The notes: generated by a model from the letters alone, not told the origin. Positions 1 through 64,000 are shown, counted from the first letter of the stretch. The stretch: 64,000 nucleotides of DNA from Clostridiaceae bacterium (GCA_012520615.1 JAAYNX010000054.1:245-64244), one strand, 5' to 3'. Numbers and translations are program-made.

Positions 1-909
1 AACCTTGTTTTCCTCATCTAAATCCACTTGCAGAACCTTAGCAGGGCTTAAGCTGGCAGCAATATATTCTTCAGCATTTGAGCTCCACTTAATTACATCA
101 ATCATTTCTCCCCTAAGCTCATCAACAATAGCTCTAATGCGGCCTCCCCTTTGCCCGACACAGGCTCCGACAGGATCTACATTCTCATTACGGGAAAAAA
201 TAGCTATCTTGGTTCTGGAACCTGCTTCTCTTGCAATAGTTTTAATTTCAACGGTTCCGTCTGCAATCTCCGGAACTTCTAATTCCAACAGCCTTTTTAC
301 AAGACCAGGATGTGTTCTGGATACATATATCTGAGGACTTTTGTTTGTCTTCTTAACATTAATTACATATATTTTTATGCGGTCGTGGACATTATACTTC
401 TCGCCCGGTGTCTGCTCTGAAGGTGGTAAAACCGCTTCAACTTTCCCTAAATCAATAACAATATTCTTTCTGTCAAAACGGCTTACTACACCGTTTACAA
501 TATCTTCTTCACGATTTGAAAACTCATCGAAAATAAGGCCTCGCTCTGCTTCGCGAATTCGCTGCATTACTACCTGTTTAGCTGTTTGAGCTGCAATACG
601 ACCAAATTTCTTCGGTGTAACCTCCACCTCGACCATATCACCTATTTCAAAATCCGGTCCGAATCTTTTAGCCTGCTCAAGCGACATCTCGGTGGCTGAA
701 TCACTTATTTCATCAACAATGGTCTTTAAAGCGTAGACTCTAATGGCACCCGTGCTTCTATCAATGGATACCTCTACGTTTTGTGCAGAACCAAAGTTTC
801 TTTTATACGCTGAAATTAACGCCTGTTCTAGTGCGTCAATAATAATCTCCTTATCAATGCCCTTCTCTTTTTCCAGCTGATCGAGGGCGTAAAGTAACTC
901 AGCGCTCAT
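1..909 (-). CDS. nusA: Transcription termination/antitermination factor NusA, N-terminal part (gene runs off the left edge of the window)
   Basis: Absent from the ORF track because it has no stop inside the window. My minus-strand translation from ATG 909-907 reads MSAELLYALDQLEKEKGIDKEII, a typical NusA N-terminus. It lies 18 nt downstream of rimP, as in the conserved rimP-nusA operon. Confidence 0.85.
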   Translation of the reverse strand, partial: MSAELLYALDQLEKEKGIDKEIIIDALEQALISAYKRNFGSAQNVEVSIDRSTGAIRVYALKTIVDEISDSATEMSLEQAKRFGPDFEIGDMVEVEVTPKKFGRIAAQTAKQVVMQRIREAERGLIFDEFSNREEDIVNGVVSRFDRKNIVIDLGKVEAVLPPSEQTPGEKYNVHDRIKIYVINVKKTNKSPQIYVSRTHPGLVKRLLELEVPEIADGTVEIKTIAREAGSRTKIAIFSRNENVDPVGACVGQRGGRIRAIVDELRGEMIDVIKWSSNAEEYIAASLSPAKVLQVDLDEENKV

Positions 910-927
910 CTCTAACTTACCTCCAAA

Positions 928-1392
928 TTAAAATTTAAAAACCGTTTTAACCTTTGCAATTTGTTCCGATTTAAACTGTAGACTTTTTCCGTCTTCTGTC
1001 TTGATTGTAAGCATCTCACCTTCATATGAGACTAACTCACCTTCAAATTGTTTAGTATTGTCAACAGCTTTGAATAACCTAATCTCGACTGTACTTCCGA
1101 TGGCTTTTACGAAATCCTCCGGTTTTTTAAGTGTACGTTCAAGCCCCGGGGAAGACACTTCCAAAAAAAACTCATGGGAAATAGGGTCCATTTCGTCAAT
1201 CTTCTTATTCAAAGGTCTGCTTACATTTTCACAATCGTCTAGAGATATACCTTCCGGTTTATCAATGTATACTCTCAGAAACCAATTGCTGCCTTCCTTT
1301 ACAAACTCAACATCCACTAGCTCACAACCTGCTTCTAATACGATGGGAAGCGCAATTTCCTTTACGATTTCTGATATACTTTTTTTAGCCAT
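928..1392 (-). CDS. rimP: Ribosome maturation factor RimP
   Basis: ORF 928..1434 with family-typical sequence (VDVEFVKEGSNWFLRVYIDKPEGISLDDCE, SSPGLERTLKKPEDF). Start moved to the MAKKSISE ATG at 1392, which has GGGAGG 5 nt upstream. Confidence 0.85.
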   Translation of the reverse strand: MAKKSISEIVKEIALPIVLEAGCELVDVEFVKEGSNWFLRVYIDKPEGISLDDCENVSRPLNKKIDEMDPISHEFFLEVSSPGLERTLKKPEDFVKAIGSTVEIRLFKAVDNTKQFEGELVSYEGEMLTIKTEDGKSLQFKSEQIAKVKTVFKF

Positions 1393-1582
1393 CCATACCT
1401 CCCTATACAAACGCAAAGAGTGGGAAACACCCACTCTCTCATCAAAAATGCATCAAACAAAGCAATTGTAACACAAAAAGCCAGTACTGGCAACATCTTT
1501 TTACACAGAACTCCACAACGGAAATAATATGGGATATACTATACTATATTATATCATAGTTTATCCATTGGAGATTAAATTT

Positions 1583-2902
1583 ATGTCTGTTATAGGAATT
1601 GTCGCGGAGTATAATCCGCTTCATCTTGGGCATTTACATCATCTTAAATATGCCAGAAAAGCTACGAATGCGCAAGGCTTAATATGTGTTTTAAGCGGCA
1701 ATTTTGTTCAGCGTGGGGAGCCTGCTCTTATCTCAAAGTGGGCACGCACCCAAATGGCTTTAATCTCAGGAGCAGATCTTGTTATAGAGTTGCCCTCCGC
1801 TTTTTCCTGCGCATCTGCTGAATATTTTTCCGCAGGAGCAGTCAGCATTTTAGATAGCCTTGGTATTGTGGACTATCTTTGTTTCGGTAGTGAAAATGGA
1901 AATATTGAGGATCTTGAATGGGTAGCTGAAATATTCGCATACGAAAGCGAAGATTTTAAACAAAATCTGAAAGAGAGACTTAATGATGGACTCTCTTATG
2001 CCATAGCACGTCAAAAAGCATTGGAAAAAATACTTTTGAATTATAAAGGCAAACCCTGTGACAATTTTTGCGATGAAGCAAAGGTTAAAAATATTATAAA
2101 TGCCATCAGTAAACCCAATAACATTCTGGGCATTGAATATATAAAAGCTCTGAAACGTCTGAAAAGTCAGATAAAACCCATAACCATAAAAAGAATCGGA
2201 CAGGACTATAATAGTTTAGAACGTGCATCCTCCTATTCAAGTGCAACTGCTATTCGGCAGCACATACAGGAAACTTTTACTTCATCATGTGAAATAGACT
2301 CTTTTTTGCAAAACAACATATCCCAAGAGTGCTTAAAGGTAATGTTTGACGAATTCGTCTCTGGAAGAGGGCCGGTATTTGCCGAAGCCTTTGAAAATAT
2401 ACTGCTCTATATTTTCAGGTCAAAAAGCTTAAATGAAATCCGCTCCCTCCCATATATGGAGGAAGGGCTTGAAAACCGGCTAAAACAAGCTTCCTTGGAA
2501 TCAGTATCAATTGATGAATTCGTGAAAAAGGTTGTCACTAAACGATATCCCACATCACGAATAAAAAGAATTCTCTTTTCAGCACTAACAGGCATTACCG
2601 GAGAATTCCTAGAAGAGTTAAAGAATAATGGATATGCTCAGTATATAAGAGTTTTAGGCTTTAACGAAACCGGGAGAACACTTTTATCCAAAATGAAAAA
2701 GAAGGCTCGCCTTCCCATAATTACAAAACCCGCAAGCTACGATGAGATTGATAACAAACTAGCCGTAAAGCTGTTTGAGCATGAAGCAAGAACTACAGAT
2801 GCGTATGTATTAGGCTATCCTTTCCTAAAAGAACGAGCCGGTGGTATGGAATTTAAGACCTCTCCGGTATACTATAAGGCCACAGATGAAGGCCACAGAT
2901 GA
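1583..2902 (+). CDS. tmcAL: tRNA(Met) cytidine acetate ligase (YlbM/UPF0348 nucleotidyltransferase family)
   Basis: ORF 1529..2902. From the internal ATG at 1583 it reads MSVIGIVAEYNPLHLGHLHHL..VLSGNFVQRGEP, the HxGH nucleotidyltransferase signature of this family. TGGAGA RBS 8 nt upstream of 1583. Confidence 0.8.
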   Translation: MSVIGIVAEYNPLHLGHLHHLKYARKATNAQGLICVLSGNFVQRGEPALISKWARTQMALISGADLVIELPSAFSCASAEYFSAGAVSILDSLGIVDYLCFGSENGNIEDLEWVAEIFAYESEDFKQNLKERLNDGLSYAIARQKALEKILLNYKGKPCDNFCDEAKVKNIINAISKPNNILGIEYIKALKRLKSQIKPITIKRIGQDYNSLERASSYSSATAIRQHIQETFTSSCEIDSFLQNNISQECLKVMFDEFVSGRGPVFAEAFENILLYIFRSKSLNEIRSLPYMEEGLENRLKQASLESVSIDEFVKKVVTKRYPTSRIKRILFSALTGITGEFLEELKNNGYAQYIRVLGFNETGRTLLSKMKKKARLPIITKPASYDEIDNKLAVKLFEHEARTTDAYVLGYPFLKERAGGMEFKTSPVYYKATDEGHR

Positions 2903-2954
2903 CAAGGACAGCTTCAGGTGGAGTAAAAACTCCATCTGAAGCCAAGAACCCTGT

Positions 2955-3209
2955 TTATGCTGCGTTCTCTTCACTGAGTCTTACTATTTCTGCTTGGATT
3001 AATACTAAGATAGATGTCAGCTGCAATATTACCTGAGTAACAACAAAAGCGTCTTGGATTAAAGCATCAATTTCCTCCTCGTTATTACCTTCTTCGCTCA
3101 GTCTTACAATTTCTGCCTGAATTAATGATAGAATAAAGTTTAATTGTAATATTGCCTGTTTTACAGCAAAGAAATCTGCAATTAAAGCATCAATTTCTTG
3201 ATTGTTCAT
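2955..3209 (-). CDS. Hypothetical 84-aa protein made of two tandem helical repeats
   Basis: ORF with strong RBS (GGGGGTGA, 6 nt before ATG) and a candidate promoter (TTGATA-18 nt-TATATA) just downstream of the pheT terminator. Two internal repeats share 27 of 38 positions by my count. No family recognised. Confidence 0.6.
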   Translation of the reverse strand: MNNQEIDALIADFFAVKQAILQLNFILSLIQAEIVRLSEEGNNEEEIDALIQDAFVVTQVILQLTSILVLIQAEIVRLSEENAA

Positions 3210-3278
3210 TTTTTCACCCCCAGGTTGTCTATCTTGTACATAATATGATATATAAGTTCACTCAGTTCACTATCAAAT

Positions 3279-3313
3279 GAAAAAAGACAATGGATTAGTT
3301 TATTCCATTGTCT
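3279..3313 (-). terminator. Intrinsic terminator after pheT
   Basis: Minus-strand hairpin AGACAATGGA-ATAAACTAA-TCCATTGTCT (10-bp stem) followed by T6, 20 nt past the pheT stop. Confidence 0.8.
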
Positions 3314-3335
3314 TCTAATATATTGTTTACTTTTG

Positions 3336-5732
3336 TTAACGTCTCTGGGCGTCAAAGCTTTTTTCAAGATTTTTAAGGATTCGATCCATGGCTACATTTA
3401 CATCCTCATCCTTTAAGGTTCTGTCCAGAGCTCTGAAAGATAAGGCAAAGGCCACACTTTTCATTCCTTCGGGAACTTGGGCTCCTTTGTAGACATCGAA
3501 GATACTGACCTCTTCCAAGTATTCTCCGCCCTTTTGCTTAATTACCTCTATTATCTGGGCAACGTACAGTTCGTCCTTGACCACAATAGCCAAATCTCGG
3601 GTGATTGCAGGGAATTTAGGCAACTGACTGTATTGCTTTTCAGTAGTAGAAGCTTCAATTAATACATTTGTATCTGCCACAGCCACATAGGTTCTGCTTG
3701 GACATTCATAGTTTTCAGCGACTTCAGGATGAATCTCTCCCAAGGTGGCTGCATATACCATTTCCTTATTTTTCCCTTTAACATAAAGCTTAGCCGTGCG
3801 CCCGGGGTGGAAGCTTGCCTCATCTTTTTCAGGTCTGAATTCGTATTGCTTGATGCCCATAGCCAATAGAAGCTCTTCCATTGCGCCTTTCAGCTCATAA
3901 AAATTACTCGTTCCGCCATACATCCCAATGGTCAATGTTCCTCTTTCATCTGCCAGAACCTCCCCTTCTATGGGTAAATAAACATAAGAGAGTTCAAAAA
4001 GCGCAGCCTCGGGATTATTACGGTTGTAATTTATCGAAAGCGATTTTAGCATATCAGGTAGTGTAGTTGTTCTCATAAGGCTGAAATCTTCTCCGAGAGG
4101 ATTTGAAATAACAACTGCATTACGAAGATGATGATCCTTAGGAAGATTAATTGTATCAAAGACCTTGGGGCTTGCAAAAGATAGGGTATAAGCCTCATAT
4201 AATCCGCAGGCGACCATGGTATTCCTGATTACATCCTCCATGCTTTGTTTGTATGTTTTCCTGCCCTGCATTGATTCCTTACCTGATAAAAGGCTGGACT
4301 TGATATTGTTATATCCGTAAAATCTAGCGATTTCCTCACATAAATCAGCCAATTCAACAATATCGTTACGGAATGACGGAGGAATTAATGTCATATTCTT
4401 TTCATCTACTTCAAATTCCAAAGATTTGAAGATTTTTACCATTTGGGCAGTTTCTATTTCAGAACCCAAGAAGCTATTTATTCTCTCAGGCTGAAATTTC
4501 ATAATCCGCTTTTCATATGGCATACGATTGCAATCGGCTATACCCTTTACCACTTTTCCGGCACCTAAGAGCTCAATAAGTTCAGCACAGCGATTTAAAG
4601 CAGGTATTGCATTTTCGATATCCAACCCTTTTTCAAAGCGAATGGAAGCCTCGCTTCGAAGGCCCATTTTTTTGCCCGTTATACGAACTGAGGAACCCTT
4701 GAAAGTAGCTGATTCAAGTAAGATAGTATTGGTTTTATCAGTTATCTCTGAGTTCTCTCCTCCCATAACTCCGGCAACACCAATAGGGCGGTTCTCATCA
4801 CATATCAAAAGCATATCTGAATCAAGATCTCTGTCCTGCCCGTCCAAGGTCCTGATAGTTTCACCATCTTTCGGTGTTCGTACTACAATCCTGCGCCCTT
4901 GAACCTGCTCAAGATCAAAAGCATGCATTGGTTGGCCGTATTCAAGCATTACATAGTTTGTGATATCAACAATATTATTGATAGGCCTCATTCCAGCCGC
5001 AGCAAGTCTTCTTTGCATCCATGCCGGAGAGGGCTCGATTTTTACATCTTTTACAGCCCTTGCAGCATATCTGTAGCAAAGTTCAGGGTTTTCGATTTCT
5101 ATGGAGACTAGGTCGTTAATATCACCGCCGGCTTCTTCCTTAACCTCCACTTTTGGAATTTTAAATGTTTCACCAAGAGTAGCTGCGGTTTCCCTCGCCA
5201 AGCCTATGATAGAAAGACAGTCCGGTCTGTTTGATGTAATTTCAAATTCTACTACCTTGTCTAGATTCAAAACATCCTTAACATCTGCTCCTAATTCCGG
5301 CGTACCGCTAAATACATATACTCCGTGATCAGGTGCATCAGGAAGGTAGTCCTTAGTAAGATTGAGTTCGTCAATAGAGCACATCATTCCGTAGCTTTCG
5401 ACTCCACGCAGTTTTGAAAGCTTTATTTCACCGCCGGGCAACTTTGCTCCGACAAGTGCAAGGGGAATGTAATCTCCTTCTTTAACATTAGGAGCTCCTG
5501 TAACTATTTGCAAAACTTCGCTACCGATATCAACCTTGCAAATGCGCAATTTATCAGCATCAGGGTGGCTTTCTATAGCAACAATTTTACCTACTACTAC
5601 TATCTCAATGTCCTTCCCCAGGTCCTCTACGCCTTCAACCTTAGAGCCGGAAAGGGTCATTGCATCGGTATACTCTTTTATAGGAACATTTATCTTAACA
5701 AAATCACTTAACCATTTTATAGGTGCCTTCAT
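3336..5732 (-). CDS. pheT: Phenylalanine--tRNA ligase beta subunit
   Basis: 798-aa ORF with the typical PheT layout (N-terminal tRNA-binding domain, B3/4, B5, C-terminal FDX-ACB). Immediately downstream of pheS. Confidence 0.95.
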   Translation of the reverse strand: MKAPIKWLSDFVKINVPIKEYTDAMTLSGSKVEGVEDLGKDIEIVVVGKIVAIESHPDADKLRICKVDIGSEVLQIVTGAPNVKEGDYIPLALVGAKLPGGEIKLSKLRGVESYGMMCSIDELNLTKDYLPDAPDHGVYVFSGTPELGADVKDVLNLDKVVEFEITSNRPDCLSIIGLARETAATLGETFKIPKVEVKEEAGGDINDLVSIEIENPELCYRYAARAVKDVKIEPSPAWMQRRLAAAGMRPINNIVDITNYVMLEYGQPMHAFDLEQVQGRRIVVRTPKDGETIRTLDGQDRDLDSDMLLICDENRPIGVAGVMGGENSEITDKTNTILLESATFKGSSVRITGKKMGLRSEASIRFEKGLDIENAIPALNRCAELIELLGAGKVVKGIADCNRMPYEKRIMKFQPERINSFLGSEIETAQMVKIFKSLEFEVDEKNMTLIPPSFRNDIVELADLCEEIARFYGYNNIKSSLLSGKESMQGRKTYKQSMEDVIRNTMVACGLYEAYTLSFASPKVFDTINLPKDHHLRNAVVISNPLGEDFSLMRTTTLPDMLKSLSINYNRNNPEAALFELSYVYLPIEGEVLADERGTLTIGMYGGTSNFYELKGAMEELLLAMGIKQYEFRPEKDEASFHPGRTAKLYVKGKNKEMVYAATLGEIHPEVAENYECPSRTYVAVADTNVLIEASTTEKQYSQLPKFPAITRDLAIVVKDELYVAQIIEVIKQKGGEYLEEVSIFDVYKGAQVPEGMKSVAFALSFRALDRTLKDEDVNVAMDRILKNLEKSFDAQRR

Positions 5733-5746
5733 TTCTCTCTCCTCCT

Positions 5747-6766
5747 TTAAAACTGCTTCAGGAAACGAATATCGTTTTCGAACAGCAATCTCATGTCATC
5801 AATACCGAACTTACCCATTGTAATACGCTCAATGCCCATACCAAAGGCAAAACCTGAGTATATATCAGGGTCTATTCCGCATTCTCTTAGCACATTAGGA
5901 TGAACCATTCCGGCTCCCAGAATCTCGACCCAGCCTTCACCTTTACATATTCTGCATCCTGAGCCTCCACAGCCCCAGCAGGATACGTCTACTTCCGCTG
6001 ACGGTTCAGTGAATGGGAAGTGATGTGGTCTTAAACGAATTCTAGTATCCTTTCCGAATATGGATTTAGCAAAAGCCTGCAGAGTTCCATTAAGATCCCC
6101 CATAGTAACGCCTTTATCAACAACAAGGCCTTCCACCTGATGAAAAACAGGAGAATGAGTGGCATCTACGGCATCAGATCTGTAAACACGGCCGGGGCAA
6201 ATAATTCTTATTGGCGGTTTATTATTCTGCATATGCCTGATTTGTACCGGTGATGTATGGGTTCTCAAAACCACATTCTCACTTATATAAAAGGTATCCT
6301 GAGTATCTCTTGCCGGATGATTTTTGGGAATGTTCAGAGCTTCAAAGTTATTGTAATCCAGCTCAATTTCCGGGCCTTCGGCAATCTCATATCCCATACC
6401 CAGAAAAATATCCTTTAACTCGTCCAGTACCAATGTCAGAGGATGCTTCCTCCCGATTGCCCTGATTTTTCCGGGCATGGTAACGTCAATCACTTCGCTT
6501 TTAAGCCTTTGATTCCGCTCTTCTCTAATTAAGCGCAACTTTGCGTTTGCAATATTTTCTTCAAGGGTAGCTCTGACATCATTAGCCATTTGCCCTACTA
6601 TAGGACGCTCTTCGGCCGACAGTGCACCCATGCCCTTTAAAATCCGTGTCAGTTCGCCCTTTTTACCGAGATAGGCTACCTTCAAATCTTCCAGCTCACG
6701 AATATCGGAGATTTGAGCGAGTTTATCCATCGCTTGCTTTTTAATTGCTTCCAATTGTTGTTTCAT
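5747..6766 (-). CDS. pheS: Phenylalanine--tRNA ligase alpha subunit
   Basis: 339-aa ORF with class II synthetase core ([20 protein letters not shown]). Preceded by a T-box leader. Confidence 0.95.
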
Positions 6767-6814
6767 TGTGCCTATAACACCTCATTCTCTTTTTATTAAC
6801 TCCCATATTGGTAT

Positions 6815-6865
6815 AGCAGTAGCTTGCTACCAATCAGACTTCGTCTTCTTGGGCAAGCTTTGCAT
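6815..6865 (-). repeat. Y-module repeat copy (hairpin) inside the pheS leader
   Basis: The reverse complement ATGCAAAGCTTGCCCAAGAAGACGAAGTCTGATTGGTAGCAAGCTACTGCT matches 32062..32112 at 46 of 51 positions by my hand alignment. It folds as GCTTGC-CCAA..AGAC-GAA-GTCT..TTGG-TA-GCAAGC. Confidence 0.75.
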
Positions 6866-6922
6866 AGGACGTACATCTGCTTCTTCGGTCGTTTCACTCC
6901 CTCACAAGCAGTGTTACGGCCA

Positions 6923-7182
6923 TAAAAAAAACGCCCTGTCATAGGACAAAGCGTCAGCTTGCGGTACCACCTATGTTCATGTAAGCATTAAAAATATGCC
7001 TAGCATGCACTTATACGCTGTAACGGGCTTACCCGGCCGTTCCTACTATTGTTTCAGACAGCAGCTCCGGAGGGAAATTCAGCCTGTTGCTTTCAAATTG
7101 ATGCTTTCAACCTGTGGCATCAACTCTCTTTTTGAAGAGGCAAAAGCTTACTTAAACTCTTTCATCGCAAATATTTTGTTAT
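6923..7182 (-). promoter_or_regulatory. T-box leader (Phe) controlling pheST
   Basis: The minus-strand leader carries GCGAUGA near the 5' end, AGAGAG, the F-box-like CCGUUA and the T-box core AUAGGUGGUACCGC (GGTGGTACCGC = 6961..6971). Next comes the terminator ACGCUUUGUC-CUAU-GACAGGGCGU plus U8. Candidate specifier lies within GAAUUUCC (7073..7080); UUU and UUC both encode Phe. The exact specifier register was not resolved by eye. Confidence 0.85.
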
Positions 7183-7188
7183 TAGTAT

Positions 7189-7217
7189 ATTATAACCAAA
7201 TTGGCGGATGTGTTCAA
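7189..7217 (-). promoter_or_regulatory. Sigma-A-type promoter for the pheST leader
   Basis: Minus strand: -35 TTGAAC (7217-7212), 17-nt spacer, -10 TATAAT (7194-7189), directly upstream of the T-box leader. Confidence 0.65.
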
Positions 7218-7218
7218 G

Positions 7219-8139
7219 TCATTTATTCATTGTATCCAAATCATAGGGTGTTTCTTGGTACACATAATAATTTAGCCAGTTTGCATATAACAGGTTAGCA
7301 TGGCTTCTCCATTTAACAATAGGCGGATTAGCAGGATTATCATCAATAAAATAGTTTTTCGGCACTTCAATATCCATGCCTTTATTCTGATCTCTAAAAT
7401 ATTCATTGCCTAAAGTCTCGGGGTCATATTCAGAATGTCCCGTAACAAATATTTGTCTACCGTCATTAGAACACACCACATAAACGCCGGATTCAGGAGA
7501 CTCGGATAGTATTTTCAGGTTTTCTACTTTCTCAATATCCCCTTTTCTAACCTCTGTATGACGGGATTGGGGCACATGAAAAACATCATCAAAGCCTCTG
7601 AACAATTTAACATATTGTTCATTAATATAATGGGGAAAGACACCAAACATCTTTTTCTCCAAAGGATATTTTTTTATCCCATAATGATGGTACAGACCCG
7701 CCTGAGCTCCCCAGCAAATATGAAATGTCGAAAAAACATTGGTAACACTCCAATCCATGAGCGCTTTCAACTCATCCCAATACGCCACCTCTTCAAACTC
7801 CATGGTTTCTACCGGGGCACCTGTAATAATCAGACCGTCAAACTTCTGATCCTTAACGTCATCAAAAGTTTTGTAAAAAAGTCTTAAATGCTCAGCAGGA
7901 GTATTCTTCGATAAATAGGATTTAGGGTGCAAAAGTTCAATATCCACCTGTAAGGGCGAATTGCCAATAAGCCTTAAAATTTGTGTTTCAGTAACAATCT
8001 TGGTAGGCATCAAATTCATTATGGCTATTTTTAACGGCCTGATATCCTGAGATTTTGCTCTTTCTTCACTGATAACAAATATATTTTCATTTTGCAGCGT
8101 TTCAAATGCAGGAAGGTTATTAGGTATATTAATTGGCAT
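7219..8139 (-). CDS. metA: Homoserine O-acyltransferase, MetA family
   Basis: 306-aa ORF starting [47 protein letters not shown], characteristic of MetA/MetAA. Confidence 0.9.
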
Positions 8140-8240
8140 AATTTGCTCCTTAAAACATACAGTTTTTCTAATACTGTATGTGATTTTGTAAATATATTGC
8201 TTTAGATAATGAAATTCTAAATAAAGATATTAGATAAATC

Positions 8241-8661
8241 TGAGCAGACCTGTAAGCCGGGTTCTGTCTTGAATGATCATCTATCTACGCCTGGTATTGC
8301 TACAAGGCTTTAGCCACCTCTAAGAAACAGGCGGGCAGCCTATATGTTTCTTATCACGGTGTTGCTCCAGGTGGGGTTTACATAGCACCCTCCGTCGCCG
8401 TGGGGTCGGTGAGCTCTTACCTCGCCTTTCCATCCTTACCGTTCTAGAGGTTAGATGCGAGAAGTGGGATGTAAGAATTTAAGTTTATATTTAATCCTAC
8501 TACTTCCAACATCTAACCTCTAGAAAGGCGGTTTATTTCTGTTGCACTTTCCTTAAAGTCACCTTCACCGGGTATTACCCGGCACCTTTGCCCTGTGGAG
8601 CCCGGACTTTCCTCGTACGAGGCTTTTCAGCACATCGTCCGCGACCATCCGGCCTACTCAT
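8241..8661 (-). ncRNA. rnpB: RNase P RNA, bacterial type A
   Basis: Minus strand contains GAGGAAAGUCCGGGCUCCACAGGGCA, GUGCAACAGAAAUAAACCGCC, GGUAAGAGCUCACC, AAACCCCACCUGGAGCAA and ACAGAACCCGGCUUACAG. A P1 pairing forms between UGAGUAGGCC (5') and GGUCUGCUCA (3'). Ends are approximate (+/-10 nt). Confidence 0.9.
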
Positions 8662-8900
8662 ATTATCTGTATCAAGATATTTTACAATATTGTTTATGCA
8701 CAGTCAATTGTAAATTAAGGGTTCCATAGTGAACCGAACGATTTCCCGGAGCGATAAATCTTGCAGCTAACAGCCGCTAACTTGTATATGTCTAACGTTA
8801 TAGATAGTTTTCTCACAGTCTGGCAAATAATAAAAATCCGATTAAATAAAGCAAATCCTCTCGATATTGAAAAAATAGTGGCACCTTAGTTTAGTTAAAA

Positions 8901-9380
8901 TCAGACTGTAACCAACGGGCGAAGTTTTTCTAAGGTTTTCGCGCCAATACCTTTTATATTATCCAATTCTTCTATTGATTTAAAAGGGCCGTTAGTATTG
9001 CGATAATCAATAATTGCCTTTGCTTTGACTTCCCCGATGTAGGGTAAGGCCATAAGTTCCTCCATCGAGGCTTTATTTATATTTACCTTGGCTGATTCAT
9101 CGAACACTTGCTTAATATCTTCGTCAGCTTTTCCAATTTGAGCTTTAACCTGAGTTTTTTCACTCTCAATTATTTCTTTTGCAGGAGAATCTGTTGTTTT
9201 TATAGGTAAAGGACTAGATTCTTCAGCAAAAGTATCATCATTTGAAAAAGAAATCCAACAACGTCTTACAGAAGAAAAATTAGATAAGAAAAGTATGCCA
9301 ATTAAGAATAGAAGCAAGCAAGGTGCTACTAAAAACTCCCACCTGATACTATAGGTTTTGCCTTTAACATTAATCTCCAT
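8901..9380 (-). CDS. comEA: ComEA-family helix-hairpin-helix DNA-binding protein with N-terminal membrane anchor
   Basis: C-terminus [54 protein letters not shown] is the ComEA HhH module. Start set to ATG 9380 (AGGAAG 5 nt upstream) rather than the upstream GTG. Confidence 0.8.
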
Positions 9381-9571
9381 AGTTACTTCCTTATTCCACA
9401 CACTTGTCTATATTATGCCATATTTTTATATAAAATCAACAAAATTCTATATTTATATGGAAACTAATGGTTACTCCACAGACTTGAGTTTATACCTGAT
9501 GTAAATTATAATAAAATAAATGCTCTTTTTAGACGCAGTTTAACTTAAGAAAAAATCGGGAGTTGATATTT

Positions 9572-10927
9572 TTGAAGATAAAATCTTTTACTATATATAC
9601 TATAATAATTATATTAATAACTCTATCCATCCCCTTCCCATCGCTTGCCGAAGCGCAGCCTGACCTTACAGCCAAAGCATTTATTCTTATGGATATGAAA
9701 ACAGGCCAGGTTTTAGCAGAAAAAAATGCAGACGAACGGCGCTCTCCAGCAAGTACAACAAAAATAATGACTGCTTTAGTTGCACTTGAAAATGCAGATT
9801 TAGAGGATGAAATGACAGCCTCTGAAAATGCTATAAATAGCGTTCCTTATGATTATGTAACAGCCGGCATAAAAATCGGCGAAACCCTTAAATTCAAAGA
9901 TTTGCTTGATCTTATGATGATTACTTCCGCAAACGAAGCAAGCAATATTATTGCAGAAAACATTTCAAAAGATGGTACAATGCAGGGCTTTACTGATATG
10001 ATGAATTCAAAGGCTGCTGAGCTTGGCTTAACCGGTACCCACTTTACCAATGCAAATGGAAAAGAGGAAGAAGACCATTACACTACAGCAAGGGATCTGG
10101 CTATTCTCTCAAGGGCGGCCATGACTATGGATAAGCCTATCTTTAGAGAGGTTGTGGGCAGAAAAGAGTTTTCTATTCCGGATACGAACCTAAGAAAAAG
10201 CAGCGAATGGAAATTAGGTCACCTTACTTATACTAATGAACTGCTTACCTCCCACTCAAAATATTATTCAAAAGTAACCGGAATAAAGACCGGATACACA
10301 GATTTGGCAGGATTATGTTTAGTGTCCTCGGCTGTTAATCCTGATGGCCTTGAGCTGATAGCAGTTGTTCTTGGAGCAGAAGACAAAACTCACCAATTTA
10401 AGGATTCTCAAAATCTTTTAGAATACGGTTTTAAAAACTTTGGCGAACAGCAGCTTACGCAAAAAGGAGAATATGTTAACAGGTTTGAAGTTGAAGATGC
10501 TGTAGATGGCAAAAAAGTTGAAGTTATTACTAATAATGAATTTAGCCATATTCTTCCGTTGAATGAGGAAATCCGTACCAAAAATTTAGAAATTGTAAAA
10601 ACTTTTAATGAACCTTTTGTGGCACCTATTGCACAAGGGCAGAAAGTAGGGAAAATTGAATATATCTATGACGGTAAGCTGATCGGTACTGTGGAACTTG
10701 TCGCAAAAGAAGCAATAGAAAAAACTACAATTGCCATTTTACGTGATAAATACAAGGAAATAATAAACGATGAACGTTTTATATTCGGCGTGAAAGCAGC
10801 GGTAATAGTTATTGTGGCAATAATTATTCTGGGCTTTATATTGCGTTTTATAAACAAAAGAAAAAGACGTCGCAATAATTACTATTCCTCTAGAAAAAAT
10901 AATTACCGGTTTAGAGATTATAGATAA
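9572..10927 (+). CDS. Serine-type D-Ala-D-Ala carboxypeptidase (low-molecular-weight PBP, PBP5/DacB-like)
   Basis: SxxK (SPASTTK), SxN (SANEA) and KTG (KTGYT) motifs, an N-terminal signal sequence, and a C-terminal TM helix plus basic tail. Start uncertain: TTG 9572 has GGGAG 9 nt upstream, while the track start is 9563. Confidence 0.85.
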   Translation: MKIKSFTIYTIIIILITLSIPFPSLAEAQPDLTAKAFILMDMKTGQVLAEKNADERRSPASTTKIMTALVALENADLEDEMTASENAINSVPYDYVTAGIKIGETLKFKDLLDLMMITSANEASNIIAENISKDGTMQGFTDMMNSKAAELGLTGTHFTNANGKEEEDHYTTARDLAILSRAAMTMDKPIFREVVGRKEFSIPDTNLRKSSEWKLGHLTYTNELLTSHSKYYSKVTGIKTGYTDLAGLCLVSSAVNPDGLELIAVVLGAEDKTHQFKDSQNLLEYGFKNFGEQQLTQKGEYVNRFEVEDAVDGKKVEVITNNEFSHILPLNEEIRTKNLEIVKTFNEPFVAPIAQGQKVGKIEYIYDGKLIGTVELVAKEAIEKTTIAILRDKYKEIINDERFIFGVKAAVIVIVAIIILGFILRFINKRKRRRNNYYSSRKNNYRFRDYR

Positions 10928-11038
10928 AAAGATGATGTCTTAAAACAAGACGGTTATTTTGTTAAAGATTATTCACTTCTAAGGCTACTAATTATATGTA
11001 TGCGAATATCTGACCAATTCAGCTTTAGAGGTGATGTC

Positions 11039-12478
11039 ATGGCGGAAGCAGACAACCACAGTGTGAAAAACCTTCTTGTTTCTTTCATTTCTCTGCTTCA
11101 TTCAAAAGATAATATCAATATCAGAAACGTACGGTTAAATCGCATTAAATACATGTTGATCTTTCCTTTAGCACCCGTTTTTGCAAATATGCAGGGCACT
11201 TTGTTCAGCGACTCAATCCGGCTTTTCGGGCTCGATGCAATGACGCTTATGGGCAGTGCTTATTGTCTAGGAGCTGGAATGTTGTTTGCTCTAGCCAAAG
11301 TGAAAAACCTGGCAGTGACTACCCGCATATTTGCCTCTTTTACGGCAGTTACTTATATTCCGTGGTTATTTATACCCGAAAGCCCATTGAGTCTGCTTCT
11401 GGCAATCCTGTTTATGTTCGGTCTGGGGGGGTGTGCCGCATGCGCAGCTTTTTCATACACCTTTGCGCTTAACAATACGGAACGGCTTCTTGGTGCCGCG
11501 GCGATTTCGTTTTTCTTTGCGCTGAATCAAATTGACTCCGGTCTATCCCTTATATCCGGATTTTTTAATAGATTCTATTTGACGTCGCTTGTTGCAGGCA
11601 CCTGCATCTGCCTTTTCCTTTATAATACAAACGATTATTCGGAAGTTGAGAGAAGGCCAAAAGCAAAGCTCAATTCCGCTCTCAAGCTAATGTTGTATTT
11701 CTTCATCGCCCATTATTTTGTCGAAATATTTTACACTTATCTGCCGGGTGCATCTATGCCCGACGCTATGGTGGCAAACGGGGCAGTGGGCGTTTTGGTA
11801 GTTGTTCTTACGGTTGCTTTACAGTTTATCACCAAACGAAGTGTCTGGAATATGTGCAACCTGTTTTTCTTGGCTATGATTTGTACCTACATACTTTATT
11901 TTTCACCCGAAGACTCTCTCTTCAGGTATGCTGCCCGTTACATACATGGTTTTGAGCAGATGGGCTATATCGCGGCATATTACCTGCTTGGCTGTGTGTT
12001 CAAAAAACACGGAGATTTTTATACATTCAAGCTGTGCGTTGTTACAATCCTGCCATCCAGCGTGCTGTCATATATAATTCCGGGTATATTCTCGGCTTAC
12101 GCGCCCGATTTGCTGCCTCACGCGGCGACAATCACCTCCGGTATTATTTTTATCATATTTATACTTTTATCTCCTGCCTATTCAAAACATTTGTTTTTTG
12201 CCGAATGGGCTGATGATTTTTACTGTGCCGATATGTCGGAAGCCCCCGATGAGGCGGAAGAATCTAATATGCTGGAGGGACTGGGGCTGTCACCCCGCGA
12301 AAAAGAAATAGCCGCACTGCTTCTTTGTGGGCATTCGGCTAAACAGATTGCCGAAAAACTTGGAATCACAACCAATACAGCAAATTTTCATATTAAGAAT
12401 CTGTATAAAAAGCTTAATATCGGCAGTCGTTCAGAGCTGTTTGCACGATTCGGCACCCTGCCCCGCCGGACTGTGTGA
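11039..12478 (+). CDS. Membrane-embedded LuxR/GerE-family transcriptional regulator (~12 predicted TM helices + C-terminal HTH)
   Basis: C-terminus LSPREKEIAALLLCGHSAKQIAEKLGITTNTANFHIKNLYKKLNIGSRSELFARF is a LuxR-type HTH. The preceding ~400 aa are a run of hydrophobic helices. Start at ATG 11039 (GAGGTGA upstream); the track start is 11000. Confidence 0.8.
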   Translation: MAEADNHSVKNLLVSFISLLHSKDNINIRNVRLNRIKYMLIFPLAPVFANMQGTLFSDSIRLFGLDAMTLMGSAYCLGAGMLFALAKVKNLAVTTRIFASFTAVTYIPWLFIPESPLSLLLAILFMFGLGGCAACAAFSYTFALNNTERLLGAAAISFFFALNQIDSGLSLISGFFNRFYLTSLVAGTCICLFLYNTNDYSEVERRPKAKLNSALKLMLYFFIAHYFVEIFYTYLPGASMPDAMVANGAVGVLVVVLTVALQFITKRSVWNMCNLFFLAMICTYILYFSPEDSLFRYAARYIHGFEQMGYIAAYYLLGCVFKKHGDFYTFKLCVVTILPSSVLSYIIPGIFSAYAPDLLPHAATITSGIIFIIFILLSPAYSKHLFFAEWADDFYCADMSEAPDEAEESNMLEGLGLSPREKEIAALLLCGHSAKQIAEKLGITTNTANFHIKNLYKKLNIGSRSELFARFGTLPRRTV

Positions 12479-12517
12479 AATCCCCCGTTCAGATGAAGAT
12501 AAAATGCCCGGACATAT

Positions 12518-12559
12518 AAAGCGCCCTCCCGGATTCGAGAAGAGCGCTTTTAATTTTTT
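12518..12559 (+). terminator. Probable intrinsic terminator after the LuxR-type gene
   Basis: AAAGCGC...GCGCTTT outer stem followed by TTTTAATTTTTT. The interior pairing is imperfect. Confidence 0.5.
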
Positions 12560-12628
12560 AAGGGTATTACAGTTTCCTCGTCATACTGTGCGAAAACTAT
12601 CAATAGTATTAAAGCTATACAAGTTTGC

Positions 12629-12721
12629 GGCTGTAGATTGTGCGATTTAGCGCTCCATCTCCAACATCCAGTTTCCAGTCGCGCTCGCTACGCAATCCTT
12701 GCTTCGCTTTAAATCGCAGCA
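12629..12721 (+). repeat. X-module repeat copy (long imperfect hairpin)
   Basis: GGCTGTAGATTGTGCGATTTAGCGCTCC...CAGTCGCGCTCGCTACGCAATCCTTGCTTCGCTTTAAATCGCAGCA aligns with 31929..32029. A 24-nt block GCTACGCAATCC(A/T)TGCTTCGCTT differs at one base. The outer stem is GCGATTTA/TAAATCGC. Confidence 0.75.
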
Positions 12722-12767
12722 ACCACGCCGCTCATTTACGGTTGAATTAACAAACAGTCTGTCGTCT

Positions 12768-15700
12768 TTATGCCGACTTCCAATCAATGCTTGTGTCAAA
12801 GCTTGCGTTGACCGATCCTTCGACCTCGAAGAGCCATAGATCAAGGCTGTAGGATACCGTACACGAGCAGGCCAGCGACCAGCAATCGAAAGGATATGCC
12901 GAACCTATCTTACCTCTTGCATCCAGATAAAAACTGATGATATTGAACTTTTTGGAGCCAACCTTGATGCCCCCCTCAATTCCGCCCTTTAGATAGAGCT
13001 CCAAAGTGAAGGAGTTGTCTGCAAAGTAATAGGCACCGTCAGCCCCCGCATAAAGATAACCGCGCAGATAAACAATGAAGACCTCAACGCTCTTATCCAA
13101 CCCCAGCTCCATCTTAGCCTGAACCATGGAGTCCCCGCCTTCATCGATGCGGAAACCAACTCCCATACCCAGATGGAAGATACCTATGTTTCCTACCAGC
13201 GTTTCCGGGTATCCAAGATAAACTCCGAACAGGCGGGGACTATATTCAAATCCAAGGCTGCCGCCAACCTCAGCCAGTAGCAGATTAATCCTGTCCAAGG
13301 TCATACTGAAAGAAAAGTAACGATCAGGATGGCTGTACCTTATGGCAGCGGAGCCCACCTTTGTGAAGCCTCCGTCTCCCTCAATCACCGAGCTGATGCT
13401 TAGCGGAAGATAAAGGCTGCCGCTGGCACTCACCGAGGGGCCGCGCTCAAAGCCAAAATACAGGTCACGTATCTCGCAGAGCCTTGAAACTTCAAGAGTT
13501 CCTCTTATTCCCGCAGCGAAGGTTGAATCGCTGCCTTGATGCACATGAAGATTTTCAATAAATCCTTTCATATGACCGGCCTGATTGGGGAACTCAAACC
13601 GTTGCTGCTCATCTCGTGAGATTTCCATGTTATAGGTGACCATGCCCGTAAAGTTACGTACCTCACCGGCACCCAGCGATATTTTTCCTCCCTGGCTGCC
13701 GGGAACCAGTCCGACCGCGAAGTAACACCTGTCGTTTTGCTCATCATATCCAAAGCGGGTTTCTGCTTTAATTGGCATACCTTTTAGCTGCTGTAAAAAG
13801 TTGAAATTCAGCTCCTTGGTATCGAATTCAACAAGTCCTCCGGCATTCTGTACCTTCTTAGGCACCAAAACCCCGGAAACGTCCACACAACCGTCAAAGG
13901 ATGTTTCAAGGACCGAAAGGGATTCATCGTATATAACTTTCGGATTGCCCAAAACAGCGGGGCACTCTATAATCAGCTGATCGGTAGTGTCACTTGAAAG
14001 AGCTATAATGTCTGAGAGTAGTGTCGCACCGTACAGATTCATTCTGACTGCTCCCGATTCCCTGTGTACAAGCTCAAACCTTCGTATCTCCATGGGAAAA
14101 CCTTCAAAGTCAATATTTACAGGTCTGGTCAGAAAAGCAGTTGTATATTTACGTCCCAGCGCATCTGTTTTATTACCTGCCAGAGTTTTATCAGCCGGGA
14201 TGACCATATCCGAGAAAGCTAGGATTTCTGCCGATGAAATGCCCGCAACCGGTGCGTCACGCTCGGGTAGCTTAAGTCCTCCGCTGATGTGCAAACCGTC
14301 TTCCTTAAAGAATCCACCATCTATTTTTATGTCGATATCATTCGCCAGAGCATCTTCAATCATTGTCGGAGCCACAGAACATAGAAATGCTCCCTTCTTT
14401 CCGTCTTCATTATCCTCCTTATTTGTATACAACTTGACTTTCAACCAATTATTCTGTAACAGATCAACCCTAGCCTCTGCGTTGATTTCAAGGTTTACAC
14501 GATTTGCATACAGGTCAAGCAGACAGTCGTAAACAATCACCTCATTAAAGCCCCCCAATTTTTCTCCAAAGTCGGCGGGGACTCCTTCGGTGTTATAGAG
14601 ATAGGTTTGATAGTTGAAGCCGTTTAAATCGTATATCATCTCGCCCTCGGCAAGTTTAAAATCAATAGCTCCGCCTCCGTCACGCTGGATAAAATCGGGA
14701 GGCAACTTAAGGGTACCGCTCTTAATTATAAGCCCTACCCAGAACGGCTTTTCAGTTTCATTGGGAGTCTGGGAGCCGCCCTGTTTGGGTAAGAATCCCT
14801 CCCTGTCAAGATCAACAGTTACACCGGTTGGAGCCACCACCATAGCTTGGGCGCGCTGGGTCGAGGTGTCGAGGCTGCGTTCTGTAATCCTTGTCGGGGA
14901 CATATGGCTGTTTTCCATTACAAAGCCCTTTCCGGTCCAATCATTAACCTCGATGGGAATCCATGAGCACTTATCCTGAAGTGAAAAGTCGTCCGGAACA
15001 ATCAGCAAACCGTTTTGCTGTACTGTTTCCCCAAACTGTATAAGCCCCGCACGCATTGCGGCTTCCAGTAAGTCCGTCAGATTGCCTGCCGCAAGCTCAT
15101 CCATCTCATTGGTTTTTGGGTGGCCCCCCACATATGTCGCGGGGACATCCTCTCCCGTAACACCTTCCTGCTCAAAGGGAAGCACCATTTTCCCTGATAA
15201 ATATCCTCCTGAAAGAACCTCTCCGTCTACAAACACCAGAGCGGCAAAATCCACCCGAAGTGCGGCTCCGCCCGGCGCAAGAAGCTGCAGGCTTTGTTCT
15301 TTGTCTACCATAATACTTCCGCTCATTCTGCCTTGTAAGTCGAATTTTAGGTTAGTTGCCGGAATAAATTCCAACCCCTCGTTATTCAATGTTTCAAGGT
15401 GTGATTTCATTATGACTTTACCGCCTACCAGCGTGATAAGATCCTTTGCATTTAATTGTTTCCCATTGAGCCGTATCCAGATCTCCCGGTGATTTTGAAG
15501 AATAAACTGCTCATACCGGATTACAGGCAGTTTCTTATCCACTATAATATTCCCAACCTGAAGCTCAGCATCTTCAAACTCAAGAGCATACATATCTCCA
15601 ACCAGATTTCGATTAAACGTACTCTTTATATAACCGCTCACTTCAGCTCTGCCCATATGGGGAGCAACAGCCAGACTCACAAGCTTCACCCCGATGCTTG

Positions 15701-18700
15701 GCAGTTCAACAGGCGCCGTTATATAGGCATACCCGCGGTACATAGTATCGTAATTGCTCCCCTTTGTAATCTCGGCTTCATCAATTACCACCGGAATCGT
15801 GGTTTCATAACCGATATCCAGCTTGGCCGTACCTGAATATCTTTGAGAATTCACGGGTTTTTTCAGTTTAACTTCGGTAAGCCTAAAGTTCATGCAATAC
15901 ACCAAATCTGAATTAAACTCCTCATATCCGGACACAGCCGGGGGGGCTACATACGGAACAGGCGACTGGGAAGCTGTAGAAGCCGCAGTCAGCATAGGTG
16001 ACTGATCAGCCGAAACACTCAAAGCCTTTAAATCTCCTCCATTATACGCCAGACCAAGGGGATCTAATGGCACAGTTGTTTCTTTTGGTTTTTCAGGTGT
16101 ATTGGGCGTGGACAGGGAGGTAACATTAAGGCTTATTTCCTTTGAATCGGTGCCATAAGAATTGGTAACCCGAACTACAAAGCGGTATTTACCCGGATCA
16201 ATAAACTTGCTTACCGTTAATAGCCCTGAGCTGTCGATACTAGCCTGGGAAGGAACATTCATTCGTGGCGACACCGGCTCAAGGCACCAAGACAGGGGCT
16301 TTGTACCGGTGGCATTAAGCTTTACTTTTAAGTCTTTACTTCGGGTAATCATTTTAAAGCTGTATTGGTCGCTGCGCTCATCCAGTTTCGGTACTTCACC
16401 AACCTCCAGTTTGCGGGATACCTTAAGCGTAAAGGAATCTGTATGCTCACCAAAGTCATTCTTAGCTTTTAAGGTTACAGTATAAACTCCTGCTTTGAGG
16501 GATGAATCCGAAATAAACTTTCTTGCTCCTTTATCGATGGAAAATTCTTTTATCGAATTTCCCGTAGCATCTTTTACTGATGCGGATACAGTGATTGGCA
16601 CGGTGCCTGTAAGTTCATATTGTACACTGTATGAAATACCTTCAAAGGTATTAAATTCTTTTTCTGCAACCGTAATCTTTGGCGCGGTTCCGGCAGGTTC
16701 GGGCAGGTCTTCAGGAATCTCTATTTCAGGGGGATCCATTTCCGGAATCTCAGGAGTTTCACTTTCCAAAGGATCCTCAGGAATTTGATTTTCCAAGGGA
16801 TCATCAGGGATTTGATTCTCTACTGGGTTCACGGGAATAATAGTCTTTAGATCAGACACGAATGGCAGACTAACCATAATAGGCTCAGAGAATTCTGAAA
16901 GATAGCCTCCGGTGTCAAGAACTTTTACTTTGTACCAGTTAAATGCGAATATGTCGGCCTCAGTATCCTTCCATTTGGGTTCAAAAAGCAGCGGGCTTGC
17001 CTGATAGTATGTCCCGTCTTTTTTGTCCGATCTATACACAATATAACCCACAGTATCGGCCAGACACTGATCCGGTGTCAGGGGAGACATTCTGGCTAAG
17101 TTCCATGAGAGATGGGGTACATTATCAACAATCTCGCCGGTTAATCCGTCTATGGGATCGAACGGACGGTTCCTGCGTGGAGTTGCCTCCACAGGCTCAG
17201 GCCGTGAAGAACCAAGATTGTCGTCGTTCCATGCTTGCACCGTGTACAGATATTTCACGCCATATCTGGCAGTTGTATCAATTATGGACAGCGGTTTTAA
17301 AAGCCCTGTGGCTGGATCAACTGCTTCGGTGGTATCCTCATCGGCAGACAGCTCTCCAACCTTTGTCCAGACTATCTTTCCCAGCATTCTTTCGCTTAAG
17401 TCCTTATAATCGGCAAGCGCCAGAGGACCAAATCTATCCAGTATCTGATTATACGCATCAAGAGCGCTCTGTTTTCCAAGAGAAGCAATGTTTTCTGTTA
17501 TAGAGGAGGATTTTGCGAAAGGAATGGTCTTAAATCTGCTAACCGGCAGAATACCGGCACCCTGTGCAGCCGTAGCCGGTAGGGAGCCTGGATTCAACGA
17601 TTTTTCCAGTATTCCGGTCATAAACACATCTGCCTGGGATGGCGGCTCAAATAAGCCCGAAAGAACTTCGGGGTTATCGTTAAGCATTTCAAAATAAACT
17701 TTATCGCTTATAACGGGTATTGCGGCTCGGTAAATCTCGTACCTATCGCAATGGCTGACAGCTGAAAAATTGATTTGCACACCATCCTTGCGTGAGAGGG
17801 GCAGTAATAGATTGGGAGTTTCAGGTGGTTTGGTGGATGGAACCCGGAAGCGCTGCACCCGTCCAACCGCTGATTCCACTCCCCACAGGGAAACCGATGT
17901 TACTTTATAGTAATAGTAATGGGCAAAGGACTGCTCAACCCGCTCTGTATATTTGGGAATCTTCAAATTATCACCAACCAGTGTCCATTCAAGGGTCGAT
18001 TCATCAATAGGCTTTTTAAAAGAGGATACCTCACTGCGGTAGATACGGTAATAGTCAACCTGGGGATCATCGGGAATTTCCCAGTTAACATAGACATATC
18101 CGCCTTCGGGAGCATCGGGGATACCCTCCGCACCGATGAATGCATTGGCATATTCCAGATACGGGTTTTCCATGGTGGAAAGTTCATAAGAAAAAGTAAT
18201 TTCCGGCTCAAGGCAGACTAAGAAGAGAGAGAGTCTTCCCGGCTCGTTGGAAAGGCCTCCTACTACCATTTGATTCTGGGTTACAGCCGACTCGTTCACC
18301 CGTCTCCATCTGCCCATCCTCAAAAGCTCGGTACGGGACATGTTCTGCATTTCCTCCAAAGGCTCAGGCTCAAACAAAGGCCTGTAAATAACATATCCTC
18401 CTAACCCTTCGCCGTTGTATACCGGCCATTTAAGGCGTGCGGTGCCATCAGGCAGTACATCCTCGCCACGGACAGCAAGTAACATGTGTATATAGCGGTC
18501 GTCAGGCAAATTGCCGTAACTCTCGTCAAGAATCTTGGACGCAACCGACCCGGCAATAAGGAAATTTCCTATTTGCGCCCCCTCATTTTTTGCGTTGATA
18601 AGTGTATCAGGGTATGCCCCGGCCGGGCATGGCCTTGTGGGAATATTCGCCGTGGCTGAGGCATCAAGATCGGCGTAAGTAATAATGTCAGGTTGAATAA

Positions 18701-21146
18701 TCCCCGGATGAGTTCCCGAATAATCCGGCAGCGTGTTGGGGTGCATGGAAATGGAAAGCTCATCGGGAATCCCCGGCTCGACAGTGGTAGGAACAGCCAT
18801 CGTGGCTGACTGGGACCAAACGCTCTCGTTATTCCATGAGTCCCAAGCTGAAACCCAATATTTATAGGTACAGCCTTCTTCCACATCAATATCAAAATAT
18901 GCAAGATCGGGATGAGCAAGGCTGAACTCTGAAAGCAAAAGATGGTTGCTCTTTTTACGCTTAATCTTTTTGTACACTGGTTCTTCAGTAGCATAGGAAA
19001 TCTCAGGAGCTTGCTCGATTACCATTCCCGTGCCGCCTATGTTTTCTGCTTGTTCCTCTTGAGGCGGTTCAGGATTGCTGTAGGTAAGGTCAGCTAACAC
19101 CTCAGGCTTCCCAAACGGTTTGGCTCCCACAGCAACTGCTCGGTATATGGTAAAGCGTACGGTATCAGGTGAATCTGTATAGATTGGCAGCACTATTCCC
19201 CGTTTACCGGAGTTTGCACTTATTACCTGCTGTACTGCAGGTGACGGATCTACTGCATTGTCCGAACGTATGGGAGTGTCTATTGAGGGCGAGTTGGGCG
19301 GGGTTACTTTTTCTACTTTGAAGGTTATGGGGTCGGAATATTCGCTCATCCGTCCAAAAACGTCCAGAGAGCGTATACGGTATGTGGCTGTTCGCCCGTT
19401 ATCAACCGTATCCTCAAAAAACACAGGAGATTCAAAGAAGATATCAGTTTCGTCAAGTATGTATGAAACAGCTACCGGCTCATCGTTTATCTGTTTGAAT
19501 TCGTTCTCACCATCAAGCTTTCGCTCGATAAGGTATCCGCTCAGTATGCTTTTTTCCTCCGGGGTCTGGGCTTGCGTCCAACGCAGCGGCACCTTTCCAT
19601 CCAGGCCATAACCCATCAACCCTTCAGGTTTGGTCAGTTTATTTTCAATTCCTTTTGTAATGGAAAGAGATGATCTCCCTCCTTCCGGTGTCAAGACCTC
19701 ATATTTTATTTCGGTTCCATTAGGAAGGTTCAGTGAAGATAGATCATCCCGCAGCAAAAATCCTGCCTCTTTTGCAAACTCATCATCAACAAAGCTGAGA
19801 GTTGCCAGCTGCTGTCTTGCAACAAGAATAGAGTTAGCAAGCTCAAATTTTTCCGCTCCGCCCGGCTGAATCCCAATTTGGCTGATGCCGGTTATTGGTC
19901 TTGCTTGTCTGACAGAGAATCTTTCGAGAACAGACATACTTATTCCAGAGCTTAAGCCGGTTCCGTTCTGCCCGCCGGTTACATATATAGGCTGGCTCAG
20001 CATAAGGTCAACATAAGGAATTTTCTGTTCCATACTTGCGGGAATTGTAATAAGCGCATTTTTCATTTCTATATAATCCATTTCGCCGCTTATCCTTGGC
20101 TTCTGGGTCAAGGCATCACTTCGGCAAGCAGTATTTCTGAATTCCTCGGCGGTCATTTCAAGAACAGCTAGTTTTTCGGGTGTAAGTTCGGCTTGTTTGT
20201 AGAGGGCTTGTATCAAATCAGCATCGGACAGCGATAATTTTCCTGCCAGTGCTTGCATAGGTGAAGCCTGTTCCTGGGATATTAGCTCCCTTGCGCCATT
20301 AATCACACGATACAGCTTATAACCATTTTCAGGCAGCCAATCTCCTGAGGGAACCATATGAACAAATGTCTCGTCGGGTGATTGCCAGACGCCTTTCATA
20401 TTTATTGAGGCCGGAAACGAAACAAGGCGGTCATAGTCATATTCTTTAGGTGCAAGCAGACGCGATGTGGCATTTTTCAGTTCTGATATAGTCGCCTTCT
20501 GTTCTTCCAGAAGAATTTGCGGTACTGCATGTTCTCCTGTCACCTGAACGGCTACGCTTTTTGGAGGTTTTTTCACGACTTCATCCTCCGAAACACCCTC
20601 AGTATCTGAAACAACCCCGGTATTTGAAACATCATCGGTATCCGCGGTATCCTCGGTATTTGAAACATCCAAGGTATCTGAAGAAACACCGGAAGAACCG
20701 GTTTTTTCTTCCTGATTGTCCGGCACCTGACTGGCCTCTTTATCGGCAGAATCCTTAATATACTCCTGTTCTTGGTCTAACAGTACTGTTAGCTGCCGAT
20801 CCAAGCTGCGTAAACTATTTAGAGCTAGGCGGGAGTCTACAATGTCGGTGAGTTTTTTCGTATTTATCAGTTCTTTAGCAATCTCAGAATTTTTTAGCAG
20901 CACATCTACACTGGGAGAGTCGCTGTGAATAAGAGCCTCCAGTGTCTGAGGCTCTGACTCGGTTTCAGCTAGGATATATGACCTATCCGGTAAGTAAGAG
21001 AAGGCTTCTCTTGTAAATCCCCCACTAGCCCATAAAATGCCTGTTATGATAACAGCCAAACCAGAAAGAGTAATAACGAGGGAGAGAACCGGTTGCGTGC
21101 GAAATTGTGTAAATACCCAACGAGCAATATTTTTAATGATTTTCAT
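12768..21146 (-). CDS. Giant (2,792 aa) membrane-anchored surface protein: N-terminal TM helix, acidic repeat, ~7 FN3-like modules, Pro/Glu linker, 2 Ig-like modules, ~1,100-aa beta-rich C-terminal region of unknown family
   Basis: Single uninterrupted ORF with RBS CAGGAGATGG 6 nt before ATG 21146. Domain calls come from recurring sequence signatures in the translation (see findings). Function unknown. Confidence 0.85.
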   Translation of the reverse strand: MKIIKNIARWVFTQFRTQPVLSLVITLSGLAVIITGILWASGGFTREAFSYLPDRSYILAETESEPQTLEALIHSDSPSVDVLLKNSEIAKELINTKKLTDIVDSRLALNSLRSLDRQLTVLLDQEQEYIKDSADKEASQVPDNQEEKTGSSGVSSDTLDVSNTEDTADTDDVSNTGVVSDTEGVSEDEVVKKPPKSVAVQVTGEHAVPQILLEEQKATISELKNATSRLLAPKEYDYDRLVSFPASINMKGVWQSPDETFVHMVPSGDWLPENGYKLYRVINGARELISQEQASPMQALAGKLSLSDADLIQALYKQAELTPEKLAVLEMTAEEFRNTACRSDALTQKPRISGEMDYIEMKNALITIPASMEQKIPYVDLMLSQPIYVTGGQNGTGLSSGISMSVLERFSVRQARPITGISQIGIQPGGAEKFELANSILVARQQLATLSFVDDEFAKEAGFLLRDDLSSLNLPNGTEIKYEVLTPEGGRSSLSITKGIENKLTKPEGLMGYGLDGKVPLRWTQAQTPEEKSILSGYLIERKLDGENEFKQINDEPVAVSYILDETDIFFESPVFFEDTVDNGRTATYRIRSLDVFGRMSEYSDPITFKVEKVTPPNSPSIDTPIRSDNAVDPSPAVQQVISANSGKRGIVLPIYTDSPDTVRFTIYRAVAVGAKPFGKPEVLADLTYSNPEPPQEEQAENIGGTGMVIEQAPEISYATEEPVYKKIKRKKSNHLLLSEFSLAHPDLAYFDIDVEEGCTYKYWVSAWDSWNNESVWSQSATMAVPTTVEPGIPDELSISMHPNTLPDYSGTHPGIIQPDIITYADLDASATANIPTRPCPAGAYPDTLINAKNEGAQIGNFLIAGSVASKILDESYGNLPDDRYIHMLLAVRGEDVLPDGTARLKWPVYNGEGLGGYVIYRPLFEPEPLEEMQNMSRTELLRMGRWRRVNESAVTQNQMVVGGLSNEPGRLSLFLVCLEPEITFSYELSTMENPYLEYANAFIGAEGIPDAPEGGYVYVNWEIPDDPQVDYYRIYRSEVSSFKKPIDESTLEWTLVGDNLKIPKYTERVEQSFAHYYYYKVTSVSLWGVESAVGRVQRFRVPSTKPPETPNLLLPLSRKDGVQINFSAVSHCDRYEIYRAAIPVISDKVYFEMLNDNPEVLSGLFEPPSQADVFMTGILEKSLNPGSLPATAAQGAGILPVSRFKTIPFAKSSSITENIASLGKQSALDAYNQILDRFGPLALADYKDLSERMLGKIVWTKVGELSADEDTTEAVDPATGLLKPLSIIDTTARYGVKYLYTVQAWNDDNLGSSRPEPVEATPRRNRPFDPIDGLTGEIVDNVPHLSWNLARMSPLTPDQCLADTVGYIVYRSDKKDGTYYQASPLLFEPKWKDTEADIFAFNWYKVKVLDTGGYLSEFSEPIMVSLPFVSDLKTIIPVNPVENQIPDDPLENQIPEDPLESETPEIPEMDPPEIEIPEDLPEPAGTAPKITVAEKEFNTFEGISYSVQYELTGTVPITVSASVKDATGNSIKEFSIDKGARKFISDSSLKAGVYTVTLKAKNDFGEHTDSFTLKVSRKLEVGEVPKLDERSDQYSFKMITRSKDLKVKLNATGTKPLSWCLEPVSPRMNVPSQASIDSSGLLTVSKFIDPGKYRFVVRVTNSYGTDSKEISLNVTSLSTPNTPEKPKETTVPLDPLGLAYNGGDLKALSVSADQSPMLTAASTASQSPVPYVAPPAVSGYEEFNSDLVYCMNFRLTEVKLKKPVNSQRYSGTAKLDIGYETTIPVVIDEAEITKGSNYDTMYRGYAYITAPVELPSIGVKLVSLAVAPHMGRAEVSGYIKSTFNRNLVGDMYALEFEDAELQVGNIIVDKKLPVIRYEQFILQNHREIWIRLNGKQLNAKDLITLVGGKVIMKSHLETLNNEGLEFIPATNLKFDLQGRMSGSIMVDKEQSLQLLAPGGAALRVDFAALVFVDGEVLSGGYLSGKMVLPFEQEGVTGEDVPATYVGGHPKTNEMDELAAGNLTDLLEAAMRAGLIQFGETVQQNGLLIVPDDFSLQDKCSWIPIEVNDWTGKGFVMENSHMSPTRITERSLDTSTQRAQAMVVAPTGVTVDLDREGFLPKQGGSQTPNETEKPFWVGLIIKSGTLKLPPDFIQRDGGGAIDFKLAEGEMIYDLNGFNYQTYLYNTEGVPADFGEKLGGFNEVIVYDCLLDLYANRVNLEINAEARVDLLQNNWLKVKLYTNKEDNEDGKKGAFLCSVAPTMIEDALANDIDIKIDGGFFKEDGLHISGGLKLPERDAPVAGISSAEILAFSDMVIPADKTLAGNKTDALGRKYTTAFLTRPVNIDFEGFPMEIRRFELVHRESGAVRMNLYGATLLSDIIALSSDTTDQLIIECPAVLGNPKVIYDESLSVLETSFDGCVDVSGVLVPKKVQNAGGLVEFDTKELNFNFLQQLKGMPIKAETRFGYDEQNDRCYFAVGLVPGSQGGKISLGAGEVRNFTGMVTYNMEISRDEQQRFEFPNQAGHMKGFIENLHVHQGSDSTFAAGIRGTLEVSRLCEIRDLYFGFERGPSVSASGSLYLPLSISSVIEGDGGFTKVGSAAIRYSHPDRYFSFSMTLDRINLLLAEVGGSLGFEYSPRLFGVYLGYPETLVGNIGIFHLGMGVGFRIDEGGDSMVQAKMELGLDKSVEVFIVYLRGYLYAGADGAYYFADNSFTLELYLKGGIEGGIKVGSKKFNIISFYLDARGKIGSAYPFDCWSLACSCTVSYSLDLWLFEVEGSVNASFDTSIDWKSA

Positions 21147-21403
21147 GCTTTACCATCTCCTGTTTATGTTTAGTTTATAATGTTAAACGAATCACTCTTA
21201 TTAAAAATTTTCTTCGTTCTCATGGCAACACTTCCTGACTAATCCAATTTTACATATTAAGAATCAAATTTAGGTAGCTACTAAAATTGGTAGGGGGCAA
21301 AAATCATCCTAAGGGTCAATCCTTTATAAAGCCATCAAAAGACTGTAGGATAACTATTTTAAGCGATTAATAGGATGCAGGATTGAAAGAAAAGCATAAA
21401 TAT

Positions 21404-21448
21404 AAAAGGGCTGTTTCAAAACCCAAAATGGTTCTGAAACAGCCCTTT
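21404..21448 (-). terminator. Intrinsic terminator after rnj
   Basis: GGGCTGTTTCA / TGAAACAGCCC 11-bp stem. A T-run follows on the minus strand (AAAAGGG on plus), 13 nt past the rnj stop. Confidence 0.8.
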
Positions 21449-21460
21449 ATTATTCCCCGT

Positions 21461-23140
21461 TCAAGCTCCGGGTTCAATCTCGACAATAACAGGAATTATC
21501 ATAGGCCTTCTCATTGTTTTCCGGTACAAGAAATTGTTCAGTTCATCCTTGATGGCATTTTTAATTGTAGAAAAGCTTCCGTTCTTTTTACTGCCACATT
21601 TTAAAATAGTATCTTTTGCTATATTCTTTACCTCTTCGATGAGTTCTTCCGATTCCTTCATATACACAAAACCTCTGGACATAACCTCAACATTAGCTAA
21701 AAGATTACCCTTTTTATCCATAGTAGCAATAATCATCATGAGTCCGTCCTCAGAAAGAATTTTACGGTCTCTTAAGACAACATCTCCCACGTCGCCTACA
21801 CCTAAACCGTCTACAAGGATGCCTCCAGATTGTACACTGCCATTTAAAGTGGCTGTCCTGCCTGTCACCTCCAAAACTTTACCGTTTTGCATAATGAAGA
21901 TATCTTTCTCTTCCATACCCAGTGACATAGCAAGTTTTGCATGCTTCTTCAGCATTCTGTACTCTCCGTGACCCGGCATAAAAAACTTCGGTTTTATAAG
22001 GCTAAGCATTAGCTTGAGTTCTTCCTGTTTGCCATGGCCGGAGACATGAGTTTCTGCCAGCGAGTCATAAATAACATCAGCGCCTTGTTTGAAAAGGTCG
22101 TCAATAACTCTATAAACCAATTTTTCATTTCCGGGTATGGGGGTCGCCGATATGATAACCAAGTCTCCTTCGGTTATCACAACCTTTTTATGGGTTGATG
22201 CAGCTATCCGAGCCAAAGCCGACATAGGTTCACCCTGGCTGCCCGTAGTAATTATAACAACCTGCTCCGGATTAAGACTTTTTATTTTGTCTATATCAAT
22301 CATGGTATCCGCCGGAACAGTTAAATATCCGAGTTTTGTGGCTGTATTTACCACGTTAAGCATACTTCTGCCAACCAATGCCACTTTTCTGCCATACTTC
22401 ACAGCCGAATTGATTATTTGCTGGACGCGGTGAATGTTTGAAGCGAAGCTTGCCACTATAATCCTGCCTTTGGCTCCTCTGAAAATATTGTCAAAGGTAT
22501 CACCCACAGTTTTTTCAGACATTGTATAACCAGGCCTTTCCACGTTGGTGCTGTCTGAAATAAGCAGAAGTACTCCCTTTTTCCCCAACTCAGCAATACG
22601 TGCTAAATCAATTGGATCACCTTCAATAGGAGTCTGGTCAATTTTGAAATCACCTGTATGGAATACCATTCCAACGGGGGTATTAATGGCCATTGCAACA
22701 GAGTCGGCAATGCTATGATTTGTGTGAATGAACTCAACCTTAAAAGGTCCTAACTGTATTGTCTGGCCTGCTTTTATCTTACGAAGTTCTACCGGTTCAT
22801 TTAGTTCGTGCTCAGCAAGTTTGTTTTCAATCAAGCCAATAGTCAGCTCCGTACCGTAAACCGGTACATTTACCCGTTTCAATACATACGGAATAGCTCC
22901 TATATGGTCCTCATGCCCGTGAGTGACCAGAATTCCATGAACTTTTTCAATGTTTTTTTCTAAATAAGTAACGTCAGGAATAACAAGATCTATACCGAGC
23001 ATTTCATCCTCAGGAAATGCAAGCCCACAATCTACAACTATGATATTCTCTCCGTATTCAAACACTGTTATATTCTTTCCAATTTCCTCCATACCACCTA
23101 AGGGTATAATCTTTAGTTTGTTCTTTCTCTTTGTCGCCAC
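21461..23140 (-). CDS. rnj: Ribonuclease J
   Basis: 559 aa with a metallo-beta-lactamase HGHEDHIG motif plus beta-CASP and C-terminal domains. GTG start with GGAGGT 5 nt upstream. Confidence 0.92.
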   Translation of the reverse strand: MATKRKNKLKIIPLGGMEEIGKNITVFEYGENIIVVDCGLAFPEDEMLGIDLVIPDVTYLEKNIEKVHGILVTHGHEDHIGAIPYVLKRVNVPVYGTELTIGLIENKLAEHELNEPVELRKIKAGQTIQLGPFKVEFIHTNHSIADSVAMAINTPVGMVFHTGDFKIDQTPIEGDPIDLARIAELGKKGVLLLISDSTNVERPGYTMSEKTVGDTFDNIFRGAKGRIIVASFASNIHRVQQIINSAVKYGRKVALVGRSMLNVVNTATKLGYLTVPADTMIDIDKIKSLNPEQVVIITTGSQGEPMSALARIAASTHKKVVITEGDLVIISATPIPGNEKLVYRVIDDLFKQGADVIYDSLAETHVSGHGKQEELKLMLSLIKPKFFMPGHGEYRMLKKHAKLAMSLGMEEKDIFIMQNGKVLEVTGRTATLNGSVQSGGILVDGLGVGDVGDVVLRDRKILSEDGLMMIIATMDKKGNLLANVEVMSRGFVYMKESEELIEEVKNIAKDTILKCGSKKNGSFSTIKNAIKDELNNFLYRKTMRRPMIIPVIVEIEPGA

Positions 23141-23549
23141 ATTAAACCTCCGAAGTTAATAATTTAGTCTTTCTTTCTAAGAAAGAGTATAGTCCGTCAT
23201 TTAGTAAGATTGTTTTTACTAAAAAAACATCTTATTTTATTTATAGATCTGCGCTCAAATTAATTGTCCTTGATTCTTGAATAATCTTAATTTTTATCCT
23301 ACACACGGAAATAAACCCTTTAGTAAAACCCGCTGACCCGTTTTACTAAAGAATTCAATAAGACTCTCAAGTATCTTTCAGAGTATAACTTAAGCAAAAA
23401 TAAAATCTAATCAAAAGAGCTCTCTGCTCTTAAACATCTAACTTTAAGCTATTATAATTACACCTTTTCAAGTATAATAACCATAGCGCCTATTTATTTA
23501 TACCATATATTGTATTATTTCACCAGTAATACTTTTTTGGAGCATGTTT

Positions 23550-24764
23550 ATGAAGCTTATTCTTCCCAAAAATATAGCCGATATTATCACATCCATCAAT
23601 AATAGTGGTTTTGAAGCCCACATCGTAGGTGGTTGTGTACGTGACATGCTCATAAACAAAACTCCTACCGATTGGGACATTACCACCAATGCAAGCCCCA
23701 ATACAATAAAAAGCATGTTCCCGAAAACCATTGATACAGGTATTAAGCACGGTACAGTAACAGTTTTGTATAATGGCATATCGGTCGAAGTTACAACCTG
23801 GCGCAAAGAAACCAGTTATAGTGATCATCGGCGTCCTGACCGCATTTGCTTAACTGATTCTTTAACTGAAGATCTTGCTCGCAGAGATTTTACTATGAAC
23901 GCCATAGCGTATCATCCAAAAGAAGGGCTTGTTGATCCATTTGGCGGTGTTACTGATATCTCCAACAGAATCATAAGGTGTGTTGGAAATCCATTTGAAC
24001 GTTTTTCAGAAGATGCATTAAGAATGCTCCGTGCAATCCGTTTTTCAGCTCAATTGGATTTTAATATTGACAAATGTACGTTTTCATCAATTAACCAACT
24101 TTCCGGTGATCTTATTCACATAAGCAAGGAGAGAATCCAATCTGAAATAAATAAAATTCTTGAATCTAAATTCCCTCAAAAAATCTCTTTGCTTTGGGAT
24201 TCGGGGCTCAGCAAGATAATATTTCCCGGAGTTGAAAAGCTCCCTAGTAACTGGTTTGAAACAATAAAACACTTTATCGGTTCAGAAAACCAAAAGATAA
24301 TCAATTTATCTTTAATATTTTATATTTCATGCAAGGAAGATGAACTTTCTTGTGCCAAACAATACTTAACTTTGAATAAATATGACGGCAAAACCCGTCG
24401 CGGTGTCGTGAACCATATTAAATGTCTTAATGGAATAGGCCCGTTAACCCCAAGAAACATTAGAAAATCAGTTTCAGAATACGGAGTCAGTGTAACTGCC
24501 AACACAATGAAGATATTAAATATTCTGCAATCCATAAATAAGAATAAAACTTTATACGCATACGGCGAAGTTAAAACCGCTCCTATAATTCCCGCTATAT
24601 CCGGCAGTGACCTTATAGAACTGGGCTTTGAAGGAAGAGCTATAAAGGACATGTTGAATATTATCCTGTTGTGTCTCTATGAAAATCCCAGTTTAAATAA
24701 CAAAGAGCTCTTAATCCTATTGGTAAAAAGTATTATGGCTTCCATTCGGTTTTTTTGTAAATAA
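23550..24764 (+). CDS. cca: CCA-adding tRNA nucleotidyltransferase (poly(A) polymerase/CCA family)
   Basis: HIVGGCVRDMLINKTPTDWDITT and RRDFTMNA motifs. Start is either ATG 23544 or ATG 23550; 23550 has better RBS spacing. Confidence 0.85.
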   Translation: MKLILPKNIADIITSINNSGFEAHIVGGCVRDMLINKTPTDWDITTNASPNTIKSMFPKTIDTGIKHGTVTVLYNGISVEVTTWRKETSYSDHRRPDRICLTDSLTEDLARRDFTMNAIAYHPKEGLVDPFGGVTDISNRIIRCVGNPFERFSEDALRMLRAIRFSAQLDFNIDKCTFSSINQLSGDLIHISKERIQSEINKILESKFPQKISLLWDSGLSKIIFPGVEKLPSNWFETIKHFIGSENQKIINLSLIFYISCKEDELSCAKQYLTLNKYDGKTRRGVVNHIKCLNGIGPLTPRNIRKSVSEYGVSVTANTMKILNILQSINKNKTLYAYGEVKTAPIIPAISGSDLIELGFEGRAIKDMLNIILLCLYENPSLNNKELLILLVKSIMASIRFFCK

Positions 24765-24784
24765 CAGGCAATAACGAAAAGAAA

Positions 24785-24807
24785 AGGGCTGTTAGAAACA
24801 GCCCCTT
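24785..24807. terminator. Hairpin terminator between convergent cca and fba
   Basis: GGGCTGTT/AACAGCCC stem. The T-run is best on the minus strand (serving fba). Confidence 0.65.
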
Positions 24808-24829
24808 ACATCTTTGTAAAAATAATAAA

Positions 24830-25759
24830 TTATGCTTTACCTGCACATCCGAGAACATTGATAAGCTTATTTTTTACAAGCTTCTTAATCTCTGAACGAG
24901 CTGGGCCTAAATATTTTCTGGGGTCAAACTCGCCGGGATTCTCAACAAATACTTTGCGAATGGATGCTGTCATAGCAAGACGAAGGTCTGAGTCTATATT
25001 GATCTTACAAACTGCCATTGACGCAGCCTTTCTTAGCATTTCCTCTGGAACACCCTTTGCACCAGGCATTTTCCCACCGAATTGATTTATCATGTCAACA
25101 TACTCTGGAATAACAGAGGATGCACCATGAAGAACAATCGGGAAGCCAGGTAGTCTTTTTTCGACTTCTTCAAGGATATCGAAGCGAAGGTGAGCTTCAC
25201 CGGTAAATTTGAATGCACCGTGGCTTGTTCCGATAGCTATTGCCAAGGAATCAACTCCGGTACGGGATACAAACTCTTCTACCTCTTCTGGTCTGGTGTA
25301 AGAAGAATCTTCAGCAGAAACATTAATATCATCCTCAACACCTGCAAGACGTCCAAGTTCGCCTTCAACAGTTACGCCATGAGCATGAGCATAATCAACT
25401 ACTTTCTTTGTAAGAGCAATGTTTTCTTCAAATGAAAGATGTGAGCCATCGATCATAACGGAAGTAAAACCGCCGTCAATACATGACTTACAAAGTTCAA
25501 AGGAATCACCATGATCCAAGTGAACAGCTATTGGTAGATCTGTCTCTGCGAGAGCAGCCTCTATCAATTTCATAAGATAAGTATGATTTGCATACTTTCT
25601 TGCTCCGGAAGAAACTTGCAAAATCAAAGGAGCATTAACTTCCTTCGCTGCTTCAGTTATTCCTTGGACGATTTCCATGTTGTTTACATTGAAGGCTCCG
25701 ATTGCATATCCGCCTTCATACGCCTTCTTGAACATATCAGTAGTATTTACAAGTGGCAT
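24830..25759 (-). CDS. fba: Fructose-1,6-bisphosphate aldolase, class II
   Basis: 309 aa starting MPLVNTTDMFKKAYEGGYAIGAFNVNNME, with HLDHG and GTSHGAFK motifs. Isolated from the sugar island and of housekeeping type. Confidence 0.9.
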   Translation of the reverse strand: MPLVNTTDMFKKAYEGGYAIGAFNVNNMEIVQGITEAAKEVNAPLILQVSSGARKYANHTYLMKLIEAALAETDLPIAVHLDHGDSFELCKSCIDGGFTSVMIDGSHLSFEENIALTKKVVDYAHAHGVTVEGELGRLAGVEDDINVSAEDSSYTRPEEVEEFVSRTGVDSLAIAIGTSHGAFKFTGEAHLRFDILEEVEKRLPGFPIVLHGASSVIPEYVDMINQFGGKMPGAKGVPEEMLRKAASMAVCKINIDSDLRLAMTASIRKVFVENPGEFDPRKYLGPARSEIKKLVKNKLINVLGCAGKA

Positions 25760-25874
25760 AAAAATTCAACTCCTTTTGTATTAAGATTCGTGAAAAAAAT
25801 CACATTTAACCAGTATAATTGTATCAGAATCATACTATAAAGCAAGACAAAGCTTTAAAGTATTGATCCATTCT

Positions 25875-26210
25875 CTATTTCAGAATATCTGCATCCAGAA
25901 CTTCTTCAATAGTATAATTATCTTTTTCTGTGAATTTAACTCTTACAGGTGAAATATTTTTTTCGAAAGGAACAAAATATATAATACCTTTTGACCTAAT
26001 ATCAATTCTTATTCTGTCGAAGACATCTGTCTGCAGTATGCTGATTATTTCTATCACATAATCCACAGGATTATGGTTTGTCTTAGCCTTGATAACTATT
26101 GGAAGACCACCACTGTTTTCCGGAGGATAAACTGTTACATGGGCACTTCCGGGCTCCAGTGGGTTTTGTGTTGGGTATAAAATATACCTTTCAAACATTG
26201 CTTTATTCAT
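25875..26210 (-). CDS. Hypothetical protein (111 aa)
   Basis: ORF 25875..26249. Start moved to MNKAMFERY (ATG 26210), which has GAAGGGA upstream. No family recognised. Confidence 0.5.
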   Translation of the reverse strand: MNKAMFERYILYPTQNPLEPGSAHVTVYPPENSGGLPIVIKAKTNHNPVDYVIEIISILQTDVFDRIRIDIRSKGIIYFVPFEKNISPVRVKFTEKDNYTIEEVLDADILK

Positions 26211-26315
26211 AATAACATCCCTTCGTATAAACAAAGTTTTCTCTGCCATTAAATCCAGTTTACATTATTTGACGGCTGGAAACAAGTATTTTGTTTATGT
26301 CATAAAACACTATTA

Positions 26316-26912
26316 TCACGGCGCTAAACCTGTATATAAGGCCTGTACCTTTTCTCTAAGTTCTTCAATACTGCCATTGTTCTCAATTACAACATGGGCC
26401 AGCGCTTTATATTCTTCTTGAGTAAGTTGAGATTTTATGCGGTTTTCAGCATCATCACGAGAGATGCCGCCTCTGGCCATCACACGGTTTAATCTTATTT
26501 CATCATCGCTTACCACAACCCATACCCTGTCAACAGTATCAAGGAAGCCTTCCTTGACAGGTATAGGAACATCCATAACAACTATTCCGTTATATCCATA
26601 CTCCTGCATGGTTGCCAGCTTTTCTTTTATAACTGCTATAACTTCTCTGTGAATAATTTTTTCAAGAAGCAGTTTCTTTTCTTTTGAAGCAAAAACTTCT
26701 TTGGCTATCTTTTTTCTATCCAGAGTTTTGTCCCGCCGGATAAAATCTTCACCGAAGGCTTCTTTAATTTCTAACCATGCTGGTTTGCCAGGTTCTACAA
26801 CCTGTTTGGATATAAGGTCTGCATCTATAACTATAGCTCCCAATTCTTCCATAATAGCTGAAACAGAAGATTTTCCTGCTCCTATTCCGCCTGTTACACC
26901 AATAATCTTCAT
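26316..26912 (-). CDS. coaE: Dephospho-CoA kinase
   Basis: MKIIGVTGGIGAGKSS P-loop start, ~198 aa, downstream of polA as in many Firmicutes. Confidence 0.9.
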   Translation of the reverse strand: MKIIGVTGGIGAGKSSVSAIMEELGAIVIDADLISKQVVEPGKPAWLEIKEAFGEDFIRRDKTLDRKKIAKEVFASKEKKLLLEKIIHREVIAVIKEKLATMQEYGYNGIVVMDVPIPVKEGFLDTVDRVWVVVSDDEIRLNRVMARGGISRDDAENRIKSQLTQEEYKALAHVVIENNGSIEELREKVQALYTGLAP

Positions 26913-26933
26913 TTTATCTTCTCCGATTTATAT

Positions 26934-29618
26934 TTATTTTGCTTCAAACCAAGTTGAACCGGTAGATACATCCGCTACTAGAGGAGCTGCTAATACTGCC
27001 GCTGACTCCATATTGGTTTTTACAATTTCCTTTACTAATTCAAGCTCATCGATAGCTGTTTCTACAAGGAGCTCGTCATGCACTTGAAGTATAAGTCTGG
27101 ATTTAAGGTTTTTCTTCTTCAATTCGCGCCATACCTTGACCATAGCGATTTTTATTATATCAGCAGCACTTCCTTGTATAGGGGTATTCATTGCAACTCT
27201 TTTACCAAATTCTCTAACTTGATAATTTGGGGATTTCAGCTCAGGTATATGTCTTACCCTATGAAACATGGTTTCAACATAACCCTTTTCCTTACCGAAA
27301 ATCACTGTATTCTCCATGTAATCCCTTATTCTGGGATATGTCGAAAGATAATTGTCAATATATCTGGCTGCTTCTTTCCTGGTTACCCCTATATCCTTTG
27401 CCAGAGAAAAATCTCCAATCCCGTATATAATACCGAAATTGACCGCTTTGGCACTTCTTCGCATATCAGAAGTAACCTGATTTAAAGGTACATCAAAAAC
27501 TTGGGATGCGGTTAGTGTGTGAATGTCGATTCCATCCATAAAAGCGTTTTGAAGAACCTCATCTCCGGTAATATGGGCCAGAACTCTTAATTCAATCTGA
27601 GAGTAGTCAGCATCTACAAAAACATAGCCGTCTTCAGGTATAAATGCCTGGCGTATTTCTCTTCCCAACTCGGTGCGAATGGGAATGTTTTGTAGGTTTG
27701 GCTCGGTACTCGATATTCTTCCGGTAGCAGTAACTGTCTGATTAAAGCTTGAATGTATCCTTCCTGTTTCAGGGTTTATTTCCTTTACCAACCCATCTGC
27801 ATAGGTGGACTTTAACTTTGTTAATTGTCGATATTCGAGGATGCAAGGTATAATTTCATGGCTGTCTATTATATCATTTAAGGAATCTGCATCTGTAGAA
27901 TAGCCTGTTTTTGTTTTCTTCACAGCCTTTAAGCCCATCTTTTCAAAAAGAATTACCCCAAGCTGTTTTGGCGAATTAATATTAAACTCTTCACAAGCCA
28001 GCATATAAATAGTCTGCTCCAGTGTTTTAATACGATATTCCAAGCGTTCTCCGTATTCTTCAAGATATTTTCTGTCTACTCTAAACCCGAGATACTCCAT
28101 ATCTCCTAAAACTATTGACAGGGGCAGTTCAACATCATAGAAAAGACTGTTTTGCTTACTTTCATCAATAATTACTTTTTGTTTTTCGTAGATTATCTTG
28201 AATGTTGAAATAGCTTTCCCTAATAGTTCTATCGAATTGTCATCCTCTTTAACCAATTCAATTTGCTTCCCTTTATTTTTGTTTTTACTTGGCAGTTCAA
28301 TCTCAATGCCAAGATATTTTCTCGCTAGATTCGGTATTGAGTAATTTGTAGCAAGGGCATCAATTAAGTATTCTGCTACCATCATATCAAAAAGTTTACA
28401 TTCAATTTCAGTGTTATGGCATAAAGCCCATGTATAAAGCTCTTTTATATTGTGGCTGATTAAGACCAGATCCCTATTCTTGAAAACAGGTTCTAAAGCC
28501 TTACATAATAAGTCTTCTTCAATTTTTTGGGTGGTTGCAAAATAATATTTATCCTGAGTTCCAATACCCAGAATTTCTAAGGTGCCTCCTACTTTACCGG
28601 TCTTTGTAATAACGGGGAGTAACGCCATGTAGCTTTTATCAGATAGCTCTTTTAATGCCTTGTCTAACTCTGCAATATCGTTTAGCTCCTCTAAACAAAC
28701 TGATTCAAGGGCAAGATTCTCCTCTTGCAACTCATCTTCTGCAAGCCCCATTTTCTTTATAAAGGAGTTAAACTCCAAATCCTTAAATATTTCAAGGAGC
28801 TCTTTTTTGTTAATTTCCTTTCTCTTAAAAACGGAAATATCTGATAAATCTTCTTTTTCTCTTACAATGGTTCCCAGTTCTCGGCTTAGATAGGCTAATT
28901 CCTTGCAATTCTCCAAATTCTCTTTGAGCTTTGCTTTTGTTATTGAAGAGATACTTTCATAAATTTTATCAATGGAGCCATACTCTTTAATAAGCTCTAT
29001 TGCCGTCTTTTCTCCCACTCCCTTTACTCCGGGAATATTGTCGGAGGAGTCTCCCATAAGAGCCTTTACTTCAATTAACTCCGCCGGCGTAACACCGTAT
29101 TTATCAGCTATTTCCGCCGGGGTATATCTATTTGTTGTAGTCTGCCCTTTCGATGTACTGGGGATTATTACCGTCACTTTATCACTTGCCAGTTGAAGCG
29201 CATCTCTATCTCCGGTTAGTATTGATACTTCTAGCCCCTCATTTTCTGCAGTTTTTGAGTATATTCCGATTAAGTCGTCAGCCTCCAAGCCCTCATATTC
29301 CGTAATGGCAATATTCATGGCCTCCAAAACATTTTTGACAATGGGCAATTGAGCTGCAAGCTCATCGGGCATCCCTTTTCGGTTGGCCTTGTATCCTTCA
29401 TACATATTGTGACGAAAGGTTTTACCTTTAAGATCAAAAGCAACTGCAAGATGATCAGGATTCTCTTCTTCAAGGTATTTATTTAGAATATTTAAAAAGC
29501 CAAACACAGCATTGGTAGGTGTTCCATCTGCTTTTGTAAGCATTCTGGGCCCCTTTATGGCATAAAATGCTCTGTTTAGAATACTATTTCCGTCAACAAT
29601 CAATAATTTATCACTCAT
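26934..29618 (-). CDS. polA: DNA polymerase I
   Basis: 894 aa with an N-terminal 5'-3' exonuclease domain and polymerase motifs DYSQIELRVLAH and QVHDELLVE. Confidence 0.95.
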   Translation of the reverse strand: MSDKLLIVDGNSILNRAFYAIKGPRMLTKADGTPTNAVFGFLNILNKYLEEENPDHLAVAFDLKGKTFRHNMYEGYKANRKGMPDELAAQLPIVKNVLEAMNIAITEYEGLEADDLIGIYSKTAENEGLEVSILTGDRDALQLASDKVTVIIPSTSKGQTTTNRYTPAEIADKYGVTPAELIEVKALMGDSSDNIPGVKGVGEKTAIELIKEYGSIDKIYESISSITKAKLKENLENCKELAYLSRELGTIVREKEDLSDISVFKRKEINKKELLEIFKDLEFNSFIKKMGLAEDELQEENLALESVCLEELNDIAELDKALKELSDKSYMALLPVITKTGKVGGTLEILGIGTQDKYYFATTQKIEEDLLCKALEPVFKNRDLVLISHNIKELYTWALCHNTEIECKLFDMMVAEYLIDALATNYSIPNLARKYLGIEIELPSKNKNKGKQIELVKEDDNSIELLGKAISTFKIIYEKQKVIIDESKQNSLFYDVELPLSIVLGDMEYLGFRVDRKYLEEYGERLEYRIKTLEQTIYMLACEEFNINSPKQLGVILFEKMGLKAVKKTKTGYSTDADSLNDIIDSHEIIPCILEYRQLTKLKSTYADGLVKEINPETGRIHSSFNQTVTATGRISSTEPNLQNIPIRTELGREIRQAFIPEDGYVFVDADYSQIELRVLAHITGDEVLQNAFMDGIDIHTLTASQVFDVPLNQVTSDMRRSAKAVNFGIIYGIGDFSLAKDIGVTRKEAARYIDNYLSTYPRIRDYMENTVIFGKEKGYVETMFHRVRHIPELKSPNYQVREFGKRVAMNTPIQGSAADIIKIAMVKVWRELKKKNLKSRLILQVHDELLVETAIDELELVKEIVKTNMESAAVLAAPLVADVSTGSTWFEAK

Positions 29619-29756
29619 TATTATATATTCCTCCCAAGGGTACGATTAACTTGTACGCAATTCTCTTCTTATTGTATAATAATGAAGTGTTTTAATCCAA
29701 TAATGATTGAAAAACGGATATAATAAATATTGTATTTTATATCTTGGAGTTTATAT

Positions 29757-31154
29757 ATGAGAAAATTTTTTGAAAAATTTCGTTTAGGCCTCGCCATTAT
29801 TGTAACTAAGCTTACTGTATTTGGGCTGAGATTATTGGGAAGAGGAGGCACAAGCCTGCCTGGAAAAATCGCCCTTAAAATCTGTCCGGATATTTTTTTC
29901 AAGCTGTCTGATAAATTCAGAATTATTATGGTAACCGGTACAAACGGTAAAACAACTACGTCCCGAATTATTGCCGGAATGCTGGACAAAGCTGGATTAA
30001 AGTATATTACCAATAAATCTGGTGCTAATCTTGCCAGTGGTATTGCCACAACTTTAATAAGCGCGCTTTCGCTTACGGGAAGACCTCTTGTAAGAACAGC
30101 TCTTTTAGAAACAGATGAGGCGGCTTTCAGAACCATTGCACCGAAGTTAAAGCCCGAGATTGTTATTGTTACTAATTTCTTCAGAGATCAATTAGATCGT
30201 TTTGGTGAGTTGTATGCAACATTAAATAGTGTAAGAGAAGGAATCCAAGGGTCCCCAGAATCAAAACTGATACTGAATGCCGATGATTCTCTTTGTGCTT
30301 CCCTTGGCCAGAACGCTCCAAACCCTGTTATTTACTTTGGTTTGGGTGATGAGGTATACCCCGAGGAATTTTTAATAGCAAATGCAGATGCTGCTTACTG
30401 TATCAACTGCAAATCCCGTTATGAGTATTTATCTAGTTCTTTCGGCCATCTGGGGCACTTTAAGTGTCCAAATTGCGGTTATGAGAGGCCTGTTGCACAA
30501 GTTGAATGTACTCAGGTGCTGGATTACGATAATATAAGCTCTACAATTGAAATTAAACTGCCTGGCGAAAAATTTGCCGCAAAGCTTGCCCTTCCCGGAC
30601 TTTACAATATTTATAACGCTCTTGCCGGTACGGCAGTAGGACATATGCTTGATCTTAAGGAGCCTGACCTTGTTTATGTTCTGGAAGGCTTTGAATGCGG
30701 TTTTGGAAGAATGGAAACTCTTCCGGTCAATGGCCGGGATCTTAAGTTGATCTTAGTAAAAAACCCCACTGGCTTCAATCAAGTATTAAAATATCTTCTC
30801 ACCCAGAAAGAGAATTGTGTAGTGGGTTTTGCAATAAACGACAAACTAGCCGACGGCACTGACATATCGTGGCTATGGGATGTGGATTTTGAAATTCTAT
30901 CGTTTATGCAAAATAAGGTTAGAGGATTTTTTGTTTCAGGAACTAGGGCTGAAGACATGGCGGTAAGGTTAAAATACTCTGGGATACCCTCTGATAGTAT
31001 TTTTATTAAACATCCTGATACTGAGCTAATTGATTCTATGATTGAGGCCTCAAAAGAAAATGAAACCATGTATCTTCTCCCCACCTATACAGCAATGTTA
31101 GATATCAGGAAAAATCTTAAAAAGAGATTTAATCTAAAAGAGTTTTGGGAGTAA
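29757..31154 (+). CDS. murT: Lipid II isoglutaminyl synthase subunit MurT (Mur ligase family)
   Basis: VTGTNGKTTTSRI P-loop, a Cys4 ribbon (CINCKS...CPNCGYERP), and pairing with gatD downstream. Start at ATG 29757 (MRKFFEKF). Confidence 0.85.
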   Translation: MRKFFEKFRLGLAIIVTKLTVFGLRLLGRGGTSLPGKIALKICPDIFFKLSDKFRIIMVTGTNGKTTTSRIIAGMLDKAGLKYITNKSGANLASGIATTLISALSLTGRPLVRTALLETDEAAFRTIAPKLKPEIVIVTNFFRDQLDRFGELYATLNSVREGIQGSPESKLILNADDSLCASLGQNAPNPVIYFGLGDEVYPEEFLIANADAAYCINCKSRYEYLSSSFGHLGHFKCPNCGYERPVAQVECTQVLDYDNISSTIEIKLPGEKFAAKLALPGLYNIYNALAGTAVGHMLDLKEPDLVYVLEGFECGFGRMETLPVNGRDLKLILVKNPTGFNQVLKYLLTQKENCVVGFAINDKLADGTDISWLWDVDFEILSFMQNKVRGFFVSGTRAEDMAVRLKYSGIPSDSIFIKHPDTELIDSMIEASKENETMYLLPTYTAMLDIRKNLKKRFNLKEFWE

Positions 31155-31159
31155 AAAAT

Positions 31160-31906
31160 ATGTATGAACTAAACATATGTCATTTATATCCGGATTTATT
31201 AAACCTTTATGGTGACAGAGGAAATATAATTGCCTTGTCGCGTCGTTGTGAATGGCGTGACATAGAAGTAAAAGTTGAGAATATTTCTATTGGTGATACT
31301 TTTAAATATGAGAATTACGATATTGTATTTATCGGCGGCGGCCAGGACTATGAGCAAACCATTATTCAGGATGATTTGATGAATGGTAAACGTCAGGAAA
31401 TAGTTGAAGCCGTTGAATCAGGCAAAGTGTTTCTAGGCATATGCGGCGGTTTCCAGTTGCTTGGTAAATACTATAAAACCAATGACGGGAAAGAAATTGA
31501 GTGTTTGGGTGCAATAAATATTTGGACTCATGGCGGAGACACTCGCTTGATTGGAGATATCGTTTTTGAGATTGATTTCCTTAAAAATAACGGTGAAAAT
31601 TACCGGGTAGTCGGTTTTGAGAACCATGCAGGCAAAACCTACCTGGGTGAAGGTGTAAAACCTTTGGGCAAAGTAATCAAAGGCTCTGGTAATAACGGAG
31701 AGGACGGCTTTGAGGGCGCTGTTTATAAAAATACATTCTGCACTTATTCCCACGGAAGTCTTCTGCCAAAGAACCCAGTATTAGCCGACCATTTAATAAT
31801 GTTGGCACTATTAAATAAATATCCGGATTTTCAAGGGCTCTCTCCCTTAAATGACGATTTGGAGAATCTCGCCCACGAATCGCTTATAAAGAGATTCATA
31901 GAATAA
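31160..31906 (+). CDS. gatD: Lipid II isoglutaminyl synthase glutaminase subunit GatD (CobB/CobQ-like amidotransferase)
   Basis: MYELNICHLYPDLLNLYGDRGN start with a GICGGFQLLG nucleophile elbow, directly after murT. Confidence 0.85.
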   Translation: MYELNICHLYPDLLNLYGDRGNIIALSRRCEWRDIEVKVENISIGDTFKYENYDIVFIGGGQDYEQTIIQDDLMNGKRQEIVEAVESGKVFLGICGGFQLLGKYYKTNDGKEIECLGAINIWTHGGDTRLIGDIVFEIDFLKNNGENYRVVGFENHAGKTYLGEGVKPLGKVIKGSGNNGEDGFEGAVYKNTFCTYSHGSLLPKNPVLADHLIMLALLNKYPDFQGLSPLNDDLENLAHESLIKRFIE

Positions 31907-31928
31907 GAATAATGCGACGTAGGTTGGT

Positions 31929-32029
31929 GCCTGTAGAGTGAGTCAAATGCGCCGCTCCGTGAATCCATCCGGGATTCAAGTCGCGTAGCTACGCAATCCA
32001 TGCTTCGCTTACGCCATTTGACATCACTC
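31929..32029 (+). repeat. X-module repeat copy (left arm of composite element)
   Basis: GCCTGTAGAGTGAGTCAAATGCGCCGCTCCGTGAATCCATCCGGGATTCAAGTCGCGTAGCTACGCAATCCATGCTTCGCTTACGCCATTTGACATCACTC. The outer stem is GAGTGAGTCAAATG/CATTTGACATCACTC. It is homologous to 12629..12721 and, inverted, to 32177..32270. Confidence 0.75.
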
Positions 32030-32061
32030 ACGGCACCTTTGCCGTTTAACTGTATAAACGG

Positions 32062-32112
32062 ATGCAAGGCTTGTCCAAGTAGACGAAGTCTGATTGGCAG
32101 TAAGCTACTGCT
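32062..32112 (+). repeat. Y-module repeat copy
   Basis: ATGCAAGGCTTGTCCAAGTAGACGAAGTCTGATTGGCAGTAAGCTACTGCT is identical at 46 of 51 positions to the reverse complement of 6815..6865. Confidence 0.75.
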
Positions 32113-32176
32113 GAAGTTCGCTACAAGTTGTATATTTGCAAAAAGCGCGAAGTTAAACATGGATAAGAACCGCTGG

Positions 32177-32270
32177 CGATGTCATGTGTGGAGCGGAGCA
32201 GGACTGCGTAGCGCCGCGAATAATTTCCGGATGAAATTCCTGAGCGGCACACATGACATCGACTAAAGGT
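32177..32270 (-). repeat. X-module repeat copy, inverted (right arm of composite element)
   Basis: The reverse complement ACCTTTAGTCGATGTCATGTGTGCCGCTCAGGAATTTCATCCGGAAATTATTCGCGGCGCTACGCAGTCCTGCTCCGCTCCACACATGACATCG aligns module-for-module with 31929..32029. It has a perfect 14-bp outer stem CGATGTCATGTGTG/CACACATGACATCG. Confidence 0.7.
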
Positions 32271-32313
32271 TCTATATTGTGTATTCATACCGTGCACAAT
32301 TTCGTTCGCATTA

Positions 32314-33189
32314 TTATTTTAATATTTCTATTGTTTGCTTGCAGGAGAAAATCTTGCCTTTTTCCAGCCTTTGAATACCGGGTTTTTTGCTGAACTCGCC
32401 ATCGGTATTATGCATGTCAGGCAGGCCAAACCAAGGCTCTATACAAACATATTTAACTTTGCCCGGCATAGACCAGAATACTGTATAGGGAAAGTCTTCA
32501 ATTCCCACACGAATTTCTTTTCCCGAATCTTTTTCAACTATGGATACATGCTTGGACTTTAAGCCTTCCAAAGCAAAGCTACCATTTACAAACAGCTTAT
32601 CATGTATTGGAATATGACTTTGCTTTTCAAAATAAACCCTTTTTTCTCCACTTAATAAACCATCATTACATATATTCTCGACAGGTGTTTCGTCTTGTTC
32701 AAATACAATACTATAATCCTCAGGCTTATGATTATCATCAAAAGGCAGCTTGTAACCGGTATGATAGCCTATACTAAAAAACATATCATCATCGCTTACA
32801 TTCTCCACCTCAAAAATTTGGGTTAATCTTTCATTCTCAAGCCTGTAAATTGTATACAGACGAAAATGATATGGATACCTTTCCCTGGTTTCTTTATTAT
32901 CGGAGAACAGAAAGGTTATAGATGTGTTATTTCTTTCTATTACACTGTGCTCATAATCCCGGGCAAAACCATGTTGGTTGGATTTATAACTCTTGTTGTT
33001 GTGGGTGTATTGGTTTTCTTTTAGTTTGCCGCAATGAGGAAATAGTGTAGGAGCTCGTCTCGCCCATAGATTTTTATCCCCTTGCCATAAATGTTCTGTT
33101 TGGTCTCTCTTATCCAGAATCGAATACAGTTCTGCACCTAAGCTGTTTATTTCAATCTTTAAAATATCGTTTTGAATTGTGTAAATCAT
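32314..33189 (-). CDS. Aldose 1-epimerase (galactose mutarotase-like) family protein
   Basis: 291 aa. N-terminus IEINSLGAELYSILDKRDQTEHLWQGDKNLWARRAPTLFPHCGK is typical of the LacX/YeaD-type mutarotase-like fold. Confidence 0.75.
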   Translation of the reverse strand: MIYTIQNDILKIEINSLGAELYSILDKRDQTEHLWQGDKNLWARRAPTLFPHCGKLKENQYTHNNKSYKSNQHGFARDYEHSVIERNNTSITFLFSDNKETRERYPYHFRLYTIYRLENERLTQIFEVENVSDDDMFFSIGYHTGYKLPFDDNHKPEDYSIVFEQDETPVENICNDGLLSGEKRVYFEKQSHIPIHDKLFVNGSFALEGLKSKHVSIVEKDSGKEIRVGIEDFPYTVFWSMPGKVKYVCIEPWFGLPDMHNTDGEFSKKPGIQRLEKGKIFSCKQTIEILK

Positions 33190-33348
33190 AATTCTTTCCT
33201 TTCCACATTCATATAGTTGTAATGCTCGCTTAGATTAGATTTAACCCAACCACAAGAGGTTTATGTTTGATATATAATTGCAGTGAGATTAAATTGGCAA
33301 TGCTTATATATATGTATTATATATTAGTTAAAAAGTAGTGTAAACTGC

Positions 33349-33393
33349 AAGCCGGCCTATACACAGCAATCAAGCTGTTATATAGACCGGCTT
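33349..33393 (-). terminator. Hairpin downstream of the LarA-like gene (possible terminator)
   Basis: AAGCCGGTCTATATAACAGC-TTGATT-GCTGTGTATAGGCCGGCTT imperfect stem. The T-run is ~15 nt away, so the call is weak. Confidence 0.4.
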
Positions 33394-33415
33394 ACCCCCA
33401 ATATATCTCTATTAT

Positions 33416-34888
33416 TTACCTCGAATGGCAGTAATCAATTCCATAATTACCCTTTTCTTCATCCTTCAAACAAAGGTGTACGGCACTTAACTTAAATGTT
33501 TTTGGCAGTGCCAAAATATTAGGATTAGGACCAACATATTTTTTCATTGCGTCCTCGAGGGCTTCTTCAAAAGTTGCTCTTGTCTTCAATCCCATGGCAC
33601 GGGCATATCCAGGCTCTTGAGCCCCGACAATATAAATAGCTGAGGTATTCATTTCTGCTATATGACCGCAACTTATCATCGAGAATGAATGGAATGGATG
33701 GAACCCATTTCCAAATCGGTAGTTTCTGATGTATTCCTCATTTGTGGCAAACATTTCGCCGTACCTATCCATGTCGGCAAGGGTATTCATATAATCCTTC
33801 TGGAACATATCAAATACCTCACGGTATCCTGTGAACTTCTCGTCATGGAAATAGCCGTTACAGATAGATGAGCATATGATTACGCATTTATCACTCATAA
33901 CCCTTTTATGACGTATTACCTGAGCAGATAAAGCCTGCATCATCATAATAGGATTTGTCCCCATTCCATCTGCGTAATGAAAGAACTGAGGCATTCCAAA
34001 TACCATAACATCATATTTCTTTTCAGCCCAATGGACATAGGTGCGTTTGTCTGCAACCTCCCATGACAATGGCTGCATTTCTTTAGCGTATCCACTAAAT
34101 ATTGCGATCTGTCTCGATTTTGTGTCTAAAACAGCATCACAACAGAAGAATTTCTTACCCATTTTTTCTTCCATATGCATACCGATTTCATCAAACTTTG
34201 TTCGCATCAGTGAATTGGTGCTTACAGGGGTAAAATCTCCGCGGTGCATAACCTCAGGTACGTGGTGAGATGCTATTGATCTCCAATGGGTAATTCCGGT
34301 AGAACAGTGCTTATACCCTCCAGAGTAGCCTCCATAAGGGTTTCCCTGAGTGTGTCCGATTAAAATCGCCACGTCTGAATCATAAACATACTTGTTCATG
34401 AGCACCGGGTCGCCCCGCTTGGTTGTCCCCAAATCAACAAGGTTTTCATAATCCTCGCTATCATGATTGAGAATCTGTTTCGTGTACCAGAATTGGTTGA
34501 ATATTTCCTCACCTAAAATATTAAGTATTTCTTGCTTTGTATTCTTGCTGTGTAATCCGTTAGAACAAATTAATAGAATATCACTTTTATCCACACCAGC
34601 TTTATAAAGCTCGTCAAGAATTATTGGAATAGCAGTTTTACGGTGAGAAGTCGCCTGCTCCCCTCCCTTTACTCTGTCAGGGAAGATTATCGTCACTTTG
34701 GAACCTTTTTTTGCAAGTTGTGATAAGGGTTCCATTCCAATGGGATTTAATATTGATTCTTTGGTTGCTTTATATACATCCTCAAGATAAGGAGGATCCG
34801 GCACAGTTTCTCCCGGAATGAATACATCAGTGTATTCCGGAAGGTTAGCATCCATGGTTCCATGACCGTATTCAAAAGACAATTTCAT
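33416..34888 (-). CDS. LarA-family (lactate racemase-like, nickel-pincer nucleotide cofactor) isomerase/epimerase homologue
   Basis: Colinear with L. plantarum LarA as I remember it: ILNPIGMEPLSQLAKKGSKVTIIFPD; LLICSNGLHSK (His); ILIGHTQGNPYGGYSGGYKH (His and the tethering Lys); IASHH (Ni-binding His). Start at MKLSFEYG (ATG 34888). Confidence 0.7.
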   Translation of the reverse strand: MKLSFEYGHGTMDANLPEYTDVFIPGETVPDPPYLEDVYKATKESILNPIGMEPLSQLAKKGSKVTIIFPDRVKGGEQATSHRKTAIPIILDELYKAGVDKSDILLICSNGLHSKNTKQEILNILGEEIFNQFWYTKQILNHDSEDYENLVDLGTTKRGDPVLMNKYVYDSDVAILIGHTQGNPYGGYSGGYKHCSTGITHWRSIASHHVPEVMHRGDFTPVSTNSLMRTKFDEIGMHMEEKMGKKFFCCDAVLDTKSRQIAIFSGYAKEMQPLSWEVADKRTYVHWAEKKYDVMVFGMPQFFHYADGMGTNPIMMMQALSAQVIRHKRVMSDKCVIICSSICNGYFHDEKFTGYREVFDMFQKDYMNTLADMDRYGEMFATNEEYIRNYRFGNGFHPFHSFSMISCGHIAEMNTSAIYIVGAQEPGYARAMGLKTRATFEEALEDAMKKYVGPNPNILALPKTFKLSAVHLCLKDEEKGNYGIDYCHSR

Positions 34889-34978
34889 TACAATTACCTC
34901 TCTTTCACACATTTTTTATTGTTATCACGACAGATTCCGGATTCTGCGAGATCTTGATTTTGTAATTAGATAAGGACT

Positions 34979-35815
34979 TTACCCTCGCATATATTTTTGT
35001 ATTATTTCTAAATATTCCTCAGGATAATACCCTATTTCACCGCTGAATCTGGTTAATGCTATAAGTCCGCCGTCAATTTCAGGAATAGATGCAAGCATTT
35101 GAGCATTATCCGATTTCAAACCGCCACCATAGACTACCGGCGCTCCATTTGTAACTTCTTTTACAAAACGCCCTACCATCTGTATATAGTCTCTGTCAGG
35201 CGGAGTTTTACCCGGTCCAATCGCCCATACGGGTTCATAGGCAATGGCAATACTAGCCATATCTACTCCATCAAGACCAATTTCCAGTTGTTTTCTTAAT
35301 GTGTTTTTCCAATCCTTTTGTTCCTCAGCTGTTTCACCTATACAGTAAAGAACCTTAAGCCCAGCTTTTACCGCACATTTGATTTCCATATTGAGCAACC
35401 GGTTGACAGCATCGGTATCGCTGACACCTGCTTCAGACATAATTCCCAGCTTGTCCCGACGCTCCTCGCAATGGCCAATTATTGTGCCACCGCAGCCGAT
35501 AGCTTTTGCGGAATTAGCAGTTCTGTTTGTAGTAAATGCGCCAAAATTACCACCTATTGCAGTATCATCGCGAAATACTCCCTGACAGCCAATTTTTACA
35601 GGGCTGTCTTCACTCAATGCATTTACCGCATCTATTAGATGAGCCTCCGGGAAGAACATAACAAATTCAACTTCATTTTTATCATACACTTTTAGCTGAT
35701 CCTGTGTATTTTTAACAATGTAGCTTCCCCATTCGTTTACAGGTGCTATACTGTTAACTCCTCCCTTTTCTCTTGGAACATCAAAGCGTTTTAGATTAAG
35801 AAAAATAAATTTCAA
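34979..35815 (-). CDS. Triose-phosphate isomerase family paralogue (278 aa)
   Basis: Catalytic signature intact: LNLKRF (Asn/Lys), IGHCEERRD (His), AYEPVWAIGPGKT (Glu). TTG start with AAGGAGG upstream. Longer than canonical TpiA and located in a catabolic operon. Confidence 0.75.
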   Translation of the reverse strand: MKFIFLNLKRFDVPREKGGVNSIAPVNEWGSYIVKNTQDQLKVYDKNEVEFVMFFPEAHLIDAVNALSEDSPVKIGCQGVFRDDTAIGGNFGAFTTNRTANSAKAIGCGGTIIGHCEERRDKLGIMSEAGVSDTDAVNRLLNMEIKCAVKAGLKVLYCIGETAEEQKDWKNTLRKQLEIGLDGVDMASIAIAYEPVWAIGPGKTPPDRDYIQMVGRFVKEVTNGAPVVYGGGLKSDNAQMLASIPEIDGGLIALTRFSGEIGYYPEEYLEIIQKYMRG

Positions 35816-36076
35816 TTTACTGCCTCCTTAGATTGACAACTTGTTGAAAGGTATAAATCTATATAAACCGGGCTATATAAAATCAAGTTATTGGAGAAAT
35901 AATTGTAAAACCTCAGATAATATATCAATGCAAATCTGTTACATGTATCAGCAGAATTTACTCCATGTCTGATTTAATGCTGCCAAAACATGATTTGTAA
36001 CAGAATCTACAGGCTATTCAAACATCAAAATAGGCAAATTTAAATAAGCCGCTTTCAAAGTTAACTTTTAATAGCA

Positions 36077-36928
36077 TTAGGCCTTACCATCAGACCCTGC
36101 AAGGCAGATAATGCTTTTAATGTCCTCACGCAGTTTTCCTTCTGCATACTGGGATAACTTCCAAGCATGACCTTGAAAGTCCATACTGACACCTTCACGC
36201 AAATAATTCATGTAATTATAGCGAATTTGTGTACCAAAGTTGATTTTAGCTACACCGTATCCGATAGATTCACGAATCATTTCCTCACTCATACCTGTAC
36301 AACCATGGAGAACAAACGGAATATCAGTAAAAGTTCTAACCTGTTTAAGAATATCTACGCGTATATCAGGCTCACCCTTATAAAAACCGTGAGCGTTTCC
36401 GATGCCGACAGCCAAGGAATCCGGGCTGCACAATTTGAGATACTCTCTAACCTGCTCAGGGTCAGCTTGATTATTCTGATTCACATTAATGCCATTAGCA
36501 TCCAAGCGCCCGATTTCACCAACTTCAGCTTCAACAGGTATATTTTTCTCGTGACAGTATTTAATAACCTCCGACGTATTACGTGCATTTTCTTCTATAC
36601 TTAAACTGGAACCATCATACATAATAGAAGTAAAGCCGATATCTGCGCACTCCTTGCAGTGTTCCACAGTATCACCATGATCTAAGTGAATAGCGACAGG
36701 CACGTCAACCTTGCCAGCCATCCATTTTGCCGTCTCATAAAACCAATCATGCCCTGAGTATGCACCGGTAGAAAGATAATGAGCTAAAATTACCGGAGAT
36801 TGTGTTTCCTGAGCGGCCATACAAATGGCCCTAATAATATCATAGGTACCACCTTGGGTATTTATTGCAGCAACTGCATAATGTTGTTCATAAGCTTTTT
36901 GCAGCATCTCTTTTGATGTAACTAACAT
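36077..36928 (-). CDS. Class II ketose-bisphosphate aldolase family protein (GatY/KbaY-like size)
   Basis: 283 aa with HLDHG, GNAHG and LHGCTG motifs of the PF01116-type class II aldolases. Confidence 0.8.
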   Translation of the reverse strand: MLVTSKEMLQKAYEQHYAVAAINTQGGTYDIIRAICMAAQETQSPVILAHYLSTGAYSGHDWFYETAKWMAGKVDVPVAIHLDHGDTVEHCKECADIGFTSIMYDGSSLSIEENARNTSEVIKYCHEKNIPVEAEVGEIGRLDANGINVNQNNQADPEQVREYLKLCSPDSLAVGIGNAHGFYKGEPDIRVDILKQVRTFTDIPFVLHGCTGMSEEMIRESIGYGVAKINFGTQIRYNYMNYLREGVSMDFQGHAWKLSQYAEGKLREDIKSIICLAGSDGKA

Positions 36929-36952
36929 ACTATTCTCTCTCCATATTATAAT

Positions 36953-37966
36953 TTACATTTTTACTACTACTTTCATGTAGTTTTTGTTGTTAGCAATCAT
37001 ATCAAGTATCACTGCTTCTGCATCCTCAACATTCACTACTTTTGTAATGATTTTATCTACTGGAATCTTTCCTTCTGCTATCAATGAAGCAGCAATGGGA
37101 AATTGCTTGTTAGAATTTCTTGATGGAAGGATATCCAGCTCTTTTTGGATGCATCGTATTGTATTAATTGTTACCGGACCTTTTGGCCAACCCACCAAAG
37201 CAATTCGCCCGCCATTTCGAACATAATCATGCATGATCTCCAAAATTGCCGGAGAACCGGTACACTCGATCATGGCATGTGGCAAATTTCCTGTAACTTT
37301 GTGAAGATACTCCGGTACATCCCCGGACGTACTATTGAAAACATGTTCTATGCCGCATTCTTGTGCTAATTTCAAGCGGTCATCCACAATGTCAATCAGT
37401 ATTGGTGTAGCTCCTTTACTTTTAACTCCTAGAGCTGCTAACAATCCTATAGGGCCTGCACCGGTTATAACACAATATTCACCTTCACTTACACGAGCTC
37501 GAGTCATCGCGTGAAGACCAATAGTTAATGGTTCAATTAATGATGCCTCTAAAGGTGAAAGATTGTCTGGAAACTTATGAAGCAGGTGAATAGGGAAAAC
37601 TACATAATCAGACATCATACCGTCTGTGTGAACACCTGCAACACGAATATCTGTGCAGTTGTTGTAACGCTCTTCAGCACAGCTATGGCATTTTAAGCAA
37701 GGGATATACGGTTCTAGTGCTACATAATCGCCGACTTTTAAGTTACGATCGTTCTCACCTATTTCTGTGATAACACCTACACCCTCATGTCCAATACCTT
37801 CTATAGGATAACGCACAGTAGGATTTTTGCCTGTATACGCGGTTAAATCCGAGCCGCATATGCCGCAATATTCCATTTTAACTTTAGCATGATTTTCAAG
37901 GAGTTTTGGTTCTTCAACTTCGCTTAACTCCATTTGCGAAGGCTGTAATATCCTTAAACTTCTCAT
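36953..37966 (-). CDS. Zn-dependent alcohol/polyol(-phosphate) dehydrogenase (MDR family)
   Basis: GICGSD, GHEGVG, the structural-zinc Cys cluster CLKCHSCAEERYNNC, and the GAGPIG Rossmann motif. Confidence 0.85.
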   Translation of the reverse strand: MRSLRILQPSQMELSEVEEPKLLENHAKVKMEYCGICGSDLTAYTGKNPTVRYPIEGIGHEGVGVITEIGENDRNLKVGDYVALEPYIPCLKCHSCAEERYNNCTDIRVAGVHTDGMMSDYVVFPIHLLHKFPDNLSPLEASLIEPLTIGLHAMTRARVSEGEYCVITGAGPIGLLAALGVKSKGATPILIDIVDDRLKLAQECGIEHVFNSTSGDVPEYLHKVTGNLPHAMIECTGSPAILEIMHDYVRNGGRIALVGWPKGPVTINTIRCIQKELDILPSRNSNKQFPIAASLIAEGKIPVDKIITKVVNVEDAEAVILDMIANNKNYMKVVVKM

Positions 37967-38055
37967 ACTCTGCTCCTTCCATTAGCACACTTATAGCATC
38001 AATAACTTCAATAATTGCTTAGTAAGTATTGCATAACCACATAGTTTGGTCTCTT

Positions 38056-38814
38056 TTACCACCATTTAATCTTGTCTGTAATATAGTTTCTATACTCGAT
38101 GAACTTAGGGTCAGTAATATCTCTTGGATGAGGTAAATCTATATAAACCTCCTCCTTGATACCTGCTGGTTTATTACTTAAAATAATAACGCGTTCGGCC
38201 AGATATACAGCTTCTTCAATATTGTGCGTAATGAATACAACAGTACTGCCTAATTCTTTCCAGAGGCGAATTACCTCATCTTCCAAATAGAATCTTACCT
38301 TAACGTCCATTTGCCCATATGGTTCATCCATGAGCAGTAAATCCGGTTGCATTGCAAAGGAACGTCCAATGATAACACGCTGTACAATACTCACCGAAAG
38401 TTCACGTGGGTAGGATTTACGATATGGCTGAAGGCCCATTAATTCTATAATTTTTTCTACACGTCGGTTAATTTCCTTCTTTGGAAGCTTCTTTACTTTC
38501 AGCCCGAATGCAAGGTTTTCTTCAACCGTTAACCATGGAAAAGCTGACGGTTCCTGAAATACAAAGGATATACTATGTTTTTGAGGATTTGCAGGTTCTC
38601 CGTCAATATATAAATCACCTTCGGTTGGTTCATGAATCCGAGTCAATACGTTAAGAAACGTGGTTTTGCCGCAACCGGTAGGTCCGACAACACATAAAAA
38701 TTCGTTCTTTTTTATTGTAAAATTCAGATTGTCAAGAACCAGTAAGTCACCAAATTTCTTGGTCAAATTCTTGACTAATACTTTTTCTTCTCTATTGCCT
38801 ACATTTTCAGTCAA
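38056..38814 (-). CDS. ABC transporter ATP-binding protein (NitT/TauT family), degenerate signature motif
   Basis: Walker A GPTGCGKT, Q-loop VFQEP, Walker B LLLMDEP and H-loop FITHN are intact. The signature motif reads LSVSIVQR instead of LSGGxxQR. Confidence 0.85.
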   Translation of the reverse strand: MTENVGNREEKVLVKNLTKKFGDLLVLDNLNFTIKKNEFLCVVGPTGCGKTTFLNVLTRIHEPTEGDLYIDGEPANPQKHSISFVFQEPSAFPWLTVEENLAFGLKVKKLPKKEINRRVEKIIELMGLQPYRKSYPRELSVSIVQRVIIGRSFAMQPDLLLMDEPYGQMDVKVRFYLEDEVIRLWKELGSTVVFITHNIEEAVYLAERVIILSNKPAGIKEEVYIDLPHPRDITDPKFIEYRNYITDKIKWW

Positions 38815-38829
38815 ATAATTCCCCTCCTT

Positions 38830-39588
38830 TTATATAGCCAAATCCGTATTATCAGAAATTGTTGTACGAATCCGAAGGAATTCCTGTGCAACCATATTAC
38901 GCGGTCTGGGTAGGTCAATTGGGTAAACTGCCTTGACTTTCGCAGGACAATCACTAAGCAAAATAATACGGTCACCAAGATAGCAGGCTTCTTCTATATT
39001 GTTAGTAACAAAGATAACTGTACGCCTTTCTGCTTCCCAAATACGCAGTATCTCATTCTGCATTGCATAACGTGTTTGTGCATCCAGCTGGCCAAATGGC
39101 TCATCCATAATAAGAACCTTAGGATTTGCTGTATATGCACGAGCAATACCTACACGCTGTTTCATACCGCCTGATAACTCATGAGGATAAGACTTTTCAA
39201 AGCCATTAAGGCCCACAAGTTCAATATAGTGCTGAGCCGTCTTTCTACGCTCTTTCTTGCTTACACCGCGTAACTTTAGAGGAAGTTCCACATTTTCCAT
39301 GACTGTTTTGAATGGCATTAATGATAAGCTTTGAAATACCATGCCAAAGTCAGGATGAATACCTGTCTTCTCCTTGCCATTGTAAAGAATTCTTCCACCT
39401 GTTTTTTCTTCTATGCCGACAATCATATTAAGAAGAACTGTCTTACCACTACGCCCGGGGCCCAGTATTACCAAGAACTCACCATCATTAAGAGTAAAAC
39501 TAACATCCTCTACTGCCGTGAAATAGCCTTCGGAACTATAAAAGGTTTTACTAAGATTTTCAACTACTAATCCATTTAGTTGTTCCAC
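38830..39588 (-). CDS. ABC transporter ATP-binding protein (NitT/TauT family), degenerate H-loop
   Basis: Walker A GPGRSGKT, canonical signature LSGGMKQR, Walker B VLIMDEP. The H-loop reads FVTNN (Asn in place of His). Start moved to GTG 39588 (GGTGGTGA upstream), overlapping the permease stop by 13 nt; the track start is 39654. Confidence 0.8.
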   Translation of the reverse strand: MEQLNGLVVENLSKTFYSSEGYFTAVEDVSFTLNDGEFLVILGPGRSGKTVLLNMIVGIEEKTGGRILYNGKEKTGIHPDFGMVFQSLSLMPFKTVMENVELPLKLRGVSKKERRKTAQHYIELVGLNGFEKSYPHELSGGMKQRVGIARAYTANPKVLIMDEPFGQLDAQTRYAMQNEILRIWEAERRTVIFVTNNIEEACYLGDRIILLSDCPAKVKAVYPIDLPRPRNMVAQEFLRIRTTISDNTDLAI

Positions 39589-40361
39589 GGGCTCACCACC
39601 TTCTCTAATTTGTTCAATACGTAAGCCAAAATGGCTCCGATAATACCTATGCAAATGATTGACACAAATACAAGTGCCATATCACCAGCATTCCATCCGC
39701 GGGTAACCAGCGCTCCTACACCATGATCTGCACCTAGCATTTCAGCTGCTAGAACAACAGTCCATGCGCTACTGACAGAAGTACGTATTCCTGCAAAAAT
39801 TGCAGGGAGAGCCGTTGGAACCACAAACTCCATTAATAATTGTGTACGATTTGCTCCGAAGACACGGCCTACGTCGATATATTCTTTTTCAACCAACCGA
39901 ATACCATCCTCTGTATTTATAACTACAGGAATAAAGCTACCTATAAACACAATGAGAATTTTCGGAAACTCACCTATTCCAAACCACATAATTATAATCG
40001 GAATCCACGCAATTGGAGGAATAGGACGGAAAAGTTCAAAAATACTGCCAAAAAGCGCCTTAAAAACCCTGTTCCAACCAATTAAAACTCCGAATAAAAT
40101 ACCCAGAGACCATGCGAAAGCCAGTGCAATCATAACTCGGCGAAGACTTGCCAGAATATGTCCGATAAGGTTTACGTTTTTAATTGGATTTGTAAAAGTT
40201 TTGGTGAAGCGATTCCAAAGCCCAGCCGCATCAGGTAATAGCATAGGCAATTTCCTCTGCACAAAAGCGTATGCCATAACAATCAGTAACAATGATAGGA
40301 TGGGCAGAATGATATAAATAATTTTCTGTGTTGTTGTTCGTTTTGTCGCATTACTAAACAT
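39576..40361 (-). CDS. ABC transporter permease (NitT/TauT family)
   Basis: 261 aa, 6 predicted TM helices, binding-protein-dependent permease signature region (VLAAEMLGADHGVGALV). Confidence 0.85.
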   Translation of the reverse strand: MFSNATKRTTTQKIIYIILPILSLLLIVMAYAFVQRKLPMLLPDAAGLWNRFTKTFTNPIKNVNLIGHILASLRRVMIALAFAWSLGILFGVLIGWNRVFKALFGSIFELFRPIPPIAWIPIIIMWFGIGEFPKILIVFIGSFIPVVINTEDGIRLVEKEYIDVGRVFGANRTQLLMEFVVPTALPAIFAGIRTSVSSAWTVVLAAEMLGADHGVGALVTRGWNAGDMALVFVSIICIGIIGAILAYVLNKLEKVVSPWNN

Positions 40362-40373
40362 TCGTTTCCCTCC

Positions 40374-41213
40374 TTATGAATCCAGTTTCCACTTCAGGAT
40401 CCGCTTTTCAATCAGATTGAGAATCAGAGCCATCAGAGCACCTAAAACGCCTATTGTTGCCATACCGGCCACTACCACATCGGCTCTTCCCACATTACGG
40501 CCAACCTGCAGCATATAGCCAAGACCAGCCTTAGCCGCCAGCATTTCTGCTGCTACCAGCGTGGACCATGCTCCGCCTAATGCATTACGAACCCCGGTGA
40601 ATACCATTGGCATAGCAGAAGGAATTCCTACTTTTATAAATGTTTCAAAATTACCTGCGCCAAAAGTTTTTGCCACATTAATCAAAGTTCTTTTTGTTAG
40701 CTTAATTCCTGCATAAGAGTTAATCACGCATGGGACAAAAACTGATAGAAAAATTATTGTAGCTTTTGCCTTTAAATCAATTCCCACAAACACAACTACC
40801 ACAGGGATCCATGCAATGGGAGGTACAGGACGCAATAACTCGAAAACAGGACTAACAAATTTATCTATAGGTGTAAACCAGCCCATAAATAGGCCAAGGG
40901 GTATACCGATTACAACGGCGAGTAGAAATCCACTCATTGAAACCTGTAAACTCGCCAAAATATTAGCTCCTAGCGTATTACCGTCAGGATTCTTGCTCGA
41001 TACTTTTGTAATGAGTGTTGAAAGTACCGAATCAGGAGCAGGCAAATTTCTGACATTTAATAGTTTGAAATCTACAATCAGTTTCCAAACAATCAAAAAT
41101 ATTGCAATACCAATGAAGGATAAGAAAACATACTTTAATGTTTCTTTTCTCTTATTCTCCTTGAATTCTGCTAAGCCTTTCTTTAAATCTTTTTCATTCA
41201 ATGACATAGTCAT
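40374..41213 (-). CDS. ABC transporter permease (NitT/TauT family), second copy
   Basis: 279 aa, paralogous to the adjacent permease (LVAAEMLAAKAGLGYML). Confidence 0.85.
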   Translation of the reverse strand: MTMSLNEKDLKKGLAEFKENKRKETLKYVFLSFIGIAIFLIVWKLIVDFKLLNVRNLPAPDSVLSTLITKVSSKNPDGNTLGANILASLQVSMSGFLLAVVIGIPLGLFMGWFTPIDKFVSPVFELLRPVPPIAWIPVVVVFVGIDLKAKATIIFLSVFVPCVINSYAGIKLTKRTLINVAKTFGAGNFETFIKVGIPSAMPMVFTGVRNALGGAWSTLVAAEMLAAKAGLGYMLQVGRNVGRADVVVAGMATIGVLGALMALILNLIEKRILKWKLDS

Positions 41214-41321
41214 TTCTCCTTAATAGAAAATGGAGCGGTTGCTTCAAAGATACAAACCATTTGCTCTCTTAAACAACCGCTGCGGATAAAGTGTTAAAGA
41301 TTAATAAAATGATTATTTACA

Positions 41322-42452
41322 TTATTTAGATTCTTCATACAACTCATCAATCAATGAGGTGTCAAGATTACCCTCTTTTAGGAAGAGCTCATCATCTCCA
41401 GCCTTATAACTGCCGGTATCAATAAAGAATTTAAGAACGCCTAAAATTTGCTCTTGAATACGATTATAATCTCCACCATCGTGAGCTGCTTCATGTAGTG
41501 CATTATAGTTATCCTCAAGAGTATAGTATGGATCCACAGAAACATACAGACGAGCTACATCTTCAGTAACAGTGTTACCAGCATATTCGCACCAATCCAT
41601 CATGTACTTTACAGCTTCCTCAGGATTAGCGGTAATCCAGTCAGTTGCCTTGAAAAATACCTTCAAGAATACCTTCATAGCTTCACGAGTCTCAGGATCT
41701 TTGATTGCTTTAGGATTTGCTACGAAATTTGTCTGAAGACCTAAATCAGCCATCGGACCATTAGAAGCAACCACAAAGTCTTTCTTATCTTCCTTAAAGC
41801 TAACCTCACCGCTTACGCAGGTGGCATCGCCTTCACCGGCTAAGAATGATGCATTAGCTGTAGGCATATCCATCCAGTTAACAACTACATCATCAATTGT
41901 CAGACCAAAGCCGCTCAATGTCTTCAGTAATAAATAGTGTAAAACTGTACCGTAAGTGCTGTTTACAGTCATGCCCTTCCAAGATTGAGCATCCCCTACA
42001 ATTTCAGGATTAATACTGTTCTTGCCTTTACCAGCTTTTGCAACAGGAGTATCCTCGCGAACGAACAAGTACTGAGTTCCATCATCATGACCAACAGTAC
42101 CTACTAAAACGCCGTCGTAAGATATCAAACCGGATAATACACCGCCTACTCCAGTTACGCTGAATTCCCATGAGTCAATGGCTTCCATAGTTACAGGACC
42201 ATTGGTGAAACCTAGTCTCTCAATGTTTAGACCAGCCTCTTCGAACCAGCCTTTTTCCTGTGCAACATAAACTGGGAATAAAGTTATACTACCATCGATT
42301 CCTGCAACTTTAAGACTATACTCTTTGTTTGCAGATGGTGATTCAGTAGCACCAGTGGGGTTAGGTGTTGTTGTTGGTGTTTTTGGCGTTCCACATGATA
42401 CAAGTGAAAATGCCATTACAACCACCAAAATTAACGAAATAATTTTTTTCAT
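41322..42452 (-). CDS. ABC transporter substrate-binding lipoprotein (NMT1/THI5-like, sulfonate/nitrate/taurine type)
   Basis: MKKIISLILVVVMAFSLVSCG has a signal peptide and lipobox. The mature domain resembles NMT1-like binding proteins. Start at ATG 42452 (AAGGAGGAG upstream); the track start is 42503. Confidence 0.8.
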   Translation of the reverse strand: MKKIISLILVVVMAFSLVSCGTPKTPTTTPNPTGATESPSANKEYSLKVAGIDGSITLFPVYVAQEKGWFEEAGLNIERLGFTNGPVTMEAIDSWEFSVTGVGGVLSGLISYDGVLVGTVGHDDGTQYLFVREDTPVAKAGKGKNSINPEIVGDAQSWKGMTVNSTYGTVLHYLLLKTLSGFGLTIDDVVVNWMDMPTANASFLAGEGDATCVSGEVSFKEDKKDFVVASNGPMADLGLQTNFVANPKAIKDPETREAMKVFLKVFFKATDWITANPEEAVKYMMDWCEYAGNTVTEDVARLYVSVDPYYTLEDNYNALHEAAHDGGDYNRIQEQILGVLKFFIDTGSYKAGDDELFLKEGNLDTSLIDELYEESK

Positions 42453-42578
42453 TTTGCTCCTCCTTGTTTTCCCTTCTTTGCTTTGCTTTATAATGCTTTG
42501 CATAAAAATTTATGCTGGGCTCGAACATGAAATAATAACTATTATTTACTTCATACAACCCTGTTTCTTTGTACAAAT

Positions 42579-42606
42579 AGTATAGCATCTGCCGGTTATG
42601 TGTCAA
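42579..42606 (-). promoter_or_regulatory. Near-consensus sigma-A promoter of the ABC/dehydrogenase/aldolase operon
   Basis: Minus strand: -35 TTGACA (42606-42601), 16-nt spacer, -10 TATACT (42584-42579). Confidence 0.6.
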
Positions 42607-42617
42607 TAAAAAATAAC

Positions 42618-42629
42618 GCAAACGTTTGC
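42618..42629. promoter_or_regulatory. LacI-family-type operator candidate, perfect palindrome GCAAACGTTTGC
   Basis: Perfect 12-bp palindrome with a central CG, 11 nt upstream of the -35 box above. A LacI-family regulator is encoded at 47217..48323. Confidence 0.55.
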
Positions 42630-42789
42630 TCTATGGTTATTATGCCCATGCTATATTATTGTTTAATAATGCAATTTTCATGCAAAGAAATTGACTTTAT
42701 ATTTTCGTTAATGATAGTATGTATTTATTGCATGATAAACTGACAACGCTAATATTTAATGGCTTATATGTTTAAAGGAGGACAAACTT

Positions 42790-43932
42790 ATGAATGTAAT
42801 TATCAATGCAAAGGTGATTTTGGAAAACGAAATTCTAGAAAATTATGCAGTTGTTTTTGACACAAAAATTCGTAACATTTTGCCTGAATCCCAAGTTAAT
42901 TTAGAATCAAAAAATGTTATCGATGCTAAAGGTATGTATTTAAGCCCCGGCTTTATCGATATTCACAAACACGGCGCATATAACTATGACTTCATGGACG
43001 CAAACAATACCGAAGCCCTCAAACTGTTAGCACGTTTGCCGGAAACTGGAGTCACTTCACTTTACCCTACCACCATGTCTATGAGCTTCAATGATATAAG
43101 GAAGGCAATTGAGGCAGTTCGTGAGCTGATGCATACACAATATGAGGGTACACAGGTATTAGGGTGCCACATGGAAGGTCCCTTTTTATCTCCTGATTGG
43201 GGCGGGGCTCAGCCTAGAGAATTCTTAGTTCCGGCTGATTATTCGCTGGTTTCCGGGTTGGAGGATACCATAAAAATTGTTACTGTGGCGCCAGAAGAAC
43301 CCGGAAATATGGAGTTTATTTCACAGTGCGTAGATGCAGGCATACGCGTTTCAATAGGTCACACATTAGCACATTATGAGCAAGCCATGGCATCTTTTGC
43401 ATTGGGTGTAACTTCTATCACTCATACATTTTGCGCAATGCACCAGTTGCAACACCGCGAACCAGGTGTCGTTGCAGCTGCAAGTGAGTCTCCAAACGTG
43501 TTCTGTGAATTAATTGTTGATAATCTCCATATTCATCCTGCCACCCAACGTGCTTTATTGAAGCTCAAGGGCATTAATCAAATGATACTTGTCACAGATT
43601 CTATGCGCTTTGCTTCCATGGGCTATGGCGTTTCGACTCTAGCTGGGCAGCGCGTAACAATCACCGAGAAAGGCGCTCACTTAGATAACGGTTTCTTTGC
43701 AGGCAGTGTCCTATCTCTCGATGAGGCTGTCATTAATTATAAGCGCAACAACAATCTCTCTATGTGTGATGCTATCAAGCCAGTCACACGCAACCCTGCA
43801 ATTTTAATGGGTATATACGGACGCAAAGGTACCCTCTCCAGCGGCTCTGATGCCGACTTTGTTTTGATTGACGAAAACATTAACGTTCAGAAAACAATTA
43901 TTGCAGGGAAAACCGTATTTGATAAAAAATAA
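42790..43932 (+). CDS. NagA-like amidohydrolase (N-acetyl-amino-sugar-phosphate deacetylase family)
   Basis: 380 aa with the GFIDIHKHG (HxH) motif, GCHMEGPF and SIGHT motifs. It is a paralogue of the nagA at 54631. Confidence 0.75.
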   Translation: MNVIINAKVILENEILENYAVVFDTKIRNILPESQVNLESKNVIDAKGMYLSPGFIDIHKHGAYNYDFMDANNTEALKLLARLPETGVTSLYPTTMSMSFNDIRKAIEAVRELMHTQYEGTQVLGCHMEGPFLSPDWGGAQPREFLVPADYSLVSGLEDTIKIVTVAPEEPGNMEFISQCVDAGIRVSIGHTLAHYEQAMASFALGVTSITHTFCAMHQLQHREPGVVAAASESPNVFCELIVDNLHIHPATQRALLKLKGINQMILVTDSMRFASMGYGVSTLAGQRVTITEKGAHLDNGFFAGSVLSLDEAVINYKRNNNLSMCDAIKPVTRNPAILMGIYGRKGTLSSGSDADFVLIDENINVQKTIIAGKTVFDKK

Positions 43933-43979
43933 TGCTAGTTTTGTATTCAAAAACCACTATATTCTTCTATATTTATTAT

Positions 43980-44011
43980 GCAAATTCATGTAATCGTTTT
44001 CATGAATTTGC
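43980..44011. promoter_or_regulatory. 32-bp palindromic operator candidate abutting the kinase-operon promoter
   Basis: GCAAATTCATG-TAATCGTTTT-CATGAATTTGC has 11-bp perfect arms. The centre ATGTAATCGTTTTCA fits the cre/LacI-type pattern WTGNAANCGNWNNCW. It is followed immediately by TTGACT. Confidence 0.55.
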
Positions 44012-44150
44012 CTTGACTGGGTCATGAAGATGTTATATTGATATAGTATAGTGATTTATTATTTGAGTACATTAATCTTATATAATCATTAGATATTTAT
44101 TAATCTTAATAAAAAAGCATAACAAATAAACTGGGAGGAGGTAGTGTTTT

Positions 44151-45644
44151 TTGAAGCAATTTTCACTTACTTTTGATTTTGGTTCCGGTAGTGTTAAGGC
44201 TGCTTTAATTGACAACAATCACCGAATTCTTGCTTCTTGCAATAAACCGTATCTTACCTATTTCCCGAAAATGAATTGGGCCGTCCAAGAGCCTGAGAGC
44301 ATTTGGTCGATTATGCAAGAGGCCACACTTGAGATTATTCACGCTTCAGGTATTCTCCCTACCCAGATAAAAGGAATCGCAATTTCACATACAGGTTCTT
44401 CAATTATCTTTGTAGATCAATTCGGCAACGCACTTTCAGAGTGCGTAATGTGGATGGACGGAAGAGCAGTTATTCAAGCAAATCGGCTAAATAAACTAAT
44501 TGGTAAAGACCTTTATACAGGAAAAAATGTAATCGCCAAACTATGCTGGTTTATGGAGAAGCAACCGGAGTTAATAGCTTCAGCCTATAAGCTTTTGGAC
44601 TTACAGGGATATCTTCTATATCACATGACTGGCCAAATGGTGTATGAATTCACAAGCGCCCGCACTACACGTTTATTTGACGTTTATAAAGGGTGTTGGG
44701 ATGAGTCAAAATTTGATATATCCGGTTTCCCTCGACGTTTAGTCCCTGAGCGGGTGGTCAGGTCTGATGAAACGGTGGGGTATCTAACATCTAAAGCTTC
44801 TCGACTATTGGGGGTTGCAGAGGGCACGCCTGTTTTCGGAGGGTGTAACGATCATGCGACAGCCGTTTTAGGTGCAGCCTGTGTTCAACCAGGAGATGCT
44901 CACATTTATATTGGTACTTCAGCTTGGTTGGCAGTTACAGCTAATGATTACCAAGATGTAGATACAATTCGCCCCTCACCCGTTCCGGGGCAGTGGTATC
45001 ATTACCTCGAAACCGATTCTGGCGGTGCATGTATTGATTATCTGATTAAAACATACTACCAAAAGGAAATCGCTGAAAATATGGATGCATATTCTCTGGT
45101 TGGTGACGAAAGCACAGGAGTTTCTTCCTATGCAAAAGTTCTATTTTTACCGTTCCTCACCGGCGCTTCAGCACCCATAAGCGATGTGCGAGTCCGTGCT
45201 TCTCTTCTTAATATAGAAGCCAGCACCTCTCGAGGGCAGATTGCTCGCGCCGTGTTGGATGGGGTTGGATTCAATCTATTGTGGTTAAAAGAGTTTTACA
45301 CCTCTAAGCAAGGTTGGAATATAAATTCACTGCGCGGAATCGGTGGAGGTATAATGTTGCCTGAGAGCGTACAGACCATAGCAAATATTCTAGGTGATCC
45401 TATAACAACCATGCGAGATCCGCGCTTTGCAGGAAATATCGGATTAGCTGTATGCATTGAAGTAGGTCTAAAAGAGCATCCTAATGGTTATGATGCACTA
45501 AAAACTTCCGCTGCTTTTGATAGGACATTCTACCCCCAAGATGAATTTCGGGAGCGTTATGATAGGCTATATCCAATTTATAAATCCGCGTTCTATGCGT
45601 TAAGCAAGATATACAACAAGTTGAACGAAGAGAAAGGAGAATAA
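44151..45644 (+). CDS. FGGY-family carbohydrate kinase
   Basis: 497 aa with the N-terminal FDFGSGSVKAALID phosphate-1 motif and FGGY-type C-terminal domain (GIGGG). TTG start with GGAGGAGG upstream. Confidence 0.8.
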   Translation: MKQFSLTFDFGSGSVKAALIDNNHRILASCNKPYLTYFPKMNWAVQEPESIWSIMQEATLEIIHASGILPTQIKGIAISHTGSSIIFVDQFGNALSECVMWMDGRAVIQANRLNKLIGKDLYTGKNVIAKLCWFMEKQPELIASAYKLLDLQGYLLYHMTGQMVYEFTSARTTRLFDVYKGCWDESKFDISGFPRRLVPERVVRSDETVGYLTSKASRLLGVAEGTPVFGGCNDHATAVLGAACVQPGDAHIYIGTSAWLAVTANDYQDVDTIRPSPVPGQWYHYLETDSGGACIDYLIKTYYQKEIAENMDAYSLVGDESTGVSSYAKVLFLPFLTGASAPISDVRVRASLLNIEASTSRGQIARAVLDGVGFNLLWLKEFYTSKQGWNINSLRGIGGGIMLPESVQTIANILGDPITTMRDPRFAGNIGLAVCIEVGLKEHPNGYDALKTSAAFDRTFYPQDEFRERYDRLYPIYKSAFYALSKIYNKLNEEKGE

Positions 45645-45648
45645 GAAC

Positions 45649-47094
45649 ATGTTAAATCAGTCATACCTTAACGGTTACGATGCCGCCGCAATTCGCGAGC
45701 GTGCTGTAAGCGTTATTGAGAACGGCAAACGTCTGAAACAGGATGCTCTGGATCGCTACAGGAAGCAATTTGATGAAAAGTGTGCAACATCCAAGAGCAC
45801 TATTAATGAGGCCAAGAATTATATTCCCGGCGGTGTACAGCACAATCTGGCACTGAACCATCCGTTCCCGCTAAACATTGTAAAGGCCGAGGGCCCATAT
45901 CTTTATGATATAGACGGCAATCGTTACATTGATTTACTGAATGGCGGAGGTGTTACAATTCTCGGTAACAACTACCCTGCAGTACGGGATGCTGTTATTG
46001 AAACTATTAACACAACCGGTTATCTAACAGGCCTATATCATGATTACGAAAAGAAACTGGCAGAGAAAATCTGTAGTTATTATCCTTCATGTGATAAATT
46101 CCGTATGTTAGGCAGCGGTACTGAGGCCGTAATGGTTGCCATTCGCCTTGCTCGTGCATTTACCGGCAAGGATCAGATTGTCAAACTCAAGGGCTGCTAC
46201 AATGGTTGGAGTGATCATGTTGTTTATGACGTGCGTACTGTCAACACAGGTACATCCTTTGCTGTGGGTGTTCCCGACGATACCCTTAAGAATACTTCTG
46301 CTGTAATGATTAACGATCTTGAAGCTTTAGAGCAGCGTTTCATTGAGAATGAAGCTAAGGGTGGTACTGCTGCATTCTTAATTGAGCCAATTGGTCAAGA
46401 CTCAGGCGGCGTACCTGTTCAGCTAGGCTATCATAAGAAAGTTCGTGAGCTGTGCGATAAGTACGGTGTATTACTAATCATGGATGAAGTAGTTACCGGT
46501 TTCCGTCTTGGCATGGGTGGCGCTCAAGCTACTTTTGACGTCAAGGCTGACATCACCGTTTTTGGTAAGATTATAGGCGGTGGGTTCCCGTCTGCAGGTG
46601 GTGTAGGTGCAAGAGATGAGATTATGAGCCTATGCACACCCGGAGTATCACACAGCGCAGGCAAAACTATTATGTTAGGTGGTACACTCAGTGCAAACCC
46701 TGTTAGCTGCGCAGCTGGATACACTGTAATTTGCGAGTTGGAACGAACAAATGCACATGAAAAACTAGAAGTAGCAACAGAAAAATTCGCTCGTGATCTT
46801 ACAGACCTTGCTAACAAATATGAAATTCCAGCAATAATTACACATCAAGGATCAATAATGCAAATTGACGTTACAGGCTTTAAGCATATTGCAACCTTTG
46901 AAAACTATAGTAAGGAAGAGATTGCTGAAAAACGTGCCGAAGCAGGAAAACGCATGAATGAATTTGCAATGGCATTAGCCGCTGAAGGCGTAATTGTAGC
47001 TGCAGGAAATAAGACTTTCCTAAATCTCCAGACCATTGATGTATTGGATGATGCCCTAGCTGCATATGAACGTGTATTCAAGGAATTTGAATAA
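45649..47094 (+). CDS. Class III PLP aminotransferase, glutamate-1-semialdehyde aminomutase (HemL)-like
   Basis: DEVVTGFRLGMGGAQATFDVKADITVFGKIIGGGFP carries the HemL-type PLP-lysine motif. It has a ~50-aa N-terminal extension and is translationally coupled to the kinase (4-nt gap). Confidence 0.8.
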   Translation: MLNQSYLNGYDAAAIRERAVSVIENGKRLKQDALDRYRKQFDEKCATSKSTINEAKNYIPGGVQHNLALNHPFPLNIVKAEGPYLYDIDGNRYIDLLNGGGVTILGNNYPAVRDAVIETINTTGYLTGLYHDYEKKLAEKICSYYPSCDKFRMLGSGTEAVMVAIRLARAFTGKDQIVKLKGCYNGWSDHVVYDVRTVNTGTSFAVGVPDDTLKNTSAVMINDLEALEQRFIENEAKGGTAAFLIEPIGQDSGGVPVQLGYHKKVRELCDKYGVLLIMDEVVTGFRLGMGGAQATFDVKADITVFGKIIGGGFPSAGGVGARDEIMSLCTPGVSHSAGKTIMLGGTLSANPVSCAAGYTVICELERTNAHEKLEVATEKFARDLTDLANKYEIPAIITHQGSIMQIDVTGFKHIATFENYSKEEIAEKRAEAGKRMNEFAMALAAEGVIVAAGNKTFLNLQTIDVLDDALAAYERVFKEFE

Positions 47095-47116
47095 TATTAA
47101 CCCCGTAATGAATAGA

Positions 47117-47215
47117 AAAGTACTCCAGTTACTACTGGAGTACTTTCGTGGTTGATATTGCGTTGACACGGTTTACTAAGAGGCATGCGCCTTTTGGAGC
47201 ATGCCTCTTATTTTC
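47117..47215. terminator. Two tandem hairpins between convergent aminotransferase and LacI-family genes
   Basis: Hairpin 1 is AAAGTACTCCAGT-TACT-ACTGGAGTACTTT (47117-47146). Hairpin 2 is AAGAGGCATGC-N11-GCATGCCTCTT followed by ATTTTC (47178-47215). Confidence 0.65.
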
Positions 47216-47216
47216 A

Positions 47217-48323
47217 TTAATCTTTATTAGTTTTTTTAGAAGTTTTTCTCTTAGGAACCTTGGGAGGCTTGCCGCAGCTTTCGCGCTCTGCAATATAAAA
47301 GGGTAGAGAAATTTTTAAGGGTAATGTATGGCCGCCATTGATACGATCAATCAAAGTTTTTGTTGCCAACTGCCCCATTTCCTCAACAGGAATATGTACC
47401 GAGGTCAGCTTGGTCGCCATGTATTGGGCCATATCAATATCATCAATTCCTATAATGGACATATCCTGCGGAATTCGGATGCCCTTTTCCCGCATAGCTC
47501 GCATAGCGCCAATTGCCGTTATATCATTTGCGGCCAGGACCGCTGTTACTCCATTAGCACGCTCTAGCAACTTAGTCGCACCGCGGTAGCCATTCTCAGA
47601 AGACAACGGAACATTGACAACATACGATTGCTCAAACTCAAGGCCATGTTTTTTAAGAGCTGCTTGATAGCCTTCGAACCGGTTTTCATTGCTTGTTTCT
47701 CCTATGTAAGCTATTTTTTCATGTCCAAGGCTTACAAGATAATCAACAGCAGCTTCTCCCACCTCTCTGCCGTCACAGATAATTTGGTCGTATTTGGCAG
47801 AAGTCGGATTCAAGCCGGTATAGCTGACAAACCGGAAGTTCTGCTTGAGGTATTTTAGCAGTACCTTATCGCAGCGGCCTAAAACCACAACACCACGAAT
47901 ATTCATGTCGTTGATGGTATGTAAAGTATCAATACTCTTCATATCAATTTCGGTCAGGGAATATCGAACATTATAATTAGCCTCGAATGCTGCAGCCTCT
48001 ACACTACATGCGAGTTTTGAAAAAAACGGATCATTGATAGACTCTGGTGTTCTTGCGAAAAGACATGCAATAGGATAAGGTCCATCAGATTTCGCAGTCT
48101 TTACATTTTTTCTTAGGTTTTGAGCATTTTTATTTGGCACATAGCCTGCTCGACTAACAATCTCCCAAATCTTGTTTTGGATCTCAGGACGGGCCACATG
48201 GGCGCCTTTTTTGTTAATGACACGCGATACTGTAGAAACAGAAACGCCCGCCTCTTTTGCAATCTCTTTCAGGGTCAATCTCAATCTTCCTATTCTATTT
48301 GATTTTCGGTTGAGTTCATGCAA
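47217..48323 (-). CDS. LacI-family transcriptional regulator
   Basis: N-terminal HTH LKEIAKEAGVSVSTVSRVINKK plus a periplasmic-binding-protein-like sugar-sensing domain. The real start may be the TTG at 48278 (giving MTLKEIAKEAG, with AGGAAG upstream) rather than ATG 48323. Confidence 0.85.
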   Translation of the reverse strand: MHELNRKSNRIGRLRLTLKEIAKEAGVSVSTVSRVINKKGAHVARPEIQNKIWEIVSRAGYVPNKNAQNLRKNVKTAKSDGPYPIACLFARTPESINDPFFSKLACSVEAAAFEANYNVRYSLTEIDMKSIDTLHTINDMNIRGVVVLGRCDKVLLKYLKQNFRFVSYTGLNPTSAKYDQIICDGREVGEAAVDYLVSLGHEKIAYIGETSNENRFEGYQAALKKHGLEFEQSYVVNVPLSSENGYRGATKLLERANGVTAVLAANDITAIGAMRAMREKGIRIPQDMSIIGIDDIDMAQYMATKLTSVHIPVEEMGQLATKTLIDRINGGHTLPLKISLPFYIAERESCGKPPKVPKRKTSKKTNKD

Positions 48324-48451
48324 TCGTTAAACTAATAATTTAGGCTATATATCAATCAAAACAACAACCGTTGCATACTATTCTAACGCAAATTTAGACA
48401 ATATGCAACAAATTTGCATAAACTATATTTTTAATTAAGGAGGTCCTTTAT

Positions 48452-49612
48452 ATGCCATTAGTACCACTTCGTCCATTATTAGAGGCAAGCTATCGTTACG
48501 GTTTTGCACACGGTGCATTTAATGTTAACACTGTTGCACAGGCTGATGCAGTTATAGAAATCCACGAAACCTTTAGATCCGCCGCTATTCTCCAAGGTGC
48601 TGACTTAGCAAATGCTTTCATGGGTGGGCGTGCTGATTTTATGAATGGTACCGTTGAAGACAAAAGAATCGGTGCCAAGCGCATAATGGATGCTGTACAG
48701 TCAGTTAGTGAAAACTCCCCTATTCCTATTGTAATGCATTTAGATCACGGTAAAGATGTGGAATCTATCAAAGCTGCTATTGAAGGTGGTTACACCTCTG
48801 TCATGGTAGATGGATCCAGCTTGAGTTTCGATGATAATGTTGAGCTTACTCGAGAAATTGTTAAATATGCCCATGAACGCGGAGTCACCGTAGAGGGTGA
48901 GCTAGGTATCTTAGCAGGAGTCGAAGATGATGTGTTCTCCGAAGAATCCACCTATACAAACCCTATGAAGGTTTGCGAATTCTTCCGAAAAACAGGCGTA
49001 GATTGTCTGGCCATTTCCTACGGCACCAAGCATGGAGCTGTTAAGGGAAAAAACGTTAAACTACGAAAGGAAATAGCAATTGCCGCTATGGAAAACTTAA
49101 AGCATGAGGGCATCTTTGGCGTACTGGTTTCCCACGGCTCATCTACGGTCCCCCAATATATGGTTGAAGAAATAAACGCAATGGGCGGACAAATCAGTAA
49201 TGCTCATGGTGTACCCATTTCTGAATTGAAACAGGTTATCCCTTGCGGCATAGGCAAGATAAACGTGGATACCGACATTCGTCTGTCTGTCACACGTTAC
49301 GTACGTGAGCTTTTTGTTAAGAACCCATCCCTTAAAGAAAGCAAGTCTATCGGAGGTGTTTGGGAGCTTATGGAATCGAAAGCAGATCAATTCGACCCAC
49401 GAGTATATTTACCACCTGTTATGGAGTCCTTAATAGTACGCAAAGAAATCACGGATATTGATTTGCTGAAACTAGTTGACTGCATCAAGCGCGGTGTTCA
49501 TGAGGCTGTTGGTACATTAATTGTTGAGTTCGGATCAGCAGGCTATGCCCCTAAAATAGAACCGGTTACGCTGGAAGAAATGGCCGATCGTTACCGCAAG
49601 GCCGGAATTTAG
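48452..49612 (+). CDS. Class II aldolase family protein with C-terminal extension (386 aa)
   Basis: HLDHG, GTKHGAVKG and SHGSST motifs of class II FBA-type aldolases, with ~60-80 extra C-terminal residues relative to the fba at 24830. AAGGAGG RBS. Confidence 0.75.
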   Translation: MPLVPLRPLLEASYRYGFAHGAFNVNTVAQADAVIEIHETFRSAAILQGADLANAFMGGRADFMNGTVEDKRIGAKRIMDAVQSVSENSPIPIVMHLDHGKDVESIKAAIEGGYTSVMVDGSSLSFDDNVELTREIVKYAHERGVTVEGELGILAGVEDDVFSEESTYTNPMKVCEFFRKTGVDCLAISYGTKHGAVKGKNVKLRKEIAIAAMENLKHEGIFGVLVSHGSSTVPQYMVEEINAMGGQISNAHGVPISELKQVIPCGIGKINVDTDIRLSVTRYVRELFVKNPSLKESKSIGGVWELMESKADQFDPRVYLPPVMESLIVRKEITDIDLLKLVDCIKRGVHEAVGTLIVEFGSAGYAPKIEPVTLEEMADRYRKAGI

Positions 49613-49627
49613 AAAGGAGATGTTTAC

Positions 49628-50653
49628 ATGAGACAAACAATTCTTGCCGCACCAAAGAAAATTGAATCCCGTGAGGTTCCGCTACCACAAATAGAACCTG
49701 ATGGTGTGTTAGCTAAGACTCTTCGCACAGGTATCTGTGGGACAGATGTTCATAGCTACTACGGGGAGACCATTTTCGGAAAAGTCTTCCCCTTCCATAT
49801 CGGACATGAAGTATGTGCAATAGTCGAAGAGGTCGGTTCTTCTGTCAAAACCTTAAAAAAAGGTGATGTGGTAGTAGTCAACCCATTTTTTACATGTGGC
49901 GGATGTACTGCATGTTACCTTGGTATGGAGAATAACTGTGCCCATAAGACTACCATTGGTCTGAAAGGGTTTGGTGGGTTTTCCGAATATGTTTATGTTC
50001 CTGCTACAAGCGCATTCAAAGTTCAAAGTGATGACTACAATGCCATGAGTCTGGCAGAGCCGCTTTCTACGGTTATTTATGGCCTTGACAAGCTTAGAAT
50101 TGACCCTACAAAAACGGTTCTCATCAATGGAATTGGACCAATAGGTATGATGTTTGCTCAATTAATCAAGTCCGCAAATGTTTCTCAGCTTGTAGTAACT
50201 GACCTTAATCAGGAAAAGCTGCGCCTTGCACGTAAACTGGGAGTTGATCTGGCTCTATGTCCGAAGGATACGGATGACAATGCAAAGCTTAAAGAGCTAA
50301 CAGAACAAGGGTTTGATATCATCATCGATTGCACAGGCTCAATTAAGTCCATGCAATCAACTGTAGATTGCGTAGTTTTCGGTGGTCAAATTCTCCTGTT
50401 TGGTATCTGTTCCGCAGAATCAACTATGGGGATAAAACCATTTCAACTATATAAAAAGGATGCTACCATTTTTTCTTCCTTTGCTCTAGATAAAAACTCT
50501 TTTCGCAAAGCCATCTCCTTATTGGAGAACGGACATATCAATACTGAGCTTCTAATTGATGAAGTAGTGCCTTTTTCTCAACTCGAGGATAGCATAAAAA
50601 AGATTGCTGACGGAAAGGCCAATGGAAAAATCATAATCGATACAACTCGTTAA
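49628..50653 (+). CDS. Zn-dependent alcohol/polyol(-phosphate) dehydrogenase (MDR family), second copy
   Basis: GICGTDVH, GHEVCA, the structural-zinc cluster CGGCTACYLGMENNC, and the GIGPIG Rossmann motif. Confidence 0.85.
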   Translation: MRQTILAAPKKIESREVPLPQIEPDGVLAKTLRTGICGTDVHSYYGETIFGKVFPFHIGHEVCAIVEEVGSSVKTLKKGDVVVVNPFFTCGGCTACYLGMENNCAHKTTIGLKGFGGFSEYVYVPATSAFKVQSDDYNAMSLAEPLSTVIYGLDKLRIDPTKTVLINGIGPIGMMFAQLIKSANVSQLVVTDLNQEKLRLARKLGVDLALCPKDTDDNAKLKELTEQGFDIIIDCTGSIKSMQSTVDCVVFGGQILLFGICSAESTMGIKPFQLYKKDATIFSSFALDKNSFRKAISLLENGHINTELLIDEVVPFSQLEDSIKKIADGKANGKIIIDTTR

Positions 50654-50678
50654 AATGAACGGTAGCAATTCTATTTAA

Positions 50679-50714
50679 ACGGCAGGTGTAAAATATACAC
50701 CTGCCGTTTTTTTT
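50679..50714 (+). terminator. Intrinsic terminator after the aldolase-dehydrogenase pair
   Basis: ACGGCAGGTGTA-AAATA-TACACCTGCCGT followed by T8. Confidence 0.85.
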
Positions 50715-50771
50715 CCGCTATTAATATGTAAGTTTAAGTTAATCGTTGCAGGCTACAGCCGTTTCTACCAT

Positions 50772-51491
50772 TTAACCTTTTATAAGCATTGAAAACCCGA
50801 CTATCATAATAAAAATGCATAATGCCTTTTTTATTATATCTACTGAGAGCTTTTTGAATAAAATTAATCCTGTTGTTGTCCCAATCCCAACACCGACAAT
50901 TCCTATTATACTGTATTTTATTATTTCGCCTGTTATATTCCCAATTACAAGATGAATACCAAAAGTATATATCGCACATATCAAAAAATAGAATTGAAGA
51001 GTCGCGTTATATTCCATTTTATTATCAGTAACAGATAAAAAATATGCCGCCACAGGTGGCCCTCCCATACCTAACAAGCCGGAGAGCAAACCACCTACTG
51101 CTCCTGCAATTATTCCGTTTATTCTGGTGGGCTTTATCTTTAATTTCTCACTGTAAAAAATAAAGTATATAGCCATGATTATGAGTACTCCGCCTAAAAT
51201 GCGGCGCAAAAATGTTTCGGTGCTAGACATCAAAGTAGCAATCCCAATCGAACTTGTAATAAATGAGGCAATCAACGGATAAATCATTAATTTAAATCTG
51301 ATATGTTTATGTAGCTTAAAAGAAATATATGCTACCATTACCAAGGCAGTAGTTATTTCAACCAGTACAGCAGATTGAAAAGGTATCACCAACGGCCATA
51401 AGGACATGGCTAAGATAGCATATCCAAATCCGCTTGCGGACTGGATAAAGCTACCTATTGCCGCTATAATAAATACAAAAAACAACTCCAT
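50772..51491 (-). CDS. TauE/SafE-family anion (sulfite/organosulfonate) exporter-like membrane protein
   Basis: 239 aa, ~8 TM helices, N-terminus FIIAAIGSFIQSASGFGYAIL typical of the TauE/SafE (DUF81) family. Confidence 0.7.
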   Translation of the reverse strand: MELFFVFIIAAIGSFIQSASGFGYAILAMSLWPLVIPFQSAVLVEITTALVMVAYISFKLHKHIRFKLMIYPLIASFITSSIGIATLMSSTETFLRRILGGVLIIMAIYFIFYSEKLKIKPTRINGIIAGAVGGLLSGLLGMGGPPVAAYFLSVTDNKMEYNATLQFYFLICAIYTFGIHLVIGNITGEIIKYSIIGIVGVGIGTTTGLILFKKLSVDIIKKALCIFIMIVGFSMLIKG

Positions 51492-51554
51492 ATTTTTACC
51501 TAGAATCTTTCTGATTTCAAGAGTTCAAAATACATGCCATGAAAAATCGTACGC

Positions 51555-52712
51555 CTACAAAAAACTTACAAATTCCTTTAAATCAAGACCTAAAAGTGGT
51601 TTGCACCAGTTAATAAACTCATTAGTTACATCATTTCCTCGTTCACTAATAAAGTTATCAGGCATTACTCGCTCATGAAGCATTACTTCGCTTATTGGAA
51701 TCAATATTGTCTTAATTTTATATTCTTCACCCAAAACACGCTCAAAGCCAACCATTACACCTGTGTTGCCTTCATATGCAGCCTTCATAGCTGTTCTACC
51801 TGCCAGTACCGCTTCATCCCTGTCCACCGGGGATTGGAATGCAATAGAAGCACGTCCACAAATACCGGGCTTTTCACTTCTGGCCTTTATACCCAAACGT
51901 TTAATTATCAGATTTGAAAGATGCGAGCTTACATCTCCGTAATAGACAGATCTTCCCACCTCAAAAATAGGGGGTACAATAGGTTTACCTTCTTTATTCT
52001 TGAGCCCTTCACTTACAACAACCACAACTCCACCAAGCTTATCGTATAACCTTTTTACATCTTCAAGAAATTCTTCCTCATCAAAGGGGCGTTCCGGCAA
52101 GTAAATAAGGTGAGGAGCATCACCTTCTTTTTTTCTGGCTAAAGCTGAAGCAGCAGTTATCCAGCCCGCATTTCTTCCAAGGGCTTCAATAACACAAACA
52201 TGAATTGGAAGCGCCTTCACATCTTGGGCTACCTCATTTACTGTTTCTGCAATATAGCGTGCCGCACTGCCAAAGCCGGGAGCATGATCGGTTATTGAAA
52301 TATCATTGTCTATTGTTTTGGGAATACCTACTACATTAATTCCGCTATCGCCCAAGGCTTGATATATCTTACCGCAGGTATCCATAGAACCGTTTCCGCC
52401 ATTGAATAACACATACTTAATATTATTACGTTTAATAATCTCAGCCATTTTCTCATAGTCAGATGGCCCTAATTCATACCGGGAGGTTCCTATTGCTGAT
52501 GCGGGAGTTTGTAAGAGAAGCTCCAGCCTATTTTCATCAATGTTTTTTAAATCAATAAAATTCTCGTCGAGAATACCTTTTGAGCCTCCTAAAGCAGCAT
52601 ATACTTTATCGATATTGTTATATTTTTTGGCTTCTGCAATAACGCCATATAATGACGAATTAATAACTGCTGTCGGGGCGCCTCCATGCACTACCAGAAC
52701 ATTTGATGCCAT
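51555..52712 (-). CDS. Phosphofructokinase-family protein (PFK-A fold), phosphoryl donor uncertain
   Basis: PKTIDND and LGRNAG motifs; NGGNGS in place of GGDGS. Start at ATG 52712 (AAAGGAGTG upstream) rather than the track GTG at 52721. Confidence 0.8.
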   Translation of the reverse strand: MASNVLVVHGGAPTAVINSSLYGVIAEAKKYNNIDKVYAALGGSKGILDENFIDLKNIDENRLELLLQTPASAIGTSRYELGPSDYEKMAEIIKRNNIKYVLFNGGNGSMDTCGKIYQALGDSGINVVGIPKTIDNDISITDHAPGFGSAARYIAETVNEVAQDVKALPIHVCVIEALGRNAGWITAASALARKKEGDAPHLIYLPERPFDEEEFLEDVKRLYDKLGGVVVVVSEGLKNKEGKPIVPPIFEVGRSVYYGDVSSHLSNLIIKRLGIKARSEKPGICGRASIAFQSPVDRDEAVLAGRTAMKAAYEGNTGVMVGFERVLGEEYKIKTILIPISEVMLHERVMPDNFISERGNDVTNEFINWCKPLLGLDLKEFVSFL

Positions 52713-53069
52713 ACTGTACACTCCTTTTATTTAAGCTAATGATTATATAATTTGTTTATTTTAAGGATAAAAATATCGTTTATTACGTTGTCTATATGTT
52801 TATAGTACCATATATTTGCTTGTTTACTCATTTCAAATTACACAAACGATTGCATTAAACTATGTGGGATGCCGAACTGCTATATGCTACAATATATTTA
52901 GGCCTTTTTTATTCTTAATAGCTAATGCAAACGTTTTAGTCAAATGTGATAATAAGGCACATAGTATCTTTTGTACATTTACATAAAACTATTATGCATA
53001 TATTTCGCCATTCTCGGCTAAAAGATAAGCTGTTATTATTAAAACTACAAATCGGGGTAAGATACAAAA

Positions 53070-54527
53070 ATGAGCATTATGAAAACTTTTTTATCGTTTT
53101 TAAAAGTAGGCACCATTGGATTCGGTGGAGGAAGTGCTTTAATTCCTGTTGTCGAAAAAGAATTAGTACAGGGTCAAAAAGCAATGTCCGATGCTGATTA
53201 TCTCAAACATACGGTTGTAGCGAATATAACCCCTGGAGCATTGCCGGTAAAGCTGGGCGCAACATGCGGATACCAGCTAAATAGTGTAGCCGGAGCTCTT
53301 GCAGGGGCTTATGCCGTTGCGCTGCCGGGAATACTGTTTACAGTGATTTTCATGGCTATGTTTTCGATTCTTGGCGAAGGTGTGATAAATTATTTTAACT
53401 ATGCATCGGTGGGAATTACCGCCTTCATAGTATTTCTACTTATAAATTATGTTATTAAAACAGTTAGAGCTGGTGATGCAAAAATAAATTTAGCTCTTTG
53501 TTTAGCCGCATTTGCCTTAACAGGTGGTAAAGAGATTAGAGAGATTGCAAGCCAACTATTTAATATTGATATTAATAAACTGGGAACGCCTCTTTTTGAT
53601 ATATCTACCATTGACCTTATTATTTTGACCTTTTTTGTTATTCTTATATTAGAAAAGCTGAAATCTAAGACAGAACTATATATAGCTTTGGGAGTATGCT
53701 TTGTGTATGCTTTTTTAACAGGAAAAACAGGTAAACTTTTAGGCCTTGCAGGCTATAAGGGTATTTTGTTAATTGCTATGATAATCTCAATAGTTTTATT
53801 GTTTTTCTTAAGACCAAATAAAACTAAGAATAAGAGTAATATCGTCATAAGCAAGTCTGCTATTGCAATTATAGTACTCTTTTTAGTAATACCCATTATT
53901 TTTTGTCTTTTAATTAATTATTTATTCTTCATGTCATCGGATAAAAGTATCTTTAGTTTTTTAGGAAATGTGGCCTCCTCCACCGTTACTTCTTTTGGAG
54001 GTGGCGAAGCATATGTATCGGTTGCTGATGGGATATTCGTACAAGGAGGCTTAGTTGAGGCAGATAAGTTCTACACACGGCTCGTACCTGTTGCCAATTC
54101 CCTTCCCGGCCCGATATTGGTTAAGATAGCTGCAGGTCTAGGGTATCTTTTTGGTGAACAGATTGGTGGAGCAGTTGCGGGCTGGGCACTTGCAGCCGCA
54201 TCGGGTACAATGGCAATAGGTGCCTGCAGTTCTATCGCAGTATTGGTTATGAGTCTTTATGAAAGTGTTAAGCAATGGGAATTTATATCGAATCTTAAAA
54301 AATATATACTTCCGGTAATATGCGGTATGCTGCTTTCCACATCGGGAGCAATGCTTTTTGAAAGCATGAAAATAACAGGAGCGAAAGAAATTCCAGGTTT
54401 AATTTCTTTACCTGCAATTTTTATTCTTATATATGGCATTCAATACTTGCATAAGAAATTCCACCTCCATGACGTATTGCTTCTTTTGATATCTGCCGTG
54501 GTTAGCCTTGGTATTCTTATATTTTAG
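53070..54527 (+). CDS. chrA: Chromate ion transporter (CHR) family protein, two-domain fused form
   Basis: 485 aa. LKVGTIGFGGGSALIPVVEKE appears at the N-terminus, and a second CHR-like half carries SFGGGEAYVSVADG. Confidence 0.75.
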   Translation: MSIMKTFLSFLKVGTIGFGGGSALIPVVEKELVQGQKAMSDADYLKHTVVANITPGALPVKLGATCGYQLNSVAGALAGAYAVALPGILFTVIFMAMFSILGEGVINYFNYASVGITAFIVFLLINYVIKTVRAGDAKINLALCLAAFALTGGKEIREIASQLFNIDINKLGTPLFDISTIDLIILTFFVILILEKLKSKTELYIALGVCFVYAFLTGKTGKLLGLAGYKGILLIAMIISIVLLFFLRPNKTKNKSNIVISKSAIAIIVLFLVIPIIFCLLINYLFFMSSDKSIFSFLGNVASSTVTSFGGGEAYVSVADGIFVQGGLVEADKFYTRLVPVANSLPGPILVKIAAGLGYLFGEQIGGAVAGWALAAASGTMAIGACSSIAVLVMSLYESVKQWEFISNLKKYILPVICGMLLSTSGAMLFESMKITGAKEIPGLISLPAIFILIYGIQYLHKKFHLHDVLLLLISAVVSLGILIF

Positions 54528-54630
54528 CTTTACTGTTTATTTATTATAGTTTTTTATAGTTTATTGACTAAAATATGTTATACTAAATTTGGTTAATATT
54601 ATCATACAAGTATTGATAAGAGGTGGATGT

Positions 54631-55776
54631 ATGGATTTATATGTTAAAAACGGTGATGTTTTTATAAATGGAACTTTTATAAAAGCAAATATTACTGTAA
54701 AAGGCGGAAAGATAGTCTCATTAAGCGACGAGAATCTACATGGGCTTCCTGAGTTGGATGCTTCGGGAAAGCGTGTTGTCCCCGGTTTTATTGACATACA
54801 TACTCACGGTGCAAACGGTGTAGACATAAACCATGCAAACAGTCAAGACATTTCAAACATAAGCAGCTTTTTCGCCTCCCAGGGTACAACATCATGGATA
54901 GCTTCCATTGTTACCGATACTGAGGAAAACACATTGTGGTGCATTGAGCAAATCAAAGAAGCTATTAATAATCCCGATAATGGAGCTCAATTGTTGGGCA
55001 CGCATTTAGAAGGCCCATTTTTGGATCCGCAATTCAGGGGCTCTATGGCCGAACACCTCCTTAAAAAAGGAGAGTATGATTTGTTTAAAAAGTTTTATGA
55101 TGCGGCTGACGGAACAATAAAGTATATCACTGTCTCTCCTGAGGTTGATGGAGTATTAGAGCTAATCAAGGAAATACGCAAACTAGGAATAGTTGTTGCG
55201 ATAGGCCATTCCGGAGCCGATTATGATACCACTATGGAGGCAATTAATAATGGGGCTACCTGTGTTACACATATTTTTAACGGAATGAAAGCCATGCATC
55301 ACCACTCTCCCAATATTGCCGGTGCTGTTCTGGAAAGCGATATTTATTGTGAAGCTATATGTGACGGAAGACATTTGCATCCGGGAGTAGTGAGGCTCAT
55401 TATTAAAACGAAAGGACTCGATAGGGTTGTCGCCGTTACAGACAGCATCACTGCTACAGGATTACCCGACGGAGAGTATTATCTTGGTGTAAATAAGGTA
55501 AGAGTAACCAACGGGGATGCGAGGTTAGTAAGCAACGACGTAAGAGCTGGCAGCACGCTTACTACGAATAAAGCACTTCAAAATCTTGTAGAGTTTACCG
55601 GTAGAAAATTAGAAGAGATTATTCCCCTTCTCACAAAAAATCCAGCTACTGTTATGAATATTATTGATAGCAAGGGAACATTAGATGTTGGTAAAGATGC
55701 TGATATAGTGCTTTTAGATGATGCTCTAAATGTAGATACCACAATTGTAGGTGGAACTATTGCATATAAGAGATAA
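54631..55776 (+). CDS. nagA: N-acetylglucosamine-6-phosphate deacetylase
   Basis: GFIDIHTHGANGVD (HxH), GTHLEGPF and AIGHSGA motifs. Start at MDLYVKNG (ATG 54631, GAGGTGGATG upstream). Confidence 0.8.
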   Translation: MDLYVKNGDVFINGTFIKANITVKGGKIVSLSDENLHGLPELDASGKRVVPGFIDIHTHGANGVDINHANSQDISNISSFFASQGTTSWIASIVTDTEENTLWCIEQIKEAINNPDNGAQLLGTHLEGPFLDPQFRGSMAEHLLKKGEYDLFKKFYDAADGTIKYITVSPEVDGVLELIKEIRKLGIVVAIGHSGADYDTTMEAINNGATCVTHIFNGMKAMHHHSPNIAGAVLESDIYCEAICDGRHLHPGVVRLIIKTKGLDRVVAVTDSITATGLPDGEYYLGVNKVRVTNGDARLVSNDVRAGSTLTTNKALQNLVEFTGRKLEEIIPLLTKNPATVMNIIDSKGTLDVGKDADIVLLDDALNVDTTIVGGTIAYKR

Positions 55777-55791
55777 TATACATTATGTATG

Positions 55792-55847
55792 AGGGGCTGT
55801 TTCAAAATCGGCGCATAGGATTACCGCCTATTTTGAAACAGCCCCTT
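55792..55847. terminator. Long hairpin between convergent nagA and asnS
   Basis: 17-bp perfect stem AGGGGCTGTTTCAAAAT/ATTTTGAAACAGCCCCT with a 22-nt loop that has its own GGCG/CGCC pairing. T-runs are weak on both strands. Confidence 0.6.
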
Positions 55848-55876
55848 TAAAATACATTTTTAATCTGTTATTTTAT

Positions 55877-57268
55877 TTAGAACTCAGCATTATTTACTGT
55901 TCTAGGATAAGAAAGAACGTCTCTGATATTCTGCATGCCTGTCATATACATAATAATACGTTCAAATCCAAGTCCAAATCCAGCATGTTTAGTACCGCCA
56001 AAACGTCGGGTATCTAAGTACCAATCATACTCCTCTTTGTCCAGACCCATTTCTTCCATGCGCTTCTCTAATACGTCAAGGCGCTCTTCTCTCTGGCTTC
56101 CGCCTATTATCTCCCCAACTCCCGGAACCAAAAGATCCATAGCCGCAACAGTTTTATCATCATCATTTACTCTCATATAGAAAGCCTTGATTCCTTTAGG
56201 GTAGTTAATAACAAACATGGGTTTTTTCATAATTTGCTCTGTTAAATAGCGTTCGTGCTCTGTCTGGAGATCTGCCCCCCATTTTACCGGGTATTGGAAT
56301 TTGTGACCGCTATTTTTCAGCAGTTCTATAGCTTCTGTGTAGGTAATGCATCCGAATTCAGAATTAAGAATACCGTTAAGTCTTTCATAAAGCCCCTTAT
56401 CAATAAATTCATTAAAGAAGTCCATTTCTTCTTTAGCATTATCCATAACATATTTAATGATATATTTAATCATATCCTCGGCAAGCTTCATATCATCATT
56501 AAGGTCTGCAAATGATATTTCTGGCTCAATCATCCAGAATTCAGCCGCATGACGAGTTGTATTACTATTCTCGGCTCGGAAAGTAGGACCAAAAGTATAC
56601 ACCTTGTCAAAAGCCATTGCATAGGGTTCTACTGCAAGTTGTCCGCTTACTGTAAGGCTTGTTTGCTTTCCAAAGAAATCTTCGGTGTAATCAATCTCAC
56701 CCTTATCATTCCTTGGTGGATTGTTCAAATCCAGAGTTGTTACCTGAAACATCTCTCCTGCGCCCTCACAATCACTGGAGGTAATAATGGGAGTATGAAC
56801 ATAGACAAAACCTCTGTCTTGAAAGAAACGATGTATAGCGTATGCCAAAACAGACCGCACCTTGAACACAGCAGAAAAAGTATTCGTTCTGGGGCGAAGG
56901 TGTGCAATGGTTCTTAAATACTCAAAGGTATGCCGCTTTTTCTGCAATGGATATTCATGACTTGAGGCTCCCTCAATCTCCACCGCAGTAGCCTTAACCT
57001 CATATGGCTGTTTTGCCTGAGGCGTTTCTACAACAATACCTTTTACCCTTATAGCACTTCCTATATTGAGTTTTGCTATTTCGCTAAAATTATCAAGACT
57101 ATTGTCAAAAACCACCTGAAGGTTCTTAAAAAACGACCCGTCATTAATTTCAATAAAACCAAAGGTTTTTGTATCTCTTATAGTACGTATCCAGCCGCAT
57201 ACTAAAACTTCCTTGCTTGACAACTCTTTATAGGACGCGTTCAGTTTCTTTATCTCGGTTCTTTCCAC
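55877..57268 (-). CDS. asnS: Asparagine--tRNA ligase
   Basis: 463 aa with an N-terminal OB anticodon-binding domain and class IIb core ([38 protein letters not shown]). GTG start with GGGAGATGA upstream. Confidence 0.92.
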
Positions 57269-57418
57269 TAAAAATCATCTCCCGTATTCTAAATATTGCT
57301 TAATCCCTTGATACCAATTAATTATACCATCTTAACATCCATATTCAACTGCGAATATATACATTATTTCTTAATTCTTATATAAAATAATTTACTAATT
57401 CATACATCTTAATAATTC

Positions 57419-58342
57419 TTAAACAAATGAGGCAACCCAGCTTATTAACACAGGGGCTGTAATAATAGATAATAGATTTGATACCGCAACACATTTTGAA
57501 GCAAAAACGGCATCGTTGCCAAACATCTCGGAAAAAATCGTTGCATTAGCCGCCGCAGGCATAGCCAAAGCCGTAACAGTAACAGCTGCCGGCAAATACG
57601 GAACTCCTACCAGCAGTGCTATTAAAAAGGCCAAAGCGGGCATGAGAATTAATCTTACAATGGATGAAAGATACACTTTCCAGTCATTGAATAAAGTCAC
57701 TAATCTTGCTGTACTGATTACTCCCCCGACTATCAGCATAGATAAAGGCATGGTAGTATCACCCACAGCTTTTATCGCCCCTTTGATAGTTGAAGGAATA
57801 GGTATACTAAAAAGAAATACTATTGTTCCTATGTAAACTGCTATGATAGCCGGGCTTAATAATACCCTTTTTAATGTCTTGGCCTTTGTATCTTTTCCTC
57901 CAAACATCATGTATCCGTAGCTCCAAAGAAAAACATTGAACAATACAATATAAAATGAACCGTAAAAAGCTCCTTCTTCACCAAAAACCGCTCTCATAAG
58001 AGGGAGCCCAATATAACCGCAATTTGAAAAAATGGCGGTAAATCTAAGTACTGGGGCAGTCCTCTCATTAAATTTTCCGTAAATTAGCTTAGAAAGTGTA
58101 ATTGAAACTATAAACATAAAAGTGGTGAATCCAATTACCCAAATTGTGTTTACAAGGCGTTCCTGAGAAAAATCAATAAAAAACGAATTAAATATCATCA
58201 TCGGGGTAGAGATGTAAAGTAGTATTTCAGAGAGTTTCTTAGTTCCATTTGAGTCCAGAATGTTAAATTTCCCCGCTACATAACCTATGGCAAGAATAAT
58301 GAAAAGTATAATTACTTGGTTTAGTACGACGTTAAATTGCAT
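57419..58342 (-). CDS. AEC (auxin efflux carrier) family permease
   Basis: 307 aa, ~10 TM helices, typical AEC/malate-permease-like sequence. Confidence 0.75.
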   Translation of the reverse strand: MQFNVVLNQVIILFIILAIGYVAGKFNILDSNGTKKLSEILLYISTPMMIFNSFFIDFSQERLVNTIWVIGFTTFMFIVSITLSKLIYGKFNERTAPVLRFTAIFSNCGYIGLPLMRAVFGEEGAFYGSFYIVLFNVFLWSYGYMMFGGKDTKAKTLKRVLLSPAIIAVYIGTIVFLFSIPIPSTIKGAIKAVGDTTMPLSMLIVGGVISTARLVTLFNDWKVYLSSIVRLILMPALAFLIALLVGVPYLPAAVTVTALAMPAAANATIFSEMFGNDAVFASKCVAVSNLLSIITAPVLISWVASFV

Positions 58343-58513
58343 GTTGTCTCCTCCAAAAGCAGCAAATCATATATCATTGAATATTCTCAATACAGTCTAT
58401 ATTATCTTATATTAAAAAACAAGTAGTCGTTATGCTAAAGCGGCTTAATAGAGCCTTTTATAGAGTCTCAAAGAGCCTAGCAACAAGCAACTCTTGTTGG
58501 TTTAGTGCTAACC

Positions 58514-58554
58514 TAAAAAAGTCCCTCCCTGAATAAGTAGGGAGGGACTTTTGT
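58514..58554 (-). terminator. Intrinsic terminator after the hydrogenase operon
   Basis: Minus strand: AAAAGTCCCTCCCT-ACTTATTC-AGGGAGGGACTTTT followed by a T-run, 10 nt past the hydA stop. Confidence 0.85.
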
Positions 58555-58563
58555 ATGCTTTGA

Positions 58564-60318
58564 TTAACAATTGTCCTCTGGATAATTCTCACGGGCAACG
58601 TAATGTGTGTGAAGCAGTTCGTGAGATTTATGTCCGCCTGGTTTCTCAAAGTATTCCTCATACATCTTTAAAACGTATGGGTTGTGGTGGGATCTTCTAA
58701 GTGTAAGGCTTTGATCCTCCTGGTAAAGAGCTTTTGCACGCTCAGCTCTCAAATCCATTTCATTTCTTACAGATGCAGGTTGTATGGGTTGTCCGCCTCC
58801 GCAAACACATCCGCCGGGACATGCCATAATCTCAATAAAGTGATACTCAGCCTCACCGGCTCTGACCTTATCAATAAGTTTTCTGGCATTTCCAAGACCA
58901 TGTGCAACTGCAGCCTTAATTTTTACGCCGGCAATTTCCACTTCTGCCTCTTTTATTCCATCAACACCGCGGACAACGTTAATATCGACGTTGTCATCGT
59001 CCTTACCAGTTAATAGGTATGGCACGCTTCTAAGAGCTGCTTCCATAACACCACCTGTGGCACCGAAAATAACACCTGCTCCGGTAGCTTCTCCCATAGG
59101 ATCGTCAAATATCTCATCACCAAGATTTTTAAAGTCGATTCCCGATTCCTTAATCATCTCGGCAAGCTCACGGGTTGTAATAACCTCGTCAATATCCGGA
59201 TAACCTGTTGAAGCCAATTCAGGCCTTTCAGCTTCGAACTTTTTAGCGGTGCAAGGCATAACTGATACAACAAAGATTTTTGAAGGATCAATCCCTATTT
59301 TCTTTGCATAGTATGACTTAAGAACGGCTCCAAACATATTTTGCGGTGATTTGCATGTAGATAGATTATCAAGCATATCAGGGAAATTATGTTCGCAGAA
59401 CTTTATCCAGCCGGGGCTGCAGGATGTGATAAGAGGAAGTTTACCATTATTCTTGATTCTATCCACAAGCTCGGTTCCTTCTTCCAGAATTGTAAGATCC
59501 GCAGCGGTATCTGTATCAAATACTTTGGCAAAGCCCAGCTTCTTTAATGCTGCCACCATTTTTCCTGTAACAGGAGTTCCAATAGGATAGCCAAATTCTT
59601 CACCAATAGCTGCACGAACTGCCGGAGCTGTTTGCACAACAACATGAAGATCTTTATTGCTTAAGGCCTCCCATACCTTTTCGGTGGAGTTTTTCTCACG
59701 CAGAGCACCAACAGGACATGCTACTATACATTGACCGCAGTTTACACAAGGAGTGTCTTTCAGCGGCATATGGAAAGGTGACGCAACAATTGTATTGTAA
59801 CCTCTGTCTATTGTTTCAATAGCAGATACTGTTTGAACATTTTTACATACGCTTACACAACGACGGCACAAAACACATTTATTGGGGTCTCGTACTATAG
59901 AAGGAGATAAATCATCTATAGGATAGTGCTGCAATTCGCCTTCAAAACGGATGTCATGAATTTTCAAATCCTGAGCAAGTTTCTGAAGTTCGCAGTTTAA
60001 GCTTCTAACACAGCTAAGACACTTTTTCTCATGGGATGAAAGTATGAGCTCAAGTGTAACTCTTCTGGTTTCGCGAATTTTAGGACTATTGGTGATAACC
60101 TTCAATCCTTCTGATACTGGATACATACAAGCAGCCTGGAAGCTTCTTGCTCCAACATCAACTATACACATGCGGCATGCGCCAATTTCGTTAATATCTT
60201 TGAGGAAGCAGAGGGTGGGTATGTTAATCCCGGCACTCTTTGCAGCCTCTAGCACGGTTGAGCCAACCGGGGCTTTTACTTCTTTACCGTCTATTGTCAG
60301 GGTAACAAATTCGGACAT
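58564..60318 (-). CDS. hydA: [FeFe]-hydrogenase catalytic subunit (group A, HydA/HndD type)
   Basis: 584 aa with an N-terminal 2Fe-2S and multiple 4Fe-4S Cys clusters. H-cluster motifs are TSCSPGW, MPCTAKKFE and ACPGGCVCGGGQP. Confidence 0.92.
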   Translation of the reverse strand: MSEFVTLTIDGKEVKAPVGSTVLEAAKSAGINIPTLCFLKDINEIGACRMCIVDVGARSFQAACMYPVSEGLKVITNSPKIRETRRVTLELILSSHEKKCLSCVRSLNCELQKLAQDLKIHDIRFEGELQHYPIDDLSPSIVRDPNKCVLCRRCVSVCKNVQTVSAIETIDRGYNTIVASPFHMPLKDTPCVNCGQCIVACPVGALREKNSTEKVWEALSNKDLHVVVQTAPAVRAAIGEEFGYPIGTPVTGKMVAALKKLGFAKVFDTDTAADLTILEEGTELVDRIKNNGKLPLITSCSPGWIKFCEHNFPDMLDNLSTCKSPQNMFGAVLKSYYAKKIGIDPSKIFVVSVMPCTAKKFEAERPELASTGYPDIDEVITTRELAEMIKESGIDFKNLGDEIFDDPMGEATGAGVIFGATGGVMEAALRSVPYLLTGKDDDNVDINVVRGVDGIKEAEVEIAGVKIKAAVAHGLGNARKLIDKVRAGEAEYHFIEIMACPGGCVCGGGQPIQPASVRNEMDLRAERAKALYQEDQSLTLRRSHHNPYVLKMYEEYFEKPGGHKSHELLHTHYVARENYPEDNC

Positions 60319-60337
60319 ATTATTTCACTCTCCCCTC

Positions 60338-62128
60338 TTATTTCTTCTCAATGGCGGCAAATTTACATACATCCATGCAAACACCGCACTTGATACATTT
60401 ACTTTGATCTATTAGGTAAGGCTTCTTAATTTCGCCGGAAATAGCACTAACAGGACACTTTTTCGAGCAAAGGCTACAGCCCTTACACTTATCAGAAATA
60501 ATAGTGTATTTAAGCATGGCCTTACAGACACCTGATGGGCATCTGTGTTCCTTGACATGAGCCTCATATTCATCTCTAAAGTATTTTATTGTGCTAAGAA
60601 CCGGATTTGGAGCTGTCTGGCCTAATCCACAAAGCGCACCCTGCTTAATGCTCTCAGCCAGAGTTTCTAGCTTCTCTATGTCTCCTTCTTCGCCTTTACC
60701 GCTTGTTATGCGTTCAAGAATTTCATACATGCGCTTTGTACCTATACGGCAAGGAGGACATTTACCACAGGATTCATCAACGGTGAATTCCAAGAAGAAC
60801 TTGGCAATATCCACCATACAGTTGTCCTCATCCATGACAATCAAACCGCCGGAGCCCATCATGGAACCCAGTGCTATGAGGTTGTCATAGTCAATGGGAG
60901 TATCTATATGGCTAGCCGGGATACATCCGCCAGAAGGTCCTCCGGTTTGTGCAGCCTTAAATTTCTTACCTTTTGGTATACCGCCACCGATGTCATATAT
61001 AACTTCACGGAGGGTAGTTCCCATAGGTATTTCTACAAGACCGGTATTGTTAATTTTTCCGCCTATTGCAAATACTTTTGTACCCTTGCTCTTTTCAGTA
61101 CCTATGGTGTTAAACCAATCTGCACCCTTTAAAAGAATAACTGGAATATTTGCATAAGTCTCAACATTATTAAGAATGGTCGGTTTCTCCCAAAGTCCTT
61201 TTACAGCAGGGAAAGGCGGACGTGTTCTTGGCTCACCGCGATGACCTTCAATGGATGTCATTAGTGCAGTTTCCTCGCCGCAAACAAATGCTCCGGCACC
61301 CAAGCGAATCTCTAAATCAAATGAGAAGTCTGTGTCGAAAATATTCTTACCGAGAAGTCCGTATTCACGGGCTTGTTCAATGGCTATGTTAAGACGTTGT
61401 ACAGCAATAGGGTATTCAGCTCTTACATAAATATATCCTTGGTTAGAACCAATTGCGTAGCCGGCTATTGCCATAGCTTCAATTAAAGTGTGCGGGTCTC
61501 CTTCGAGGATTGAACGATCCATAAATGCACCCGGATCGCCTTCGTCGGCATTACAGCAAACATATTTTTGATCGTTTACTTCTTTTGCGGCAAACTGCCA
61601 TTTCATACCGGTTGAGAAACCTCCGCCTCCACGTCCGCGAAGGCCTGATTTTTTAATTTCGTCAATGACTTGTTGAGGTGTCATTTCGGTAAGAGCCTTT
61701 GCCAAGGCTGCGTAACCGTCTTTTGCGATATACTCATCTATTACTTCCGGATTAATAACACCACAGTTACGAAGGGCTATTCGGTATTGACGGGAGAAGA
61801 ACTCCACATTATCAAGAGACTTTGCAACATCCTCTGCATCTTTATCACCTAATAAAAGCCTCTTTACAATACGTCCCTTAACCAAATGCTCGTTTACGAT
61901 TTCTTCAATATCATCTGGTGTAACGTGACAGTATGTAGCTCCTTCGGGATAAATAACTAGGATGGGGCCCTTTTCACAAAGACCGAAACACCCGGTTTTT
62001 ACTATCTTTACTTCTTTTTCTATACCTTTTGCAGCAAGCTCTTTTTCTAATCTAGCCATTAATTCAGGAGCTTTTGAAGCTGTGCATCCGGTACCATTAC
62101 AAATCAGTACATGTGATCTGTAGACCAT
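60338..62128 (-). CDS. hydB: NuoF-like NAD(P)H-binding flavoprotein subunit of the hydrogenase (HydB/HndC)
   Basis: 596 aa with GRGGGGFSTGMKW (FMN/NADH site), ESCGKCPPCR (N3 cluster) and C-terminal 2x[4Fe-4S] ferredoxin motifs. Confidence 0.9.
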   Translation of the reverse strand: MVYRSHVLICNGTGCTASKAPELMARLEKELAAKGIEKEVKIVKTGCFGLCEKGPILVIYPEGATYCHVTPDDIEEIVNEHLVKGRIVKRLLLGDKDAEDVAKSLDNVEFFSRQYRIALRNCGVINPEVIDEYIAKDGYAALAKALTEMTPQQVIDEIKKSGLRGRGGGGFSTGMKWQFAAKEVNDQKYVCCNADEGDPGAFMDRSILEGDPHTLIEAMAIAGYAIGSNQGYIYVRAEYPIAVQRLNIAIEQAREYGLLGKNIFDTDFSFDLEIRLGAGAFVCGEETALMTSIEGHRGEPRTRPPFPAVKGLWEKPTILNNVETYANIPVILLKGADWFNTIGTEKSKGTKVFAIGGKINNTGLVEIPMGTTLREVIYDIGGGIPKGKKFKAAQTGGPSGGCIPASHIDTPIDYDNLIALGSMMGSGGLIVMDEDNCMVDIAKFFLEFTVDESCGKCPPCRIGTKRMYEILERITSGKGEEGDIEKLETLAESIKQGALCGLGQTAPNPVLSTIKYFRDEYEAHVKEHRCPSGVCKAMLKYTIISDKCKGCSLCSKKCPVSAISGEIKKPYLIDQSKCIKCGVCMDVCKFAAIEKK

Positions 62129-62143
62129 AATCCAGACCCCTCC

Positions 62144-62512
62144 TTACCTTTCTGCCGCACCAACTGTGAACTCGGTGACGGGCTTTTGGTTAACAATATG
62201 TTCCGCTACTATTCTTCTAGCTTTTTCAGCGTCTAATTTAACATAAGTTGTTTTTTCACCGTTAGCATCAAAAATTTCTGCAACGGGCTCTAAACGGCAT
62301 ATACCGATACACCCGGTCATAGTTACGTTAACATTATTAATATTTCTCTTGTTTAATTCGTCAATAAAAGCACTCATAACAGGTTTAGCACCTGCAGCAA
62401 TACCACATGTGGCCATACCAACTACGATTCGAACCTTATCATCATTTTCACGTATTGACATTTCTTTTAAAGTTTTTTCACGAATAGCCTTTAATTCTTC
62501 AATTGACTTCAT
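62144..62512 (-). CDS. Thioredoxin-like [2Fe-2S] ferredoxin subunit (HndB-like)
   Basis: ~122 aa with GMATCGIAAGA...GCIGICRLEP. Start at MKSIEELK (ATG 62512). Confidence 0.75.
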   Translation of the reverse strand: MKSIEELKAIREKTLKEMSIRENDDKVRIVVGMATCGIAAGAKPVMSAFIDELNKRNINNVNVTMTGCIGICRLEPVAEIFDANGEKTTYVKLDAEKARRIVAEHIVNQKPVTEFTVGAAER

Positions 62513-63062
62513 CCAGAACACCTCCATAAACTGATTTTATTCCATCGGTTATTGTATTTTGTATCCATTCAAGAACATTATTATTTGCTATTGAAACTCC
62601 ATCTAAGTGATGTTTTAACTCATCTGTATCTAAAGTAAAATTATCTTTTTGGGAAGTAAAATGAATACTCCAGGAGATATTTGGATTAGCCATTATTAAC
62701 ATCTTAATAGTTTCCGATATATCCCCTAATGGAATCCTGTCTATATGCTTTACCTCAAACTTTGCTTGAAGTTTTGTTCCCTTGCCAAGCTCCGATTGAA
62801 TTATTAGCTCACCGCCTGCCATATTAGCTGACTGCATCAATAGCGGAATTCCAAGACCTACATTTCTGGTGGTTCTACTTGTTTTAAACGGGTCTGTAAC
62901 TTTCTTAAGAAATTCTGCGTCCATTCCTTTACCGTTATCCAGAATTTCAAATATAAGCATCTGTGGGTCACCTTGCACACTTAAACTGATACTTATTCTG
63001 TCAGCTCCCGCCACAATGGAGTTTTGTGCAATGTCCATTAAATGTAGTGATATGTCCTTCAT
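62499..63062 (-). CDS. Stand-alone GHKL (histidine-kinase-type) ATPase domain protein
   Basis: 187 aa with N-box-like NSIVAG, G1 LDNGKGMD and G2 GLGIPL motifs. There is no DHp/His phosphoacceptor region and no sensor domain. Confidence 0.7.
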   Translation of the reverse strand: MKDISLHLMDIAQNSIVAGADRISISLSVQGDPQMLIFEILDNGKGMDAEFLKKVTDPFKTSRTTRNVGLGIPLLMQSANMAGGELIIQSELGKGTKLQAKFEVKHIDRIPLGDISETIKMLIMANPNISWSIHFTSQKDNFTLDTDELKHHLDGVSIANNNVLEWIQNTITDGIKSVYGGVLDEVN

Positions 63063-63065
63063 AGA

Positions 63066-63566
63066 CTATACCGCTTCGGCTTCCATATCAAAATACTTTT
63101 GTATTATTCCGGGGATATCATCTACAGCAAGTCTTCCGTAAACATCCTCGTTTATCATGATAACAGGGGCTAAGCCGCAAGCACCGACACATCTGCATGC
63201 ATCCAAAGAAAAGATTCCGTCTGGTGTACATTCACCGCTCTTAATCTTCAGAATCTCTGCAATTTTGTCATAAATCTGACCTGCTCCCTTAACATAACAG
63301 GCAGTTCCCAGACATACATTAATCTTATACTTACCCTTGGGATTTAGTGAAAATTGAGTATAAAATGTAACAACCCCGTATACATCGGCCAGGGATACAT
63401 TTAGTCCTTTTGCGACTTTCTTTTGCACGCTCATGGGAAGATATCCATATAGTTCCTGAGCCTCATGCAGTACAGGAATAAGCGCGCCGCGGGAGTCTTT
63501 GTACTTAGCAATTATTTTGTCCAGCTCTTCTGACTTATTATCTGCTTTACAGCAACCGCAACTCAT
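63066..63566 (-). CDS. hydC: NuoE-like [2Fe-2S] subunit of the hydrogenase (HydC/HndA)
   Basis: 166 aa. The CLGTACYVKG...CRCVGACGLAP cysteine pattern matches NuoE/24-kDa subunits. Confidence 0.88.
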   Translation of the reverse strand: MSCGCCKADNKSEELDKIIAKYKDSRGALIPVLHEAQELYGYLPMSVQKKVAKGLNVSLADVYGVVTFYTQFSLNPKGKYKINVCLGTACYVKGAGQIYDKIAEILKIKSGECTPDGIFSLDACRCVGACGLAPVIMINEDVYGRLAVDDIPGIIQKYFDMEAEAV

Positions 63567-63825
63567 AGTAACAACCTCCTGAATCTCATTTTCGTAGATG
63601 TTTATCGTTTTGTTAATAGCTTAACAAACCTTTTTAATTGTATCATATGGGTAACCATATTTCAATAAATTCTAAGGACAAATCAGTTTTTTCAGATTGA
63701 ATTATGCTGAATTTTTACACATTTTTATTTTATTTTTAGGTAATATCAACAAAAGCTAACTCAACGCAATCAGAGATTGTTGCTAAACTTAAAAACCATG
63801 TTATAACCGAAAAAAACATATTGTG

Positions 63826-64000
63826 CTACCCGGCTTTAGATATAGATTCCATAAGATTCTCGTAAGCCTTGCGAATTCCGGTGTCCGCATCATCGTTAAG
63901 TTTTCTTTCACCAATAATTAGTCCTGTATATTTATCATTTTTCATAATGAAATAACCGTAGCCGTCATTTGTTGGAATAAGTTCTATTTCTACCGTTTTA
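63826..64000 (-). CDS. C-terminal 58 codons of an unidentified protein (gene starts outside the window)
   Basis: Not in the ORF track. My minus-strand translation is ...KTVEIELIPTNDGYGYFIMKNDKYTGLIIGERKLNDDADTGIRKAYENLMESISKAG, ending at TAG (63828-63826). No family recognised. Confidence 0.4.
   Translation of the reverse strand, partial: KTVEIELIPTNDGYGYFIMKNDKYTGLIIGERKLNDDADTGIRKAYENLMESISKAG

Follow-up and report, generated by a model that had tools for sequence, protein, structure and literature searches.

A giant, probably membrane-tethered protein family of uncultured Clostridia with a family-restricted C-terminal domain and a linked membrane LuxR gene

In Gram-negative bacteria, giant adhesins of the RTX/LapA type, such as LapA, MpIBP and SiiE, combine N-terminal retention at the cell with a long Ig-like extender and functional C-terminal distal modules, and they are often linked to c-di-GMP signalling. 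Sortase-anchored proteins are attached at the other end, through a C-terminal LPXTG motif that precedes a hydrophobic segment and a basic tail. Fibrillar adhesins are characterized by large size, a rod-like repeat region, an anchor and a distal functional region (PMC9210967). Those of Gram-positive bacteria, taken together with the Periscope proteins, include SasG/Aap and Sgo_0707 (PMC9210967, PMC8201768), and the number of their stalk modules varies among relatives. On the regulatory side, the 12-TM LuxR proteins of Eggerthella lenta are ligand-responsive activators of neighbouring genes (PMC9734109).

Here we analysed a window of 64,000 nucleotides from a Clostridiaceae bacterium, which encodes a giant protein resembling the fibrillar adhesins and Periscope proteins in its size, predicted export, Ig/FN3-type rod and distal domain, and in the variable number of stalk modules in its family. 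Its length of 2,792 aa is that of a fibrillar adhesin, and the rod is indicated by AF2, Foldseek and the domains of homologues, the modules of the query itself lying below the Pfam thresholds. As a candidate anchor, the protein has one N-terminal hydrophobic helix with a basic tail and no sortase motif, and its relatives have a lipobox or a TM segment. In contrast to fibrillar adhesins, no known adhesive domain was found in it with Pfam or NCBIfam, and its stalk modules are not near-identical tandem repeats; a fixed, highly conserved block with helical inserts comprises seven of them. Unlike in Periscope proteins, where highly identical tandem repeats vary in number between strains, only the divergent PKD/Ig modules vary, and only between distant lineages. 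The protein is opposite in polarity to the LPXTG adhesins, with an N-terminal TM helix as the predicted anchor and a C-terminal head, and it lacks their C-terminal motif and hydrophobic segment. Its polarity is that of the RTX/LapA-type adhesins, and GGDEF-EAL genes lie upstream of the giant gene in three lineages; however, it has no RTX repeats, T1SS signal or corresponding Pfam matches, its host belongs to the Clostridia, and its predicted tether is a TM helix of the cytoplasmic membrane, not a plug in an outer-membrane channel.

An intact open reading frame under purifying selection

The giant gene is an intact ORF on the minus strand, with an ATG start, 2,792 codons, a stop and no internal stop, as the ORF listing and the translation show.

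12768..21146 (-), ORF of the giant protein, complete with stop, 2,792 aa (ORF list, translation)
21157..21161 (-), AGGAG ribosome-binding site, preceding the ATG by 10 nt (sequence inspection)

The uninterrupted frame and good RBS described in the earlier note were thus both recovered. A stop-free run of 2,792 codons at 47% GC cannot be a product of chance. A second, independent (JGI) assembly contains an ORF of equal length with 11 substitutions and no indels. As compared to the related loci L001 and L014, the gene shows a dN/dS of ~0.14, a value also found in every conserved segment. The giant gene is therefore real and under purifying selection. The view that it is a pseudogene, an assembly chimera or a non-functional relic could appeal to the fact that the exact product is missing from the protein collection, and to the consecutive NCBI accessions of the two flanking genes, suggesting that the giant ORF has no public protein record. 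Nevertheless, the unbroken frame, the agreement of the second assembly, the full-length relatives in many lineages and the low dN/dS throughout effectively refute it.

Members of the family were found in 36 metagenome lineages and are 2,350-3,540 aa long. Their hosts are uncultured Clostridia, mainly derived from digesters and bioreactors. The neighbouring genes in the window are assigned to a Clostridiaceae/Acetivibrionales MAG (Bacillota; Clostridia). The order Acetivibrionales includes polymer degraders, and Clostridia are typically monoderm; about one third of the large ORFs of the window were domain-scanned, and no outer-membrane biogenesis genes were found among them. Neither the viral contigs of IMG/VR nor the plasmids of PLSDB contained a relative of the giant protein, so that a phage or plasmid origin is not evident, and we found no described family of such giant proteins in the literature. 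A single-sequence scan of genome contigs returned one true relative, L001. Another match, an Edaphobacter Wza-like exporter, was spurious and had only the chance peptide FVMENSHM in common.

When the whole protein was searched against Pfam, NCBIfam, PHROGs and PADLOC, nothing was obtained above threshold. Purifying selection thus maintains ~8.4 kb of coding capacity across dozens of lineages of uncultured Clostridia, and no residue of it falls under a curated domain model above threshold.

The predicted membrane tether and the stalk

Conservation, composition and structure prediction divide the part of the protein preceding the C-terminal domain into eight segments.

21090..21146 (-), basic N-terminal tail, aa 1-19, predicted to be cytoplasmic, with the conserved motif W-x3-QFRT (conservation, charge)
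21027..21089 (-), lone hydrophobic helix, aa 20-40, read as a signal-anchor (Kyte-Doolittle, N-termini of relatives)
20787..21026 (-), conserved juxtamembrane segment, aa 41-120, with the motif YLPDRxYIL (59-65% column identity)
20532..20786 (-), variable acidic S/T/D spacer, aa 121-205, with an 18-nt tandem repeat of 5.2 copies at 20590-20682 (TRF, composition, conservation)
16827..20531 (-), conserved block of seven FN3-type beta-sandwiches, aa 206-1440 (AF2, Foldseek, conservation up to 85%)
16707..16826 (-), Pro/Glu linker, aa 1441-1480, with a 27-nt repeat of 2.5 copies at 16750-16817 (composition, TRF)
16077..16706 (-), two PKD/Ig-like modules, aa 1481-1690 (sub-threshold Pfam, homologue domains, length variation)
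15927..16076 (-), variable Pro/Ser/Ala-rich linker, aa 1691-1740 (conservation, composition)

The Kyte-Doolittle profile (19-residue window) has its sole strong peak at aa 17-43, with a maximum of 2.51, and an isolated window at aa 1955, within the beta-rich C-terminal domain, scores 1.68, just above the threshold of 1.6. The first 40 residues carry a net charge of +4. At the position of the helix, the relatives have a TM segment, a lipobox (LSGC/LAGC) or a signal peptide. In the following juxtamembrane segment, L52, P53, R55, Y57 and L59 each reach a conservation of 90% or more, while the spacer is acidic, with 22 D+E versus 6 K+R. At the other end, hydropathy revealed no C-terminal hydrophobic segment, no C-terminal LPXTG motif was present in the giant protein or in 10 relatives examined, and SLH, dockerin and choline-binding repeats gave no Pfam matches in the giant protein. 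The single N-terminal helix, the acidic S/T/D tandem repeat and the lack of such wall-attachment signals, all reported in the earlier note, thus hold. The N-terminal hydrophobic segment with its basic tail and the N-termini of the relatives suggest that the giant protein is probably tethered to the membrane by its N-terminal segment.

Alternatively, this segment could be a long signal peptide that is cleaved, in which case the beta-rich C-domain would be a new module for attachment to the wall, S-layer or membrane, leaving the FN3 block as the functional part on the outside. The distant members P0092 and P0123 have ordinary cleavable signal peptides and hence no N-terminal anchor, and P0088 likewise has an ordinary signal peptide; all three lack a TM anchor but keep the C-domain. 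Moreover, the query has an Ala at a possible -1 position (LWA/SG), the conserved motif of its n-region resembles those of long Gram-positive signal peptides, and the protein contains no other wall-binding module. On the other hand, a hydrophobic core of 21 residues is long for a signal-peptide h-region, the residue following LWA is variable (C/S/A/F), and the lipobox of other members again implies an N-terminal tether. A conserved juxtamembrane segment immediately after the helix also argues against this reading, as does the lack of any match of the C-domain to SLH, CWB, LysM or GW modules. We therefore consider the combination of cleavage with attachment through the C-domain quite unlikely; the segment may nevertheless be cleaved by signal peptidase.

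Beyond the spacer, the AF2 model of aa 241-1440 contains seven beta-sandwich modules with helical inserts. The confidence is low overall, with a mean pLDDT of 58.7, and reaches 70-83 in the modules. The inserts at ~aa 296-461 and 1148-1255 are long and helical, and others lie near aa 690-745 and 800-880. Foldseek matched this model to tandem FN3/Ig arrays with a probability of 1.00, including the titin/MyBP-C thick filament (E 3.6e-20), gp130 and fibronectin FN3 7-10. At the level of sequence, however, Pfam fn3 (PF00041) did not match the query even at E <= 1, and hhalign of six query modules against the canonical fn3 repeats of P0092, a distant member with a Pfam fn3 match at E 1.7e-67, was not significant (probability <=17%). 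The roughly seven FN3-like modules with insertions proposed earlier therefore stand as a fold but not as members of the Pfam family, and "FN3" is used here as a statement about the predicted fold only. A PDB search with the profile of the N-terminal block returned no matches. Given that the number of modules is fixed and the inserts are conserved, the block is more than a passive spacer.

The Pro/Glu linker that had been read from the translation is confirmed by its composition (25% Pro, 15 D+E). For the two Ig-like modules that follow, support comes from precomputed PKD, He_PIG and Big_13 matches in homologues, whereas aa 1490-1676 of the query gave only sub-threshold Pfam matches to PKD, He_PIG, Cadherin-like and I-set. 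This segment is the length-variable part of the family, with 205-428 aa in the relatives, while both large blocks stay fixed. TRF detected no domain-length DNA repeats in the giant ORF. Two further candidates were rejected. The match to the tail-fibre J family phrog_31 (E 0.027) corresponds to an FN3-type stretch. Weak Foldseek matches of the FN3 block to TEP1/A2M raised the question of a thioester/alpha-2-macroglobulin kinship, but there is no A2M-family Pfam match and the invariant motif is CLEP, not CxEQ.

The C-terminal domain and the proposed function

The beta-rich C-terminal region of the earlier note can be delimited by conservation and AF2 to a single domain, and the order of domains that the note described is borne out.

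12771..15926 (-), C-domain, aa 1741-2792, 1,052 aa, all-beta, non-repetitive, family-specific (conservation, AF2)

The AF2 model is of moderate quality (pLDDT 73, pTM 0.54) and contains ~65 strands and few helices. The predicted strands form antiparallel hairpins and are roughly 10-19 residues long; the last six are very long, with 11-19 residues. They are amphipathic, with one face 70% hydrophobic as against 35% for the opposite one. With a net charge of -45, the domain is both acidic and highly charged. Its dN/dS is 0.12-0.13, and it has many invariant polar and aromatic residues, for example in the motifs HP.TNEMD and YSHPDRYF.

PDB searches with the single C-domain sequence and with the C-domain profile found no matches. 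Pfam searches of nine diverse C-domains at E <= 5 gave 13 unrelated matches, each in a single member, and none in common. The Foldseek matches all had low TM-scores of 0.09-0.16, normalized to query or target. The top ones, with probabilities up to 0.92, were large outer-membrane barrels, namely SlpA of Deinococcus, LptD, PapC/FimD and SprA, and the ApoB100 beta-belt was also found; given the TM-scores, these are local 3Di resemblances. Against BFVD, the model returned only low-TM noise. When 1.84 billion representative proteins were searched exhaustively with an HMM, the C-domain was seen only at the C-terminal end of the same giant family. It is always C-terminal in full-length members, and no other architecture was found; the shorter matches, considered as possible stand-alone C-domain proteins, are fragments without signal peptides. 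The C-domain thus has no detectable relatives outside its giant family. The region accordingly remains as unassignable as the earlier note had proposed, with no confident match to an adhesin or wall-binding family in profile, PDB or Foldseek searches. Such a match and evidence of a pseudogene or artefact were the two findings that the note had named as contrary to its reading, and neither was obtained.

Our preferred reading, to which we give about an even chance, is that the giant protein is a regulated, fibrillar-adhesin-like, N-terminally tethered surface protein with a stalk and a novel distal head. A protein of ~300 kDa, as estimated from its 2,792 aa, would be exported and held in the cytoplasmic membrane by its N-terminal signal-anchor, in an N-in/C-out topology. 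Outward from the membrane, the order would be the juxtamembrane segment, the flexible acidic spacer, the seven FN3-type sandwiches, a Pro/Glu hinge, the PKD/Ig modules, which differ in number by lineage while the FN3-type block is fixed, and the 1,052-residue head. The stalk, presumably tens of nanometres long, would carry the head through and past the Gram-positive wall, where the head is predicted to bind a conserved partner, e.g. a substrate particle, matrix or another cell. Many adhesin tips evolve fast, but in this protein conservation is highest in the head and the FN3 block, where dN/dS is low, a pattern that would also suit an enzyme or a part of a machine.

One such alternative is that the C-domain is a surface-displayed enzyme or another non-adhesive module, acting for example on polysaccharide or wall material, and that the stalk only positions it outside the wall. 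Its strong conservation and many invariant polar and aromatic residues would agree with this, and so would the polymer degraders known in the host order. However, Pfam and NCBIfam gave no catalytic-family match even at permissive thresholds, neither the PDB searches nor Foldseek pointed to an enzyme, and carbohydrate-active genes do not recur in the neighbourhood, which makes this alternative unlikely. The earlier impression of an AsmA/TamB-like or beta-solenoid protein fared worse. It would make the C-domain a beta-taco or another amphipathic beta-sheet trough that binds or transfers lipids or hydrophobic molecules, e.g. from another cell or particle. The giant protein does resemble the AsmA-like/TamB lipid transport proteins in its N-terminal TM helix and its long, predicted antiparallel meander of amphipathic strands, and LptD and the ApoB100 beta-belt, among the weak Foldseek matches, are lipid-handling sheets. 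Nevertheless, no AsmA, TamB or DUF490-type Pfam match appeared for the whole protein at E <= 1 or for the nine C-domains at E <= 5, and the exhaustive search and the low TM-scores revealed neither a relative nor a convincing fold match. Segment-versus-segment hhalign found no internal repeats (probability <=3%), leading us to reject a solenoid of sequence repeats, and the hairpins are antiparallel, not those of a parallel solenoid. Moreover, in AsmA/TamB proteins the beta region lies directly behind the anchor, whereas here the spacer and the FN3 and Ig modules, ~1,700 residues in all, separate the TM helix (aa 20-40) from the beta region (aa 1741 onward). A typically monoderm host would have no second membrane to bridge, and ordinary beta-sandwiches are just as likely to have amphipathic strands. 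We regard a lipid trough as very unlikely.

Since the top Foldseek matches are outer-membrane barrels and the last six strands are very long, the C-domain might instead form a beta-barrel or pore in a membrane, either that of a target cell, to which it is delivered for contact-dependent attack or for fusion, or an outer-membrane-like layer. The best TM-score, 0.16, is nevertheless far from the ~0.5 needed for a global superposition, and the highly charged, acidic domain is conserved rather than polymorphic, with no recurrent immunity-like gene downstream. As the host is also not expected to have an outer membrane, a barrel or pore appears highly improbable. The weak resemblances to LptD, ApoB100 and the outer-membrane barrels also hint at a bolder idea, which we hold to be a long shot, namely that the C-domain is a new fold class. 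It would be a very large amphipathic antiparallel beta-sheet (barrel, taco or belt), held out by a monoderm bacterium on a stalk tens of nm long, that grips or inserts into a lipid or hydrophobic surface, be it a hydrophobic substrate or a membrane belonging to a prey or partner cell. A dedicated, highly conserved membrane-embedded LuxR sensor would switch the whole apparatus on. If true, this would be an unprecedented type of contact organelle for Gram-positive bacteria.

Under the preferred stalk-and-head reading, the giant protein would represent a sortase-independent, N-terminally tethered route to a long Gram-positive surface appendage. Binding of substrate particles or partner cells by the head, if it occurs, would make the protein relevant to how flocs and biofilms form in digesters and to syntrophic contact there. 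The seven-sandwich block with its inserts and the 1,052-aa all-beta domain are two new conserved units and possible domain families.

The membrane LuxR neighbour and the upstream region

The giant gene converges with a gene for a membrane regulator and is preceded by conserved elements.

11000..12478 (+), LuxR/GerE one-component membrane regulator, 492 aa, convergent neighbour (Pfam GerE, hydropathy, orthologues)
21240..21254 (-), block TGTAAAATTGGATTA with an extended -10-like TGnTAAAAT, candidate promoter of the giant gene (conserved in three loci; promoter role inferred)
21273..21291 (-), operator-like element ACCAATTTTAGTAGCTACC with the inverted half-sites CTACCA/TGGTAG, candidate site for a LuxR-type regulator (conserved upstream in the window, L001 and L014; function inferred)
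21405..21448 (-), 19-bp stem and T-run, intrinsic terminator of the RNase J gene lying upstream

The regulator has a C-terminal HTH (Pfam GerE, 1.9e-15, aa 430-480) and a hydropathy profile with ~10 distinct hydrophobic segments, to which two weaker candidates can be added by eye (roughly 10-12). It is the sole recurrent neighbour of the giant gene. An orthologous membrane LuxR adjoins the giant gene in 7 of the 17 lineages with enough flanking sequence, and in nine lineages overall, in two gene orders; about half of the informative lineages have no LuxR neighbour. The orthologues beside the giant gene are 69-83% identical in seven other lineages, and a 39% relative is present in L007. The regulators stay this similar even in lineages whose giant proteins share only 46-52% identity, and the regulator is thus the better conserved of the two. 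The linkage between the membrane LuxR and the giant gene is therefore conserved, in agreement with the tie suspected in the earlier note. In several lineages, an extra HTH-only GerE protein of 77-102 aa is encoded alongside the membrane LuxR; a separate small GerE gene of this kind, as in the L003-type operons, is absent from the window.

The strong terminator of the RNase J gene upstream indicates that the giant gene is its own transcription unit. The element ACCAATTTTAGTAGCTACC occurs once in the window, with 0.08 occurrences expected by chance. The block TGTAAAATTGGATTA was not called in the promoter consensus scan, and Rfam revealed no c-di-GMP or other riboswitch in the 5' region of the gene. 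From the adjacency and the upstream palindrome, the giant gene in the lineage of the window is most likely switched on by the adjacent LuxR regulator. Expression would then not be constitutive, with the membrane LuxR acting at the conserved inverted repeat next to the putative promoter.

The regulator is similar in predicted architecture to the E. lenta 12-TM activators DadR, HcdR and CadR (PMC9734109), with ~10-12 N-terminal hydrophobic segments and a C-terminal GerE/LuxR HTH, and it is likewise encoded beside the gene that it presumably controls. Unlike the E. lenta proteins, which adjoin genes for metabolic enzymes, it belongs to the Clostridia and stands beside a gene for a giant surface protein. 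The range of the recently described membrane-embedded LuxR regulators would thereby grow from metabolic genes of Coriobacteriia to a surface-protein gene of Clostridia. In lineages without the LuxR gene, AraC or GGDEF-EAL genes lie just upstream of the giant gene, and in one of them it is found beside a sortase-pilus cluster. These neighbours fit with a regulated surface or biofilm factor.

The giant open reading frame and its architecture

The giant gene is real and under selection. It is a single ATG-started frame of 2,792 codons on the minus strand (12768-21146), and an AGGAG can be read 10 nt upstream of the ATG, in agreement with the uninterrupted frame and ribosome-binding site described in the earlier note. 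The remaining ORFs listed within these coordinates are short shadow frames, and we infer that chance cannot give an open frame of such length at 47% GC. P0001, a protein from a JGI metagenome, is of equal length and differs by 11 substitutions and no indel; thus, the frame is not the assembly artefact considered earlier. In codon alignments with the two closest relatives, from the loci L001 and L014, dN/dS was 0.14 overall, 0.13 in the FN3 block and 0.12-0.13 in the C-terminal region, the acidic spacer being the sole relaxed segment (0.27-0.40).

When 30 full-length relatives of the family are aligned, conserved and variable parts alternate along the protein:

aa 41-120: conserved; motif YLPDRxYIL at least 90% conserved
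aa 121-205: variable (acidic spacer)
aa 206-1440: conserved, column identity up to 85% (FN3 block)
aa 1441-1480: variable (Pro/Glu linker)
aa 1481-1690: moderately conserved, length differing between relatives (Ig/PKD segment)
aa 1691-1740: variable
aa 1741-2792: conserved (C-terminal, or head, domain)

Most of what the earlier note had read from the translation was recovered. By hydropathy, the single N-terminal helix (aa 20-40) is the one strongly hydrophobic segment, and the tail preceding it belongs to a region of net charge +4. By TRF, the acidic tandem repeat has an 18-nt unit (20590-20682), and the Pro/Glu linker contains a further repeat of 27 nt. The roughly seven FN3-like modules hold at the level of the fold: the AF2 model of aa 241-1440, of low overall confidence (pLDDT 58.7), shows seven beta-sandwiches with pLDDT 70-83, the first split by a ~165-residue helical insert and another bearing one of ~110 residues. 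Foldseek matched this model to tandem FN3/Ig arrays, namely titin/MyBP-C (3.6e-20), gp130, LAR and the FN3 repeats of fibronectin, all with probability 1.00. However, module-by-module profile comparison with canonical fn3 repeats gave no significant match, and 'FN3' is therefore used here as a fold-level label; true Pfam fn3 domains are present in distant family members (P0092, E 1.7e-67). No Pfam or NCBIfam model reached threshold over the whole protein. The sole weak matches, to PKD, He_PIG, Cadherin-like, I-set and similar families, lie at aa 1490-1676, the stretch of the two proposed Ig-like modules.

In the juxtamembrane motif YLPDRxYIL (aa 51-59; 20970-20996, minus strand), L, P, R, Y and L are at least 90% conserved across the family, and lipobox-type members share the motif (P0050: LPDRPYIID). 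It may serve for processing or for the binding of a partner.

The GC content of the gene is 0.47, against 0.39 in its surroundings (GC3 0.45 against 0.36), and the third-position excess recurs in nearly all lineages (for example, 0.71 against 0.43 in L025), a possible sign of horizontal spread or of a codon regime peculiar to the gene. The NCBI accessions of the flanking LuxR and RNase J products are consecutive (NLL66671.1, NLL66672.1), and the exact product of the giant ORF was not found in a collection of 15 billion proteins. The public MAG record thus apparently lacks the giant protein, and the intact ORF may be unannotated or marked as a pseudogene there.

The C-terminal domain

The C-terminal region had been described as beta-rich and unassignable, and both descriptions hold. 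The AF2 model of aa 1701-2792, built with a 28-sequence alignment (pLDDT 73, pTM 0.54), predicts an almost all-beta fold of antiparallel hairpins with ~10-residue strands and few helices, the terminal strands being longer (11-19 residues). The strands are amphipathic: hydrophobic residues make up 70% of one face and 35% of the other, which is also 30% charged. The domain is acidic (net charge -45) and has no detectable internal repeats.

Sequence and profile searches of the PDB gave no match, and no Pfam hit at E <= 5 was common to the nine diverse members scanned. Against the PDB, Foldseek hits were confined to local likeness with very large beta structures (Deinococcus SlpA, LptD, the PapC/FimD ushers, SprA and the ApoB100 beta-belt) at E 1e-5 to 1e-3 and TM-scores of 0.09-0.16; against BFVD they were noise alone. 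An exhaustive search of 1.84 billion representative proteins with a nine-sequence profile of the domain found 123 proteins; each full-length one is a giant with the domain C-terminal, and the others are fragments. The domain is therefore an orphan restricted to the giant family, and the AsmA/TamB resemblance suggested in the earlier note gained no support from the Pfam or profile searches.

Genomic setting and regulatory neighbours

The window is ordinary chromosome of a member of the Clostridia (Bacillota), with pheST, RNase P RNA, metA, a comEA-like gene, dacA, RNase J, the CCA-adding enzyme, fba, coaE, polA, murT and an [FeFe]-hydrogenase. Features located in it include:

8237-8660, minus strand: bacterial RNase P RNA class A (282 bits)
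6939-7174, minus strand: T-box leader (105 bits), upstream of pheS/pheT (5747-6766, 3336-5732)
21240-21291, minus strand: conserved inverted-repeat element ACCAWTTTTRGTAGCTACC (ACCAATTTTAGTAGCTACC) with the extended -10-like TGTAAAAT

A terminator with a 19-bp stem closes the upstream RNase J gene. Downstream of it, the inverted repeat, with half-sites CTACCA/TGGTAG, lies ~20 nt before the -10-like element, an arrangement common to the window, L001 and L014. Together they are a candidate operator and promoter of the giant gene, for which a riboswitch search found none.

Flanking ORFs were compared all-against-all at 55 loci representing 36 lineages, and the sole recurrent neighbour family was GerE/LuxR. 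Seventeen lineages have 2 kb or more of flank at each side, and in 7 of them a large LuxR gene adjoins the giant gene; two more, with partial flanks, also have it, so that the adjacency raised in the earlier note is conserved. The LuxR gene lies convergent and downstream in the window, L001 and L014, where an HTH-only GerE gene is absent; L014 is syntenic with the window, while L001 retains the LuxR gene in a differing upstream context. In six other loci it lies upstream and co-directional, and the interval up to the giant gene contains an HTH-only GerE gene (77-102 aa) whose end is 2-25 nt from the giant start. In lineages without LuxR, AraC regulators (four lineages) or GGDEF-EAL proteins (three) are encoded immediately upstream, and a sortase-pilus cluster lies beside the giant gene in one.

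HTH-only GerE: L003 9747-9980; L007 9651-9998; L010 1581-1850; L025 1843-2100; L027 2431-2673; L029 3813-4121
AraC-type regulators: L008 9023-9805; L009 8654-9514; L022 183-1196; L053 3329-4435
GGDEF-EAL (c-di-GMP): L009 5504-8005; L031 1-1288; L033 2006-5125

The window LuxR regulator (11000-12478, plus strand) has roughly 10-12 hydrophobic segments followed by a C-terminal HTH. This build, met here in a Clostridia MAG, is that of the 12-TM LuxR proteins for which genetics in Eggerthella lenta showed ligand-responsive activation (PMC9734109). The regulator's full-length identity is 69-83% in seven other lineages (39% for the more distant L007 copy), whereas the giant proteins of these lineages are 46-77% identical, some only 46-52%. 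This sequence comparison argues for a dedicated, co-inherited partner.

Genes for a transposase and phage-type integrase, or a serine recombinase, occur within a few kb of the giant-gene module in some lineages, as in L003 (3300-6833) and L010 (18727-20639), compatible with mobility of the module.

Proposed surface display and its alternatives

Of the readings considered, a regulated stalk-and-head surface protein has the best support. Its N-terminal helix would tether the protein in the cytoplasmic membrane, probably N-in by the positive-inside rule; spacers and FN3/Ig modules would form an extended stalk, with the orphan beta domain displayed at its tip. Seven sandwiches of ~3.5 nm, two Ig modules of ~4 nm and linkers would, as a general estimate, reach several tens of nanometres, enough to span a Gram-positive wall. 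The polarity resembles that of the Gram-negative LapA/RTX adhesins. The protein also has the architecture published for fibrillar adhesins (PMC9210967), except that it contains no known adhesive domain and its anchor is N-terminal; it would work like such an adhesin.

A plain adhesin is at odds with two features: the head and FN3 block are the most conserved parts, and the FN3 block has a fixed module number and conserved inserts. Four rival readings are therefore retained. Display of an enzyme is the most probable of these, followed by cleavage of the signal peptide with attachment through the C-terminal module. A lipid-binding trough is less probable than either, and a membrane-inserting barrel the least probable.

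Membership of the LPXTG, fn3 (by profile), AsmA/TamB and outer-membrane-barrel groups was examined and rejected; the protein belongs to no curated family. In the best description, it is a giant surface protein, tethered by its N-terminus, that comprises two conserved units missing from the catalogues and is served by a dedicated LuxR regulator in the membrane. The observation in the earlier note was confirmed and its interpretation partly supported, the AsmA/TamB idea being unsupported. The overall design holds no strong surprise, and the function is putative. No paper on the family was found in the literature. The protein is a well-defined, conserved piece of 'dark matter' whose regulatory partner can be put to the test.

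Every relative with a name belongs to a MAG of uncultured Clostridia, Lachnospiraceae or 'Firmicutes', the sample, where named, being a digester, bioreactor or sludge; scans of viral and plasmid sequences found no copy. The more distant members begin with a TM anchor, a lipobox-type signal (LSGC, LAGC) or a plain signal peptide, so that export is universal in the family, and N-terminal tethering is usual, with exceptions. The layout of both large blocks is invariant across the family. The segment that links the Pro-rich hinge to the head has a length of 205-428 residues, corresponding to roughly two to four Ig modules; P0092 is without the Ig segment, and its N-terminus bears six additional canonical fn3 modules.
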